Assembly (NCBI GenBank): GCA_026936335.1
Contig: JAPMXV010000060.1
Coordinates: 186,001 to 250,000, forward strand
DNA length: 64,000 bases
Direction of reading: 5' to 3'
DNA from: Mantamonas sphyraenae STR306
Lineage: Eukaryota; Protista; CRuMs
The notes beneath the pieces are model-generated. The model did no database searches and was not told where the DNA came from. It saw only the letters and a list, made by a program, of their open reading frames with translations. The stretch's first letter is position 1; every line of letters begins with the position of its first letter. Shown here in pieces: positions 1 to 64,000 of this stretch. Made by a program: the position numbers and the translations under genes.

Positions 1-201
1 AATCAGGTCCATGGTGGCATCGGGCAGTTTCAAGCGCAAGTCGTGTTGCAGCAGGTCCTTCACTTCGTCCTTGCTCAGATCGCGGCCGGCAAACAAGTCC
101 CCAAGCTCAGCCAGGACCTCTTTGTCCAGACCAGACACAAACACGGCAAGGGTTCGATCCTTGGCCAACTGTTTCCACCGAGAGGACGACGATGATGACA
201 T
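1..201 (-). CDS. 5' part of a protein running off the window, possibly EF-hand-like
   Basis: Open frame from the ATG at 201 to the window edge: MSSSSSSRWKQLAKDRTLAVFVSGLDKEVLAELGDLFAGRDLSKDEVKDLLQHDLRLKLPDATMDLI. It is divergent from the gene at 268. The EF-hand resemblance is weak. Confidence 0.5.
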   Translation of the reverse strand, partial: MSSSSSSRWKQLAKDRTLAVFVSGLDKEVLAELGDLFAGRDLSKDEVKDLLQHDLRLKLPDATMDLI

Positions 202-267
202 TGGTGGAAGGGGGGGGGGGGTTGGATGGGAGTGCGCTCGGGCCTGCACAGCACAAAGGTCTCTTTC

Positions 268-1216
268 ATGGTCAGCACCCGGCGACGATCATCACGCACG
301 CGCAAGCAGCAACAAGAGGCAGCTGCGTCGGCTGTGGCCAAGGTGGATGGGGAGGTGGAAGAGCAGGAAGAGGAGCAGGAGGAGACAACAACGACGACGA
401 CAACAACGACGACGAGGACGACGACGCGGACCTCGACCACGAAGCGCAAGCAGCCTCCGCAGAGACGACGGGAGCCATCCAGCGATGATTCAGACTCGGA
501 TTCAGACTCGGACGACGACGCACCCGTGGAAGAGTCGTTTGTGAGTGCCAAGCAAAAGTCAGAAGAGGCCAAGCAGGCTCAGGCCGAGGAATTGCAAAGG
601 TGGGTGCACATGTTCCGCACGCAGGGGCCATGGTCACATGACGGAGACATCTATGGCGCATAGATGGGACACACAGAGTCACTGACACATCATTCTGCCT
701 GTTTGCCATGCCCTGCATGCTTCACACAGGGTCAAGGAGGCAAAGAAGGCCAAGCAGGCCCAGGCCAAGGCTCGCGCGGCCAAGCGGGCCGAAGAGGCGG
801 CACAGAGCAAAAAGAGGAAGCGCAAGGAGCAGACGGCCGAGAAACAGCCACCAGCCACACAGTATCTGAGTGCAGACGTGCTCGAGGGTCTGGGCGAAGA
901 AGAGGCGCAAGCCGAAGAGGAGGAGGAAGAGATGTTGGAGGAGACACTGGCGCGCGAGGGCAAGCGCCAGCGTGTGTTGGCCAGTCGCAAGGACAAGACA
1001 GCAAAGCGACGCAAGGCACAGAGCCAGGGTTTCGATGTTGCTGTGCTGGGCGGGTCGTCGGAAACGGCACGCGCCATGAACTACGTCGGCGGCAAGATTG
1101 TCAACTTTAAGAAGAAGCGACTGCGGGGTACGGTCAAGCGCAAGTCGCTCAACAAGCAACTCGGCAGCCGTGTGGTGCGTGGTGGACCGGCCATCGAGTT
1201 TGTGCGCAGGAGGTAA
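268..1216 (+). CDS. Charged nucleolar protein, NOL7/Bud21 (U3 snoRNP-associated)-like, 2 exons
   Basis: A GT..AG intron at about 599-729 (CTGAC branch site) joins MVSTRRRS..SDDDAPVEESFVSAK..LQR to VKEAKK..LSADVLEGL..EFVRRR. The DDAPxExS and LxxDVL motifs recall NOL7/Bud21. Confidence 0.55.
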
Positions 1217-1292
1217 AGTGGAAATGGACGCAACTATTTTGATTCACACGAAAATATATGCATACGACAAAATACTCTGATTTCATTTTGAA

Positions 1293-1531
1293 TCAAAAAT
1301 TTTGTGGTGGCGGGGGTGGTGGCGGCGGCTGCGGTTGGCCTCCGCCGTACATGTGCTGCTGCTGCGGAGGGGGCGGAGGAGGAGGGGGTTGCGGCTGTCC
1401 ATGATTGGCCCAACCCATGGCCATGCCGTATCCGGTCATGTTGAACTGCGGCGGAGGAGGTTGGCCCCACTGCTGCTGCGGTACGCCCCATTGCGGCGGC
1501 GGCGGCGGAGGCTGTTGGAAAGACTGTTGTG

Positions 1532-1565
<34 letters not shown>

Positions 1566-2772
1566 GGGGGGTGGGGGAGGGGCAAGCTGCTGCAGGTCAT
1601 TGCCACTGCTGCTTGAGCTGCTGCTGCTGCTGCTGCTCTGCAACAACTGTTGCGCCTTTTGATCCTGCTCCACAAGCTCGAGGATGGCAGCTTCGGCGTC
1701 CTTGATCTGTGCAGTGGTGCCCTCAATCACAATCTCCCGCTGTGCGTCTGCGTTGTGGTTGACCCCTGTGCCATATTCCCGACGCACATCCACGTGTGCA
1801 CCTGTGCGTTCCTCAATCTCCCTCACAGTTGAGCCTCCACGTCCAATGACCATGGGCACCGAGATCTGAGGCACGTAGATGGTCTTTGTCATCTTGTTTG
1901 GGGTCATGAACGAGGCCATGGTGATGGCGCCGCTGACGTCGACACCGTTTGCCCCCGTTGCCGAGCGTGACCCCGAGGCGTCCCTCATGCGTGAACCCCT
2001 GCCTCCCGAGTAGGCAGAAGGGTGGGATGGGTCAATGGGTGTGGCTTTGTCGTATGTGTTGAGGATCAACGAGGTCAACGAATCCCCACCTGCTTGTTTG
2101 GCCTTGCGTTCCAAAGACACCAAGGCCATGCTATTGTTGGTGTTGTTGTTGTTGTTGTTGTTGCTCCGTTCATCCGTGAGTGCCTTGAGCACATGCTCTT
2201 TGTTAATCCCTTCCAATCCAATCCCATGTTTGCGTTCCAATTCCGTGTCAATCAGTTCCATGGCGTGTTTGATGGTGGCATCCGTGCCGGTGATGATGAT
2301 CTTCCGTTCCCCTGCCCCTGGCACCACATCCTCCTCCCGTTCAATCTTGATGGTGGCCCCACACTTGGTTTCCATGTCCCTCACCCTCTGTCCCCTCTTT
2401 CCAATAATCGATCCCACCTGGTTGTTGGGAATCTCCAGGATCTTGGTCCAAATGCCACTTCCGCCCGTTTTGGCCTTCTTCCTTGCTGTGTATGCACGTG
2501 TGTGTCCCTCTCCTCCGTGTCAGTGTCTCTGTGTACTCTGTGCCCCTTCACTCTTACCCTTCCCATGCCAACAAACGTACGTCCCCGTCCCAGTTTCATG
2601 GCAATCTGTCGCGCCTTCCGCTGAGCGCGTTGCACTGGCGTCAAAGTGCTTTCGTCCACGTCGTCGTCCTCGTCCTCGTCCTCCACCACCCCTCCCCCTT
2701 CCTCATGCTCATCCTTCTTCTCTTCTCCCTGTCTTTGTTCTTGTGTTTGTGTTCCCCCTTCCACCTGCATGG

Positions 2773-2810
<38 letters not shown>

Positions 2811-2956
2811 GCATCCACCGCCGTCGTGTTGTGCACCGCCCAGAACGAGGCAAAGCTGTCCGTTTGCTGTTCCTCCTCCTCTTGTTCACTCGGCATGCCA
2901 TCGTCATAGCCCAGGCCACGCCTGCGCTTGTTCCCCGTCAGTGAGGATTGGTCCAT
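1293..2956 (-). CDS. KH-domain RNA-binding protein (2 KH domains, Q/P-rich tail), 2 exons
   Basis: KH signatures VGSIIGKRGQRVRDME and VPMVIGRGGSTVREIE. An intron GTACGT..CATACACAG at about 2580-2486 joins ORFs 2381-3013 and 1293-2417. Confidence 0.85.
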
Positions 2957-2993
2957 CTGCGATGAAAGCGCTGTCGGCGCCAGCGCAAAACCC

Positions 2994-3479
2994 ATGGTCG
3001 GTTCTCCCCGCAAGCACCCGCGCCACCCATTTCACGCCGCTCTCCCTTCACTCACACTCACACACACATCCTCATCCACAGAACAACTACGAGCTCAACA
3101 CCATCCGTTACACCACCCTGTTGGTTGCTGCCCTCGGCATTGCCGTCGGCTACATGCTCGACAACACCGCTGTGGCGCAGGGTCAGTTGGGTCGCATTTC
3201 CTCTGCCTGCCCTCCACCACACACACACACACATACACACATCACCCTCCTTTGTGCACACGCCTTCCTCTCCATGAGTGTGGCACCCTATATGTGACCC
3301 TTGTGTGCCTTTATGTCGTCCTCATGAGTCACCAGGGCGTCTCCTTTTCCCAACCCCTGCGTCATCCACGTGTCCCCTCCGTTACCCCCTCCCCCCCCCC
3401 CGCTCACCCACCCTTCCATTCTCCATCCACAACAGAGGTTGCTGGCACTCTGAATGCCGCCTTCCTGCCGGGCTTCTGA
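2994..3479 (+). CDS. 48-aa single-TM microprotein, 3 exons, possibly ATP synthase subunit e-like
   Basis: Exons 2994-2996 (ATG only), 3082-3181 and 3436-3479 with GT-AG sites and CTCAC branch sites give MNNYELNTIRYTTLLVAALGIAVGYMLDNTAVAQEVAGTLNAAFLPGF. AATGAA lies at 3504. Confidence 0.55.
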   Translation: MVGSPRKHPRHPFHAALPSLTLTHTSSSTEQLRAQHHPLHHPVGCCPRHCRRLHARQHRCGAGSVGSHFLCLPSTTHTHTYTHHPPLCTRLPLHECGTLYVTLVCLYVVLMSHQGVSFSQPLRHPRVPSVTPSPPPAHPPFHSPSTTEVAGTLNAAFLPGF

Positions 3480-3537
3480 TGTGATGTGTCCCTCAATTCA
3501 CCAAATGAAGACCCAATGGGGCTTTCGTTCCTTCCTT

Positions 3538-5674
3538 TCATTTGCCTGCCCCCCCTCCCCGCTTGGCTTCGTCACGCTTGTGCTGGTGCCTTCCCACTCG
3601 GTCAAACACGTCCTGTCCCAACAGTCGCGAGGCCTTGGGATGGCCATACTCTGGTTTGAGACTCCACTCCTTGCGCAGCAGGTGTTTGACGGCGTCGTCC
3701 CTGTGAGCTCGTCCAAACACCAGTCGCTCGTTGCTTTCCATCAGCGACTCGTGTAGCATGGACAACACCGACTCATCCTCATCGTCATTCCCACCATCAT
3801 CACCGTCATCATCGCCCTCATCGGTATCATCATCAGTTGCACCAGGATCCCCACTCCTCTTGGTCCCACCCCTTCCCTTTCCCTTGCCACCACCACCACC
3901 CCCACCACCACCACCCCCACCCCCTCCATGGATCTCACCCAGACTGTACATCATCATGAGTGTCTTGGCTTGCATGTTGGACGGGTCTGCACGCAACACC
4001 AACAGCAAATCCTTGCCAGCCTCGTCGTACTTCTGCTGGGCCAGCAACGCCTTGGCACGATTGATGCGATACAAGGGCACGTCTGCACAGTAATCCACTG
4101 CCCTTCCATACTCGTATTGTGCCTGGACAAACAGTCCCCGTCCAAACACGTCGTTGCCAAACATGTTGTGCACCGTCCCCAGCCTGGCCTTCACCGTTTC
4201 ATCCCCACCCTCCAACTCCTCCGCCGTGTGGTAATCTGCCATGGCCAACAACACCTGCTGTTGATACATGTAACAATCCCCACGGTTCAGGTAGAATGCC
4301 GCCACCTGCGGCTGTGCCCGGATCGCCTTGTTGATGAACGTCACCGCCCCGCCGTAATCCCCATCCACCCACGCCTGCAAAGCAAGGTCATTCAGAGACT
4401 GCGCCATTTGAAACTGTAGACGTGCCATGTAGTCGTTGTACGTCTGTTTCAACATCGCATCCGCCTCCTCTGCATCCATCAGCGACAACGACAGCACCCC
4501 GTGTTCGCTCCATCCACTCACCAGTGTTCCCTCCTCCCCCCCATCCTCCTGCACCCCCTCCCCGTCCCCGTCCCCGTCCCCTTGCCCATGTTCCCCATCT
4601 GCACCACCCTTCTCCTGTGTGTTTCCATGCCATTGTCGTTCCACCATGCCCAACGCATGCTGGAACTCCGTAATAGCCTCCGTCACCTGTCCGCTTTGCC
4701 GCAACAGCGTCCCACGTCGAATGTACAAATCCACGTCCAGCTGGTTGATGTCGATGGCATCACTGAGTGTCTGGATGGCCTCCTTGAACTTGCCCAACAG
4801 CGCCAACTGCGTCGCCTTGTCCTTGAACGCCTCGCTGTTCCTCTTCATCCGTTCCAGCAGCACCTGCGCCTCCTCATTCGTCCGATCCATCTTCATGGCC
4901 CGTTCGATGTCCGAATAGGCAGAGCGTAGCTTGCCCATGTCAATGAGCAGTCGTGCACGTATCAACACATACCGGATGTGTGCGTGTTGCTGCAGACACG
5001 ACTCCAACGCCACACAGCTTTCCTCCAGCCTCCCCAGCCCAGCATACGCCAGTGCAAGCCCAAACACATAGTCCACGTTGCTCGTATCCAACTCCAATGC
5101 ATCCTCAAAGTATTGCAACGCACTGTCATACTGCTCCTCGTGCAGTTGCGTTTGTCCTGCGTTGTGTGTGCGTTGCCAGCGCAAATCCCCACCCCCCCAA
5201 TAAACCACTGGTCAGCCAATCATCATCATCCACACGCCCCCGCCCCGCCTCCAACCATCCCCCAGTGCTATAGCCCCGTGTTTCACACATTTCCAACTCA
5301 CCCATCATGTACAGCAACTGTCCCAGACGCTGCGAAAGCTCGGCAACCGTTGGTTCGTCGTCGTCCCCGTCTGCCTTGCCCTGAGACTTGCCATGGTGGC
5401 CATGAGCCCCGTCCTGCCCAACTGACGCTCTCCTCCTCTCCATGCGCTCCTTGCTCACCAACAGTGCTTTGCGGTAGTTGGCCACTGCACTCTTGACGTC
5501 ATACACACGCAGATACGTCTCGCCACGGTTCATGTAAAACACCACGTCCTCCGGATCCAGAAAGATGGCCTTTGAGAACAACTTCAATGCCTCCCCCAGC
5601 TTCCCGTCTTCCAAACATGCCACTGCCTCTTCATTTGCCCTTGCAGCTGCATGCACCGCCTCCCGCGATGCCAT
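3538..5674 (-). CDS. Tetratricopeptide-repeat protein, TTC16-like, 2 exons
   Basis: Many TPRs, e.g. ALKLFSKAIFLDP..FYMNRGETY and FINKAIRAQP..FYLNRGDCY. The intron GTGAGT..CGCAG lies at about 5301-5158. Confidence 0.75.
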
Positions 5675-5763
5675 TCTTCTTGTGTGCACGTGCGCCTCTC
5701 CCTCTCTCTCTGGCCTTGGCCAACCAGGCGCATGCACCCCATCCTGTGACCTCATCCTTCATT

Positions 5764-8623
5764 TCACCTCCTTCGCAGTCCGGTGTTCCCATTCGGCGAT
5801 CCCTCTTCGTTGCTGCTGCCAGTCGATGTGCTTGTTGCTGTGACACCACCCCCTCCTCCTGCACGCAATGCTGCCAGAATCTGGTTCTCCATGGCGCCAA
5901 TGCGTGCCTCCATGCGTTTGGTCAACTTCTCCTCCAGCTTGTTCAGTCGCCTCGTTTGCTCCCGCTGTTGTTGCAACAACAGTGAGTCGTCGTCATCCTC
6001 CTCGTCATACCCCAACACCCCTCCATGGCTCTCCTCCAACCAATTCGCATAGTCCAGCGACGAGTCGAGTCGCGTCCGATCGCCCCCACCCCGGCTCTGA
6101 CTCTGGAAACGCAAGCTCTTTGCCAGTCGCTTGGCCATGCTGGGTTTCTCCTCAGGCAACGATGACGACGAGGAAGACGGTGCCGCAAACGACATCGACG
6201 GCGGACGGTTGCCACCCACACGTCCAGGCACAACCATGGGACGACTGCTGCCAGACTCCACATCGCCCACACCGTTGCCTCCCTCCGAAGACTCGCTGCC
6301 CTCCACCAGTGTGGGAGGCACATAGGACGACGTGTTGCCTCCTTGTTGCTCTCCCTGCTGCTGCTGCTGCTGTTGGTTGGCGAGCAGGGATGCGTCATCG
6401 TCGTCATCCGACAGTTCGTGGTCGCTCTCGTGGGACGATGCCTCACTGCTGAGTTCATCGCCAGAGTCTTCACCCGCCATGCCGTGGTGCTCTTCATCGC
6501 CGCTGTTGTTGTTGCCAGTCCCGGCCTGACGCATGCTGCGGCTCATCATCAGTTGACGGCGACGCTCCTCCCGTTGCTTCATCTTTTGCTCCCTGCGCAC
6601 CCGTTTCACCGTATAGAACGCATCCTCCACGATGATGATGAAAATGTTCAGCACACAGTAGATGAACAGACAGATGAACGTGTACATGTAAAAGTGCGCC
6701 GCAAAGTTGATCACCGGGTCCGCGGCTTGGATCGATTCAAAGGACTCCAGAATCACGTCGCCGTTGAGGATGGAAAACAGGGTGCGGCATGCGTTGTTGA
6801 ACGTGCTGAACCGATCCGAGTACGATCCAAACACAATCATGCCAAACAGGGCGTATCCGATATACAGTGGGCCCGTGCCCGCCACAAAACGCAACACAGA
6901 GGGCACTGCGCGTCGCAGTGTGTTCACCAGCAGGTAATACTTGGGAAAGTACTCAAAGTACTGGATGGCACGGATCCATGTCAGGAACGACGACAGACCA
7001 ATCAGGATCTTTGTGATGCCCTGTTCGTCGAAGCTGTATGTCAGGAACGCCAGGTCGTACACGCTGGCAATGATGTTGAACAGGTTCTGGAAAAAGGTGA
7101 GGAACAGCCACAGGTTGAACATACGCATGCGGTCGCGCAGCGGCAGGTTCTTCGTGCTGTCGTACCGCTTCTCGTGGGACAGCAAATCCTGATTGGTCAA
7201 CAGAGCAATGGCACGCACACGAGCCTGCTCCGACGACCGTTGGAATGCCTTGTACGAACGGTAGATACCACGCACAGTGAGCACCAAGGAGACGGTGGCC
7301 AGACCCAGGATCGACAGCACAATCCATGGGTACGACGACACGCTCAACAGGTAGTCCATGCGTGACCCTTCTCCCTTGCACGTCTCTGGATGCAGCCTCA
7401 GTCGCTGCAGAATGCGTCCTCCGCGCACCTGAAAGTCGTACGTGATCTTCAACTTCCAGTGCCAGCACCGCACTGTGTGATGATGGTGGTGGTGATGATG
7501 GTGGTGACATTGGGACACGTGCGCGTGTGTCAGTCATACCTCCCTCTCTCGTGATTCCATGTGTGTATCTCTCCACCCGCTTACCTGGGTTCGACAGGAT
7601 GTCAAACGTGCTGAACTGGAACGACAGCTCAAAGTACTTGAGCTTCTGAAAGAAGTCGTCGATGTTGTCCTGGTTGATCGCGTCCAGAGGGCCCAGCGAA
7701 TCCGCTTCTGTCAGCGTGTACGTGTCTGTGTTGTGGTTCCCCGACCGCGTGTACGCACAAAGGCAACGCGTGAGCGCCCTCCTCGTCCGCGTTGCACACG
7801 CACACAAGATCCCCACCCCCCCCCTCCCTCTGGGACCCTTGTACACTCGTCCCACCGCCTATTCTCCACCCTCTCATGCATCACCACACACACATGCACT
7901 GTCTGCCACATTTGCGTCATGTGCATCGTCCACACAAACACACCCTCTCGCTTTGCCTTTGGCTCATCAAAAAAAGAGGGCTGAGACGGCACCCGGGACG
8001 AACAAACAAGGCCACGTACCGACCACAGTGGTGCGCTTCTCATGGTGCAGATTGGCCACACGGTCGACGTCGATGTCTGTAAAGCGAGTGACGTTGAGTT
8101 TGACTGGCACCACGGTGTTGTTGGACTGTGTGGGTAGCTTGATGTAGTCCACGCTGTGCTTGTTGAAATTGTAGTACCGTTGCACCGTCGTGTTGAGCGA
8201 ATCCTTCACGTCGTGGTACTCGTAGATGAAGCGTTCAAACCACCCGTCCTTGCGCTCAGAGTCCGGCAGGAAGGCATTGGACCACGATTGAATGCAGGCC
8301 GAGGTGTACCGCGAGTCTCCTTGGTAGATGGCATCCGCCTGAAGGGTGACAAGCACCAGAATGGACAGGTGCAGCAGGATCTTCCAAGGGATTCGACCGT
8401 GTCGCACCAGCTTCTGGTAGGGGTTGAGCAGCACCCGTTCCTCCAGAGGGATGGGTTCCATGGCATGGCTCACAAACGCCAGGAAGCCACTGCCTTGCCC
8501 GGAGCTCCTGCGTGCCCCACTGCTTGCCTGGCCTTTGTCCTGAAGACGGCTGTACCGAGGACGCTCATCCACTTCTGGGGAATCCTGGAACTGCACAGAC
8601 ATTGTTTGCAGCGGGATTTCCAT
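5764..8623 (-). CDS. MCOLN: Mucolipin/TRPML (polycystin-family) cation channel, 3 exons
   Basis: N-terminal LNPYQK..GRIPWKILLH, then pore region FSILNGDVILESF and S6 YMYTFICLFIYCVLNIFIIIVEDAF. Introns at about 8020-7726 and about 7584-7473. Confidence 0.88.
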
Positions 8624-8656
8624 TCAGTTGCTCTCATGCGCGCCCCACAACACCCT

Positions 8657-11600
8657 TCACTCTCCAAACGCATGCTTCACCGCCTCCACAACCTCCCAGT
8701 ACGACTTCTTCTTCAATTGGAGCCCCACACCTTCACCAAGGTCCAACGCACGCAGCGAGGTGCCCTTGGGCAGTGCGTCGATAAACGCCAGCTGGTGAGT
8801 CTTCATCGGTCCATCTGTGGGTGCCCTGTACTCTCCCCCTCCCAGCGTGTAGTCATCGTTCAGGATTTGGGGACTCACGTGAGCACGCAGCATGTCCTGC
8901 AGTCCCTGCAGCAGATGGTATGCCTTGCTGTTGTCGTGTTTGCTCTCGCCTTCTTCTTCATCATCGTGCGATTGTCGTATCAGCAGTTGGGTGCTGTACA
9001 CACGCACCAGCACCGCCTCCACCAACTCCTCGTACGGAATGTCCACAAACTGGTCCACAAAGTATCTCAGCCACACCGTGCCCGTTTGCAACTCCCAGTC
9101 GCCCACTCCGTACGTTGCCCTGGCCGCCGGTCCCAACACCCGCACCCGCTCTCGCATCACCGCATGCACAAAGCACAGTCCAAACAGCAGTTTCTTCAGG
9201 ATGCGTGGCTTCTTGGTATTGCTTACCAGCGACTTGCCCTCCCAATCCACAAACCGCCTTCCGTACATGCTGCGCAGCAATGTGGTGATGCCCCTTTGCT
9301 GCTGCAACACCACCTGCACGCAGTGTCGCACCATCGAGGTGGGCACTCCTCCATCAAGCTCTCTGTCCATCTGCAACCCAGTCTCTGCCTCGTCATGGCC
9401 CACGACCAGGAACGCACGGAATGACGTTGCCACAGGCCATGTGCCCATCCCACCTGCACCTGTCACACGTCCCAACATACCCACACGTCCACTTTGCATG
9501 CGACCCACCTCGGACCAACTCATGCCCCATCCCAACCCCTTGGCCAACACCTCCCACCATTGTCTGTCTGCCAACTCCACGTCACTCAGTACCAACCATC
9601 GACCCTGTTCTGCCACCTCACGTACCAATCCCACACGTTCGTCCGTCACACCTCCGGCCAACGACATCCAATGCACACCATCCTCCGGATCCAAGCCGTC
9701 CATCCCACCCACACCGTCTCCTGTTCCCCCCAGCCTCAGCGACGTGTCTGCCACTCCCGTTTGCATCGCATCCATCACACGTCCATACGCATCCTCGTGT
9801 TCGCCCACCTGCACAAGCAGCACAGGGCGTGTTGGTGTGCTCAGATGCACCGCACTTCGCATCGACGCACGAAACATGTCCACGTCGTGGAGTAGCGGCA
9901 CATGGAGTGCTTGTTCCACGTACGTTGCCACACCTTGGGCCATTCCATGCGGGGCAAGCACTGCCACAAGCAACACCCGTGCAAATGTGCTGCACCGGAA
10001 CGTCCACCCCTGCGGCATCGGTGACGTCCACGCGTCCTCTCGCTCGCTCCACGCTTGCCACGCGTCCGTGTCACTTGCCACATCCTGCTTGATGCCCGAC
10101 AGTCCCACGCCAAGCTCGTCCAACATCACCAGCGTGTGCCACGCTTCAAAGCGAGGCCATTGCACACCGCCGCCTGCTGGTGCTGCTGCCGCCCCCACCC
10201 ACTGTTCCTGCACGTCATCCTCATCCATCTCGATGTCTTCCAGATGTCCAGCCAGTGCCATCCATTCGGTCTGGTTCAGCGTCCCGGCATCCATGTCCAC
10301 ATTCACAGCACACAGGAGGGCAAAGAAGCGTCGGTGGCGTTCCTGCAGACCCGATGCCACGTGTTCCCACACAATGCGTGTGAACAGCGCCAGTCGTTCC
10401 TCACGCTCCATCTTGGCCGTGCTCATCACACCCTTGACAAACAGCTCCAGCGTCCAGTCCATGCCAAACACATAGCCTCTGTGCACCTGCTCCATCATCT
10501 GCATGGCTCCGTACACCATGGCCATCCGGTGTGCCAACACGTGCACCTCCTCGTCCAACGATTCCTGACTCGCGCGCAATTCCAACCGCAGCGTCGCCTC
10601 GCGCTCACGCGCCTTGCGACCCAACCGCCCCAACCGTTGCACCTTGCGCACCTGTTCGTCATCGCCCACAATGTCCATGGCCACCTGTTCAAACAGGTCC
10701 ACCATCTGTGTGCGGCTGCGTCGCGCTTCCTCCTGTGCCGCCAACACGCTCGCCCACACACCCCGTTCGCGGCTGCCGTAGCCCTTTTCCATTGACACAC
10801 ACGCCGCACGCACAAACAGCTCTTCTGCCACGGCCTCGTTCAGGCCAAAGTGCACCACGTTCAGCCACTGTTGCATCTGTGTGTCCAACCCCGCACCTCC
10901 GTCCTGACAACTCAGGAACAGTTGGAACGACGCGTTGAAGTGCACCACGCGCGTGCCCACGTGCACCACACGTGCTCCCTTATGCAGAAACACCTCCTTG
11001 CGCACCAACGCATGCAACTCCACAGGGATGTCCGATGGCACGTTCTCAAGCACCACCGTCCGTCCCTCCTCCACACACTGCCCCAGCACATCCAGCCAAT
11101 GCTCCTCGGAAGCCGTCTCGCTTCCTCCCCCTCCTCCTCCTCCTCCTCCTCCTCCTCCTCCTCTATCCCCCGTGTCTTCCTTCACCTCGCTTGGTCCGCC
11201 ACTCTCTGGGTCCCTGGCATCCATCGCATCCTCGTCCTCACTCCGCTCGTCGGAATCATCGTTGCCACCCGTGTGCATCTTGTCGTCACAACGGAGCACC
11301 ACTGCATGTTCACCCTTGGCCCCCAACAGGGACAGGAACGCCACCGTGGCACACTCATGCGGGTCCAGGGCAAACACCCATTCTTTGTCGTCCCGCTCAC
11401 ACAACAGCAGGTTGTCCACACCCACCGCGTGCTCCATCCACGCACGAAATCCACTGGCCTTCCAACGGTGCATACGATCTGCATCGCCCACAAGTTCCGC
11501 CATCGCCCCGGGCGAGGCAATGTCTGACCACACCTCCAGATCGTGGTCTTCCACAAGGCCCACCCACTGTTGCACCATGCCCTCACGTGCATCCTGATGC

Positions 11601-14600
11601 ACACATCCCAGGTATTCGAGGTATCCACTGGCAAGCACACAATCGCCCACCACACTGTGTTGCCATCCGGTCACCCTGTCCAATTCCTCATGCCACCCAT
11701 CCAGAAGCTCCTGCACACTCGCTTGCACCCGTTTGCAGTTGTCCAGCCGTTTGCTCTTTGCTTCCAGCTCCTTCTTCACCGCACTCAGCCGCGTGCGGGC
11801 TCGTCCCAGCTTCCCTTGCTCCTCGCTCAGCGCTGCCGTCAGCTCGCCCACCTGCTTGCGTGACTTGAGCACCTGTGCACGCTGCTTCTCCAACGACGCT
11901 TCGCTGTCTTCCATTCGGTCCAGGATCGTGTGCGCCGCCGCGTCTTGGTCTCGCAGTAGAAACAGCGCCTTGATCCAGCTGCACAGCTTCTGCAGACACT
12001 CAATCTCCACAGCCTTGGCTTGAAAGTCGGGGTTCTGCAGGTACTCTTCGTCTACCTGGTATGCCACGTCCTCGTCCATCTCTTCGAAATCGTATGCACG
12101 CACACGGCCAAGGAACTCGTCGTCAGTCACCAGCGCCACCGTGGCGTCCCAGTCGTCTTTGTCCACGTCAAACAGCAAGGCCACAACCTGCATCACACTC
12201 TGGCTCAGGTTGCTGAACGAGTTCTTGCTTAGCTTGGACAACACCAGCAGATCGCTGCTCTCCAGCGACACAATACCAGCCATGGCAGATGCAAACGTGT
12301 TGTGTGCGTTCTCCAGCATCGTTTGTGCTCGCTTGCGCTCGTTGGCAATCTGCGCCTCTTCCCTGTCCAACTTGCTGGCCACCAGCGCAATGCCGTCCTT
12401 GCGACTCTTTTCGTTTCGGCTGCCCTTGCTCACGTTGCCCTCCCGCTTCTCAATTTCCTTCTCCAGTGCCTGCTTCTCCACATCCAATTCACGCATTTCC
12501 GCGCGCAACCCAGAAATGTCGTCCACAAACGACCGCGCCACGCCAATGGCCATTTCCAGCGACCGTTCCCTCTTCTGTAGCGCCTCTTCGCGACGCACAC
12601 GCAGCGCCTCGAAGCGTTCCAGATGCCTTCGCAGCTTGTGATGGGACACCACCAGTGGCATTCCTCCACGTGCACTCAGCTGCGCCGCCATCCCCTGCAG
12701 ACTCGTCATCATGTGCACCGCCACGCTGCCGACCCCCTCCGCGGTGCCCTCGTCACCCAGCTTGGTTGGAATGTCGTGCAGGATGCGCAGCGACTCAAAC
12801 AGCAGCGCGGGTGTGCTCTCACGCGGTGCATGCATCAGCTGCGAAGCAAGCGCAATCTCGCCCACGCGATCCAATGCAGCGTCGATGTGCTCCTCTTCGT
12901 TGCCAAACACGTCGACAAACACATGCACCCGCTCGGCCAGATCCTCACTGTACAACATCAACGCCTCCACCTGCCGAACACACCCTCGCATGGCACGCGC
13001 TCCCTCGCGGCTCACGTGGGTGCTATCCACAGCCAGCGAAAGGTACAGCAGCACAGTGGCGCCGGTGTGTGTTTTCAGGTATGCACGCAGTGCGTTCAAC
13101 ACATGCAACGCCTGTGCCTGGCCCTGAGGCGTCACTACTCGCTCCAGCGACACTGCGTACAATCGCATCCCCAAGCTGTACGCCACAAAGCGCGCCATTT
13201 GCAGGCTGTGGTGCCGCTGTGTGGATCCCAGATGGGTGCACACAATGTGGCCGTGCACATGGCGCAGCACACGTGTCATGTGTGCCGTAAGTTCAGTGAT
13301 TTCTTCGGTAAACACCAGTCGGAACGGTCTGTCGTGGGGCACATGCACGGGTGCTTCCAGATACAAATTGGCAGAAGTGCGGTCGTGGTTTACAGCCACC
13401 ATCTCCAACTCCACCGTGAGGTCATCTGGAGTGTACCAGCCAAACGGGTGATTGGAGGCGATGGTGCCCCCTTGCGCTTGCCTGCAGCCGATGCGCGGCC
13501 CACGCAGCACGCAAGCATGTACTGCTTGCGACTAAGGTCTACCACGGCGTCCAGGTGGTCAATCAGCCTGTCTTGGATGCCTCCATCCACCATCTGCATC
13601 ACACGCGTGGCATCCACGTCCACACGCCCGGCAAACGCGTGCACCATCTCTGTGTACCACAGCGACACCCACGCGTGTGTGTCATCGCGCACATCCTGCA
13701 ACTCCAGTTGCTGCATCACCTTCATCAGCCGTGTGAGGTCAAACAGCGTCATGGCACTGCGGCTGTCCTGCGCATGCAACGTTTGCAGCTTCTTGTACGT
13801 GTCCACCGTGCACCATGCAACGTCCGCCACCAAAGCTTCCGGTGATCCACGCACCACAGGTGCCAAGGCCAGCTGTTCCCCACAGTAGTGGCGCAGTGTC
13901 GACGCCGTCCAATCTTGCACCTGCACCCACTGCACGCGCCACGCGTACCGCCACCACGCACGCTGCTTCAACTCGTCCAGTGTGCTGCGTGCACTTAGCA
14001 GCACCTGTGTGTCCAGCAGTTGCCAATGGCCGTGTCCGGGCGTGTGGAACCCTCCAAGAGCGGTCAGTTCGCGCACGCCATGGAAGCTGTAGCCAGAGCG
14101 GAAGTGCACGTCGTCCAGAGCCACCACCACACGCCTGCCTTGCATTCCACTGAGCACATGCTTGCTCTCGCGGTACATCTCCTTTGTCAGCCTGTTGCGC
14201 ACCGCTTCCATGCCTCCTTGGCGTCGAAGCTGCATTGCCATCACCTGCTTGTCGTTGTCTCCACGCATCTGTTCCGTGAAAAACTGCCACAGGCGACTCT
14301 TTCCCGTGCCTCGCCGACCCACAAATCCCACGTGCAGACCTGCGCCAAGCAGTACCCGCGACAAATGGACCGCGGGAGCCGACTCTGCACCGAGGAAACC
14401 CACCTGCGGCTCGCTCGCAAGCACTTCCGACCAGGAACACGGAATGCCACGGCGCAATGCGACGTCAAACAAGCTCACGTCGTCGTCGCTGCCGTACGTG
14501 GACGTGGCACGTACAAAGGCCGTTTGCTCGAATCGCTGCCACAGGAAGGCTTCAAACGCACCAGCACACTCCGGGTCGTCCATGGGCGAGTACTGCACTC

Positions 14601-17600
14601 CCAACGTCCACAGCAACGTAAACACAAACACGTTGTCCACACGCGCCGTGATGTCGTCTGAGGAGGCACCTGTGTCCTCCTCGGCATCGGCATCCGACGA
14701 CACATGCTCCGCCAACATTGCCTCCAAGAAATCCAGCACACCACGCACCACAGGCATTTCGCACCCAAATACAGTGGCACCTGACGGAGAGTGGGTTGCC
14801 ACGCACTTCATCGCATCCTGCAAGTGTTGTGCCAACAAGCCATGCAGGTGATCCAAAGGCAGGGTGGGAGCCATCCGTCCGATCCAGTGCTCCAGCTGCA
14901 CGTCCACTGTCAGTGTGGCGCCGACATGGACTACTGCACTCTGCACCAGCATACTGGGTGCCATGGTGCTCAAGTCGTCCGTTTCCAAAAGAATGTGCAG
15001 TTGCGATGCCTGCGAATGCGCGGTCAGCAGCTCCGCATCCGCCGCACCGACAGAGCCGTCCAGAAGCAACCACTGTTTCACACCTGTGTCTGTGTCATGT
15101 GTGTCCAGAATCCGATGCAGCACACCGTCCTTGCCACCTTCGTAAAGTTGCTCGGGTGTGTACGCGGCCGGATGGAGCAAACGCACCGCTGTGGCGCCGA
15201 CCAGCGGCATGGTCGACGCGAGCTGAACGTACTCGCGTTCCATGCGAATGTGGAACCACGAAGGGAATCGGCACGTGCCTGGATGGCACTCAGGCCTTTG
15301 GCCAGGGAGGCGATCACGGTCGACTTGCCACACCCGGCCGGTCCACACAGCATCACCAGCTTTTCCGTGCACAGTGCTTGGTACACATGCCAAGCGCTGT
15401 CTTGAAGCAATTCCGTAGAGATTTGGAAGCCGTTGAGCAGCTGGTTGGCGACAGTGGAAAGGAGCAGGGAGGCCGCTCGGCCATCGTCGCCGTCCACACT
15501 GTCCATGTCATCGGGATAGTGAGCAAGAACGGCGGCATGGACCCTCTCTGGCCACTCCTTGTCGTCATGCATGGGTGAAAGGACATCCAACAACGCCTGC
15601 GGGACGTCGCGATCTTTGCGTACGAGTTGCATGACCCGTGCGAGAGTAGCCAAGCGCGGAGGCTGACAGAGGTCATTCAGCAGGGTGCTGACCTTGTCTG
15701 CGTGCGCGTGTGCGTCTTGCACGCCACACTGCACCAGTGTGGACAGAGCCATGGGCCTCAAATCGGGATCGCTCACCTGTATGGCCACAGTGTGTGCCAG
15801 CACACTGGTGGGCATGCTATCTGTGCCAGCACATTGTCCTGACCCATGGTGGCACACACTATGCTGCTGGGATGGATGTTCATCAGCTGCTGCTGTTCCT
15901 GAAGCACCACAAAATCCACCTGCTTGCGTCGACCTCGCAACATGGCTTCCAACAGGTCGCTCACTCGACTGCACACCACGGGTGGCAGCCACTGGACGTT
16001 TTGTAGACACAGCAGGTGGTGTTGCGACACCACACCCAACACCACGCGTTCCAGCTCGTCAAAGGTGCGCTGTCGATGGCACGCCACGCGCACTGTGTGC
16101 ATACCCAACACCACACCCAGCTCCTTGACCATGCTCCACTTTCCCGTGCCTTGCATGCCCTGCAACACAGCAAGTCTGCCCGCACGACTCACACTGCACA
16201 TGTCTGCCATGTGTTGCTGAGTCTCCGCAGTGGCCATGAACGTGTCCTCCACGCCGTGAAACTCGAATCCAAACGCGTGTTCCACGTCACCCATGCACAC
16301 CATGCACTGCATGGTGGAAAAGTGCCATTCGTAGCGCAGCTGCCGCACAAACACGTACTCATACACAGAACGGCACCCGGCGTCCACCAACGCACGAGTC
16401 ACTCGCAGCCGCTCAAGCAGCATGCCACGCACCTCCACAGGCACTGCCACAGGAGCCACAGCATCCTTGCCACGTTTGCCACTCCTCCTATCCGCACTGC
16501 CTGAGCTTCCTCCACTCGCATGGCTTCTGTCCGACTGGTCTCCACCATCGCTGCCCGTGTGTTCCATGCCACCCGTTGCTGCTGACGTGTCGTCGAGATC
16601 GCTGTGTGCATGTACACGCTGTCTGTGATCCGTTTCCTGCAGATGGTCGACCAGCGCCTCCAAGGAGCGAGCCACCGCATCGACGCCTTTGTGCTCGTCC
16701 AACAGCCGCAACACGTGACGCGACCACCAGCAGTGCAACCCAACCTGCAACGCCTGCACACAATACCGTCGCACCCATCGTTTCAGGGGCAACCGCGTGT
16801 GCAACGGCACGTCATCCGCCTCCAGCACCACCTTTTGGATTTGCCATTGCAGCGATGCCTGCATGCGCTCCTCCAAGGCTGGAAGCCACTCCAGCGATGA
16901 CGCAGATCTCTCCACACGCACCCCTCCGTCGATGAGACGCAACACCTGTCCGTTGCCACTGCACACGGCCGTGATCATCTGCACAGGACCGTCACTGTCA
17001 TCATCTCGTGCCGTGTTGTCTTCCAGCGCCACCAGCGCCGCCTGTGCACTCGAACCACTTGCTTTCATGGCTTCGCGTGCGCTGTCGTACCGATCTACTT
17101 GCAAGGAGGCGACGTCGGCGAAGCACGGAGCGGCAAACGACATCACGGCGGCAATGTCGGTGCCACCGGCCACTACACGCAACACGTCCATGTCGTCCAA
17201 GTAGTGAAGTCGAGGCCACTTGGGACGCAGGGTGGGTACATGCACACATAGAGCTTCCATGAGTGTGTGCAGCTCCTCGTTGAATCGTTCGATGTCGAGC
17301 TGCACCTGTGAGTGTTGCGACAGCTGCAACAGCGACGACTGTTCCGAACTGGCACGGCTGAACGCGTGCCACTCGTTCTCCACCTTTGCAAAGCGCTGCG
17401 CCACGTCGTCGTCGCGCAACACGTAAACCAAATGCGCCAGTTGTGCCACCAGGGTACGACACGGTGTCCATGCGTCCAGGAATCCCACCATGCCCACCAG
17501 TTGCTGCTTCATCTGCTCCAGCTCCGTCAGGGTGCCCACGCTGTACTCTGATTTCATCATGATGGCCAGTGCCTCTTCGTTGCGCTCCAGCATGCTCAGC

Positions 17601-20600
17601 AGTGACGGCACGTTGTCCTCGTCCAGTGACAGATGCGAACCCTCCCACTGATTTTTGATGGCGTCGATGCCACGCGCAATCGAATGCTCTCCCATGGCTG
17701 TACTACACACGGTCTCCATGGCTTCCATGTGCCGTTGCACACCCAGTTCCACAAGGTCAGCCAACGACACCGCCAGCCCTGCATAGTCACCTGTGCCTTG
17801 TGTCGATGAGCTGGCGTCCACCTTGGTGTCTTGGGCCGTTCCATTCTCCATCCTTTGCTCCGCGTCGTTGCCCCCGGCCTCGGTGATGCTACTGCTTCCA
17901 ACGTCGTCACCGCCACACATGCTCTGCAGCTTCTCCTCGCTGCACCCTACGCGCTCAAACAGGGCCAACCAATGCCGTTGCTGCAGATGCGAGGATGCCA
18001 ACTCGTCAAACACATGTAGCACAGGCTCCATGGCAGCCACCTGCTGCTGGAGATGCACCACCACAGGATGGTCGGCATCCACGAGAGCCATCTCATGGGT
18101 GCTGCGTTGCAACGTGCCAAACCGGTCCAGGGTCTGGTCGCGCACGAGTTCCAATTCGTCCGGACGAAATCGCACAGCCATCAACGATGCCAGCTGCATG
18201 CCTTTCCACATCTGCTCCGTGTGTTCCAAGCGACGCATGCCCTGTTCAAACACCTCCCTGCAGTTTTCGTTTTGCATGCGCAGCGTATCCTGAAACTGCG
18301 CGTAATTGTTTGCTTCAAAGCGCCGTTCCTCCAACTCCGCTCGCACCCTGGCCAGCAGTTGCAGACTGGCATCTGGACGCGTGTCCACACGTTCAAACAT
18401 GTGCTTGTTCAGCTTGCTGACAATCGACTTGACGGTGGCGTTGTGTTCGGTGATCCCCCGTTCCAACGCATCCGTGTAGTTCTTGCGCATCAGCTCCTCG
18501 CGCGAGATGGACACCTGCACCGAATCACACAGCCGTTGAAACATGGGTTCTGTCTGCAACTGAGTCTCGGTGTCCTGTGCTGGCACACGCGCCCTGTGAT
18601 GAGCCAAGAATGAGTACAGCTTGTTGATGGCCGTAATTTCCGCCTGGAATCCACGCAGGGTCTCGTCCATCCCAGCCACCATCGATGCAAACGCGCAATA
18701 CTCGCCCAGTGAGTCCACTTCCTGTGCCATGCGCGTAAACAGCGAGCGAAACTCGCCATGCAACTGCAATGTACGCTCGGCTGTGCGTTTGCTGATTCGC
18801 GTCAACACTCGTGTGCGAATGCGTTGGATGGCCGGCAACAGCGCCTGTTGCAGGGATTCGGCTGTGGTATATACAAAGCCTGTGCTGTCTGTGGTCACTT
18901 GTGTGCTGTCGACCTGATCGAACTGCGCCTGCAACGCGTTGACATCGGCGCGAAAGTCGGCCAGCTCCTTCGGCTGCATGGCATCCTCGTCAGCATCCCC
19001 GGGTTTCAGGTGGAAGTTGGACAGGGTAAAGTCCAGGCATGATTGGTGAATGTGTCGAAGGGGTGAAAGGCCGCTTGCAAACTGCTGGGCCAGGGCGTAG
19101 CTGTGGGACACACGCTCGCCCATGGTCTGCAAGCCGTTGCGAAACACATGCCACTGAGACACCAAGCGACGCAATGCGCTGCCCTGCTCCGCACGCAGGG
19201 TGTCCACGTCCATGCCGGCCAATTTGTAAAACTTGACAAACGGCGTGTGATCAAACAGGAGGGGCACGCGATCCAGACGGTCCACCATGGCATGAACCAC
19301 CGCCTCCAGCACGGTGTATACCTGTCGCCGCGAAGGCACGAGTGCAAACCCATCCATGCTGGTGGCCTCTGTGTACCCTGTGTATGCACTGAGTGCATCA
19401 TCGTCTGCCTCCTCCTCCTCCTCTGCCTCCTCTTCCGCCTCAGTCCCGTGGATGCTTGGTCGGAGGAGTTTGTGCTTGCCATGTGCATCCGAGTGCACCT
19501 CGACGTCAAAGCAAGCGGCCTGGGGTGTGTCGAGAAGCTCGAGGATTCGCTGCATGTTGTGCATCACCATGCTCTGGAGATGGCCAATGAGCATGTGTTG
19601 ACAGATGCGCAGGATGACACCCAGATGTTGCATCTGTTTGCCGACGGCGTCGATGAGCTCCTTGCGTGTTGCTGCATCGGCCGAGGTGCCTGTTTGGTTG
19701 CACACGTCCAAGCAACACTGTTGCAATTCGTCGACTATGGTTCGTATGCACACACGCAGCACGCCTCACTGCGAACCATTTGTCGCTCCTGTGCGGCTGC
19801 AAACGATTCAAGGGTGCAGTGTTGCACGCGCGTGTCGAGCATATCCAGCGTGTCCAGGGGCAGGCACAGGGTGGCCACACGTTGCAGACACTGTGCATAC
19901 ATAGGTTCCACCACAAACAGGCGTGCTTGCAATCGGCGCACTGTTTTGCCAAAGCGTTTGCGGTTGGCGTTGGCTCGCAGTGTGCGGAAACACTTCCACA
20001 CCCGATGATACTTGAAGAAGGGCATGGCAGAGACCATGCGATACAAGTTGCTCTCGTGCATCCACTGACCCATGGGCGTGAAATCGGCCACTCCGTTGGC
20101 GTCCACGTGCGTGACCCCGTTCTTGGAGACAATGAAGTACTCGCCCGCTTGTTTCGCTCGCTTGCTGCTGATGGGTGTCAGTGTGTACGGCGCCGTTGCC
20201 ACGTATGTTTTGGGCGTGTTGTTGTCTGTCACATGACGTCCCGATCGGGTGGACGAGGACACACTGCCTCGGCTGCTGCTTGTGCTTCCCATGCTGCTGC
20301 TGCTGCTGCTGCTGGAGGACGTGTTGGGTCGCCACGTGGGAGACCCCGCCGTACGGTTTAGTTGTGTGCTGAGGTTGGGACTGAGGGGAGCCAGGCTGTT
20401 GGATGCCACTGTGCCCTTGGTACTACTGGGCGAAGGAGCCGGCGAGTACGCACGCAGCGCCCGCTCGACCGCCCCCTGCGACAGTGTGGAGCGAGGTGTC
20501 GTCATACGACCACTAAGAATCATGTCTGCCTGGTTGCGCAGCGCAAGCATGCGCAGATAGTTGGGTTGGGTGTTGCGCACGTCAAACAGCGCGCCCGGAG

Positions 20601-22183
20601 AAAAGGCCATTGGTGACACCTGGGGATGATGATGGTCAGAGGATGACATGCCCACTGAATCATCGTCGTTGCCCACACCTGCCGACCGCGTCTCCCCATG
20701 ATGCCATTCCGACTGCTGCGACGCCGTCCAAGAGGAGTCAGAGTGTGACGATGTCCATGAGGAAGAGGAGCGCACGTCGCGACTGCCATTGTCATCCACG
20801 GCGGAGGAAGAAGCCGATCCGTAGCGATGGTCGTCATGATGATGCCCACGATGTTGATGGCTGTGGTGGCGACGGTGTTCCCGTTCCTGTTCCCGTTCCC
20901 GCTGGCGCTGGCGCTGCTCCTGCTCCCGCTGCTGTTGGTACACGGCACGTTCGGACACGGCGGGTTCGTTGAAGCTAAAGGCGCCTGCGGAGCGATAGGA
21001 ATGGATGCCTGCGCTGTCTGCGTACGAGGTCTGCGGGGTGAAGGACGGAGAGGAACGGCCGTCGTCACTGTGTGCATATGCTTCCCCACGCTGATGTGCT
21101 GCGTCCAACAGAGCCTGCTGTTGGGATATGAACATGTCGTCGTTGTGTTGGGCCAGGGTGTGTTCGTCCAGACGCAGGGGAGGCACGACGACGATCTCCT
21201 CCAGCATCGAGGAGGGAATGCTAATGGGTTGGCCACTCATGCCACCGGGGGACCCGTGCTTGCCGCGTGTCTTGTTTGGTGTGCTTCGTACCAGCGACAG
21301 CATGGCGGAAATGGTTGCGTCAGGTGTGCTGGCGGCCACGCGAAGATCGGCCAACGCGCGCGTTTGCACAAGGGCGTCCTCGCCTTCGTCGTCCTCCTCC
21401 TCTTCCTCGCCCACGTGCAAGTGTACTTCCACGCTGGGTTGTGACGATGGGAGATGCAGGTGTTCACCACCTGGACACCATCATGGCTGATGTCACTGTC
21501 TTGCTCGTCGCCACTGCTCTCAAACGTGGCAAACAACTGCCGAGGCGCAGCGGCGGAGCCCTGCGAAACGCTCGAACGGCCATCGTCGCTGCCCAACAGA
21601 TTGATTTCCACAATGCCGTCCTCGTGGCCATCGTAGCTCTCGTTGCCTTGCATCTCTGCATCCAAGTATGGCTGTGTGTCGCGTGTGTCGTCCTCCACGG
21701 CATACTTGCCTGCAGAGCTGCCACCCAGCAACTTCCGCCTCCTCCCTCGCTCCCTCTTGAACCGCCCCGGCGTCGATGTACCCCCCATACGATCCAATGT
21801 GCGTTCTAGATCCGCATTGCTCACACTCAGGTCTTCCATCTGCATCCCCCCCCACCGAAACCAGGTGAGTGGAATGCTCCCACACAACACAACACACACA
21901 CACCGCCAAGGGGGAAACTTACATCCTGGCGTGATGGCAGACGGAACAACTTTTTGTAAGCACTGCGCTTGCCCGTGACTTTGCTTCCCTGCTGTGCCTT
22001 GCTCTTGCTTGTGGAAGGGGAAGATGCCCCTGCCATGAAGAGCCGCTGCTTCGGATGCGTCCTCTTTGTGTAGTCCTGAGGTTGTTGCACATCGGTGTCA
22101 TTGGATGCTGATGAGGATGATGAGGATGAGGATGATGATTGGCCTTGGCGCCAGACTCGGTGCCAGTCTGAGCTCTGGCTCAT
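8657..22183 (-). CDS. Highly divergent axonemal dynein heavy chain (DNAH6-like N-terminus), about 4400 aa, with one clear intron and five frame breaks
   Basis: DNAH6-type block YFIVSKNGVTH..DFTPMGQW..PFFKYHRVWKCF, linker HLQQRHW and FGFEFHG. P-loops GMQGTGKWS, GPAGCGKST and GRRGTGKSR. Stalk LCSWIKA, then VVGDCVLASGYLEYLG, LDPHE, GRWLVL and LFGLCFVHAVMRER. Intron at 21922-21840. Confidence 0.85.
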
Positions 22184-22345
22184 CGTCTCCACCGCCCCGT
22201 GTGATTGGTTTTGCTGCGATGGCGTTGTGTGCTTGTGAACCAGAACCATCAGCATGTCATGTGTGTGCATGCACTGTGTGTATGAGAGTGTGTGGGTGCT
22301 GCTGCGTCATTGCTGGCAAGGCAAACACAACCAGCAACCACACCA

Positions 22346-25293
22346 ATGGGTCAAGCTGACTCCAAGGTGTTCCCCTACGACGTGGGAGAATGTGTGTGTC
22401 CACGTGGCCAATCGCCAGGCAACCTTTGGAACATCCACGAGGGCACAGCCAAGGAGTCGGGTCAGGCAGTGACCATTTTCAGTTTGCCTGCCCAAGGTGC
22501 CTCCACCGACGAGCTTGCCGCTGCTCGCAACGCACTCAAGCGCATCAAAATGCTCAAACACCCCAGTGTGCTACGCTATTTGGACGGGTTGGACGACGAG
22601 ACCGGTGTGTCGCTGGTGACTGAGGCCGTGACGCCGCTCTCGCTCAAGTTGGACGAGCTTCGCGCGGCGGACGACCAGTCGGCGATGTGTTGGGGGCTCC
22701 ACCAAGTCACGGTGAGTTTGCAGCAAGCAAAAGGGGGTTGGGGCCAAAAGGAAACGCCAGAGAGGGTACACAGTGATCCAATGTCCATTGTGTGTGGTGT
22801 GTGGTGTGTGTGGGAGAGTTTGGAATGGGCGTTGGCCGGAGGCGCAATTCAAAGAGACACTCACTCACAAACTCACACGCGCACACACACACGCCACCAA
22901 CACCATCCATGAAACAGACGGGCTTGGCGTTTCTGAACGGAGTGGGCAAGGTGGTCCACGGCAGCGTGCACGTGGACACGGTGTTTGTGGACCGGGCGGG
23001 CGAGTGGAAGCTGGGCGGGCTGGAAACGGTGGGGGATTTCAACAAAGAGAGCTCGCCCGTGCTGACGTCTTCGTTCCAGGTGCCATGGCACCGTGGGGTG
23101 TATCTGTCGCCAGAGTTGAAGCAGAACGGGTGGCAGTTGATGCGCAACGAGCAAGCGCCTGTGCATATGGCGGATGCGTGGGCGTTGGGCTGCCTGATGT
23201 ACGAGGTGTTCAATGGGGCGGCGGGGTCCTTGCAACAGATGAAGACGACGGCACGCATGCCACAGTCGTTGGTACGTACGTATGGGAGCCTGTTGCACCC
23301 GCAACCGGGCAGGCGATGGAGTGCAGACAAGGCACTGGAGAGCGACTACTTCACCAGCAACGGGTATGTGAAGCTGCAGCTGTTTCTGGCCGAGTTGAGC
23401 ATCCAGAACGAAGGCGAAAAAGCCAACTTTTTCCGCACGCTTCCCACTGTGTTGGGAGACCTGCCTGTGGACATGTGCAAGTACAAGCTGCTGCCTGCGT
23501 TGCGTGACGGGCTGGAGTACGGGTATGCACCAGCACGCGCCATCGAGAGCATGCTGCACATTGGTCAGCAGTTGGATGAGGAGGAGTTTGCACGCATGTT
23601 GCAACCCACGCTGTTGAAGCTGTTTGCCTCGTCCGAGTGGCAGGTGCGCGATCAACTGCTGGCCAGTTTGCCCATGTATGCGGAACGGCTGAGTGAAGAG
23701 GTGGTCAACACGTCCGTGTATCCTAACCTGGTCAATGGGTTTGGCGACGAAACCGAGCATCTGCGTGACCTGACAGTGCGCAGCATGGTGTTGCTTGCGC
23801 CCAAGCTGAACGCCAAGAATCTCAACACGGATCTGCTGCGCTACTTTGCCAAGCTGCAGCTGGACACAGGCATTGCTGTACGCATCAACACCACCATCTG
23901 CCTGGGCAAGATCACACCGTACCTGGACAGCAAGACCCGAGCCAAAATCCTGGTGCCTGCGTTTTCTCGCACGCTGGGTGACCCCGAGGGCATGGCACGC
24001 ATGGCAGGTCTGCAAGCGTTCATGGCCACCAAAAGCTACTATTCGGCGGAACAGATTGCTCAGGCGGTGTTGCCGTCGGTGGTGCAGTTGACCGTGGACG
24101 AGGAGCAGCGTGTGCGTGAGGTTGCGTTTTCCGCCGTCCATGCGCTGCTGCCCGTGCTCCAGGCCCACTCGGACGAGATGACGGCACGTGCGGCGGAGGA
24201 CCAGATGCGTCTGGAGCAGGAAGAGGCACAGAGGGGCATGGTGGAAAAGACAACAACCGAAGGAGGGAGGGAAATCGAAGCCAAGGCGGCAGACAGCAGC
24301 GAGGGCATGATGGGATGGGCCATGAGTCTGGGCAAGAAGTGGTACAAGGGAGAAGAAGGCACTGTGGGAAGCGCATCGACTGCGTCGTCCAACAGCAGCA
24401 GCAGCAGCAGTAGCGGTACCAGCGGTAGCGGCAGCGGCGGTGGCAACAGTGCAGGGATGGGTGTGGATCAGCCGCCACAGGCACGAGGACACGTGGAGGA
24501 ACGCATGCCGGAGATTCTGGCATCATCAAACACACGCAAGAGCAGTGCAGGAGGCAACAGTGGCAATGCGGTATCCGGCATGGGAAGACAGAACGGCGGC
24601 AACGGCAGCGGCAACGGCAGTGGGGCAGCACTGGATGCGTTGGAGAGGGAACGCAAGGCGGCAGCGAGGAAGGAAGCACAGGCGGAACGGAGGCGGTTGG
24701 CGGCAGAGAAGAAACGCATGAGACAGGAAAAGGAACGGCAGCAACAGCAGCCGCAGGGTATGACTCTTGGAGACACGGGTGAACGCAGCAACAGCAGCAG
24801 CGGATCGCCGGCGAGTTTTAATCCGTTTGAGTCGCCGGAGCAGGAGAAGAAGGAAAGCGGCGGGATGAAGCTGGATTTGGGATCAGGGGCTGGATCTGGG
24901 TGGAGTCTGGAGACGAGCATGGGTGGAAGCACGACGCAGACGCAAAAAGCGACGGAATCGAGTGGAGGAGGGTGGGGAGACGATGACGATTGGGGTGATC
25001 TGGACGGGTTTGGTGGCAACAGTGCAGGAGGGAACCAAAGCAAAAAGGCAACCCTGACGGGCTTGAGTGGACTGGGAGGGACTGCAAAGAAAGCAACCAG
25101 CAGCAGCAGCAACACCAGCAGCAGCAGCAACAACAAAGGAGGGGGAAACGGCGGATGGGGCGATCTTGACGTGGGCCTAGGAGGAGGAGGCACAGGTGTA
25201 CATGGGAAGAAGACAAACACACAGACAGACGGGTGGGGAGGGGACGATGACGAGGATGACGGATGGGGCGATTTGGATTTGGATGCGCAGCTG

Positions 25294-25324
<31 letters not shown>

Positions 25325-25635
25325 AGGGAAGCAAGGGAAGCAAGGGAAGCAAAACACAGGGAACGGATTGGGGAGATCTGGACATCGGTTTGACGGGTGG
25401 GGGCTCGGGTTCAGCGGGAGGAAGAAGCAGCAACACCAGCAGCGGGGGTGCAGGGATGCAGTTGCAATCACCACAGGTGAGGCAGCAGAGAGCAGGAGGC
25501 AGCACAACACAGGCACCACGTGCAAGCGCGCTTTCTGCAGCGTCTCCAAAGCCTGGATTGTCACCCAAGGTGGGCCTCAAGCTGCAACGCAAGGGCAACG
25601 GCCGCAAGCTGTCTGCACTGAGCAGCAAGCGGTGA
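22346..25635 (+). CDS. SCY1-like pseudokinase (kinase-like domain, HEAT repeats, WGDLD-repeat tail), 2 exons
   Basis: Motifs AARNALKRIKMLKHPSVLRYLD, VHGSV..GEWKLGG, DAWALGCL and VRINTTICLGKI. MG N-terminus (possible myristoylation). Intron at about 22712-22917. Confidence 0.9.
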
Positions 25636-25638
25636 GGG

Positions 25639-25664
25639 GGAGAGAGAGAGAGAGAGAGAGAGAG
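25639..25664 (+). repeat. (GA)n microsatellite between convergent genes
   Basis: About 12 GA units directly visible in the sequence. Confidence 0.9.
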
Positions 25665-25689
25665 GCGAGAACAAAGAGAGCGAGCTTTC

Positions 25690-27529
25690 TCAGCGTCCAT
25701 TTGCCTCAAACATTCTTCTCCTGTCAGCCACACTGAGGCTGCGGCCACGCATGGAGTTGTTCGCTTCTTCCTCCTCCTCCTCCTTCTCGTTCGCATGTGC
25801 GTCACCATCGGCATCGGCATGACCGCTCTCGACTTGAAACTTTACCGTTGTGTTGGATGCCCTGGTTGGTTGGGTTTGCCATGGTGACGGCTTGGCAAAG
25901 GTGGAGGCTGCTGGTTGGTCTGTGGTTGTGACATCGCTTGCCTCCTGTGCATCCTCGCCTTCGCCTCCATTGTCGATGTCACGTCCACCCACCCCCAATG
26001 TGCTGTTGATTTGACTTTGCAGTCCTTCGAGTTCGTTGGTCCAACTGCGGTCGACGACAGTGCGGGATCGGTTTGTTCGCCGTGCCACAACCTGCGGCGC
26101 TGCCTCTTCCTCGGCCTGTGCATCGTCACTCTGCTCGTCGACGCCGCTGTTGCTGTTGTTGCTGTTGTTGCTGCTGTTGCTGCTGCTGCTGCTGATTGTG
26201 TCGTTGTTGTTGCTGCTGTTGCTACTGTTTCCTTCGCCCTTTTTGTTGTTGTGGGTGCCACGAAACTTGCCCAGCAGGGTCATGCCGCGTCCTCGCACAC
26301 GCCCGCTGGACGTTTCCATGTCCGAGGAGGATGAGGACAGTTGGTTCTCATCCTCCTCTTTGGCTGCTTGGATGGCCTTGACGGCGTCCACCTCACGTTG
26401 GAGCATGCGGTCTTGCTCCTTGGCAGCCAGGAGCTTCTGGTGCTCGGCAAGCTCTTCCACGCGCTCGTTGACGTCGGCAAAGAGGATGGGATGCTGTGCG
26501 ATGAGCATCTCCACCAATCCCTGGGCCAGGGTCATGTCCTCCATCATGAGGGCAGCGTTGTCCTCGTCTTCGGCGCGGAGGATGTTGGGGGTGATGACAA
26601 TGGCCAGGTTGGACGGTGTCATGCGGTTGGTGTCGCTGTGCAGACTGACCTGGTGTAGCAACCCAATCACTGCACTGAGAGTGGGCAGCGTGGACTCTGG
26701 AAGCAGGTTGAGCAGGTTGCAAACCTGTTTCTGGCGCACCTCTTCGTCAGGGATGCCTTCCACGGCAATGAAGAGGTCGTAGAACTCGAAACTGAGAAGG
26801 GGCACGGGCATCTCGCGCAGATACAGCTTAAGAAGTCCAGCTACCACATGAGGGTCATCCACAGACCACAGGTCGACCTCGATGCCGCTGTCCAGCTGCT
26901 TGCGCAGGTGTTTGATTTCGTCCGAGTTGCCGCTGATGCGAAACAACCCGTCCTTGTCCAAGTGGTCCTGCAGATACAAGCAAGCCTTGCCCACGAGCCA
27001 TGGCAACGTGTTTGCAGTGAGGGGCAACCCGAAGCAGTTGGCTGTCGGGAGGAGGGGGGTGGGGTTGAGGGGGGGGGGTGGGGTGGAGCAAACGCATTGT
27101 GTGTCAGTGCGTCCCACAAAGGCATGAGGGGAGATGACATCGCATGGAAGGTGAGTGGATGTGACCATGCTGCACCCACGTACTGGCTTCGAGGACAGGC
27201 ACAGAGAGGGCGGCGCCGAGGGCGTAGGTCCACTTGGTGTGGTGACGAAGCGAGGGGGCAATAAAGTCGAGCCCGGCAGTGGAGTCTTGGGTGATGAGGG
27301 AGAAACACAGCTTCTCCTTGCCCATGCATGGTTCTTCTTGCCACACGTCTGCCTTTTGGCCGCGTTGGATGGCCACAATGTCGGCGAGGTCGACGGTGGT
27401 TCGTTTGAGACTGCGTTTCTTCTCGGCGATGACCAGCCGGGCCTTGTCGGTTTCCACCCACATGAGTTTGGGGCGAATGGAGCCGGGTTTGACCCGTTGC
27501 ACACTCACAGCCTGCTCGAAATCCTCCAT
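25690..27529 (-). CDS. PH-domain + RhoGAP protein, 2 exons
   Basis: PH-like N-terminus LADIVAIQRGQ..CFSLIT..LDFIA..W. GAP motifs DGLFRISG, VAGLLKLYLREMPVPL and NRMTPSNLAIVITPNIL. Intron at about 27183-27043. Confidence 0.9.
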
Positions 27530-27646
27530 GGGCGAGGCAGGGTGGCGGGTGGCTGGGAAAATGGATTGGTGGAGGTTGAGGAGGAGGCAGTAGGGACGGG
27601 ATGGGGTTGTCTGTTGTGCGGGGGGAAGGGGAGGGGGGTGATTCAT

Positions 27647-29479
27647 TCAAATGCAGCCTGTGCATGCGGCGCTGAAGCCGTTGGAAGTCATGTTGGAACG
27701 AGAGACGGTCATACAGTTGCATCGGCGTCGAAGGTCGATGGTGGCAATGTCCATGTTGTTGTGGACGACGAGGAACTGTGCATTGCGGATGGTGGTGCGT
27801 GTGACGGCGGCTTTGCTTTTGTCGACAAGGTAGGAGAGGATGTCCGGGAGCTGGACGCCCTTCCAGGCGCTGTTCTTGAAGATGCGACGCACTTGCAGGG
27901 CAGTGAAGAAGCCGACGCTGGTGCTCTTGATGAGCGAGTCGAGCTGCGGTTGGATGTCGGCGTAGAACTTTTTCAGGTCGATGAAGCGGGTGACGGGCAT
28001 GCTGGAGTACTTGTCGGTGTTGAGGAGGCAGGCGACGAAGCCGCAAAACGCCGAAGGACGGATGTGGAAGCGACCGTAGCCCAGCATGTTGATGAAGGGT
28101 TCGAGAACAATGCCCACAGACATGGGGAAGAAGTCGTCTTGTTCGATGGTGTGGCAGGAGGCAGTTTCGACGAGTTTGATCACGTCGAGCGGGTCTGCAT
28201 CAAAATAGTTGTTCTGTTCTGATGATGATGAGGAGGAGGAGGAGGAGGAGGAGGAGGAGGAGGATGCGGTGGTGGTGGTGGTGGTGCTGGTGCTTTCGGT
28301 GTTGTTGGATCCATCGTCATCAACTTCTTCAGGTGCGTTTGTGGTCTTGACATTGTTGTCGCCATCCACGTAGAGGGAGGACTGACGTAGCTGTTCCTCG
28401 ACGTGACTGCTGGTTTTGGTGGTGGAGGAGAAGCGCTGGAGCTGGCGGACGAGGGTGGTTGGGGAACGCTCGAGGCTAAGGACAATGATGCGCACAAAGC
28501 CAGGCTTCTCGCGCAGCATGGAGAGGAGGTCGGATATGTCTGGAAGGGGATGGTCGATGGCAAGGGTGACACCCACACTCATGTCGCCAAACTGTTCCAG
28601 GTAGTCGAGGAGGGCTTCGATCTCCGAAGCCGCCGTGGCCTCCTGTCCCGGCTCCACGTAGTACTTGAGCATGGGATAGATGGAGGAAGACAGGAGGGCT
28701 GTTTCAGGGGTGCGTGCGACTGCTTCGAGGCGGTCGAGAGTGAGTTCGAGAAGGATGCGCTTGTCCTTGAGGGCCGTTGTGTCGGCGTACTTGATGCGGT
28801 CGTTGAGAGTGTCAATGTCTGTGCACAAGCCGCCCTGGAGCTTCACAAGGTACTGTACAGGGGGAGACGGGGGGAGTGGGAGGGGGGCGGGGGGGGAGTG
28901 AGTGAGCAATGAGAGCTGTGAGTGCGTGTGTGGGTGGAGGGAACGTACGGTGAGCTCGTCGGGGTATTGATCGGCAAGGTGTGTGGCAAAGGCGTCGATG
29001 TCGTCGTGGGAGAGAAAGGTGTCTGTTTCGTCGTCGTAGAGGTCAAGGTCGATGGTGAGGGGATAGGTTGTGAGTTCGTCCTGGATGAGGTCTGTGGAGG
29101 AGGAGGAGGAGGTGTCTTTGTCGTCGGGGACGGTTTCACGGAAGCTGTGGATGCGCTGGAACAGATCTTCGATGTCGGGCATTTGCATGTCTGATTGGGA
29201 GCCCATGCGTTGGGAGGTGAGCATGTACTGTGGGGAGTACTCGCGCATGCGCTGGAAGAAGCGTGCGTCGGAGCAGTAGCGTGTACGCTGCTGGCCGTGG
29301 AGGTCGCATTCGGCAACGAGCCAGACTGTGCGTGTGCCTTCGACCTGAACACGTGCCGGGATCCAGTTCATGCCCTTGCCATCGATGAGAGCACACTTTG
29401 CGCACAGGGAGTGGGTGTGGTACAGCAAGATGGGCTCGGAGGAGGCGCCAGAGGCAGAGGCAGAGACAACAGAGGTCAT
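27647..29479 (-). CDS. MJ0619/Tes (tetraether synthase)-family radical-SAM-like protein lacking the CX3CX2C motif, 2 exons
   Basis: N-terminal THSLCAKC..VWLVAECDLHG (CxxC..CxxH), LQGG at the GGEP position, FFPM..AFCGF..PVTRFIDL, and C-terminal NMDIATIDLRRRCNC..AAC. In-frame intron GTACGT..GTACAG at about 28948-28853. Confidence 0.6.
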   Translation of the reverse strand: MTSVVSASASGASSEPILLYHTHSLCAKCALIDGKGMNWIPARVQVEGTRTVWLVAECDLHGQQRTRYCSDARFFQRMREYSPQYMLTSQRMGSQSDMQMPDIEDLFQRIHSFRETVPDDKDTSSSSSTDLIQDELTTYPLTIDLDLYDDETDTFLSHDDIDAFATHLADQYPDELTVRSLHPHTHSQLSLLTHSPPAPLPLPPSPPVQYLVKLQGGLCTDIDTLNDRIKYADTTALKDKRILLELTLDRLEAVARTPETALLSSSIYPMLKYYVEPGQEATAASEIEALLDYLEQFGDMSVGVTLAIDHPLPDISDLLSMLREKPGFVRIIVLSLERSPTTLVRQLQRFSSTTKTSSHVEEQLRQSSLYVDGDNNVKTTNAPEEVDDDGSNNTESTSTTTTTTASSSSSSSSSSSSSSSEQNNYFDADPLDVIKLVETASCHTIEQDDFFPMSVGIVLEPFINMLGYGRFHIRPSAFCGFVACLLNTDKYSSMPVTRFIDLKKFYADIQPQLDSLIKSTSVGFFTALQVRRIFKNSAWKGVQLPDILSYLVDKSKAAVTRTTIRNAQFLVVHNNMDIATIDLRRRCNCMTVSRSNMTSNGFSAACTGCI

Positions 29480-29615
29480 GAGTGACGCGGGAATTGGTAC
29501 ACACGAGGGTGGTTGGGAGTCCGCTTGCCTGGGGTCGGGTGCTTGGGGTTGGATTGGGATGCGGGCGAGGGAGGATGCGCCGCGGATGCCATCAAAACTT
29601 CCCCAAGACCACACG

Positions 29616-31444
29616 ATGCAGTCGTCTTCGTCGAAGAAGAGATCTTCGGATATCATCATTGGGAACGTAAGTGTGAGGGTTTGGGGCCAGATGGAGGGTG
29701 CAGGCGTACGCGTACGCGTGTGTGCGTGCGTGCGAAGGCGCCTTGGACTGGAGGAAGCGCGGGAGAAACGCAGGAGAAACATCGACTCACACGCGTGATG
29801 GAACGGCACACACACACAGAAATACAAGCTGGGGCGGCGCATTGGCCAGGGATCGTTCGGCGACATCTACCTGGGTGAGTTGTGAGAAGAGGTGCATGTG
29901 TGGAGGCTGTGGGGAGGGAGGCAAAACCGGTTGGGCCGAGGGAACGGGAAAGAGGAAAGCACAACGGGCGCTCACACGTGCGACACGACACTCAACAGGC
30001 ACGGATCTTCTGTCTGGCGAGGAGGTGGCCATCAAGCTGGTAGGTTGTATTGGCAGCGGGTGCATGCGTGCGACAAGGGAGGTGTGGAGGTGGGAGTGAG
30101 TGAAGGGGGGACGCACGGAGGAACGCCGAGAGGAGGGATTTTCGTCTTTCGGGATGGGCGCGCGGGAAAACGCACTGGCGGAACGAGTGGAGGCAGCACG
30201 CGGGGGAAGAGGAGGGAAACTGACGCAGGATGGGTACGATGGATTACACAGGAACCTGTCAAGGCGCAGCATCCGCAGCTGCTGTACGAGGCCAAGATCT
30301 ACGCGATCCTGCACGGAGGTGAGTTTGAGGAAACGCCGAGAGGGGAGACGACGCGGTTTCGTTTTGGTTTCCTCTGTTTCGCAAGGAGCAGTAGGGAGGC
30401 AGAGAGGGGAGCATACGGGATGCATGTGCGCAGAGAGGCTGTGGCATGGATGGACGAGTGCATAGGGATGGAGATGGAGGGGTGGATGGAGGGTTAGGGA
30501 TGCGAAAGGCGGGCAAGAAGGACGGCACTGACGCGGACTGGATGCACGTTGCGACAAACGGGCTTGGGGGCGCAAAAAATACCTTTACAGTGGGTATCCC
30601 GCGCACCAAGAAGTACGGCGTGGAGGGAGACTACAACTACATGGTGCTGGACCTGCTGGGCCCGTCGCTGGAGGATCTGTTCAACTACTGCCAACGTCAG
30701 TTTTCGTTGAAGACGGTGATCATGCTTGCGATCCAGATGATCTCGCGAGTGGAGTTTGTGCACTCGCGCAACTTTATCCACCGAGACATCAAGCCGGACA
30801 ACTTCCTGATGGGCCTGGGCAAGCGTGGCAACGTGGTGCACCTGATCGACTTTGGTCTGGCAAAGAAATACCGCGACTCAAAGACACACCAACACATCCC
30901 GCTGCGCGAGAAAAAGTCGCTGACGGGCACGCCGCGATACGCGTCGCTGAACAACCATTTGGGCATTGAGCAGTCGCGCCGCGACGATCTGGAGTCGCTG
31001 GGGTACATCTTTCTGTACTTTCTGCGTGGGCAGCTGCCGTGGCAGGGGATGAAGGCCAAGACGAAGAAGGAGAAGTACAACAAGATCCTGATGGTGAAGA
31101 AGGAGACGAAGATTGAGGAGCTGTGCGAAGGCTATCCGGTGGAGTTTGTGAAGTTTCTGAACTACACACGACAGATGCAGTTCACGGACAAGCCGGACTA
31201 CTCGTACTTGCGCAAGATGTTCAACGAGCTGTTGCTGAAGGAGGGCTACGAGAACGATTACATGTTTGACTGGGTGATCCTGAAGATGCAGAAACAGCAG
31301 AAGCAGCAGCAGTCGTCGCGCAAGAGCAAGTCGAAGAGCAAGTCGTCCAAGAAGAAGAAGTCGTCGAACGACGACGAGAAGGACAAGGAGGAGGAGATGG
31401 TGGAGGATGATGCGGGCAAGGACATCGAGGAGGATGAAGGGTGA
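29616..31444 (+). CDS. CK1: Casein kinase 1, 5 exons
   Basis: Exons 29616-29666, 29820-29874, 29999-30039, 30252-30318 and 30591-31444 give [55 protein letters not shown] and [13 protein letters not shown]. Confidence 0.97.
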
Positions 31445-31531
31445 AGAAAGGGAGACAATGCAGCATTGGTGTTTTCGTGGAGATGGTCAGGGTTTGGTCA
31501 TTGTCGATCTGATGCGTCTTTGGTTGTCATT

Positions 31532-33297
31532 TCAGACCCTTGTCGATGTAGCACCCATCCCCACCCACCCAATCACCCTCTCCATCACCTCATCCGGCAG
31601 TGTCATCCACTGTGCACTCGGCTCATACCCCTCCATTCCGCCACATTCAAACATCGCCTCCCTCTCTTCCCCGTTCATCACCAACGCCGTCTCCATCGCC
31701 TCGTCCACCCCCTCCCCACCCCATCCGATCCAATGCAACGCCTTCTTCCACCCTCCTTCCTGCACCATCTGAACAGTTCTCGCCCTTGGCTTCGCTCCCC
31801 ACGCCCGCAACACCTCAACCAATCCATCATCCCCTCCCATTACTGCTCGCTCCAGTGCAGTCTCCTTCCCTCCTCGCCCTGCAAACGTGTCCACAGGAAC
31901 ACCCCACTCCCTCAACTCTCTCATCTTCTCCACATCCCCGCACTCCACAAACTCCACATGTTGCTTCTTGTTCTGCTCCAACAGTGACTGCAAAGCGTCA
32001 CCGCAAAAGCAGTCAATCTTCCAGCATGACCGATTGCCTTCCATCGCCTTTTGCAATGCTGCTGCTCCCCCGCCCCCGATGCTGTCGTCTCTGAGGTCCA
32101 GTGTCTGCAAGCTGCTATTCTCACTCAGTGCCTGCGCCAGTGCTTCTGCTCCTCCGTCCTCGATACTGCTGCCCCTGAGGTGCAGTGTCTGCAAGGTGCT
32201 GTTCTCACCCAGTGCCTGCCCCAGTGCTGCAGCTCCTTCTGCCTCGATGCCGGTGGCGTAGAGATCCAATGTCTGCAAGCTTCCGTTCACTTTCACTGCC
32301 TGTGCCAGTGCTGCCGCTCCTCCTGCCCCGATGCTGTTGCCCCTGAGGTACAGTGTCTGCATGCTACTGTTCACCGTCAGTGCCTGCGCCAGTTCTGCTG
32401 CTCCTGCTGCCCCGATGCTGTTGTAGCTGAGATCCAGGGTCTGCACGCTGCTGTTCTCGCTCAGAGCCTGCGCCACTGCTGCAGCTCCTTCATCCCCGAT
32501 GCGGTTGTTCCACAGGTCCAGTCTCTGCAAGCTGCTGTTCTCATTCAGTGCCTGCGCCAGTGCTCCTGCTCCTGCTGCCCCGATACGGTTGTTGTTGATG
32601 TTCAGTGCCTGCAAGCTGCTGTTCTCATTCAGTGCCTGCGCCAGAGCGGCTGCCCCTTCTGCCCCGAGACGGTTGTTCTCGAGGAACAGGGTTTTCAGAG
32701 TGCTGTTCTTTCTCAGTCCCTGCGCCAGTGCTGCTGCTCCCTCGTCCCCGATTCTGTCCAAGCTGAGGTTCAGTTCCTGCAAGCTGCTGGTCTCACTCAG
32801 TGTCTTGGCCAACGATGCTGCTCCTTCTGCTCCGATGCTGAAGCCGCTCAATCTCAGTTCCTCCACGCCCGAGTTCTTCTCCAGCGCCGTGCACAATGCT
32901 CCCACTTCTGCATCTCCCAGCATCCAGTTGTCAATCCTCACCGCCTATGCCCAACGTGTGAGTGCACTTTCCATCGTCCCAAGACGTGCGTCCGTGTGTA
33001 TGGGCAACGGCCGGGTCGCTCCTTTGATTTCCCTTTCCCCGCTTCCCTCTTTCCGCTCCAGCCCACCTTTCCCGTTGCCTCCAGTGCATCACACACCCGT
33101 GCATGATCCCCACTCTGAAGCACAGCTACCCAATCAATCTTCTTCCGTTCTGCCTTGTCGTTGTGAGCGTCGTGCGCACACCTCTTCCCACTCTCCCTCC
33201 CTCAGCCACTCCTCAGCCCCTCCTCAGCCCTTCCTCTCACCGCCAATCCATCCTTTCCCACCCACTTCCGACACTCACCCTGAGATTCCTGCTTCAT
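31532..33297 (-). CDS. LRR (28-aa RI/NLRC3-type, 10 full repeats) + ankyrin + C-terminal F-box-like protein, copy A
   Basis: Exons MKQESQ|ERKKIDWVAVLQSGDHARVCDALEATGK|AVRIDNWML.., then LxxLxLxxNxIGxxGAxxLAxAL repeats, ETALERAVMGG..LVEVLRAWGA and WMTLPDEVMERVIGWV. Confidence 0.88.
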
Positions 33298-33480
33298 GAT
33301 CTTTTTCCAAGTTCAGTTGCGTCATTCCGCGCGTGGCCGCGTGGATGATCATGGGTTGGTCTCGGGTTCATTGTCGTTGAGGAGGATGTCAAGGTGGTCG
33401 GCAAGGGTGTCGTGGCCTGCGTTGCGGTGGTGTGATGTCTCCACAGTGTCTCCAGCGCCTCGAATGAACGACCCTTTCAT

Positions 33481-35760
33481 TCACACATCCTTCCCACTCA
33501 CCCTCACCCTCCCCACCCACCCAATCACCCTCTCCATCACCTCATCCGGCAGTGTCACCCACCCTTCCCACCCTCCCTCCTCCACATACGCCTCCATTCC
33601 GCCACACGCAAACATCGCCTCCCTCTCCTCCCCGTTCATCACCAACGCCGTCTCCATCACCTCGTCCACCTCCCTACCCCATCCGATCCAATGCCACGCC
33701 TTCCTCCACCCTCCTTCCTGCACCATCTGAACGGTTCTCGCCCTTGGCTTCGCTTCCCAGCCCCGCAACACATCAACCAATCCCTCATCCTCTCCCATCA
33801 CTGCCCTCTCCAGTGCAGTCTCCAACCCTCCTCGCCCTGCAAACGTGTCCACAGGAACACCCCACTCCCTCAACTCTCTCATCTTTTCCACATCTCCACA
33901 CTCCACAAACTCCACGTGTTGCTTCTTGTTCTGCTTCAGCAGTGTCTGCAACGCGTCATTGCGAACGCAGTCAATCTTCCAGCACGACCGATTGCCTTCC
34001 ATCGCCTTTTGCAATGCTGCTGCTCCCACATCCCCGAGGCTGTTGGCGGTGAGGTCCAGTGTCTGCAAGCTGCTGTTCTTACTCAGTGCCTGCGCCAGTG
34101 CCTCTGCTCCTCCGTCCTCGATACTGTTGTCTCTGAGGTTCACTGTCTGCAAGGTGCTGTTCTCACCCAGTGCCTGCCCCAGTGCTGCTGCCCCTTCATC
34201 CCCGATGATGTCGTCTCTGAGGTCCAGTGTCTGCAAGCTGCTGTTCTTACTCAGTGCCTGCGCCAGTACTGCTGCCCCTTCGTCCCCAATGCGGTTGCCC
34301 CTGAGGTACAGTGTCTGCACGCTACTGTTCTCACATAATGCCTGTGCTAGTGCTGCTGCTCCTGCTGTCCCGGTCTTGTTGCTACTGAGGCTCAGTGTCT
34401 GCAGGGTGCAGTTCACCTCCAGTGCCTGCGCCAGTTCTGCTGCTCCTTCTGCTCCGATGCAGTTGTAGCCGAGGTCCAGGGTCTGCACACTGCGGTTCTG
34501 ACTCAATGCCTGCGCCAGTTCTGCTGCTCCTTCTGCTCCGATGCTGTTGTAGCCCAGGTCCAGGGTCCGCAAGGATCTATTCTCACACAACGCGTGCCCC
34601 ACTGCGGCCCCTCCTTCGTCCCCAATGCTGTTGCCCCTGAGGTACAGTGTCTGCACGCTACTGTTCACCGCCAGTGCCTGCGCCACTGCGGCCGCTGCTT
34701 CGTCCCCAATGCCGGTGTTCCAGAGGTTCAGTGTCCGCAAGCTGCTGTTCTCATTCATTGCCTGTGCCAGTGCTGTGGCTCCTGCGTCCCCGATACAGTT
34801 GTTCCACAATTCCAGTGTCTGCAAGCAGCTGTTCTCAATCAGTGCCTGCGCCAGTTCTGCTGCTCCTGCTGCCCCGATGCTGTTGTAGCTGAGATCCAGG
34901 GTCTGCAAGCTTCTGTTCTCACTCAGTCCCTGCGCCAGTGCTGCAGCTCCTTCATCCCCGATGCGGTTGTTCCACAGGTCCAGTCTCTGCAAGCTGCTGT
35001 TCTCATTCAGTGACTGCGCCAGTGCTCCTGCTCCTGCTGCCCCGATACGGTTGTTGTTGATGTTCAGTGCCTGTAAGCTGCTGTTCTCACTCAATGCCTG
35101 CGCCAGAGCGGCTGCCCCTTCTGCCCCGAGACGGTTGTTCTCGAGGTACAGGGTTTTCAGGGTGCTGTTTCGTCTCAGTCCCTGCGCCAGTGCTGCTGCT
35201 CCTTCTGCCCCGATGCGGTTGCCAACGAGGCTCAGTTCCTGCAAGCTGCTGGTCTCACTCAGTGTCTTGGCCAACGATGCTGCTCCTTCTGCTCCGATGC
35301 TGAAGCCGCTCAATCTCAGTTCCTCCACGCCCGAGTTCTTCTCCAGCGCCGTGCACAATGCTCCCACTTCTGCATCTCCCAGCATCCAGTTGTCAATCCT
35401 CACCGCCTGTGCCCAACCTGTGAGTACACTCTCCATCGTCCCAAGACGTGCGTCCGTGTGTATGGGCAACGGCCGGGTCGCTCCTTTTGATTTCCCTTTC
35501 CCCGCTTCCCTCTTTCCGCTCCAGCCCACCTTTCCCGTTGCCTCCAGTGCATCACACACCCGTGCATGATCCCCACTCTGAAGCACAGCTACCCAATCAA
35601 CCTTCTTCCGTTCTGCCTTGTCGTTGTGAGCGTCGTGCGCACACCTCTTCCCACTCTCCCTCCCTCAGCCCCCCCTCAGCCCCTCCTCAGCCCTTCCTCT
35701 CACCGCCAATCCATCCTTTCCCACCCACTTCCGACACTCACCCTGAGATTCCTGCTTCAT
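33481..35760 (-). CDS. LRR (16 full repeats) + ankyrin + F-box-like protein, copy B
   Basis: Same exon structure as copy A. Intact frame ending WVTLPDEVMERVIGWVGRVRVSGKDV. Confidence 0.88.
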
Positions 35761-35939
35761 GATCTTTTTCCAAGTTCAGTTGCGTCATTCCGCGCGTGGC
35801 CGCGTGGATGATCATGGGTTGGTCTCGGGTTCATTGTCGTTGAGGAGGATGTCAAGGTGGTCGGCAAGGGTGTCGTGGCCTGCGTTGCGGTGGTGTGATG
35901 TCTCCACAGTGTCTCCAGCGCCTCGAATGAACCACCCTT

Positions 35940-38113
35940 TCATTCACACATCCTCCCCACCCACCCAATCACCCTCTCCATCACCTCATCCGGCAGTGTC
36001 ATCCACTGTGCAGTCGGCTCATACCCCTCCATTCCGCCACACTCAAACATCGCCTCCCTCTCTTCCCCGTTCATCACCAACGCCGTCTCCATCACCTCGT
36101 CCACCCCCTCCACACCCCATCCAATCCAATGCCACGCCTTCCTCCACCCTCCTTCCTGCACCATCTGAACGGTTCTCGCCCTTGGCTTCGCTTCCCAGCC
36201 CCGCAACACCTCAACCAATCCATCATCCCCTCCCATTACTGCCCTCTCCAGTGCAGTCTCCAACCCTCCTCGCCCTGCAAACGTGTCCACAGGAACACCC
36301 CACTCCCTCAACTCTCTCATCTTTTCCACATCCCCACACTCCACAAACTCCACGTGTTGCTTCTTGTTCTGCTTCAGCAGCGACTGCAACGCGTCCTTGC
36401 GAACGCAGTCAATCTTCCAGCACGACCGATTGCCTTCCATCGCCTTCTGCAATGCTGCTGCTCCCTCATCCCCGATTCTGTTGGTGCTGAGGTCCAGTGT
36501 CTGCAAACCGCTGTTTTCACTCAGTGTTTGCGCCAGTACTGCTGCTCCTTCATTCCCGATGCTGTTGCCCCTGAGGTGCAGTGTCTGCACGCTACTGTTC
36601 ACCGCCAGTGCCTGCGCCAGTTCTGCTGCTCCTTCTGCTCCGATGCTGTTGTAGCCGAGGTCCAGTGTCTGCAAGCTGCTGTTCTTACTCAGTGCCTGCG
36701 CCAGTGCTGCTGCGCCTTCTGCCCCGATGCTGTTGCCCCTGAGGTTCACTGTTTGCAAGGTGCTGTTCTCACCCAGTGCCTGCCCCAGTGCTGCTGCTCC
36801 TTCGTCCCCGATGATGTCGTCTCTGAGGTCCAGTGTCTGCAAGCTGCTGTTCTTACTCAGTGCCTGCGCCAGTGCTGCTGCTCCTGCTGCCCCGATGCTG
36901 TTGCCCCTGAGGTCGAGTGTCTGCACGCTACTGTTCTCACATAATGCCTGTGCTAGTGCTGCTGCTCCTGCTGTCCCGGTCTTGTTGCTACTGAGGCTCA
37001 GTGTCTGCAGGGTGCAGTTCACCTCCAGTGCCTGCGCCAGTTCTGCTGCTCCTTCTGCCCCGATGCAGTTGTTGTAGAGGTCCAGGGTCTGCATGCTGCT
37101 GTTCTGACTCAATGCCTGCGCCAGTTCTGCTGCCCCTTCTGCTCCGATGCTGTTGTAGCCCAGGTCCAGGGTCTGCAAGGATCTGTTCTCACTCAATGCC
37201 TGCGCCAGTGCTGCTGCTCCTTTGTCCCCAATGCTGTTGCCCCTGAGGTACAGTGTCTGCACGCTACTGTTCACCGCCAGTGCCTGCGCCACTGCGGCCG
37301 CTGCTTCGTCCCCAATGCCGGTGTTCCACAGGTTCAGTGTCTGCAAGCTGCTGTTCTCATTCAGTGCCTGCGCCAGTGCTGCTGCTCCTGCGTCCCCGAT
37401 ACAGTTGTTCCACAATTCCAGTGTCTGCAAGCTGCTGTTCTCACACAATGCCTGCGCCAGAGCGGCTGCCCCTTCTGCCCCGATGCGGTTGTTGTTGATG
37501 TTCAGTGCCTGTAAGCTGCTGTTCTCACTCAGTCCCTGCGCCAGTGCTGCTGCTCCTTCATCCCCGATGCGGTTGTTCCACAGGTCCAGTCTCTGCAAGC
37601 TGCTGTTCTCACTCAGTGTCTTGGCCAACGATGCTGCTCCTTCTGCTCCGATGCTGAAGCCGCTCAATCTCAGTTCCTCCACGCCGGAGTTCTTCTCCAG
37701 CGCCGTGCACAATGCTCCCACTTCTGCATCTCCCAGCATCCAGTTGTCAATCCTCACCGCCTGTGCCCAACCTGTGAGTACACTTTCCATCGTCCCAAGA
37801 CGTGCGTCCGTGTGTATGGGCAACGGCCGGGTTGCTCCTTTTGATTCCCTTTCCCCGCTTCCCTCTTTCCGCCCCAGCCCACCTTTCCCGTTGCCTCCAG
37901 TGCATCACACACCCGTGCATGATCCCCACTCTGAAGCACAGCTACCCAATCAATCTTCTTCCGTTCTGCCTTGTCGTTGTGAGCGTCGACCGCACACCTC
38001 TTCCCACTCTCCCTCCCTCAGCCACTCCTCAGCCCCTCCTCAGCCCTTCCTCTCACCGCCAATCCATCCTTTCCCACCCACTTCCGACACTCACCCTGAG
38101 ATTCCTGCTTCAT
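35940..38113 (-). CDS. LRR (15 full repeats) + ankyrin + F-box-like protein, copy C
   Basis: Same exon structure as copy A. Intact frame ending WMTLPDEVMERVIGWVGRMCE. Confidence 0.88.
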
Positions 38114-38164
38114 GATCTTTTTCCAAGTTCGGTTGCGTCATTCCGCGCGTGGCCGCGTGGATGA

Positions 38165-38881
38165 TCATGGGTTGGTCTCGGGTTCATTGTCGTTGAGGAG
38201 GATGTCAAGGTGGTCGGCAAGGGTGTCGTGGCCTGCGTTGCGGTGGTGTGATAGGAGGGAGGTGCGGAGATAGGTGAGGAGGGGAGGTGTGTGAAGGTGC
38301 TGGAGGAGATGGGATAGCTGGGCAGCGGAGGCGGCACGTAGGGAGGAACGTGCGGCATGGAATTGGAGCATTGAGTATTGTGCAGCAAGTTGAAGGTGTG
38401 CGTCGGAAGGGGTGGCCTCTGTGTCGAGGAGGGCGGCGAGGAGCTCGGGCGGATCAGGGGAATCAGGAACGTCGCGGGAAGCGGTTTCTGAGGAGGTGGT
38501 GAGGGTGGATTTGGAGGATGAGGTGTCTGGAATGTACAAGTGATGGAGGAGATCGAGGGAGGGCGGGCTGGCGACGAGTTGAAGGGGGTTGGTGTCGAGG
38601 GACGGGAGAGTGAGTGTGGGGTCACTGGGGAGCCACGGGAGATCGTCCAGGGAGGGGAAGGAGGGTTGGGTGGAGGAGGAGGCGGCGGTGGTGTCGTTGT
38701 TGTTGCTGGTGGTGGCGGTGGTGGTGGTGGTGGTGGGGCCTCGTTTGAAGAGTTGGACAAAAGAGTCGTCGGTGAGGAGGTCGTCGAGGGTGGACGAGTG
38801 TGAGGAGGCGGATGGCGGGGTGGAAGGTGGAGACGGGGGAGTTGGGGATGAGGAGGAGGAGGAGGAGGAGGAAGAGGACAT
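38165..38881 (-). CDS. Hypothetical protein with S/T-rich N-terminus
   Basis: ORF MSSSS..LDDLLTDDSFVQLFKRG..HDTLADHLDILLNDNEPETNP. No family recognised. Its last 88 bp are duplicated in the LRR array spacers. Confidence 0.6.
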   Translation of the reverse strand: MSSSSSSSSSSSPTPPSPPSTPPSASSHSSTLDDLLTDDSFVQLFKRGPTTTTTTATTSNNNDTTAASSSTQPSFPSLDDLPWLPSDPTLTLPSLDTNPLQLVASPPSLDLLHHLYIPDTSSSKSTLTTSSETASRDVPDSPDPPELLAALLDTEATPSDAHLQLAAQYSMLQFHAARSSLRAASAAQLSHLLQHLHTPPLLTYLRTSLLSHHRNAGHDTLADHLDILLNDNEPETNP

Positions 38882-38936
38882 GAAGGGGTGAGGGGGGAAA
38901 GACGAGTGTGCAGTTGTTGGTGTCGCCAGCGCATGC

Positions 38937-40115
38937 ATGGGCAACCAAAGTGAGGGGGGAATGCAGGAGAGCAGGGAGCAAAGGGGATTGGTGCCTTTGC
39001 GTGCATTGGCTGAGCAGTCATCGTCGGTGCATCACGTGGGAGAGGAGGAGCGAGAGAGGCGGGAGGCGGTGTGGCGTTGGTTGGAAGGGAAAAGGGTGCA
39101 ATGGAAGAGCAGTGGGAACGCAGGGGTGCCGGTGGTGGGTTCCAAGGCGCGACGGGAGTTTATGGAGCGGTACGAGGAGTTGACGAGCAACGAGGTGGCG
39201 GATTGGGTGAGCGAGTTGTGGACCGCCGTGCAACAAGTGGCGCCGACGCTGGTGGAGGTGAACCATGTGTCTGTGCGGTACTCGGGCACGGAACGAATGC
39301 AGATGTGCTACACGGTGGACTCTGCAATGGGCATCTATGCCATCTTTGTGTCGCGGAAACCCGTCAGCAAGTACTTTCTGGGCCAGCTGGCACACGAGGT
39401 GACCCATCTGGCACACCCGTTCCTGTACTGTGCGTACATGGAAGGCATTGCGACGTATGTGGGCTCGTTGCGGTTGCGGGAGTTGAAGCAAGAGGCGTGG
39501 ACGGTGTGGGAGAGGTACTACGCAGAAAAGAACGAGCCGTTCTATGGAGAGACATATCACATGGCAAGGGACATTGCAGAGGTGGTGGGCGACCACGAAC
39601 TGTGTCGCATGATGCTGTGTGGGAGGCGTCTGGACAGGAAAAGCCAGACGAAACCGCGGTACTGTGTGGACATTGACGAGTGGTTGAAGGGCTTGCAGGA
39701 GGATGAGGAGGCACACGCACGGGTGCTGGAAGTGATCCGCACGTACCACGAGGTGATTATGAAGCACATGCCACAAGGCTATGTGATGGAGCTTCCAGAA
39801 TCGATGCAGAATTCAGAGGGGATGTTGGTGATGACGCTTCTGCAAGAAGAAGACAGCAGCGATGGAGACGATGATGACGAAGGAGAGGGAGAACACAACA
39901 GCGGCAGCAGCAACAGTGCTTCACGGAGACGGAGAAGCAGCGGGAACGAAAACCAAAGCCTGGTTGGAGATGGGAACAACGACGGCGATCAAGGTTGCTG
40001 TGGCGGGTGGCTGAGACTACGCAGGGGAGAGGGCAGCAACAACAGAAGGAGGGGCAGGAGGAGAAGGAGAGTGGGCTGTTGTGAGGGAGGGGATGAGGAT
40101 GGGCAAACAATGTGA
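38937..40115 (+). CDS. Putative zinc metallopeptidase (HEXXH + downstream E, gluzincin-like)
   Basis: LAHEVTHL followed by YMEGIATY. Single 392-aa ORF. Confidence 0.6.
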   Translation: MGNQSEGGMQESREQRGLVPLRALAEQSSSVHHVGEEERERREAVWRWLEGKRVQWKSSGNAGVPVVGSKARREFMERYEELTSNEVADWVSELWTAVQQVAPTLVEVNHVSVRYSGTERMQMCYTVDSAMGIYAIFVSRKPVSKYFLGQLAHEVTHLAHPFLYCAYMEGIATYVGSLRLRELKQEAWTVWERYYAEKNEPFYGETYHMARDIAEVVGDHELCRMMLCGRRLDRKSQTKPRYCVDIDEWLKGLQEDEEAHARVLEVIRTYHEVIMKHMPQGYVMELPESMQNSEGMLVMTLLQEEDSSDGDDDDEGEGEHNSGSSNSASRRRRSSGNENQSLVGDGNNDGDQGCCGGWLRLRRGEGSNNRRRGRRRRRVGCCEGGDEDGQTM

Positions 40116-40152
40116 GCAGAGCATTCATTCATTGGACAGGGACGATGGCAAG

Positions 40153-41439
40153 TCACTCTTCCTTCTTGGCTCGTTTGGCACGCGGGATGCGGTCGAGGAG
40201 CTGCTTGGAAGTCTCACGGGCCTGATTGATTCCCTTGCCAAGGGTCTGGTCGATGGGTGCCTTGTAGGTGTGGTAGAGGACCGGGATGGTGAAAAGGAGG
40301 CTGGCGGCAATGAGGACGGCGGCAGGGAGGCTGAGACGGGTGACAAAGGTGGCCAAGTACAGGGCAGCCAGTGCCTTGAGGGTATACAGGTTGTCATGGA
40401 CAGCAAGGGCACGACGGATGAGCTCGAGCAGTTCGACAAAGGCCAGGACAGCGACGCGGACCCATTGGTGGACGTCTGCGCGGGTGAACGGCAGCTCGTG
40501 GAGCCAAGGCAGGTGTTGGCTGGGTGGAAGGACGGCAGACGGGGGTGTGCGAGGAATGAGGCCCCAAGTGGGAGGGAGCAGGCGCGCGGGTGTGCATGCG
40601 GAGGGTCAGTGTGGGGCGCGGGAACGCAGGCGGGAAAATGGCGAAACGGAAAATGAACAACGATCGTTGTTGGGAAGTGCCGGTTTTAGGGCAAGTGTGA
40701 TCAGGTGATGGATACGTACACGAGGGGACTGGTCCAGTTGTCGGCGGGAAGCTTCTTGACATAGATATGGTAGGCATAGGAGCCGTTGACAAAGAGGAAG
40801 GAGGCTGCGCAGGCAATGAGGAGGATCTGGGTGGCGAGGTGGAGGACAGGGAAGCCCAGGATAAGGAGGAAGCTAAGGACAGACACGCAAAGGAGAGAAA
40901 GGGCGGTGAGAGTGGTGTCCTTCCACAGGATGACGTCAACAAAGGCTGGTGGGAGGTTGTTTGGGGGGGGGTGAGCGGTGTGATGAATGACGTCAGAGAG
41001 CAGGGTGTGGGCAGGAGGTGTGTGTTGGACGGGCAAAGGACTTACTTGGAGGGAGCAGTTGGGAGAGGGACGCATGGACGTCGGGGATGATTTCCACGGT
41101 GGGTGGGTTGGAGGTGGCGGTGGTGGTGGAGGAGGAGGAGGAGGAGCTGGTGGGTGTTGTTGAGGCAGGCTTTGCCGTCTTGCGCTTGGTGGTGGTGGTG
41201 GTGGTGGTGGTGGTGGTGTCTTTGTTGGCTGCTGCCATGATGGCTTGGCGGCGTGCCTGGGAGTCGTTGGAAGGGGGCTGGAGAGGGGCAGCAGAGGAAG
41301 GCTGGGCAGCAGCAGCTTCGGCTGGAGTGGGTTCGGCCTGATCGTGCATGGATGGCTGGTAGCTTTCAATGAGGGAGACGTCGCCGAGGCGGGCAATGTT
41401 GGTGGCTTCCTTGTTGTCCGTGGTTGGTGAGGAAGACAT
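40153..41439 (-). CDS. Reticulon-domain protein, 3 exons
   Basis: VDVILWKD, two long hydrophobic hairpins, and LFTIPVLYHTYKAPID. Introns at about 41046-40946 and about 40719-40520. Confidence 0.85.
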
Positions 41440-41645
41440 CGGGATTTTGATTTGGGTTGGGTGGGATTGGGGGGGAAAGGGATCCTTGCAAGCCTTGCGG
41501 GCGCTGCCATGCCTCTTCCCGCCGCCCGTCTCAGAGGACGCAGCAGACGCAAGACGCCACACAACCAAACAACAGCAATTCCCGGGACACATACAGGTTG
41601 TTATTCCGTTGTCTCTTCCGGCGCATCGATCACCAATGGGACCGC

Positions 41646-44600
41646 TTAACGGCGGCGGATGGTGCGGGTGCGGACCTTGCGGCCGTTGCACTTGCAGGTG
41701 CACGTGCAGTTCTTGCGGCCACGACGGCCACGACGGCCACGACCACGGTAGCGGCGGTTCACGTTGCGGCGGCAGCGGTTGTAGGCACCACGGTTGCGGT
41801 TGCGGCGGTACACGTACAGGCAGTGGGCGTTGGCACGCTGGCGGTGGTAGGCGCGGTTAGCGTTGGCATGAGCGCGGCGGTACCAGGCGCTGGCGCCACG
41901 GTAGCAGCGGTTGCGACGGTTGCGGTTGCGGCGGAAGCGGCGAGCGCAGTTGACACGACGGCGGCGGTACTGAGCAGCGTACGACCTGCGGCGGTTCATC
42001 AGAGTCGTGTGGGCGCTGCGCAGGGCGCGACGGTAGTGGTACAGAGCCACGGCGTAGCGGTAGCAGCGGTTGCGACGGTTGCGGTTGCGGCGGTAGCGGC
42101 GAGCGCAGTTGGCGCGGGCGCGGCGGTACAGAACGGCGTAGTGGCGCATGGCACGCTGGTGGGCCGACAGGCGGCGGCGCAGCGTGATGTGACGCAGATG
42201 CACACGGCCAAGGCGGCCGTCCACGACGCAGTCAAACATGCGGTACCAGTAGTGCGAGCGCGGGGAACGGGTGCGGCTCAGGTACTGGTTCACCACACGG
42301 CGGCAGGCACCGGCGCGGCGGCGGTACAGGCTGCGGTAAGCCTTGTTGCCGTGGTTGACCAGGGCGCTGTAGCGGCGGTGCCAGTAGCGCTGCTGGGCAG
42401 CGGTGTGGCCACGCTTGGCCTTGTTGCCGTTGCACAGAGTGCCGGCGTTGCCCTGGTAGCCACGCTTGACGTTGATGTACACGTTGAAGTACGTGCGCGC
42501 GCCAGAGCCACCCTTGCGGATGTCCACGGCACCGCCCGGGATGCTGACCACGGTGCGGCCGCGACGGGTGTTGCGGTTGAAGTGGTACACACGGCGGCCA
42601 ACCTTGACGATCACGTACTTGTTGGCAGTGGCGTTGCGCCAGGGCTGGAAGCCCAGCTTGGTGCGCACGTACACGCTGCCACGGCGGTACATGTAGTACC
42701 ACTTGCCGTTGGTGGCGCGGTTCTTCAGGTCGAAGCGCTTGCCGTTGAAGGCAGTGTAGTGCGGGTCACCGGTGGAAGCGCACTTCATGCCGCTGAGGGT
42801 GGCCAGGGCACGGCGGTACCACGTGTAAGCGCTGCGGACGCAGGCGTTGCGGCGGCCAGCGTTGTTGCGGTACGAGTAGCGGCAGTTGTTCACACGGTGC
42901 TGGTAGTGGTAACGCAGGTTCTGCTGCTGGGCACGGCGGCGGTAGGCCACAGAGGCGTTGCGGTAGCACGCGTTGCGACGGCCGTTGTTGCGGTGGCCAC
43001 GGAAGCGGCGAGCGCAGTTGTTGCGCATGCGGTAGTACCACGCGCGGATGGCGGCGTGGGTGGCCGAGTGCGAGCGTGCAATGTGGTGGCGCGTCCAGTT
43101 CAGGTTGAAGCGGGCGTTGGCGTTGCGACGGCAACGGTTGTAGACGCCGCGGTTGTTGTTCAGACGGTACGCGTACAGGCAGTGGGCGTAGGCACGCTGG
43201 CGGTGGTACAGCTGGACGGCGTAGGCACGCACGTGGCTGTACCAATGGCTGGCGCTACGGTAGCAGTTGTTGCGACGCGCGTTGTTGTGGCGACCGCGGT
43301 AGCGGCGAGCGCAGTTGGCGCGGCGGCGGTGGTACTGAGCAGCGTACGAGCGGCGGCGGTTCTGCAGCGTACGCGAGGCGTTGCTGTTAGCACGGCGCAG
43401 CGCAGCGAGGGCGCGCTGGCGCTTGTTGCCGCCGCGGCGCAGCGTGATGTGGCGCAGATGCACACGGCCAAGGCGGCCGTCCACAACGCAGTCGTACATG
43501 CGGTACCAGTAGTGCGAGCGCGGGGTCTTGGTGCGGCTCAGGTACTGGTTCACCACACGGCGGCAGGCAGCAGCGCGGCGGCGGTACAGGCTGCGGTAAC
43601 GCTTGTTGCCGTGGTTGTACAGGGCGCTGTAGCGGCCGTGCCAGTAGCGCTGCTGGGCAGCGGTGTGGCCACGCTTGCCACGCTTGCCACGGGTGCACAG
43701 AGTGCCGTTGTTACCCTGGAAGCCGGGCCTCACGTTGACGTACACGTTCATGTACGAGCGGGGGCCGCGGCCGTGCTTGCGCACAAGCACGTTACCACCC
43801 GGGATGCGGATGTTCTTGGCACCGGGCTGGGATCCCTTGGTGAAACGGTGCATGACGCCGCCAGCACGGACGGTCACAGCCACGTTGGCAGTGTAGCGGC
43901 TCCAGGCGCCAAAGCCCAGCTTGGTGTTGACGTACACACCTCCGCGGCGGTACATGGTGTACCACCTGTTCTTGGTGCTCTTGGCCTTCACGTCGAAGCG
44001 ACGGTTGTAGAAGGAAGTGTAGTGCGGGTCACCGGTGGAGCGGCACGTCAGCATGCGGCCCTCATCGGCGTCCTCCACCTCAGACTCGGTCTCGGGCTCG
44101 GCCTCCTCAAATGCAGACTCGGCCTCCTCGACCTCGGACTCGGTCTCGGGCTCAGCCTCCTCGGCCTCGTCCTCAACCTCCTCCTCCATCTCCGTCTCCG
44201 GCTCCTCAACCTCCTCCGTCTCCGTCTCCGCTGTGAGGTGTCGTTGCCAGCGTGCGAGGAAAAGCGTGAGTTTCCGTTTCTTTGCCGAAAAAAAACCCCC
44301 TTGCCGGAATGATGCGTTTTTTCCCTCTCGGCCTCCTGCAATATCCCCCCTGTCGCTGCTTGTGCAAGTGCACGCGATACGCGCGCCTGTGTGCCAGCTG
44401 CATGACACTCATACAGTGTGTTCCACATTTACCGCGATCCTCTACAGTGTGCCGGTCGCAGAAAAAAAAGGAAACTTCTTCTTGGAGCGAGAGGGTCTCA
44501 AACGCCGGACCCAAACTTTCCTCGCAAACTTACGCGCAAATTCCTCCTCGACATCCGTGGACATCGGGGTAGCATCCATCACGTCGGCGTCCTCCGTAGA

Positions 44601-44762
44601 GGACATGCTCAGGTCCTGGCTCAGCGGGCCAGCGAGTGCAAACGCTGCAAGAAGCAGCACGGCGAAAATTGTTCTCCTCGCAATCCTGTGGAAAAAAAAA
44701 AGTGTGCGTGTGAGTTGGTCGTCTGGTATACGCGGCCCACGGGAATGCTTGCACGTTGGCAT
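41646..44762 (-). CDS. Secreted precursor: signal peptide + acidic pro-piece + extremely basic Arg/Tyr/Asn/His-rich protein with two GDPH VWD-like modules
   Basis: Exons 44762-44755, 44685-44534 and 44230-41646 give MPTIARRTIFAVLLLAAFALA-GP.., then Glu-rich EPETESEVEE repeats ending DEGR, then CRSTGDPHYTSF..RFD and CASTGDPHYTAFNGKRFD. Strong CGC/TAC/AAC codon bias. The first exon is the least certain. Confidence 0.85.
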
Positions 44763-44827
44763 TCGACAATTCCATCCTCCCAACCCCATGCAAGGCGCAC
44801 ACTAAACATGATCCTTTAATCTCATGG

Positions 44828-46459
44828 TCACCTGAGACCCTCACTCACATTGTTTTTCGATGCTTCACCTCGCGCACAAACTCCACGGCTGAACAGTCCC
44901 ACCACCTCCGCCATGTGCGCGCGTGCGCCCACTTCCACCTGCACCGTCGCTTCCCACACCGGAAGCAACTCCTGCGCTGCAACACCTCCGTCACGATCGA
45001 CGTACGGGCACGCGCCGCCGGCAAAATCGATTTCCCACACAAATTCCACCTCGGCAAACGGCAGCGCCCCTGCGTTCAGCAGCTCCGTGACAACCATGCC
45101 GTAGCTCCATACGTCGCCTGCATAGGAGCACCCGTCTCCCACGCGCCTCTCCGGGTCATACTCGGGTGGACGCCATCGCACAGCGCCCACTTCCACCTGC
45201 GCCATGGCTTCCTTATCCCTGCTCAAACGCGCGAATCCAAAGTCACACAGTCGCACCACCTGGCCCTGTGCATCCACAAGCACGTTTAGGCTCTTGATGT
45301 CCCTGTGCACGACGCCGTGCATGTGCAGATGCGCCACGGCGCACGCGAGACTTCTGGCCACGCTCACCGCCTCCGCAGCCCGCTGCACAGGCCGCTGGTC
45401 GTACAGCGACCCCGCACACACGCGCTCCATGTAAATGTGCACCTCGTCTGCCAGCTCGTCCCACACCATTGCCACAGCGTCGACCACATGGCCGTGTTGC
45501 AGCGCACGCAAGGCTGCAAGCTCACTGCGCACGTGCTCCCCATGTGTCTTGCTCAGTTTCGACACGCCACACATCCGTTTGCGAGCAAATACAAGCCTGT
45601 GCTCGTCACCCTGCCATCCCAGCGCCACCACTTCCACCGTGCCGAACCGGCCTTTGCCAGCCTGTCCAACCACCTCCACCTCCACCTCCCCCAAGGCAAG
45701 TGCAGCCTCCACCACGTGCACCCGCCGCTGCCCTCCTCCCTGCGTGTTGCTTCCGCTCTCACCCTCCCTTTCACCCTCGCTCTCGCTGGCAAACTCATCC
45801 TCTTGCAGCGCGTACAGTCCCACCGCACACGCCCACGGCACCACCCATCCGCACTCGGACCAGCGCCACTCTACAACCCCACGCCCTCCACCGTCATCCT
45901 CCACCACAGCCACCCACAGGTCCCCCACCTCGTCGTCGTCGTTGATCTGTACACCCTCCTCCTTCTCTCTCTCCACATGGCAGTGCAGAGTACACTGCTC
46001 CTCCTCCTCCTCCTCCTCTCCTTCCTCTTCCACCTCTTCCAATGCCTCCCACCCGCCGGCTTCCCACTGTGCCAGCTCCTGTACACTCGCCGCCCAAATG
46101 TCCGCTTCCCTCGACGCTCGCTTTCTTCCGTGCAACGCCACAAGCGAACACTCGCCGGGCATGCTTTCCGGCCAGGCATGCGCACGTACCAACGTGCATG
46201 GCACGCCGTACTCACTGCACACCTGCGCCAACAGCTGCGTACGTGCATCACACACGCCCCTCACCTCCCGCTCGCTCCCACACTCGCCCCAGGGCTTCCC
46301 TTGCGCCACACTCATCACTGCCATCTCATACACCCACGACCGAGCCATTCCTGCCCGTCCCGAGTGGCCGCACCTTTCCATTCCGTCCACCCACGCCCGC
46401 ATTCGACCAAACACCACCTCCTCATCCTCCTCAAACCGCTGGTCACACTCCACGTCCAT
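44828..46459 (-). CDS. Ser/Thr protein kinase with an N-terminal EDR1-like segment
   Basis: Kinase motifs GKGRFGTV, FARK, HRDIKSLN, LCDFG, WRPPE and DVWSYG. N-terminal GVCDARTQLLAQVCSEYGVPCTLVR. Start codon uncertain. Confidence 0.85.
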   Translation of the reverse strand: MDVECDQRFEEDEEVVFGRMRAWVDGMERCGHSGRAGMARSWVYEMAVMSVAQGKPWGECGSEREVRGVCDARTQLLAQVCSEYGVPCTLVRAHAWPESMPGECSLVALHGRKRASREADIWAASVQELAQWEAGGWEALEEVEEEGEEEEEEEQCTLHCHVEREKEEGVQINDDDEVGDLWVAVVEDDGGGRGVVEWRWSECGWVVPWACAVGLYALQEDEFASESEGEREGESGSNTQGGGQRRVHVVEAALALGEVEVEVVGQAGKGRFGTVEVVALGWQGDEHRLVFARKRMCGVSKLSKTHGEHVRSELAALRALQHGHVVDAVAMVWDELADEVHIYMERVCAGSLYDQRPVQRAAEAVSVARSLACAVAHLHMHGVVHRDIKSLNVLVDAQGQVVRLCDFGFARLSRDKEAMAQVEVGAVRWRPPEYDPERRVGDGCSYAGDVWSYGMVVTELLNAGALPFAEVEFVWEIDFAGGACPYVDRDGGVAAQELLPVWEATVQVEVGARAHMAEVVGLFSRGVCARGEASKNNVSEGLR

Positions 46460-46477
46460 TTTGGTTTCTTGGCTCCC

Positions 46478-47389
46478 ATGTCGCGTCGCCTCATCCTCGT
46501 CGACACCTTTGAGGACGATTACGACAATGACGACGACGACTTTGAAGAGCAAGACGAGTATGAGGACGACTTTGACGACTTGGAGGACGACGACGACGAC
46601 GAGCAGCATCAGCAGCAGGACGAGCAGCAACTGGTGCTGGCCGCCCTCCTGCGTCGTGTTCGAAGCACAAACACAACACACACAGCCAAACGCAAACGCA
46701 AACGCAAACGCAAGCGAGTGGCCAAGGCCAGCACACACGCGCGCAAGCGAGCAGCGGTGAATGACGACGCTGGCGCAAACGCACGAGCCGCCGTTGCTGC
46801 TCGCCTGGCGCGAGTGCGCAGCAGCAGCAGCAGCAGCAGCAGCAGCACACAGGCACAGGCGACACCGAAGAGCAAGCCGACCAAGAGGTTACGCAAGCTT
46901 CAACAGCCTGTGGTCGCCCCAGGCGTCCTGGAACGCCTGCGAGCCACCACTGCCCTGCACAAACTCGCCCACACCAGCCCCAACCAGCTCGGCTCGCCCT
47001 TGCACAGTCCCACCACACGCAAACACATCCACCAGGCCTTCCATCGCCGTCACTTGCTCCAGCGTCTGCAACACGCACGCACACAACGCCTGACCCACGC
47101 CTGGCTCCACGACGGCCCGGCCGATATCGGCTCCACCGCACACGGCATCCTTGCCGAAATGGCCCTTCGACGTGACGCGGCCCCATCCTCATCCCCATCC
47201 TCTACCCTCCAACCATTGTTGCCCAATGACCAGCGACCTGTGGATAGGGCCGACCTCAAGGAGCAGCTCATCCAAAGCCTGCTTGAACGGGGCATCCATG
47301 ACGAGACGCTGGTACGTGCGGCCATGGGAGGACACACAGCTCTGGATCGCATCCTCATCCTGGCTGGCGACGATTGTGTGGAGGAATGA
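46478..47389 (+). CDS. Hypothetical, probably nuclear protein (acidic N-terminus, KRKRKRKR NLS)
   Basis: 3' part of ORF 45305-47389, starting at MSRRLILVDTFEDD. It ends in a TGA inside AATGAA. Confidence 0.55.
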   Translation: MSRRLILVDTFEDDYDNDDDDFEEQDEYEDDFDDLEDDDDDEQHQQQDEQQLVLAALLRRVRSTNTTHTAKRKRKRKRKRVAKASTHARKRAAVNDDAGANARAAVAARLARVRSSSSSSSSSTQAQATPKSKPTKRLRKLQQPVVAPGVLERLRATTALHKLAHTSPNQLGSPLHSPTTRKHIHQAFHRRHLLQRLQHARTQRLTHAWLHDGPADIGSTAHGILAEMALRRDAAPSSSPSSTLQPLLPNDQRPVDRADLKEQLIQSLLERGIHDETLVRAAMGGHTALDRILILAGDDCVEE

Positions 47390-47420
47390 ACACCCATGTC
47401 CCCCTGATGCAACGAATCTC

Positions 47421-48655
47421 ATGTCGTCCACCACCACCACCCCACCGCCCGTGATCCTCCTCTTTGGTTCCACAGGCTGGATTGGAGGCCAAATAAAGGA
47501 TCTCCTTGACGAGCAGGGCCTCGAGTGCATGTGTGCATCCCCAAAGGCTCGTCTCGAAGATCGCTACAGCATCATGCACGAACTCGACGCCGTGCAGCCC
47601 GATGTCGTCATCAACGCAGCTGGCATCGTATGTGTCTTGCCTCTCTTTCGTGCATGTGTCCCCCCCCCCTTCTTCTTCCTCTCGCCTCCGCTCACGCCTG
47701 CCCGCAGACCGGCAAACCCAATGTCGATTGGTGCGAGACGCACCGACAGGAAACCCTTCGGTAGGACGCCAGCCCCGAGTGCGAGAGCAGGCCGTGGACA
47801 CAGGTGCAAATGACTGACCCACACCTTTCTTTTGGGGGGTTGGTCCCACACAGCGTGAACGTCGTGGGCACACTGACCCTCGTGGACGTGTGCGCCCAGT
47901 ACGACATCCCCGTCACCAACTTTGCCACCGGCTGCATCTACGCCTACGATGACGACCACCCCATGTACAGCGGCATTGGGTTCACAGAGGACGACCCTCC
48001 CAACTTTGCCGGCTCCTACTATTCCAAGACCAAAGGCATGGTCGAAGAGGTAATTGGTTCCCAACTTCACACCAAACACCCACGCTCACACCCACCCCCT
48101 CCCCCCCTCTCCCCTCTCCCCTCTCTCTCTCCCCTCTCGTAGCTTCTGGCTGCCTACGACAACGTACTCACCCTGCGCATCCGCCTGCCCATCAGTGGCG
48201 ACTACAGCCCGCGCTGCCTGGTCTCCAAGTTGCTGAGTTTTGATCGGCTTGTGGAAGTGCCCAACTCCATCACCGTGCTGCCCACCATGCTGCCCCTGGC
48301 CATCCAAATGACCCTCGATGGACGCTTGGGCATCTACAACTTTACCAACCCGGGCACCATCACACACACAGACATCATGCAGCTGTACAAGACACACGTC
48401 GACCCGCACGTCTCCTGGGACACCTTTTCCCTCGAGGAGCAGGACAAAATCCTCCAGGCTCCTCGCTCCAACAATCACCTTGACACCAGCAAGCTCGAGG
48501 CCCTGTACAGCGTCCCTCCCGTCCATCAGGCCGTCGCAGACGTCCTCAAGGGCATGAAGCAGCAGCACATCATCACCCGTGGCAACGACCACGCCACCAC
48601 CGACAACATCATCAACAACAACAACATCAGCAACGACGATTCCACAGACAAATGA
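47421..48655 (+). CDS. NDP-4-keto-6-deoxyglucose 3,5-epimerase/4-reductase (NRS/ER, rhamnose synthesis), 4 exons
   Basis: Motifs LFGSTGWIGG, NAAGI|TGKPNVDWCE, NVVGTLTL, FATGCIYAYD, GFTEDDPPNFAGSYYSKTK, LRIRLPI and GIYNFTNPG. Three GT-AG introns. Confidence 0.9.
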
Positions 48656-48707
48656 ACCACGAAAGATGCATCGCACGCGGGTGAACCCATCCCATTTTCA
48701 CACACAC

Positions 48708-48737
48708 ACTCACTCACTCACTCACTCACTCACTCAC
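48708..48737 (+). repeat. (CACT)n microsatellite directly upstream of an ATG
   Basis: About 7 CACT units preceded by a CA run. Confidence 0.85.
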
Positions 48738-48738
48738 C

Positions 48739-49352
48739 ATGTCCTCCCTTGACAAGGCGGAGGATGCCCAGGCACCTGCATCGGTGCCCTCTCGCGACAC
48801 ACGGTTGCGTGTGGCGTACGTGGTGGGCGACGACGAGTTGCATGATCGCGAGTTTGGTCTGGGGCGCCTGGTCAAAATCATCGACTTGTTTGCAGGCGCC
48901 ATTTCCGCAGTCCATGCACAGGGACCCGTGGCCACCGTGTGCATCGATAGGGTCACATTGCAACCGGGGGTGACCGTGGTCCACGGCGATTTCGTCGAGT
49001 TTGTGGGCCAGGTCATCCGTGTGGGCTCCTCCTCCATGCTCATCGAAATTGTGGCCACCAAACACGACACCCTCAGTGGAGAGAAGCTCATGGCGGTGCG
49101 CACCTACGTCACCATGGTGGCCATCGACCCAGAAACACTGCGTCCGCGCAAGGGGCTGACCAAGGTCCACTTTGGCAAGGGCAGCGACCGAAGCAAAGTG
49201 ACCGCACACCTCAAAAGCATGGCCCAGATGCGCTCTAACTGGCAGCACATCAACGAACGCCTCGACAGGCGATACGCAGAGGGCAACGTGCGTCCCTCGG
49301 ACGTGCGAGCGTGGCACGAGAGCGAGGATGAGATGGGCAGCGGTGGCAAAGG

Positions 49353-49384
<32 letters not shown>

Positions 49385-49992
49385 CAGCCATGCCCCGCAT
49401 TTCCGTCCCAGTGGCAAACACCCGCATTGTGTTTTCCCACCAGAATCTGCCACGGTCGCAAAACAACAATGGGACGGTGTTTGGGGGCGACCACGTGTTT
49501 GAACTGGCCAAGATCGCACGCCACACCGCTGCCCGTTTCTGTGGCACCCAACGCGTGCGCGTGGTGGCTTTCAACAGCCTTGTGTTCAAGCAACCCCTGC
49601 GCACCGTCGACATGGTGCAAACAGAGGCTCACGTCGTCTATGTGCGCAGGCACACCGTCAACGTCCACCTCACCGTGCGCAAGTACGGCCCCGACGACGA
49701 CCACTGGTCCGTGTCCCACACGGGCCTCTTTGTCGTCGGCACCTTTGACAGCACAGGACGACCACAACGCGTCACACGCAAGCTGGACCTCACACACGCC
49801 ACACAGCAGCAGCTGCGCTGGTTCGAAGAGAGCGACCACGCCTACCGCTTCTGGCTCAAGTACCGAGGCCTGTTTGACTCCTCCTCCCTCGACTTGGGTC
49901 AGGACGCTGACGACAACGCCGGCGGCAGCGGCAGCGGCGGCGGCAGCGGCGCCTCCCACGATGCCACCCCGCTTCTCCGAGCCAAACTCTGA
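48739..49992 (+). CDS. Double hot-dog acyl-CoA thioesterase
   Basis: GRLVKIIDLFAG..VATVCIDRV..VIRVGSSSMLIEI..YVTMVAID, and a second domain NNNGTVFGG..FKQPL. Confidence 0.85.
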
Positions 49993-50057
49993 GCAGAGTC
50001 ACACACACACACACGCCACAATGCACGCTACTCGGTCGCCATCATCCATTCTCTCCT

Positions 50058-50564
50058 TTACAATTCGTCCTTCATTTGCCGTGCAGAGGTCACATAGTAC
50101 CGCACCTGGTCGATAAAGTAGTTGCCAATCAGGTGGGCGTCCTCCACGAGCGAGGTGCGTCGCCAGCGCACTGTAGATGCCATGGCCTCCTGCAACGAAT
50201 CCTCAGTGGTCAGATCGCGATGCAGCACACCCACCAGCTCGTCCTGGTGGGCCTCCACAAGGTGATCCACAAAGCGGCAAAACTCCTTGCACACCGGCTC
50301 CTCCTTGAGCAGATCCAGGCACGATCTGTCGCACGAATTGTGCAGCAGATTCGCTGCATGTCGCACATACAAGTCCTTGGACGTTTCATCCACCTCCACG
50401 TCCAGGTCCATGTGCACAGCGCGTTGACCTTGCACCACCTCGACCGCAAACACGCACATCAACACACACGCCACACTTGCCATCATCCACACTCCCCCTC
50501 CCCCTCCTCCTCCCCGACCACCCATGCACATCCTGTCCGCAACTCTCCGGCTCGTGGTTGTCAT
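50058..50564 (-). CDS. Small secreted or membrane-anchored Cys-containing protein
   Basis: Hydrophobic signal-like segment VWMMASVACVLMCVFAVEVVQG, four Cys, and C-terminal MKDEL (ER-retrieval signal). Confidence 0.6.
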   Translation of the reverse strand: MTTTSRRVADRMCMGGRGGGGGGGVWMMASVACVLMCVFAVEVVQGQRAVHMDLDVEVDETSKDLYVRHAANLLHNSCDRSCLDLLKEEPVCKEFCRFVDHLVEAHQDELVGVLHRDLTTEDSLQEAMASTVRWRRTSLVEDAHLIGNYFIDQVRYYVTSARQMKDEL

Positions 50565-50614
50565 TTTTGCCTTGACACACCCATCGCAAAAACCCGCACA
50601 CACCCTCCACGCCC

Positions 50615-51901
50615 ATGCACCAACCCCTCCTCGACGACAAACACGTCACTTCCGGAGGCGGTGACAACGACAGTGACGACGACGACGACGGTGATTCTGA
50701 TCATTCGCAGCAGGCAACCGACCCTTTTCGCGAGGTGTCCATGAGGGATCACAGGTCGCGTGTGTCCCTCGAAAGCTCCCTCCACTCCTGGCACCAAAGG
50801 CTCAGTCTCCTCCCTCTTCGCTTTCTCATGGCATCCGTAGGTGCGTTTCCCTCCGTGGACATCACCCAGGAGCTTCTCAGTGTCGACTACGACCCAGACG
50901 TCCTCTTCAACCTCAACACTATCCGAGCAAGCCACCTCTTTCCAGCAAACACCTTTCAGTCAGACCCAAGCTGGCTTCCCTGGCTCAAGTTTTCCTGGAG
51001 CATCACCATCATCCTCCTCTACGCCTTCTCCATGACCATGTACATTCTCGAGGTGCCCTCATACGCCCTCCTCTTCACCGTCCTTGGCGAATTCCCAGCC
51101 ACTGCCATCTGTGTGTTTTCCATCCGCCTCCTGGCCTTCCGTACCATTGCCATCTTCCACTACTACCGCTGCACGCTCGATCCCGAGCGGTTCGAGCGCG
51201 CCATGTTCCGCAGCGGCGTGTGCAACTGGCTCGTGCTTCCCATCATCCTCGTCTCCACCACAACCAAGCTGGTCTTTGACAGCTACACGGGCGACGCCAA
51301 CGTTCCTGAGAGTATTCGACAAACCATCATCCTGGCCGCCGTTGCCGTTGCCTTTTGCTTGGTCGGCTTTGTCGGCTTGCTCACTCGCGCACACGCCCTC
51401 TCTGTCCTCCAGCACATCATCCATGGCCTTCCGGACCCCACACGCGTCCATTGGGAGTTTCGCAATGCCCTCGAGTGGATCAACGCCGCAGCACTCGTTC
51501 CCTTCCTCGGCATCACCCTCCTCATGGGCATCAACGCCCTCCTCTTTGCCATCATCGCCCTGGAACAACCAGAGGGCATCACTGCCTCCTCTATTCAAGG
51601 TGTAGTGGGCTTCATCATCCCCATCTTCATCCCAATCGTGCCCGCTGCCCTCGTCACCGCCATCTGCCAGCGCATCCAGGACGCTGCCAACAGCCAGCTC
51701 GCAAAGGTGCCTCCCGACCAGGATTGCACCCAACAGCTCAAACTTGTCCACCACATGACCCTCGCTCGCGACGTTGGCGGTCGCATTGGTGGAGTTTTGA
51801 TTACGCCGTCTCTGGCTGCAAATCTGTCTTACAGCGTTGTCCTTGCCATCGCTACGTCACTGCAGTACGGACGCCGAGGTGGATCCTTCACCTTTGGCTG
51901 A
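50615..51901 (+). CDS. Multi-pass (about 7TM) membrane protein, gustatory-receptor-like (GRL/DUF3537, 7TM ion channel superfamily)
   Basis: About 7 hydrophobic segments and no signal peptide. The C-terminal GGRIGGVLITPSLAANLSYSVVLAIATSLQY resembles the TM7a/b signature that ends TYhhhhhQF. Confidence 0.6.
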   Translation: MHQPLLDDKHVTSGGGDNDSDDDDDGDSDHSQQATDPFREVSMRDHRSRVSLESSLHSWHQRLSLLPLRFLMASVGAFPSVDITQELLSVDYDPDVLFNLNTIRASHLFPANTFQSDPSWLPWLKFSWSITIILLYAFSMTMYILEVPSYALLFTVLGEFPATAICVFSIRLLAFRTIAIFHYYRCTLDPERFERAMFRSGVCNWLVLPIILVSTTTKLVFDSYTGDANVPESIRQTIILAAVAVAFCLVGFVGLLTRAHALSVLQHIIHGLPDPTRVHWEFRNALEWINAAALVPFLGITLLMGINALLFAIIALEQPEGITASSIQGVVGFIIPIFIPIVPAALVTAICQRIQDAANSQLAKVPPDQDCTQQLKLVHHMTLARDVGGRIGGVLITPSLAANLSYSVVLAIATSLQYGRRGGSFTFG

Positions 51902-51962
51902 CGACTGTCAAAGTCGTCCACATGCGCACCGCTCCGCACGACTCAATCAAAATCCATCTTTC

Positions 51963-53671
51963 ATGCTCTCGAGGCGCGTTGTCCCCGCAATTGGGTTGCT
52001 TGCGGCTCTCCTGGTGTTCTGCACCCCCACTGTACATGCAGTTTGCTACGGCAATCTGTCCATGGTGATGGCCCTGGACGGTAGCGGCTCCATCAACGAC
52101 CAGGATTTTGCCCGCAGCATCTCCTTTGGCGAACAGCTCCTGGACGCCTTCCAGTCCCCGACAAAGAGTGTGGCCATGGGCATCATCCAATTCTCTGAAC
52201 AGCTGGGCTACCCCAACCTCAATGACGAAGCCCTGCTCTCCAACGACCTCAAGGCTCTCAAGGACAAACTCAAGACCGCCCGCCAGCTCAAACAGGCCAC
52301 AGACATTGCTAGGCCCCTTAAGGAGGCCATGCGCATGCTCCAAGCCGACAAGCGCACCGGCATCCCCGACGTCGTCTTTCTTGTTACAGACGGTGCCTCA
52401 AACCGCGGCGAAGGTAAGGAATGCCCGTCCCTTCCTTTCTTTCCTTGCCGCGTGCTCATTCCCGTGTCTGTCCCTCCACTCCCTTGCTCTTCCCTCCGCT
52501 CACAATTCCTCACCTGCGCCCCATCCTGCCCTCTGGCCCACAGATCCCGTTGCACAAGCACAGGTGCTCAAGAACGCGGGCATTCGCATTTTTGTCGTCG
52601 CCGTGGGCGACGCTGCCTCTGGCAGCGCACAGATCAATGCCATCGCGTCGCAGCCCACCGCCAGTAGGTTCCCCTCCCCCCACGTCTTGCTTGCACACAC
52701 GCCGTGTGTTCCCAATTCTCCACCAACGACCGTTGTTGTCATTTTTCGCGCGCCTGGTTCACTCGCCTCACACACCCTTGCAACGCACGCCATGTGTCGA
52801 ATCGCGACGTGCCACACACACACACACACACACAGAACACGTGTTCACCGTGCAAACTGCGGCGGAGCTGTCGCGCAACGTCAACGCGGTGCTGGAGCAA
52901 ATTTGCATCGCCGTCATTTCCATCAAACCCAACGAAGGCTGCCTGGAAGGCGGCACCGTGGTCAACATCACCGGCAGTGGATTGAACCAGGGCTTCGACA
53001 ACCAGACACGGTGCATGTTTGGCAACACCAGTGTGCCTGCACGTGCCATCAACGCCTCTTTTGCCCAGTGCACCGCCCCGAAAACAAACAAGACGGGCAA
53101 TGTCAGCCTCGAGGTGACCACTGACGGCGGCGTCTACTACACACAGAACCAGCGCCAGTTCAAGTATGTCTATTGCCCCGTCCTGTGGCCCCTGTGGCTC
53201 CTTCTGCTTCTCCCGCTGGGCGCTCTCGCCTTTTTCTACCGCAAGTACAAACGGGACATGGAAGAGGACGAAGCCTCGCTACTCGGCTCGCAGATGCCCG
53301 TTGTACCCGTGGCCCCGCACAAGGCACCACCCGCTGTACCCGCAGGCAAGAAATGGAAGGAAGTCGAGGCCGGCGGTTACCTGTGGGCCATGAGTGGTGG
53401 CGGTGCACGTCGCCTCTCTGTCCGTTGGGGTGACTTGGGAGGCACCGAAAGTGCTCCCACCGACTTTGCTCACAATGTGCGCGTGTACGAAAACACGGGC
53501 AACTGGCTCGTCGACACCGAAACTGGCCATGCCCTCCCGTTTCATCAGCAGATGCTCAACTGCGCCTGCTGCTGCAAACCCCCGCAAGAGGAGCGTGTCC
53601 AGCACCGCCATCCCCGCCAAGAGAGCGTCGAAGGTCACATGGAGCAGGTGTATTTGCCACCGAAAGTGTAG
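51963..53671 (+). CDS. Anthrax toxin receptor (ANTXR/TEM8/CMG2)-like type I membrane protein: SP-vWA-Ig/IPT-TM-tail, 3 exons
   Basis: Introns 52414-52543 and 52664-52835. CYGNLSMVMALDGSGS (MIDAS), LVTDG, HVFTV..ICIAVISIKPNEGC..ITGSGL, a TM helix, then KKWKEVEAGGY..GGGARRLSVRWGDLGGTE. Confidence 0.8.
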
Positions 53672-53689
53672 AATCTGGTTTTCACTCGT

Positions 53690-55384
53690 TCAAACCACCA
53701 CCACCACTCCAACTCCAGCCCCTCCTCCCTGCAACCCTTGATCCTTCCTCGTAAGCTCTTGTGCATGCAGACGCCTCTCCTCACGTCGTGCACCCAACCA
53801 TGCAATCTGCTGTCGGTCGCCCGCTACTTTCCGGTTGATCTCAGTCACCACCGTAGCCAACAGTAGCATGCCCGCCACAAAGGCCACAAGAGCGGTGTAA
53901 TAAAACACGAGCAGCAGCACAATGGGCCCATCGCCCGAATTGGCCGCCACAACATCAGCCCAGTTTGCTGCTCCCGGGGCGCCAAACATCAAGCCAAACA
54001 ACACCAGCATCACTGCAGGGGCGACCAGGTTGGTGGCATACAGCCAGGTGAGAACACACAGCACGCTCCAGTGGCGTAAATGGCGCCCCCGGGTGAACGG
54101 GAGAAACCTGTACCGCGGCAATCCCGTTCGCTTTTCACCCGTCAACCCATCTGGGAAACACATCACACGCTGGTTGACTTCGAGACGCTTCATCATCATG
54201 GCACGGCGCAAGTTGACACAGTCCAGGCCCAGATGACGCGGTGCTTCGCGCATCGATCGCTTCGACAGCACCTCGACCAGGATGCTTGAATCCGAAGAAC
54301 GGTGGGCATCATCCATCCAGTAGAGTCGCACCAGCACAAACAGACACGTCAGTGGGAATGCAGTGATGAAAAACCCCGTCATCAAGCCCGTAATCACAGC
54401 CACCACGCGTGTCGTCGCCACCTCCCATCGTGAGTAGCTGTAGTCGATGCCTTCTTCCAGCTCAGTGACATTGTACACGACCATGAAAAAACCCGTGAGC
54501 AGCCGTGGGGCACTGATGTTCCACAGCAGCATGGCAGCCTCCGGCGAGTAGCTCTGCGCAAACGACAGCAGCATGAGCATGAGGATGTCGGTAGCCATGA
54601 AGCACATGGGAATGTACACCTTCCTCGGCACGGATGCATCCAGACCCAAAGTGTAGGTTTTGCTGAAGATCTGCAGGAGGGAGATGCAAATCGACACCAC
54701 TGCCACCGAATCCACCTCTCTCGTTTCAAGCTGCACATAGAACTGCAACACAGACAAGGGGATGGCCTCCACCACGGTCTCCACAAAAAGTCCTGCTTCA
54801 CGCAACGCACGTCGCAGCATCTGTTCGTGGAACATTTCGCTCTTGATCTCCACGTCGTCCTTCAGCTGCGACGCACTCGCAATAAAGGCTTCGGCCACCT
54901 CATCCGTGTACTTGGACGCACTGCCGCCGCTGTACATCAGCCAGTTGTCCAGTTCGAGGTAGTTAACAACCCACATGTACAGCGGAAGCACGGGGAAGGT
55001 CAACCCACATACCCACATGCTCCACTTGGACACCAAGTCGCCCTTGCTGTTTTGATAAAGATGCCGCTTGTTTGCTTTGATGCCCTCGGCGATGTTCATG
55101 ATCACGACAAAGAGGGACACGGCCGGAGCAATCGACCAGAAAACCATGCCAATCTGAAAATAGCTGTCCAGACCACGTGCGTGGTAGCCCAGCAGCACAA
55201 TGATGTCTGTGATGACGTCCAAAAGGTAGAGTAGGGGCACGGCGAGATCGTAGAGCATCGACAAGCTCGTGCGCAAACACTGCCCTCCTGCACTCTGCTG
55301 CCTGTGTCGCTCCTGCGCCTCATGGGTCATCTGGCTCAACGTTTTACGTCGCACAGTATTGCCCGAACTGCCAAACCCCTCCAT
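53690..55384 (-). CDS. XK-related-like polytopic membrane protein
   Basis: LYLLDVITDIIVLLGY, FVETVVEAIPLSVLQFY and SICISLLQI match the XK-family pattern. About 10 TM segments. Confidence 0.6.
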   Translation of the reverse strand: MEGFGSSGNTVRRKTLSQMTHEAQERHRQQSAGGQCLRTSLSMLYDLAVPLLYLLDVITDIIVLLGYHARGLDSYFQIGMVFWSIAPAVSLFVVIMNIAEGIKANKRHLYQNSKGDLVSKWSMWVCGLTFPVLPLYMWVVNYLELDNWLMYSGGSASKYTDEVAEAFIASASQLKDDVEIKSEMFHEQMLRRALREAGLFVETVVEAIPLSVLQFYVQLETREVDSVAVVSICISLLQIFSKTYTLGLDASVPRKVYIPMCFMATDILMLMLLSFAQSYSPEAAMLLWNISAPRLLTGFFMVVYNVTELEEGIDYSYSRWEVATTRVVAVITGLMTGFFITAFPLTCLFVLVRLYWMDDAHRSSDSSILVEVLSKRSMREAPRHLGLDCVNLRRAMMMKRLEVNQRVMCFPDGLTGEKRTGLPRYRFLPFTRGRHLRHWSVLCVLTWLYATNLVAPAVMLVLFGLMFGAPGAANWADVVAANSGDGPIVLLLVFYYTALVAFVAGMLLLATVVTEINRKVAGDRQQIAWLGARREERRLHAQELTRKDQGLQGGGAGVGVVVVV

Positions 55385-55478
55385 TGAGCTGTGTATTCCT
55401 CGGGAAACGCCTGCGCCTGAATCTGAATTCCTTGCCCCGACACACGCACCCACGCACAACTCCCCTCCCCCGACTTCC

Positions 55479-58460
55479 TCAGTATTCCACAGGGTTGCAC
55501 TCCACTCGCTTGCCTATGGCAACGACACGCACACGCGCATCCACCTCCATGGGCAGGCCAGTCCAGAGGACAAAGTTTGCCTTGTCGCCCACCTGCACAC
55601 GCCCCATGCCAGTGTCACTGAGGGCAAAGGCATCGGCCACTCGCGATGTGACGGCAGCCAGGGCGTTCCATGCACCCGTGCTGCCCTGGCGATCGTAAAG
55701 GCCACTGAGAGCGGCATCCCAACGCAGTTGACGCACGGTTTCGCTTTCGCGGCTGCCAATGGCCACGCCAGTGATGCCTCCGTCTTGCAACAGCTTGGGT
55801 GACGCCGGGGTGGCACGTGCGGTGTCAAAGTGCTCGGGAATGGCGCGTGCAGGCGACACCACCACCTTGACGCCGGTCTGGTTCAACGCACGCACCGCAC
55901 GGTAGGCCTCTGCTGCGCCAAAGAGCACCACGTTGGCGTTGGGAAAGGTGCGTGCAAGTGTGGCCACTGCTCCACAGTCGTCTGCCTGGTGCGCGTGCAC
56001 CACCAGAGGAAGTGCGCCCGTTGCTGCCTTTGCAAAGATCGAGCCTTGCGTGGCGTTTGTCAGAAGCGCACGCAGCAGGGCCATCTGTCCGCTCACACTG
56101 TTGGTGTGGCCTCCTTGCTTGGCAGGGTTGCCCAGGGTGACGTGCAGGGCCACCGAGTCGCGCACGCTGACGTCCTCAATCACACTCAAATCCGTTTCGC
56201 CCAGCGTCAGCCACGCCACACTCTGGCCACGCACAAGTGCATCCGACATCGGGTACGACACCACTCCGGTCACACCCATCTGCCATGCGCTGCGCACGTG
56301 TCGCGAGTTGATCCAACGCACGCCGTCACGTGCACGAACATCTGCGTTCAACGCATTGCTGCCATAGCTGCCGCCCACCGTGCCATCGTGTGTCGTCGAC
56401 TCGGCGTCCACCTTGCTCTGACCCAGAATCGTGCCGCTGGTAATCAGTCCGGGCGTCACCACACCTCCCGTCGTTGTGTACACCGGTGCCCCGTTGGGTG
56501 CCGCACACGCCGCCGTCGTGCCCATGCACGTGATGACCCCATCCGTCACCACAATGCGTTGGTTTGCCAAGGGTGCACTTGCGCCCGCTTGCATCGTGTA
56601 CACGCTGCTTGCCTCCACAACATACGTTCCCGGCGTGTTGCTGTCCGAGCACGCTGTCGTCGGCGTTGTGGTGAGGCCCGCCGGATTGGTGTCCGGGTTT
56701 GCCATGTTTTCTGCTGCCAGCTGGTTGTTCACCATCAACTGCCCCTCCACGTACACCCGATCAGGAGTGGCACCCACACGCAGCGGATTGCGATCCCACA
56801 CCACCACATCGGCATCCATGCCCACACCCACGCTGCCCACACGGTGGTTCAGACGCATCAGGGTTGCAGGCACAGACGTCACCGCACGGAACGCATCCTG
56901 TGCGCCCAGTCCGTAGTAGTGAGCCTTTTGCGCCTCGTACAGCAGCTCCTTTGCGTTCAGCACGGGGTGGTCGCTCTTCAACGCCGTCTTGACACCGGCA
57001 TCCACCAGGATCTTGGGTGCTCGCGTGGATCCGTCGTACGCCTCCATCTTGTAGCCCCACAAGTCGGCAAAGGTGGACACACCCACGCCTGCACGTGCAA
57101 TCTTGTCCGCAATCTTCCAGGCCTCCAATCCGTGGTGGAATGCCGTCACGTTGAACTGAAACTCATCCATCATGCGCAGCATCATCTGCAGGTCATTCAC
57201 TTCGTAGCAGTGGACGTTGAGGACGGCGTAGCCGTTGAGCATGTCCACGAGCGGCTGCAGCGCAAGATCTTCTGGCTTGTCGCTGTCGTCCGCAGACGCA
57301 CACCACTTGGCCTGAGCACGCTGCAGCTTCTGTGCACGTGCAAGCTCCTGTCGCATCAGCCAGCCGATTCCCAGGCGTGTCGAGGGCATGCGGTATCCCA
57401 GGCTCTCATACACGCGCATCGGGTTCTCGCCGCAGGCCATCTTCAGCAGCGGAGGCGCATCTGCAATCAGCACATCTTCCATGTGCACGCCACGTCGCAT
57501 CTTGATCATCATTCCCTGTCCACCCATGATGTTGCCACTGCCCGGGATGACCTGGGATGTGGTCACTCCACCCGAGAGGATGTCTGCCACCCCCTGGTCT
57601 TCGGGGTCAAACGCATCAATGGCTCGCAGTTGAGGCTGGATGGCTCCTGCAATCGTCAGTTCGTTGGTGTTTTCGTGTGCCCGTCCAGCTGGGAATTCGT
57701 CCAGGCCCACGTGCGAGTGCATGTCCACCAGACCCGGCGTCACGATGCGCCCTGCCACGTTCACCACTGTGGCTCCAGCAGGTGCGGTGATTCCTGTCAC
57801 GTTGCACAACGTGTTGCATGACCCGTGTGCGATGTGCGTGGTCAGTCATGTGTCCTGGAGCAACCACACACACACACACACACAAAAGAACTGCCTTTCC
57901 GGCCTCCCACAATTCAGCCCTTTCTCCCTCCTTGGTGACCTCTCAACACGTTGCTTCCCTTCTTCTCTCCCTCCTTCGCCCCTCCCCCTCCCCCCACTCC
58001 CCACACACATTCTCTCCCTCTCACCTTGGCCCATCTGGGTGATGCGTCCGTTCTCCAGCAGGACGTCTGTGTTTGTCAACACGTTGCCGAGGCCGTCCCA
58101 CACTGTGCCACCCTGCAGCAGCACAGGTGTGTGCGCTTTGTACGTGACAGTTGGCTTCGGTGTCGGTGTGCATCGCCATGGTGCGGGTGTCGGCGTCGGG
58201 TTGCTGCCAGGCCCGTCCGACGGCTGCTTGCCTTCGTCGTCGCTGGCCACAGGATGCTGCTTGGCACTGTCTGCAATGGCAATGCCCACAAAAATGAGGC
58301 CCACCAGCACCAAAAACACAAGAATGAATGCCAGAATTTGGCGTCGCGGCTGTCGCAGGCCCAGGAAACCACCGTTCAGCCCGCCTTCGCCGTCCTCGTC
58401 GCCCTCCACGCCGTACGACGTACGGTTGCCTCCCACCAGTGAAATGTTTTCGTTGGACAT
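55479..58460 (-). CDS. Membrane-anchored tandem amidohydrolase (metal-dependent hydrolase composite), 2 exons
   Basis: N-terminal TM and VLLENGRITQMG, then VTPGLVDMHSHVG, KMACGENP, VHCYE, FHHGLEAW, LKSDHPV and GMDADVVVWD. The second domain lacks HxH. Intron at about 58025-57790. Confidence 0.85.
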
Positions 58461-58657
58461 GTCCCGTCAATTGATTGGTTGGGGCTGGTTGGAGTTGGCT
58501 TGGTGCCCGCCTCGCCGCTGGGCCAGGCAATCCAAGCACAGAGAGATGAGCAGCGGCTCTCTACGACGGTCGTCACGACGCGCTGCAGACAACCATGCAC
58601 TGAAAACACTGGTGGACACTGTGTCCACACGCACACGCACCTCTGACATGAAAAGCC

Positions 58658-60610
58658 ATGGCTATGGCAGTGGAGGCAGCCATGCCAAACCCGTGGCCGA
58701 AACGCCAACAAGCAGCAGTCGCAGCACTTCGTCCAGGAGAAGGAGCAGCCAGCAGCAGCTCCACATCTGCCTCGGGCGGCTCAGGGACGCGCAAGAAGCG
58801 CCGCAAGCGTCGTGTGAATGATCCCAGGCCCAAGGGTACGTGTGTGGATGTGCATGGGACGCAGGAACACGCCGAGTGAAAAGGGGGGGTGCGCGCGATT
58901 TTTTTGGCGCCAAAAATCCCCGCGCCACAGGCCTTCGGGTATGGGACTGACGCAGACGGACACACAGGGCCGCAAAACGCATTCAACTATTGGTCGGCCA
59001 CCCAACGCGGGGCATTTGTGGCTGCACACGATTGGATGAGTGCGGCAGAGGTGAACAAGGCGCTCGGGGAAGAGTGGGCGTCGCTTGATCACAAAACCAA
59101 AGCCCCGTTTGTGGAAAAGGCCCAACGGGACAGGCTGCGTTACGAACGCGAAATGGAGCAGTTTATGAGTGCGCGTCAGCTGAGCGAGGCAAACAACCTG
59201 GCGAGCACGGTGGCGCAGCCCACGGCGGGGCGAACGAAACGCAAGCGGCTGGAGTTTGACCAGGCGCAGGGGAGCGACACACGGCAGGCAGGGACCAGGA
59301 GAGGGGTAGCTGGGGCCCAAGATGGGTTTGTTGTCACCGGAGGCACGGTGGGGCCAACGCAGATGGGAATGGAAGCGGACGTGGAGGCAGAAACAGAGGT
59401 GCACGATAGCAAACGGCAGCGGATGTCGGCGGTGGTAGACTTTCACGATGTCGAAGTGCTGCGCGGCGTGAGTACAGACATGCTTCTGCACGTGTTCTGG
59501 TTTGACCACGAGGCGTGGGTGCCACACAAGGAGTGGCAGCCTGCGGCGACGTATGTGGCGAGCAACACGTCTGTGTGGAAGCACGGCGAACAGGGCACGG
59601 CGGCACAGGCGGGCAACTCATTGTGCTACCGTGCCACCATGGTCATGCGTGTGCCTGTACCCCAGGCCGAGGTGCTTCTGGGCGACCTGGCACAGCGGCA
59701 GGCGTGGGATGAGCATGCACATGGGTGGCACAACGAGACGGAAGAGACCACGCTCCTCAAAGGACCCAGCGCGGCCGAGTTTGTGTCGCCGTTGAAGAGC
59801 ATCAATCCCAGGCATCGCACAGGCTCCTTGTACGAGAGCAAGAATGCCACCTGCCGTGTGGACAGCATGCAGCTGCAACTGGGCGACGACGTGGTACGTG
59901 CACCCTACATCCGTGTCATGGCACATGTGCCACGAAGGGCCAAAAAGGCCACCGTGCTGATTGAGCGCATGGTGGACGAACGCGTGGCACACCATCGCAC
60001 TTGGATCATTTCCTCTGTCAAGGGCAAACCGCACATGTCACGCATCTCCCTGGTGGAACACATCCAGTGGGACACGGCCGTCCTGCAGCAGCTCCATGCA
60101 CACGACGACGCGGCAGCCTGCCATGCCCTGTGTTTGGACATGGCACGGCAGCTGGAACACCTTCAGGTCCATGTGCAGAAGCAAGAACGCGACGCCGAGG
60201 AGATGGCCATGCGACGCACGGGCCTTCTTCAAGACGAACCGGGCACTCCGTCTTCCTCGCGCAAGCTGTTTGACGACGAGGATGGACAACAACAGCAGCA
60301 GCAGCAGCAGCAGCAGCAGTCGCAAGGAGCCAAGGGTGCAACAAAGGGCAGGGTGGGACGCGCCAACGCTCAGAGCAAGCAGGGCCAAGACGATGATGAC
60401 ACGACGCCATTCCAACCACCGCGTGTGGGATGGCAGCATTACGATGACGATGACGATGGTGACGACGAGCATGGGTTGACAACCACGCCCAGTGCAAACG
60501 CACGCCTCTTGCCCAGGGTGCCCCAACATCCTTCCAACAACGCAAGCTTCTCGGCGTTGCAAACCCTTAGCAACGTGGCCACCATCTTTCTCGGTTCCGG
60601 CCAGCAGTGA
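58658..60610 (+). CDS. HMG-box protein with a C-terminal START-like domain, 2 exons
   Basis: An intron at about 58837-58967 gives DPRPKGPQNAFNYW..EVNKALGEEWASL..KAPFVEKAQRDRLRYEREM (HMG box). YRATMVMRVP..LLGDLAQRQAWDEH is START-like. Confidence 0.75.
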
Positions 60611-60699
60611 TCGACGGCTACACTGTGTCTGTGTGTGTGTGTGGGCGTGGGATGTGCGATCGCTCAAACAACAAAACCAGCGAATTCAATTCATTGTCG

Positions 60700-61542
60700 A
60701 TGTCGGTTTCGGACGAAACACAACAAACCCAGGGCGAGGCTCTGCTTGCCGACCTGGGCTACTGTTTCAAGAATGGCAAGATGGTGCAGATCAAGGACAA
60801 CGCCAAAGGGTTCCAATGGGTCGACCAGAAGAACTACGACGCGCTGGGCGATGCCATGGTCGTGTACGTCCAGGAGCGGCTCACGAGTCAGTTTGCGCTG
60901 GAGGAACGCATCATGCCCGACGGAAAGACAAACATCTTCCACAGCCCGGGCGTGGAAAAGGCCGCCAAAGTGATGCTCATCATGCAGGGAAGCGGGGCAG
61001 TGCGTGCGGGCATGTGGTCGCTCAAGTTGTGCGGGCAAAGCGACTCGCTGGAAAACGGCACCGTGTTCTCCTACATCCGCAAGGCCACAGACATGGGCTA
61101 CGATGTCATTGTCACCAACCCCAACTTTGGCGAAACGTCGCCCACCAAACACACCGTCAGCGTGTTTGACGAGCTGCTCGACGGAAACGAAAACCTGGAA
61201 TCGCTCCTCATTGTCGCCCACAGCTACGGAGGCATTTGCACATGTGCCCTCCTGCAGCAACGGTGGGACAAGCTCAAGGGTGTCCTCCACGCCGTTGCCC
61301 TCACCGATGCTGTCCACGGCAGCAGCCACGTGGAGGCCATGGCTGACGACGCGCAGCAATTCCTCGCCGACCACGGCTGCAACTGGGTTGCCTCTGAGCT
61401 GCAGCTGGGCAAACTCGTACTGCCTGTTACAAGTCCCTATGCACGCGGCACCCGCCAGCTCTCTGCTGGCACCACCGACCACATCTGGACGTCGCCTGTT
61501 GCCTGCGACGCAGTCTTTGAGTTTTTCGAACAGGAGCTGTGA
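60700..61542 (+). CDS. FAM172A: FAM172/Arb2-domain alpha/beta-hydrolase-fold protein
   Basis: Motifs LGYCF, YDALG, MQGSGAVRAGMW, TNPN, VAHSYGG, ALTDAVH, NWVAS and SAGTTDH..TS. Confidence 0.88.
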   Translation: MSVSDETQQTQGEALLADLGYCFKNGKMVQIKDNAKGFQWVDQKNYDALGDAMVVYVQERLTSQFALEERIMPDGKTNIFHSPGVEKAAKVMLIMQGSGAVRAGMWSLKLCGQSDSLENGTVFSYIRKATDMGYDVIVTNPNFGETSPTKHTVSVFDELLDGNENLESLLIVAHSYGGICTCALLQQRWDKLKGVLHAVALTDAVHGSSHVEAMADDAQQFLADHGCNWVASELQLGKLVLPVTSPYARGTRQLSAGTTDHIWTSPVACDAVFEFFEQEL

Positions 61543-61618
61543 GACACACACTGCAGTGCAGTCGAATTCATTGGTCATTCCTTTCAGCGAAGCAATCCTT
61601 CTTGCTGCTGGTCATCAC

Positions 61619-64000
61619 TCACTCATCCACACTGCTTTCTTGTGGCACCATGGCAGCCACGGCATCCTCGTCGCCGTCTCCTTCTGAGGAAGCAAGCGCC
61701 TCCCACACATCCGGCACGGCGCTGCCTTCCTCTGCAGTCACATACTCTTCAAACGAACTGACGGCGTCGTCGAGGTCCACGCCAGCTTTGAAGCCGCCAA
61801 CGCGTGCTGCGCTGCTTGCGCCGTCGCCGCTGCTTTCGCTGGCGAGCACATCAAATGCACTGACAGTGGTCAGGGAGCTCGAGGCGCCCACAGGCACACC
61901 CACTCCCATGGAATCAGAGGCCTCGTCGCCCCACGAGTCGTCCTCGTCGAGCACCGTGACACGGCGGTTCTTCTTCTTGCGGTTGCTTGCCGGGATGCCC
62001 GTGGAGGAGACGTTGGGCACAAAGTCTTCCGGGGCCGAGTTGTGCTCAAACAATTCCACTTTGAAGGGCGACTTGTGCATGAGCTTGTAGCCCTCCATCA
62101 TCTCGCCGGGGGACGGGAAGCGGATCAAAGCGTTGTTGTCGTCCAGCCACTGCACCTTAAAGTCGTGGCCCAACAGGTACACCACCAGGTCGCGCGTCAC
62201 CACATCTTTGCTCAGATTGCTCACGTGTACGGCGTACGTGAGCACGGGTGGCGGGTGTTCCCCGCTGGCGCTGCTCTCCTCATCGGCAAGCATGTTCACC
62301 GGCGGCGGCATGGCTTTGGACAGCATGTACTTGGGCACGATGGAGTTGCTGTTCTTCTGTACCTTGACACGTCGCTTGGGTTCCGTGTCAAACGCCACCG
62401 AACCCAGGCCCCAGTACTTGCTGAGTTCGTGGATCACTCGGCGTTGGTCGCGCGTCATCGGATCAAACTCCAGGCTCGTTTCCAGTTTCTCCATGGCAAA
62501 GGCACGCAGGCGGGTCTCCACAAACAGCAGAAACGCGTAGTGGTAGCGCAGCGTGTTCTCCAGAAACTCGTTGTTGCCGTAGTACTTCATGATCTTCTCG
62601 TCCACGCCCATGCGCATGCGTTCCGGTTCAATGTTCAGCGACTGCTGGTCGATGCCCAACGCCTGCGCCATGACTTGGTTGCGCTGTTCGCGTGCACACT
62701 CCTCATCGCACTCCAACGTGCCCTCGGAACAGGGCACGTCCTCGGTCCTGCGTTCGCACACACAACTGCGACGCACAGGCACCATACAAGGCGTGTCGGG
62801 ACACGACTGTGACGTTGGATGACACGTCTCCTGGCACCCGTGTTCGCAGTCGCTGCGTGGCCGCAAACAGGGCTGGCCGCACGAGTCGCCTGGGGCAAAG
62901 GCATCGCTCGCCTGACAGGCGCCCCCGTGGCAGCTCTGCGTGCACTTGTGCTCACCGCACGACAGTGTGTTGCCACACGGCTTGCCACACGACACTTCCT
63001 TCACGTGGCAGGGCACCTTGATTTTGCGTCCATGGCCACCCACGCAGAACCGCTTGATGGGCACCACGCACGGCGGGCATGGCACGTCGTCGTCGTGACA
63101 CGGATGGTCCACAGGCGCATGGCCACACGGGTGAACGCGGATGCACTTGAACTGGCAGGCCACACTTGTCACGTTGCATGGGAGGGGCGGGTACAGCGTG
63201 GTGCGTCCGCAATGGCACGTCATCTCGTGGAAGGTGGCATGCGGACACGGCGGACAGTAGCCCTGATGACACGTTTGTTCGCAGCGATGGTTGCCACACT
63301 GCAGCCGCTTGTTGCAGGGCAACGGGCAGGTGTGCTGCGACGACGACGCAGGACAACACACCGTGTTGCATTGATGCCTGCCACACGAGCGAAGTTCCTG
63401 GCAGCGACGCTGGCACAACACTTGGTGTGTGGCGCCGCCTGCGTGAAGCTCGGCACACAGAACATGCTGCATCGTGGCCTTGCACCTGCATGGCATCTCC
63501 ACCTCTGCTTCGCACGGCCCACACGGACCCTCGTGGCATGGTTGCGTGCACGCGTGGATGCCACACGCAAGAACCTTGCTGCAAGCCTTGTCACATGTGG
63601 GCAGAGGGTCTGTGCAGCTGGACCGCTGCGCAGGCGCAGGATCCAAAGCCTGCAGCTGCGTCTGGCCACACGCACACGTTTGCCACCGGTCCGGGGTCAG
63701 GGCACAGGGTTCACATTCACCCGGATGACACGTGCGGGTGCATGCATGGTTGCCACAGTCGAGAGTGCGTGCGCAGGGGTCGTCGCAAGAAAAGACACCC
63801 TGCGATACGCCGCTCTCGTCCACCTTGGCCGACCCACAGGGACGACACTTGGCCTCCACCTTGCCACAGTAGCAATCATGGGTCTCTGTCACTTGGCAGG
63901 GCTGGCAGGGGCCTGCGTGACACGGTTGTTCGCAGCTGTGGTTGCCACATCCCAACGGCCGCCCGCACGTTTGGTTGCAGGAACGTCCTTGGAACGGTTC
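61619..64000 (-). CDS. NFX1: NF-X1 zinc-finger protein with R3H domain, 5' end outside the window
   Basis: Repeated CGxHxCxxxCHxGxCxPC fingers, LECDEECAREQRNQVMAQAL, and R3H FDPMTRDQRRVIHELSKYWGL..DTEPKRRV. Confidence 0.92.
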   Translation of the reverse strand, partial: EPFQGRSCNQTCGRPLGCGNHSCEQPCHAGPCQPCQVTETHDCYCGKVEAKCRPCGSAKVDESGVSQGVFSCDDPCARTLDCGNHACTRTCHPGECEPCALTPDRWQTCACGQTQLQALDPAPAQRSSCTDPLPTCDKACSKVLACGIHACTQPCHEGPCGPCEAEVEMPCRCKATMQHVLCAELHAGGATHQVLCQRRCQELRSCGRHQCNTVCCPASSSQHTCPLPCNKRLQCGNHRCEQTCHQGYCPPCPHATFHEMTCHCGRTTLYPPLPCNVTSVACQFKCIRVHPCGHAPVDHPCHDDDVPCPPCVVPIKRFCVGGHGRKIKVPCHVKEVSCGKPCGNTLSCGEHKCTQSCHGGACQASDAFAPGDSCGQPCLRPRSDCEHGCQETCHPTSQSCPDTPCMVPVRRSCVCERRTEDVPCSEGTLECDEECAREQRNQVMAQALGIDQQSLNIEPERMRMGVDEKIMKYYGNNEFLENTLRYHYAFLLFVETRLRAFAMEKLETSLEFDPMTRDQRRVIHELSKYWGLGSVAFDTEPKRRVKVQKNSNSIVPKYMLSKAMPPPVNMLADEESSASGEHPPPVLTYAVHVSNLSKDVVTRDLVVYLLGHDFKVQWLDDNNALIRFPSPGEMMEGYKLMHKSPFKVELFEHNSAPEDFVPNVSSTGIPASNRKKKNRRVTVLDEDDSWGDEASDSMGVGVPVGASSSLTTVSAFDVLASESSGDGASSAARVGGFKAGVDLDDAVSSFEEYVTAEEGSAVPDVWEALASSEGDGDEDAVAAMVPQESSVDE

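What the first reader, a model, noticed from the sequence alone, without database searches (positions are those of the whole stretch)
41646..44762. Secreted polycation precursor: acidic pro-piece plus 802-aa Glu-free Arg/Tyr/Asn/His protein with twin GDPH-VWD modules
Seen: signal peptide, then about 90 aa of Asp/Glu-rich pro-region ending DADEGR, then a region (44054-41649) with 0 Glu and only 9 Asp. That region is built as two copies of a VWD-like module (CxSTGDPHYTxF..RFD..GTLC), a helical DCVVD block and Cys-pair repeats (NCARRxRxxxNxRRNxCYR), ending CTCTCKC. The two DCVVD blocks (about 42170-42420 and 43430-43680) are near-identical in DNA, and codon bias is the strongest in the window, suggesting high expression. 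Known: GDPH is the autocatalytic Asp-Pro cleavage site of VWD/mucin proteins, acidic pro-pieces neutralise cationic secreted peptides, and Arg/Tyr/Asn-rich proteins such as mussel foot protein 3 coacervate. Inference: a stored, cleavage-activated, self-assembling material (extrusome, adhesive, coat or prey-killing matrix) of a type I do not recognise.
Basis: partly seen in the sequence, partly recalled or inferred. Interest (0 to 1): 0.85.

Follow-up and report, generated by a model that had tools for sequence, protein, structure and literature searches.

The report
Cationic mucin-domain secreted protist proteins
A tiny gliding marine protist encodes a family of secreted, extremely positively charged proteins built from the same domain as our mucus proteins, probably a sticky matrix or glue of a design not yet described.

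Summary
The genome matches Mantamonas sphyraenae (25.06 Mb, 78 contigs). The gene gives a 914-aa precursor: signal peptide, 89-aa acidic block (net -41), then 802 aa with 0 Glu, 9 Asp, 22% Arg (net +198). Both modules are true, trimmed VWD domains (VIA Z 12.8 to VWF; family profile hits FCGBP) with intact C-xxx-GDPH but no Ca2+-site residues, each followed by a 2-Cys helical domain and Cys-pair helical hairpins. It is the most divergent of at least seven VWD paralogues (up to ~4,000 aa), all signal + acidic block + polycation; two have M. plastica transcript orthologues. Cationic GDPH-VWD proteins also occur in Naegleria, Willaertia and Percolomonas. 'Cleavage-activated' is weak: GDPH cleavage stabilises VWD and pieces stay disulfide-linked, the acidic block offsets only 21% of the charge, and no protease site is conserved. 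Best reading: a secreted cohesive or adhesive polycation matrix, working like flatworm Mlig-ap1 or sea-star Sfp1 without being a member of either; function untested. Other readers of this scan noted the paralogues on other contigs.

The parts
44755..44762 (-). Exon 1 (ATG, 8 nt)
   Evidence: intron 1 (44754-44686) has GT..AG, T-tract and an ACTCAC branch-like site; not checked with reads
44534..44685 (-). Exon 2: signal peptide (to about 44628) and start of the acidic block
   Evidence: most hydrophobic 12-mer of the protein, Kyte-Doolittle 3.06 at residue 9; same layout in all paralogues
44433..44441 (-). Possible 9-nt micro-exon inside intron 2 (adds 3 aa, keeps frame)
   Evidence: AG before and GTAAAT after; splits the intron into 92 + 202 nt; lead from s1-591987; unproven
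44055..44230 (-). Exon 3 start: Glu-rich acidic block ending DADEGR
43668..44054 (-). VWD domain 1 (about 129 aa, trimmed, no Ca2+-site residues); GDPH at 44033-44022; Cys4-Cys120 pair
   Evidence: AF2 pLDDT 84; VIA Z 12.8, rmsd 2.5, 116 aligned to VWF; Foldseek top hits MUC2/MUC5AC/RGMB
43455..43667 (-). Helical 2-Cys domain 1 (W..C..DCVVD), in the place of C8; C8-3-like
   Evidence: three helices; family profile hits the C8-3-like domain of neutral paralogue C31 at 15.3 bits, best shuffle 2.7; Pfam C8 not matched
42795..43454 (-). Four Cys-pair helical hairpins (C-x13-15-C), Arg/Tyr/Asn/His-rich
42405..42791 (-). VWD domain 2; GDPH at 42770-42759; 52% identical to domain 1
42195..42404 (-). 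Helical 2-Cys domain 2, 85% aa and 92% nt identical to domain 1
41709..42194 (-). Three Cys-pair helical hairpins and an RG-rich linker
41646..41708 (-). C-terminal CTCTCKC (four Cys left over from the pair pattern), Arg tail, stop
   Evidence: low pLDDT; role in inter-chain links is inference

Best explanation
A secreted structural polycation that forms a sticky extracellular matrix (substrate adhesive or gliding film that also traps bacteria). Shown: signal peptide, acidic block, VWD fold, GDPH, helical Cys-pair rods, gene family. Inferred steps: (1) the precursor enters the ER; (2) each VWD folds and self-cuts at D-P, which locks the domain, with the N-terminal piece, acidic block included, held by strand beta1 and the Cys4-Cys120 bond; (3) the acidic block keeps the chain soluble and packs against the cationic body of other chains, replacing the Ca2+/pH packaging of mucins, whose Ca2+ ligands are lost; it may be kept (block polyampholyte) or trimmed; (4) after release, Arg with Tyr/His/Trp binds anionic surfaces, glycans and bacteria through charge and cation-pi contacts that survive seawater, and spare terminal Cys cross-link chains.
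For: VWD fold and FCGBP homology. Invariant Cys, GDPH, Trp, Cys..Asp in 24 modules. Same signal + acidic block + polycation plan in 7 VWD genes and one VWD-less gene and in M. plastica transcripts. Ca2+-site Asp residues absent in the window's modules and the loop ligands absent in all 24 cationic modules, present in neutral membrane paralogues. Arg-richness kept in relatives from 32-33% GC contigs, so not a GC effect. Tested analogues: Mlig-ap1, K/R-rich plus VWD, cohesive, blocked by heparin (PMC6410801); Sfp1, self-cleaved VWD cohesive protein (PMC9382459, PMC8621496); GDPH-domain proteins in trails of gliding diatoms (10.1101/2023.03.06.531300). Mantamonas glides on substrates, eats bacteria, and no cysts were seen (PMC10492846).
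Against: No localisation, proteomics or expression data for this gene; no ultrastructure exists for Mantamonas (PMC12133344). The match to animal adhesives is by domain and charge only. No orthologue of this gene was found. Related cationic VWD proteins sit in amoeboflagellates with other lifestyles. No polyanion partner or releasing factor was identified. 57 dibasic sites would be exposed to the kexin-type convertases the genome encodes, so the body might be cut into peptides.
Confidence: 0.45

Rival explanations
1. Core protein of an extrusome (mucocyst- or kinetocyst-like): stored as a proprotein, acidic blocks removed by a protease, discharged as an expanding lattice for prey capture or defence.
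For: Pro-protein layout, several co-designed paralogues, internal acidic islands after a [VL]QD motif, long helical rods; proprotein processing builds Tetrahymena mucocyst cores (PMC4142616, abstract); a cathepsin-D-like gene lies about 3 kb upstream of one paralogue.
Against: No extrusomes described in Mantamonas (no EM); no sequence link to known extrusome proteins; no conserved cleavage site; the islands are missing at the matching places of the M. plastica orthologue P0001.
Confidence: 0.2
2. Antibacterial or prey-agglutinating polycation released outside or into the food vacuole, with the acidic block as safety catch and convertases freeing Arg-rich peptides.
For: Net +198; 11 R-x-K/R-R and 57 dibasic sites; two P-domain convertase genes; all named relatives are from bacterivores.
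Against: Helices no more amphipathic than shuffles (486/500 and 318/500 shuffles as high); the acidic block covers 21% of the charge; 3,000-4,000-aa tandem VWD arrays fit a scaffold better than a peptide precursor.
Confidence: 0.15
3. Cell-surface coat or pellicle component: a disulfide-linked cationic layer on the cell or flagellum, perhaps anchored by the neutral membrane-bound VWD paralogues.
For: Two neutral, Ca-site-bearing, single-pass VWD proteins exist in the same genome; other CRuMs have pellicles; three or so haem peroxidase genes could cross-link Tyr.
Against: CRuMs pellicles lie under the plasma membrane, out of reach of a secreted protein; cells are plastic; no interaction shown.
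Confidence: 0.15
4. The antisense frame (41457-44312, 951 aa) is the real gene, or the protein is an unsecreted nucleic-acid binder.
For: A long open antisense frame exists; the protein is protamine-like in charge; the two internal copies differ evenly over codon positions, which does not separate the frames.
Against: The antisense frame follows from zero TTA/CTA/TCA codons in the sense frame; GDPH codons vary only at sense third positions across the genome; the sense frame folds as VWD; signal peptides are present in all paralogues and in the complete M. plastica transcript P0002.
Confidence: 0.03

Closest known systems
FCGBP and gel-forming mucins / VWF D assemblies (VWD-C8-TIL-E)
   Same: VWD fold (Z 11-12.8), C-xxx-GDPH-Y motif, GLC motif, tandem arrays, signal peptide.
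   Different: Domain about 129 aa against about 160; Ca2+-site residues lost; 2-Cys helical domain in place of C8; no TIL, E, PTS or FCGBP_N; net charge +0.25 per residue against about -0.02; acidic N-block.
Macrostomum lignano Mlig-ap1 (cohesive protein of flatworm temporary adhesion)
   Same: Secreted, very K/R-rich, contains VWD; giant size like the paralogues; marine surface-dwelling organism.
   Different: In Mlig-ap1 the charge lies in low-complexity GRK ends around a neutral lectin/VWD-C8-TIL/EGF core; here the folded VWD and helical domains are themselves cationic, there is an acidic block and no lectin, TIL or EGF. No homology test was possible; treated as analogy.
Sea star footprint protein Sfp1
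   Same: Tandem VWD modules, autocatalytic cleavage before secretion, cohesive extracellular meshwork.
   Different: Sfp1 has C8, TIL, lectin and EGF domains and is not described as a polycation with an acidic block.
Diatom GDPH-domain trail proteins (Ac629 of Amphora coffeaeformis)
   Same: GDPH domain in secreted proteins of a gliding unicell.
   Different: PTS-rich, glycosylated, acidic-polysaccharide trails; called diatom-specific; none was among the named profile hits here.
MUC4 / RGM-type VWD without a full D assembly
   Same: GDPH-VWD without C8/TIL/E; weak RGM_C and C8-3_MUC4 matches in the family.
   Different: Those are membrane-tied signalling or mucin proteins, near neutral, single VWD.

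Membership tests
VWD domain superfamily | Beta-sandwich VWD fold | tested here: met
   AF2 pLDDT 84; VIA Z 12.8, rmsd 2.5, 116 aligned; the top 19 rows are all VWD-bearing chains, next row Z 5.7
VWD domain superfamily | Sequence homology to VWD | tested here: met
   family profile hits mouse FCGBP at E 7.5e-36 over several domains; the window protein alone stays below the Pfam cut-off, E 0.03
GDPH self-cleaving VWD | GDPH between strands 1 and 2 with Asp and His intact and a Cys before it paired to the domain | tested here: met
   C4, G8-D9-P10-H11 and C120 invariant in 24 modules; the disulfide itself is inferred
GDPH self-cleaving VWD | Actual Asp-Pro cleavage | not testable with these tools
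   needs reducing/non-reducing gels and N-terminomics
Gel-forming mucin / VWF / FCGBP D assembly | C8 domain (PF08742) after VWD | tested here: not met
   no C8 match at any family locus; structure matches stop at residue 129; only 2 Cys; C8-3-like by profile
Gel-forming mucin / VWF / FCGBP D assembly | TIL and E domains, PTS regions, FCGBP_N | tested here: not met
   no Pfam match; S+T+P about 10%; helical hairpins instead
Gel-forming mucin / VWF / FCGBP D assembly | Ca2+-binding residues (FDG Asp and GLCGNxD..ND loop; motif from own knowledge) | tested here: not met
   loop ligands replaced by basic or neutral residues in all 24 cationic modules, FDG Asp kept in only two C59 modules; both kept in neutral C57/C31 and FCGBP-like hits
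Flatworm ap1 adhesive proteins | K/R-rich regions plus VWD in a secreted protein | tested here: met
Flatworm ap1 adhesive proteins | Core of C-type lectin, VWD-C8-TIL and EGF repeats | tested here: not met
Flatworm ap1 adhesive proteins | Present in the adhesive footprint and needed for attachment | not testable with these tools
   no experiments exist for Mantamonas
DOPA adhesives (mussel Mfp-3 type) | Short disordered Tyr/Arg protein with tyrosinase-made DOPA | tested here: inconclusive
   protein is long and predicted folded; no tyrosinase hit, but the control rang nowhere
Acidic-propiece antimicrobial peptide precursors | Pro-piece that roughly balances the mature charge | tested here: not met
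   -41 against +198
Acidic-propiece antimicrobial peptide precursors | Amphipathic cationic helices | tested here: not met
   hydrophobic moment at or below shuffles

The most novel reading that the evidence does not exclude
Mantamonas glides and catches bacteria with a Ca2+-independent, self-packaging polyampholyte glue: acidic head blocks stay tethered through the GDPH-cut strand and condense the cationic VWD/helical rods until release. A related cationic GDPH-VWD toolkit in Heterolobosea and unidentified protists would make this an old or repeatedly evolved protist adhesive system, parallel to the VWD glues of flatworms, sea stars and diatoms.
Probability: 0.25. Interest if true: 0.82.

Novelty: new variant of a known kind. 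Interest (0 to 1): 0.6.

Why it matters
How small heterotrophic flagellates stick to and glide over surfaces is unknown at the molecular level, and nothing is known of the secreted structures of the deep-branching CRuMs. This family gives named candidates, cheap tests (heparin, polylysine, antibodies, trail proteomics) and a new design of underwater material: folded, disulfide-stapled polycation with its own acidic block. It also extends VWD evolution: a 2016 survey found VWD in few protists and never with C8 or TIL (PMC4948705); here are tandem VWD plus C8-3-like arrays with up to nine modules near the base of Amorphea.

Tried and rejected
The search for homologous proteins with mature residues 1-200 and 120-802 found nothing; it sees only proteins of 0.55-1.75 times the query length. 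The ESM Atlas feature search gave only VWD clusters at 0.83 or less. Pfam C8 and C8-3_MUC4 do not hit the cationic loci. A profile of paralogue Cys-pair repeats hits all seven window hairpins in register, but scores do not beat shuffles (18.9 against 19.4), so homology of the hairpins to the paralogue repeats is likely but not shown. Gene conversion as cause of the 92% block: synonymous identity is above expectation in both parts (72/75 and 55/63), so conversion and constraint were not separated. The spliced model was joined only inside local scripts to check frame and composition; searches used the exon-3 frame by reference. No paper holds both 'Mantamonas' and 'von Willebrand'. The tree is a quick SH-aLRT tree on 196 columns and hits were chosen by a K/R-rich profile, so it does not show one origin for all cationic VWD proteins.

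Full report
Source. The window's assembly has 25,061,354 bases in 78 contigs, matching the published genome of Mantamonas sphyraenae (25.06 Mb, 78 contigs, 59.19% GC; PMC10492846). This is a small marine bacterivore of the CRuMs that glides on surfaces; cysts were never seen and no ultrastructure has been published (PMC12133344).

The observation. On the minus strand, three exons (44762-44755, 44685-44534, 44230-41646) separated by GT..AG introns of 69 and 303 nt give one open frame of 914 aa. Residues 1-22 look like a signal peptide, residues 24-112 carry 42 Asp/Glu (net -41), and the last 802 residues have no Glu, nine Asp, 180 Arg, 76 Asn, 71 Tyr, 37 His and 26 Cys (net +198, pI 11.8). Eight of the nine Asp sit in the conserved GDPH, RFD and DCVVD motifs. 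The two DCVVD blocks are 92% identical in DNA. Codon bias is the strongest in the window (Nc 28.4) but not unique: a CK1-like kinase frame gives 30-32 and paralogues 28-35. The long antisense frame is explained by the absence of TTA, CTA and TCA codons in the sense frame, and GDPH codons across the genome vary at sense third positions. A 9-nt micro-exon at 44441-44433 is possible. Neighbours are an unrelated kinase upstream and a reticulon gene downstream.

The module. Alone, the protein barely touches Pfam VWD (E 0.03). A profile of 24 modules from the genome hits mouse FCGBP at E 7.5e-36 along whole domains, from the Cys before GDPH to the GLC motif. The model of module 1 (pLDDT 84) matches VWF, MUC5B, MUC2, FCGBP and RGMB over residues 1-129 (best Z 12.8, rmsd 2.5, 116 aligned). 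So these are real but trimmed VWD domains. The acidic residues of the mucin/VWF Ca2+ site (motif from own knowledge) are gone from the GLC loop in all 24 cationic modules and from the FDG position in 22, while two neutral membrane-bound VWD proteins of the same genome keep them. After each VWD comes a three-helix domain with two Cys. It is not Pfam C8 but is homologous to the C8-3-like domain of a neutral paralogue (15.3 bits against 2.7 for shuffles). The rest is long helices turned by seven Cys pairs 13-15 residues apart (mean pLDDT 74, pTM 0.32, so the overall shape is not resolved). Four Cys at the C-terminus are left over and could link chains (inference).

The family. Six more loci carry the same cationic module in tandem: three on contig C50, and one each on C43, C6 and C59, with three to about nine modules and frames up to 3,300 aa, some broken by frameshifts in the assembly. 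A 3,000-aa gene on C2 has about 17 Cys-pair repeats and no VWD. Every one begins with a signal peptide and an acidic block. Several have internal acidic islands opened by a [VL]QD motif, one inside a VWD loop. Among 1.84 billion proteins the best hits are two Mantamonas plastica transcript products, orthologous to the C50c and C59 genes; P0002 shows signal peptide, acidic block, three modules and a basic tail in one complete frame. No orthologue of the window gene was found; its two modules form a long branch inside a group of 34 rows that holds all Mantamonas cationic modules (SH-aLRT 95, quick tree). About 30 further hits are secreted cationic GDPH-VWD proteins with the same helical domain and K/R-rich tails, from Naegleria gruberi, Willaertia magna, Percolomonas sp., an unnamed EukProt taxon and environmental eukaryotes; most lack the acidic block. 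Those on 32-33% GC contigs still have 13-16% Arg, so the charge is selected, not a GC artefact. They do not form one clade in the tree, and the profile favours basic sequences.

How it probably works. GDPH cleavage is likely: Asp, His and the flanking Cys pair are invariant. But in FCGBP the cut stabilises the domain against proteases and the first strand stays bound by that disulfide (PMC10880436), so it is a maturation step and not a release switch. Here, and in C59 and P0002, the first GDPH lies within a dozen residues of the acidic block, so after the cut the block would hang on one strand and one disulfide. The block offsets 21% of the charge here and far less in the giants (800-990 Arg+Lys), and no protease site is conserved at its end; P0002 has no basic residue there. 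It is therefore better read as a solubility and packaging block, kept or trimmed, that replaces Ca2+-driven packing. Once outside, an Arg-rich body dense in Tyr, His and Trp should bind anionic surfaces, glycans and bacteria in seawater (inference from known cation-pi chemistry). The helices are not amphipathic, which argues against membrane lysis. The genome has two kexin-type convertase genes and about three haem peroxidase genes; no tyrosinase was found, though that search is inconclusive.

Comparison with known systems. It works most like the flatworm cohesive protein Mlig-ap1, a 5,407-aa K/R-rich VWD protein whose function is blocked by heparin (PMC6410801), and like sea-star Sfp1, a self-cleaved VWD cohesive protein (PMC9382459, PMC8621496); gliding diatoms also leave GDPH-domain proteins in their trails (10.1101/2023.03.06.531300). 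It is not a member of these families or of the mucin/FCGBP D-assembly class: C8, TIL, E, PTS, lectin and EGF parts and the Ca2+ site are missing. A 2016 survey found VWD in only a few protists, without C8 or TIL (PMC4948705), and no held paper links Mantamonas with VWD.

Verdict. Real, well-formed gene; a new variant of secreted VWD matrix proteins with a distinctive acidic-head, polycation-body design shared by a gene family in Mantamonas. Adhesive or gliding matrix 0.45, extrusome core 0.20, antibacterial or prey-clumping agent 0.15, surface coat 0.15, wrong frame or unsecreted 0.03. Other first-stage readers of this scan flagged the paralogues; these notes are not independent support. Interest 0.6.

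Noticed in passing
L051, G000:C50:119700-121000 (+): A secreted cathepsin-D/pepsin-like aspartic protease gene (signal peptide, LRVPL pro-part, DTGS and DTGT motifs) lies about 3 kb upstream of the giant cationic paralogue C50c; candidate processing enzyme or chance neighbour.
   Followed up: no
L043-L044, G000:C2:163000-173000 (-): A 3,000-aa secreted polycation with signal peptide, acidic block, poly(AR) stretch, about 17 Cys-pair helical repeats and GRK repeats like those named for flatworm ap1, but no VWD.
   Followed up: partly
L041 (G000:C57:25544-31357) and L042 (G000:C31:390788-396831): Two neutral single-pass membrane proteins with kelch-like N-part, two GDPH-VWD domains with intact Ca2+-site motifs and C8-3-like domains; possible surface anchors for the cationic family.
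   Followed up: partly
L037, G000:C43:36500-36750 (-): An 85-aa acidic island with two VQD motifs is inserted inside a VWD domain loop.
   Followed up: partly
L033-L034 (G000:C50 about 81020 and 83300), L039 (G000:C6 about 32200): Frame breaks inside the giant paralogues, in repeated modules; assembly errors or real breaks not decided.
   Followed up: no
G000:C29:227189-228721 and G000:C33:79800-90450: About three animal-type haem peroxidase genes (PF03098) in this protist; could cross-link Tyr in a secreted matrix.
   Followed up: no
window 44762-44828: Only 66 nt separate the stop of the upstream kinase frame from the ATG of this gene, very tight for a gene that looks highly expressed.
   Followed up: no
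P0032 (Naegleria gruberi XP_002671385), P0092 (Willaertia magna KAL9649995), P0156 (Percolomonas sp. WS), P0046/P0052/P0058/P0061 (unnamed EukProt taxon): Uncharacterised secreted GDPH-VWD proteins with K/R-rich tails in Heterolobosea and others; a wider, undescribed class.
   Followed up: partly
L059 (ENA ERZ17912254), P0065: Environmental 920-aa protein with tandem GDPH modules and poly(AR) helices, followed on the same strand by a second gene; organism unknown.
   Followed up: no

Follow-up and report, generated by a model that had tools for sequence, protein, structure and literature searches.

A single-copy gene of the gliding marine protist Mantamonas sphyraenae, lying on the forward strand of the 64,000-nucleotide stretch of DNA analysed here (the window), codes in three exons for a type I membrane protein, in which a MIDAS VWA head is followed by an IPT/TIG domain, a single membrane helix and a cytosolic tail. 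This is the order of parts (signal peptide, MIDAS VWA, Ig-like domain of IPT fold, membrane helix, tail) found in ANTXR1/TEM8 and ANTXR2/CMG2, known from work on animals as receptors that bind extracellular matrix and anthrax toxin. On balance, we think it reasonably probable that the gene product is a metal-dependent adhesion receptor coupled to actin and a distant ANTXR-like relative without Ant_C, and common ancestry with ANTXR seems likely. That the DNA comes from a non-animal genome, as supposed in a previous sequence-only reading of the window, is borne out by its source: Mantamonas belongs to CRuMs and is placed at the base of Amorphea, and the 25,061,354 bases in 78 contigs of the assembly agree with the FALCON assembly published for M. 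sphyraenae (25.06 Mb, 78 contigs, GC 59.19%; PMC10492846).

The features of the gene are collected in Table 1. Its extracellular part opens with a predicted signal peptide, in which the 19-residue hydrophobicity of exon 1 peaks (residues 6-24, Kyte-Doolittle mean 2.22) and for which the -3/-1 rule predicts the cleavage site. All five MIDAS residues are present in the VWA domain that follows, a feature not specific to ANTXR, with HMMER alignment to integrin alpha-1 putting the MIDAS Thr two residues off T113. The protein has seven N-x-S/T sequons, every one of them on the side predicted to face outwards, and R-K-Y-K-R follows the membrane helix. A single-sequence AlphaFold model of exon 3, unusable as a whole (overall pLDDT 43), shows a helix at 116-149 with pLDDT about 90.

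Table 1. Features of the Mantamonas gene, in coordinates of the window
Feature	Position	Strand	Detail and basis
Exon 1: start codon, signal peptide, first two thirds of VWA	51963..52413	+	Pfam VWA E 1.5e-14, profile positions 2-117
Predicted signal peptide, 26 residues, ends V-H-A	51963..52040	+	basic start, then hydrophobic 19-mer
MIDAS D-x-S-x-S (D39, S41, S43)	52077..52091	+	sequence read
MIDAS T113	52299-52301	+	usual VWA T-x-hydrophobic-x-x-x-hydrophobic pattern
MIDAS D143	52389-52391	+	sequence read
Exon 1 donor, G/GTAAGG	junction 52413/52414	+	sequence read
Intron 1	52414..52543	+	130 nt, GTAAGG..CCACAG, phase 1; split codon across junction GAT
Exon 2: VWA profile positions 122-155	52544..52663	+	Pfam VWA E 0.006 over 39 residues
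Intron 2	52664..52835	+	172 nt, GTAGGT..(CA)n CAG, phase 1; split codon across junction AAA
Exon 3	52836..53671	+	opens with last strand and helix of VWA
Start of exon 3: last VWA strand and helix, up to closing C23	52836..52906	+	AlphaFold helix 8-22
IPT/TIG (Ig-like) domain, exon 3 residues 24-113	52907..53176	+	Pfam TIG 3.6e-11; Cys 35, 59, 78, 113; six N-x-S/T sequons
Single transmembrane helix, exon 3 residues 115-134	53180..53239	+	19-mer hydrophobicity peak of exon 3, at residue 115 (Kyte-Doolittle 2.22)
Cytosolic tail, 143 residues: acidic patch, Pro-rich linker, conserved segment, distal Cys cluster	53240..53668	+	
Segment resembling TEM8/CMG2 actin-binding stretch	53348..53449	+	hand comparison with PMC2832758
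Tail core GGxxRxxVRWG[DE]xGxTE	53399-53449	+	exon 3 residues 188-204
Distal Cys cluster C-A-C-C-C	53561..53575	+	sequence read

Besides the order of its parts, the ectodomain shares with ANTXR2 a six-Cys scaffold of almost equal spacings. The mature ectodomain holds exactly six Cys residues, namely C28 of exon 1, which lies 11 residues ahead of the MIDAS Asp, and C23, C35, C59, C78 and C113 of exon 3. ANTXR2 has disulfides C39-C218 in its VWA domain and C230-C315 and C255-C279 in its Ig-like domain (residues 219-318), so that the spacings counted from the VWA-closing Cys are 12/25/24/36 in ANTXR2 versus 12/24/19/35 in Mantamonas (PMC4479931). C23 is followed by the next Cys after 12 residues, like C218 by C230 in ANTXR2, and the last ectodomain Cys stands just ahead of the membrane helix in both proteins; this mapping of Cys residues is by spacing and by the ends of a structural alignment (see below), not by residue-level alignment. 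The scaffold agrees with the claim of the sequence-only reading that the VWA-closing Cys pair is kept, and judging from the pattern, three disulfides may form as in ANTXR, with C28 of exon 1 and C23 of exon 3 closing the VWA domain and with C35-C113 as the outer and C59-C78 as the inner bond of the Ig-like domain. How telling the two IPT pairs are can be gauged from 1843 TIG repeats taken from the best 150 database matches and aligned to the domain of our gene. The inner pair is generic, with Cys in 1685/1842 (91%) and 1747/1832 (95%) of the repeats; the outer pair is rare, with Cys in 6/1801 and 12/517 and at both positions in 0/502. As for the VWA closure, an N-to-C-terminal Cys pair also closes other VWA domains, for example vWF A1 and A3.

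On the cytosolic side, ANTXR1/2 carry an acidic patch past the membrane helix, and so does the Mantamonas tail; the ANTXR1/2 tail is longer, with a proline-rich end that the Mantamonas tail lacks. A KKW block upstream of the tail core presumably resembles the human ANTXR tail as well. The core itself can be compared with residues 379-411 of TEM8-1, printed as the actin-interacting stretch that was narrowed down by Garlick et al. and identical in CMG2 but for one residue (PMC2832758). The human tail stretch quoted in the sequence-only reading agrees with these residues as printed. Aligned by hand and without gaps, exon 3 residues 188-204 and TEM8 389-405 share 10 of their 17 residues (in order G, G, R, V, R, W, G, G, T, E), with conservative replacements at three more. 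After a one-residue indel, residues 177-181 share two of five positions with TEM8 379-383, and the hand count over the whole match, which is glycine-rich and spans about 27 residues, comes to 12/27 with one indel. Core and TEM8 stretch lie at similar distances past the membrane helix. The BLOSUM62 sum of the core is about 60 or, by hand estimate, roughly 30 bits, which would be significant for a comparison of this tail with this stretch and not database-wide. Written as a DNA pattern, the core has a single match in the window, a single one in the whole 25 Mb genome and none in metagenome and prokaryote genome collections. No second copy of the tail turns up elsewhere in the genome, and it matches no Pfam family at E<=10 and no PDB sequence in a meaningful way. 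Differing from ANTXR1/2, it has no juxtamembrane Cys and instead carries the distal C-A-C-C-C cluster, which could be palmitoylated.

The likeness just described has to be weighed against an explanation in which VWA, IPT/TIG and membrane helix, drawn from domains abundant in the genome, were assembled independently into an adhesin that is no ANTXR relative and whose tail came to look like that of TEM8 either accidentally or through convergence towards a shared partner. Several of our findings fit such a scenario. The best PDB sequence matches of exon 1 are collagen VI alpha-3 (E 4e-6) and integrin alpha-1 (E about 1e-5), with integrin alpha X/M and vWF A domains matching too and no ANTXR chain reported, even at E<=10. 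Judged by sequence, the VWA domain is nearer to integrin I-domains and collagen VI than to ANTXR, and ANTXR resembles it no more than other VWA domains do. For exon 3, MET and plexin IPT domains come first among PDB sequences, with ANTXR2 only at E 0.08, and the VWA/IPT junction alone has its best match in MET, not ANTXR. Moreover, TIG repeats abound in the genome, where exon 3 has matches at 27 further places within open frames as long as about 10,900 residues, and the best database relatives of the domain found by HMMER with exon 3 are proteins of 5,000-8,000 residues with 30-48 TIG repeats.

Profile searches point in the same direction. Pfam defines the ANTXR family by VWA, Anth_Ig and Ant_C together, and the Ig-like domain of the Mantamonas protein scores as a generic TIG domain (PF01833, 43.3 bits versus a cut-off of 20.9) rather than as Anth_Ig (PF05587), which at 18.9 bits stays under its gathering cut-off of 26.9. 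Even this score looks like cross-talk between the related TIG and Anth_Ig models, as a genome-wide Anth_Ig scan gives 21.4 bits for the domain of our gene and 24.2 bits for a TIG repeat within an open frame of 6639 residues. Ant_C (PF05586) has no match at E<=10 on the tail alone; the whole genome yields none at E<=1 and control genomes are silent too, so the tail-alone test carries the weight. With two of three domains failing, full membership of the Pfam-defined family can be rejected. The "complete ANTXR architecture" that had been claimed from the letters is therefore an overstatement: the order of parts, the MIDAS VWA and an Ig-like domain stand, whereas Anth_Ig falls below its cut-off and Ant_C is absent.

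The structural evidence cuts both ways. An AlphaFold model of the IPT domain, built with 19 TIG repeats of the same genome, reached pLDDT 79, and Foldseek with this model places ANTXR2 (NetF complex) at rank 2 with the longest alignment (111 columns) and E 4.5e-6. In structural alignments, the EBF3 IPT (Z 15.0, rmsd 1.8 over 92 residues) and the CAMTA1 TIG domain (Z 14.5) score above the Ig-like domain of ANTXR2, which reaches Z 11.2 at an rmsd of 2.4 over 90 residues; its alignment covers model residues 24-114, beginning right behind the Cys that closes the VWA and extending to where the model ends. By this model, the ANTXR Ig-like domain and the Mantamonas IPT domain share one fold, the E-set fold of IPT/TIG domains, which does not single out ANTXR. 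The IPT/TIG domains of MET, plexin, EBF and CAMTA, which are the best matches by sequence or structure, have the inner disulfide in common with the Mantamonas domain; unlike it, they are without the outer Cys pair and have no VWA domain in front.

None of the search tools used returned a significant ANTXR match. Searches were run per exon (51963-52412, 52546-52662, 52838-53668), and among the best 150 matches listed by HMMER for exon 3 there were only giant multi-TIG proteins. A word-indexed protein search was blank for exon 3, for the tail region and for the VWA region, the last two having been searched with open frames 52421-53668 and 51837-52664, respectively, with full-length proteins of ANTXR size eligible; for the tail, such a search lists a match of about 30 bits only if several exact five-residue words are shared with ANTXR. 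No usable match for the tail or for exon 3 (TIG excluded) came from a protein atlas, and a protein-guided scan of metagenome contigs gave no relative. These blanks reflect limited reach, not absence. The tail core does resemble the published actin-binding stretch of TEM8, while a statistically significant link to ANTXR did not emerge from the searches.

The sequence-only reading took in very many proteins, among which one short match, put by hand at about 30 bits, could turn up by chance. Against independent assembly, however, the only family of animals that shows this domain order is also the one hit by the tail match, which moreover lies on the corresponding side of the membrane and about as far from it, and the rare outer IPT Cys pair (0/502) together with near-identical Cys spacings would have to be a second, independent coincidence. 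We regard independent assembly as less likely, albeit as the main rival, and favour a distant ANTXR-like relative. Even so, with no significant ANTXR link, with Anth_Ig and Ant_C failing and with a VWA domain of integrin-like sequence, ANTXR homology and the idea that the receptor type is older than animals are plausible but unproven.

Integrin alpha I-domains and the A domains of collagen VI and vWF, the best exon 1 matches, have the MIDAS metal site in common with the Mantamonas protein. Unlike its VWA domain, integrin I-domains are inserted in a beta-propeller and act as heterodimers, and unlike a receptor, collagen VI and vWF are secreted; none of the three has the VWA-IPT-membrane helix layout or a tail of the Mantamonas type. 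An integrin subunit was considered as an identity for the gene product and rejected: such subunits have either a beta-propeller with FG-GAP repeats or a beta-I domain with an NPxY tail, whereas here only VWA and TIG were found, the tail is without NPxY and the Integrin_beta domain of the genome is on another contig (see below).

Could the architecture be an artefact of joining open frames, the gene model being wrong or the gene unexpressed? Both introns can be read in frame without a stop for some distance, which would allow for such an error. Yet the VWA profile is completed in order by the spliced model alone: exon 2 picks up the Pfam profile exactly where exon 1 leaves off, and exon 3 then brings a helix that ends at the closing Cys, which supports the splicing. 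Three reading frames are joined by two introns, both with GT..AG ends, into a coding sequence of 1407 nt (468 codons and TAG) that is divisible by three and runs from the first ATG of its frame at 51963 to a stop at 53669-53671. Signal peptide, membrane helix and glycosylation sequons all fall on the expected sides of the membrane. A faulty or silent model is accordingly very improbable; the gene is real and well formed, and it is single copy, the rest of the genome matching only the TIG part of exon 3 in a genome search. The four strings quoted from the Mantamonas protein in the sequence-only reading are likewise all found in their frames on the forward strand of 51963-53671, VCYGN..DGSGS at 52041-52091, HVFTV..NEGC at 52838-52942, KKWKEV..GGTE at 53348-53449 and CACCC at 53561-53575.

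The surroundings of the gene are compact. An open frame of 428 residues on the same strand (50615-51901, +) stops 61 nt upstream of the start codon, and a convergent one of 589 residues (53690-55459, -) ends 18 nt past the stop of the gene. With so little room between the gene and the convergent frame, their transcripts probably overlap at the 3' ends. A (CA)n microsatellite at 52815-52835 abuts the acceptor AG of intron 2, and changes in its length could affect splicing of the last exon.

ANTXR is known from animals, and a literature search found no paper that discusses it in, or links it with, unicellular eukaryotes, both of which might favour a gene acquired from an animal or a contig of animal contamination. 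Such an origin is scarcely credible, since the window matches the assembly in GC content (about 59%), contig count and total size fit a published assembly that had been decontaminated and whose contigs mostly have telomere repeats at their ends (PMC10492846), the introns are short and a recent transfer would have left a far closer likeness to animal ANTXR than is seen; contamination in particular can be rejected on the GC match and the decontaminated, telomere-ended assembly. ANTXR1/2 and the Mantamonas protein differ in their hosts, which are animals for the former and a CRuMs protist for the latter.

How might a distant ANTXR-like receptor work in such a cell? Ligand binding through a metal-coordinated acidic residue is established for VWA domains of integrin I-domain type and for ANTXR, and the MIDAS VWA head of the Mantamonas protein would bind an extracellular ligand in the same way. 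A glycosylated IPT domain, doubly stapled by disulfides, would serve as a spacer between head and membrane. On the cytosolic side, the conserved tail core may couple the receptor to cortical actin, either directly, as reported for TEM8, or via an adaptor, and acylation of the distal Cys cluster may anchor the tail at the membrane. For a gliding, bacteria-eating cell, such a receptor would serve traction or capture, and a role in attachment to substrate or prey during gliding or feeding may be envisaged. What the analysis itself establishes is how the gene is built and that it is single copy, which domains and MIDAS residues its product has, the topology and Cys pattern of that product and the organism it comes from; ANTXR homology, coupling to actin and the adhesion role are what we infer from these features.

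A comparable mode of working is seen in apicomplexan TRAP/MIC2 and in Dictyostelium Sib, where a MIDAS VWA head, one membrane helix and a short actin-linking tail operate in gliding or crawling cells. The likeness is one of working mode only: the stalks of these proteins consist of TSR or bacterial-like repeats, and their tails end in a terminal acidic/Trp motif or carry NPxY, a motif that the Mantamonas tail does not show when read in sequence.

As to the genomic setting, a full Integrin_beta head domain (PF00362; 117 bits, E 1.2e-32) is encoded outside the window, in a 1966-residue open frame on contig C56 (80264-80923, -), which indicates that an adhesion toolkit is present. A literature search for integrin together with Mantamonas found nothing. 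A 316-residue open frame on contig C38 (168950-169315, +) weakly matches the N-terminal part of Vinculin (30.5 bits, below the cut-off of 38.1), and Talin_middle has no match in the genome, control genomes being silent likewise. Open frames with TIG repeats, from 1,500 to about 10,900 residues long, occur on contigs C11, C25, C26, C31, C42, C44, C63, C70 and others, with C44 carrying near-identical TIG repeats in tandem at a period of about 381 nt.

If the favoured reading of a distant ANTXR-like relative is right, its presence in Mantamonas, outside animals, fungi and amoebae, would push the origin of this receptor type back very far. We see the chances as evenly poised that ANTXR-type receptors, defined by a MIDAS VWA, an IPT domain with two disulfide staples, a single membrane helix and an actin-coupling segment of GGxxRxxVRWG type, predate the split between CRuMs and Amorphea, that the collagen and anthrax toxin receptors of animals descend from an ancient protist adhesion receptor, and that the tail segment is among the oldest receptor-actin links known. 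Mantamonas would then have a second adhesion system next to the integrin-like one in the same genome. For the family, some 17 residues of the tail would be singled out as its conserved functional core, and the way in which ANTXR tails engage actin would become testable in a simple comparison.
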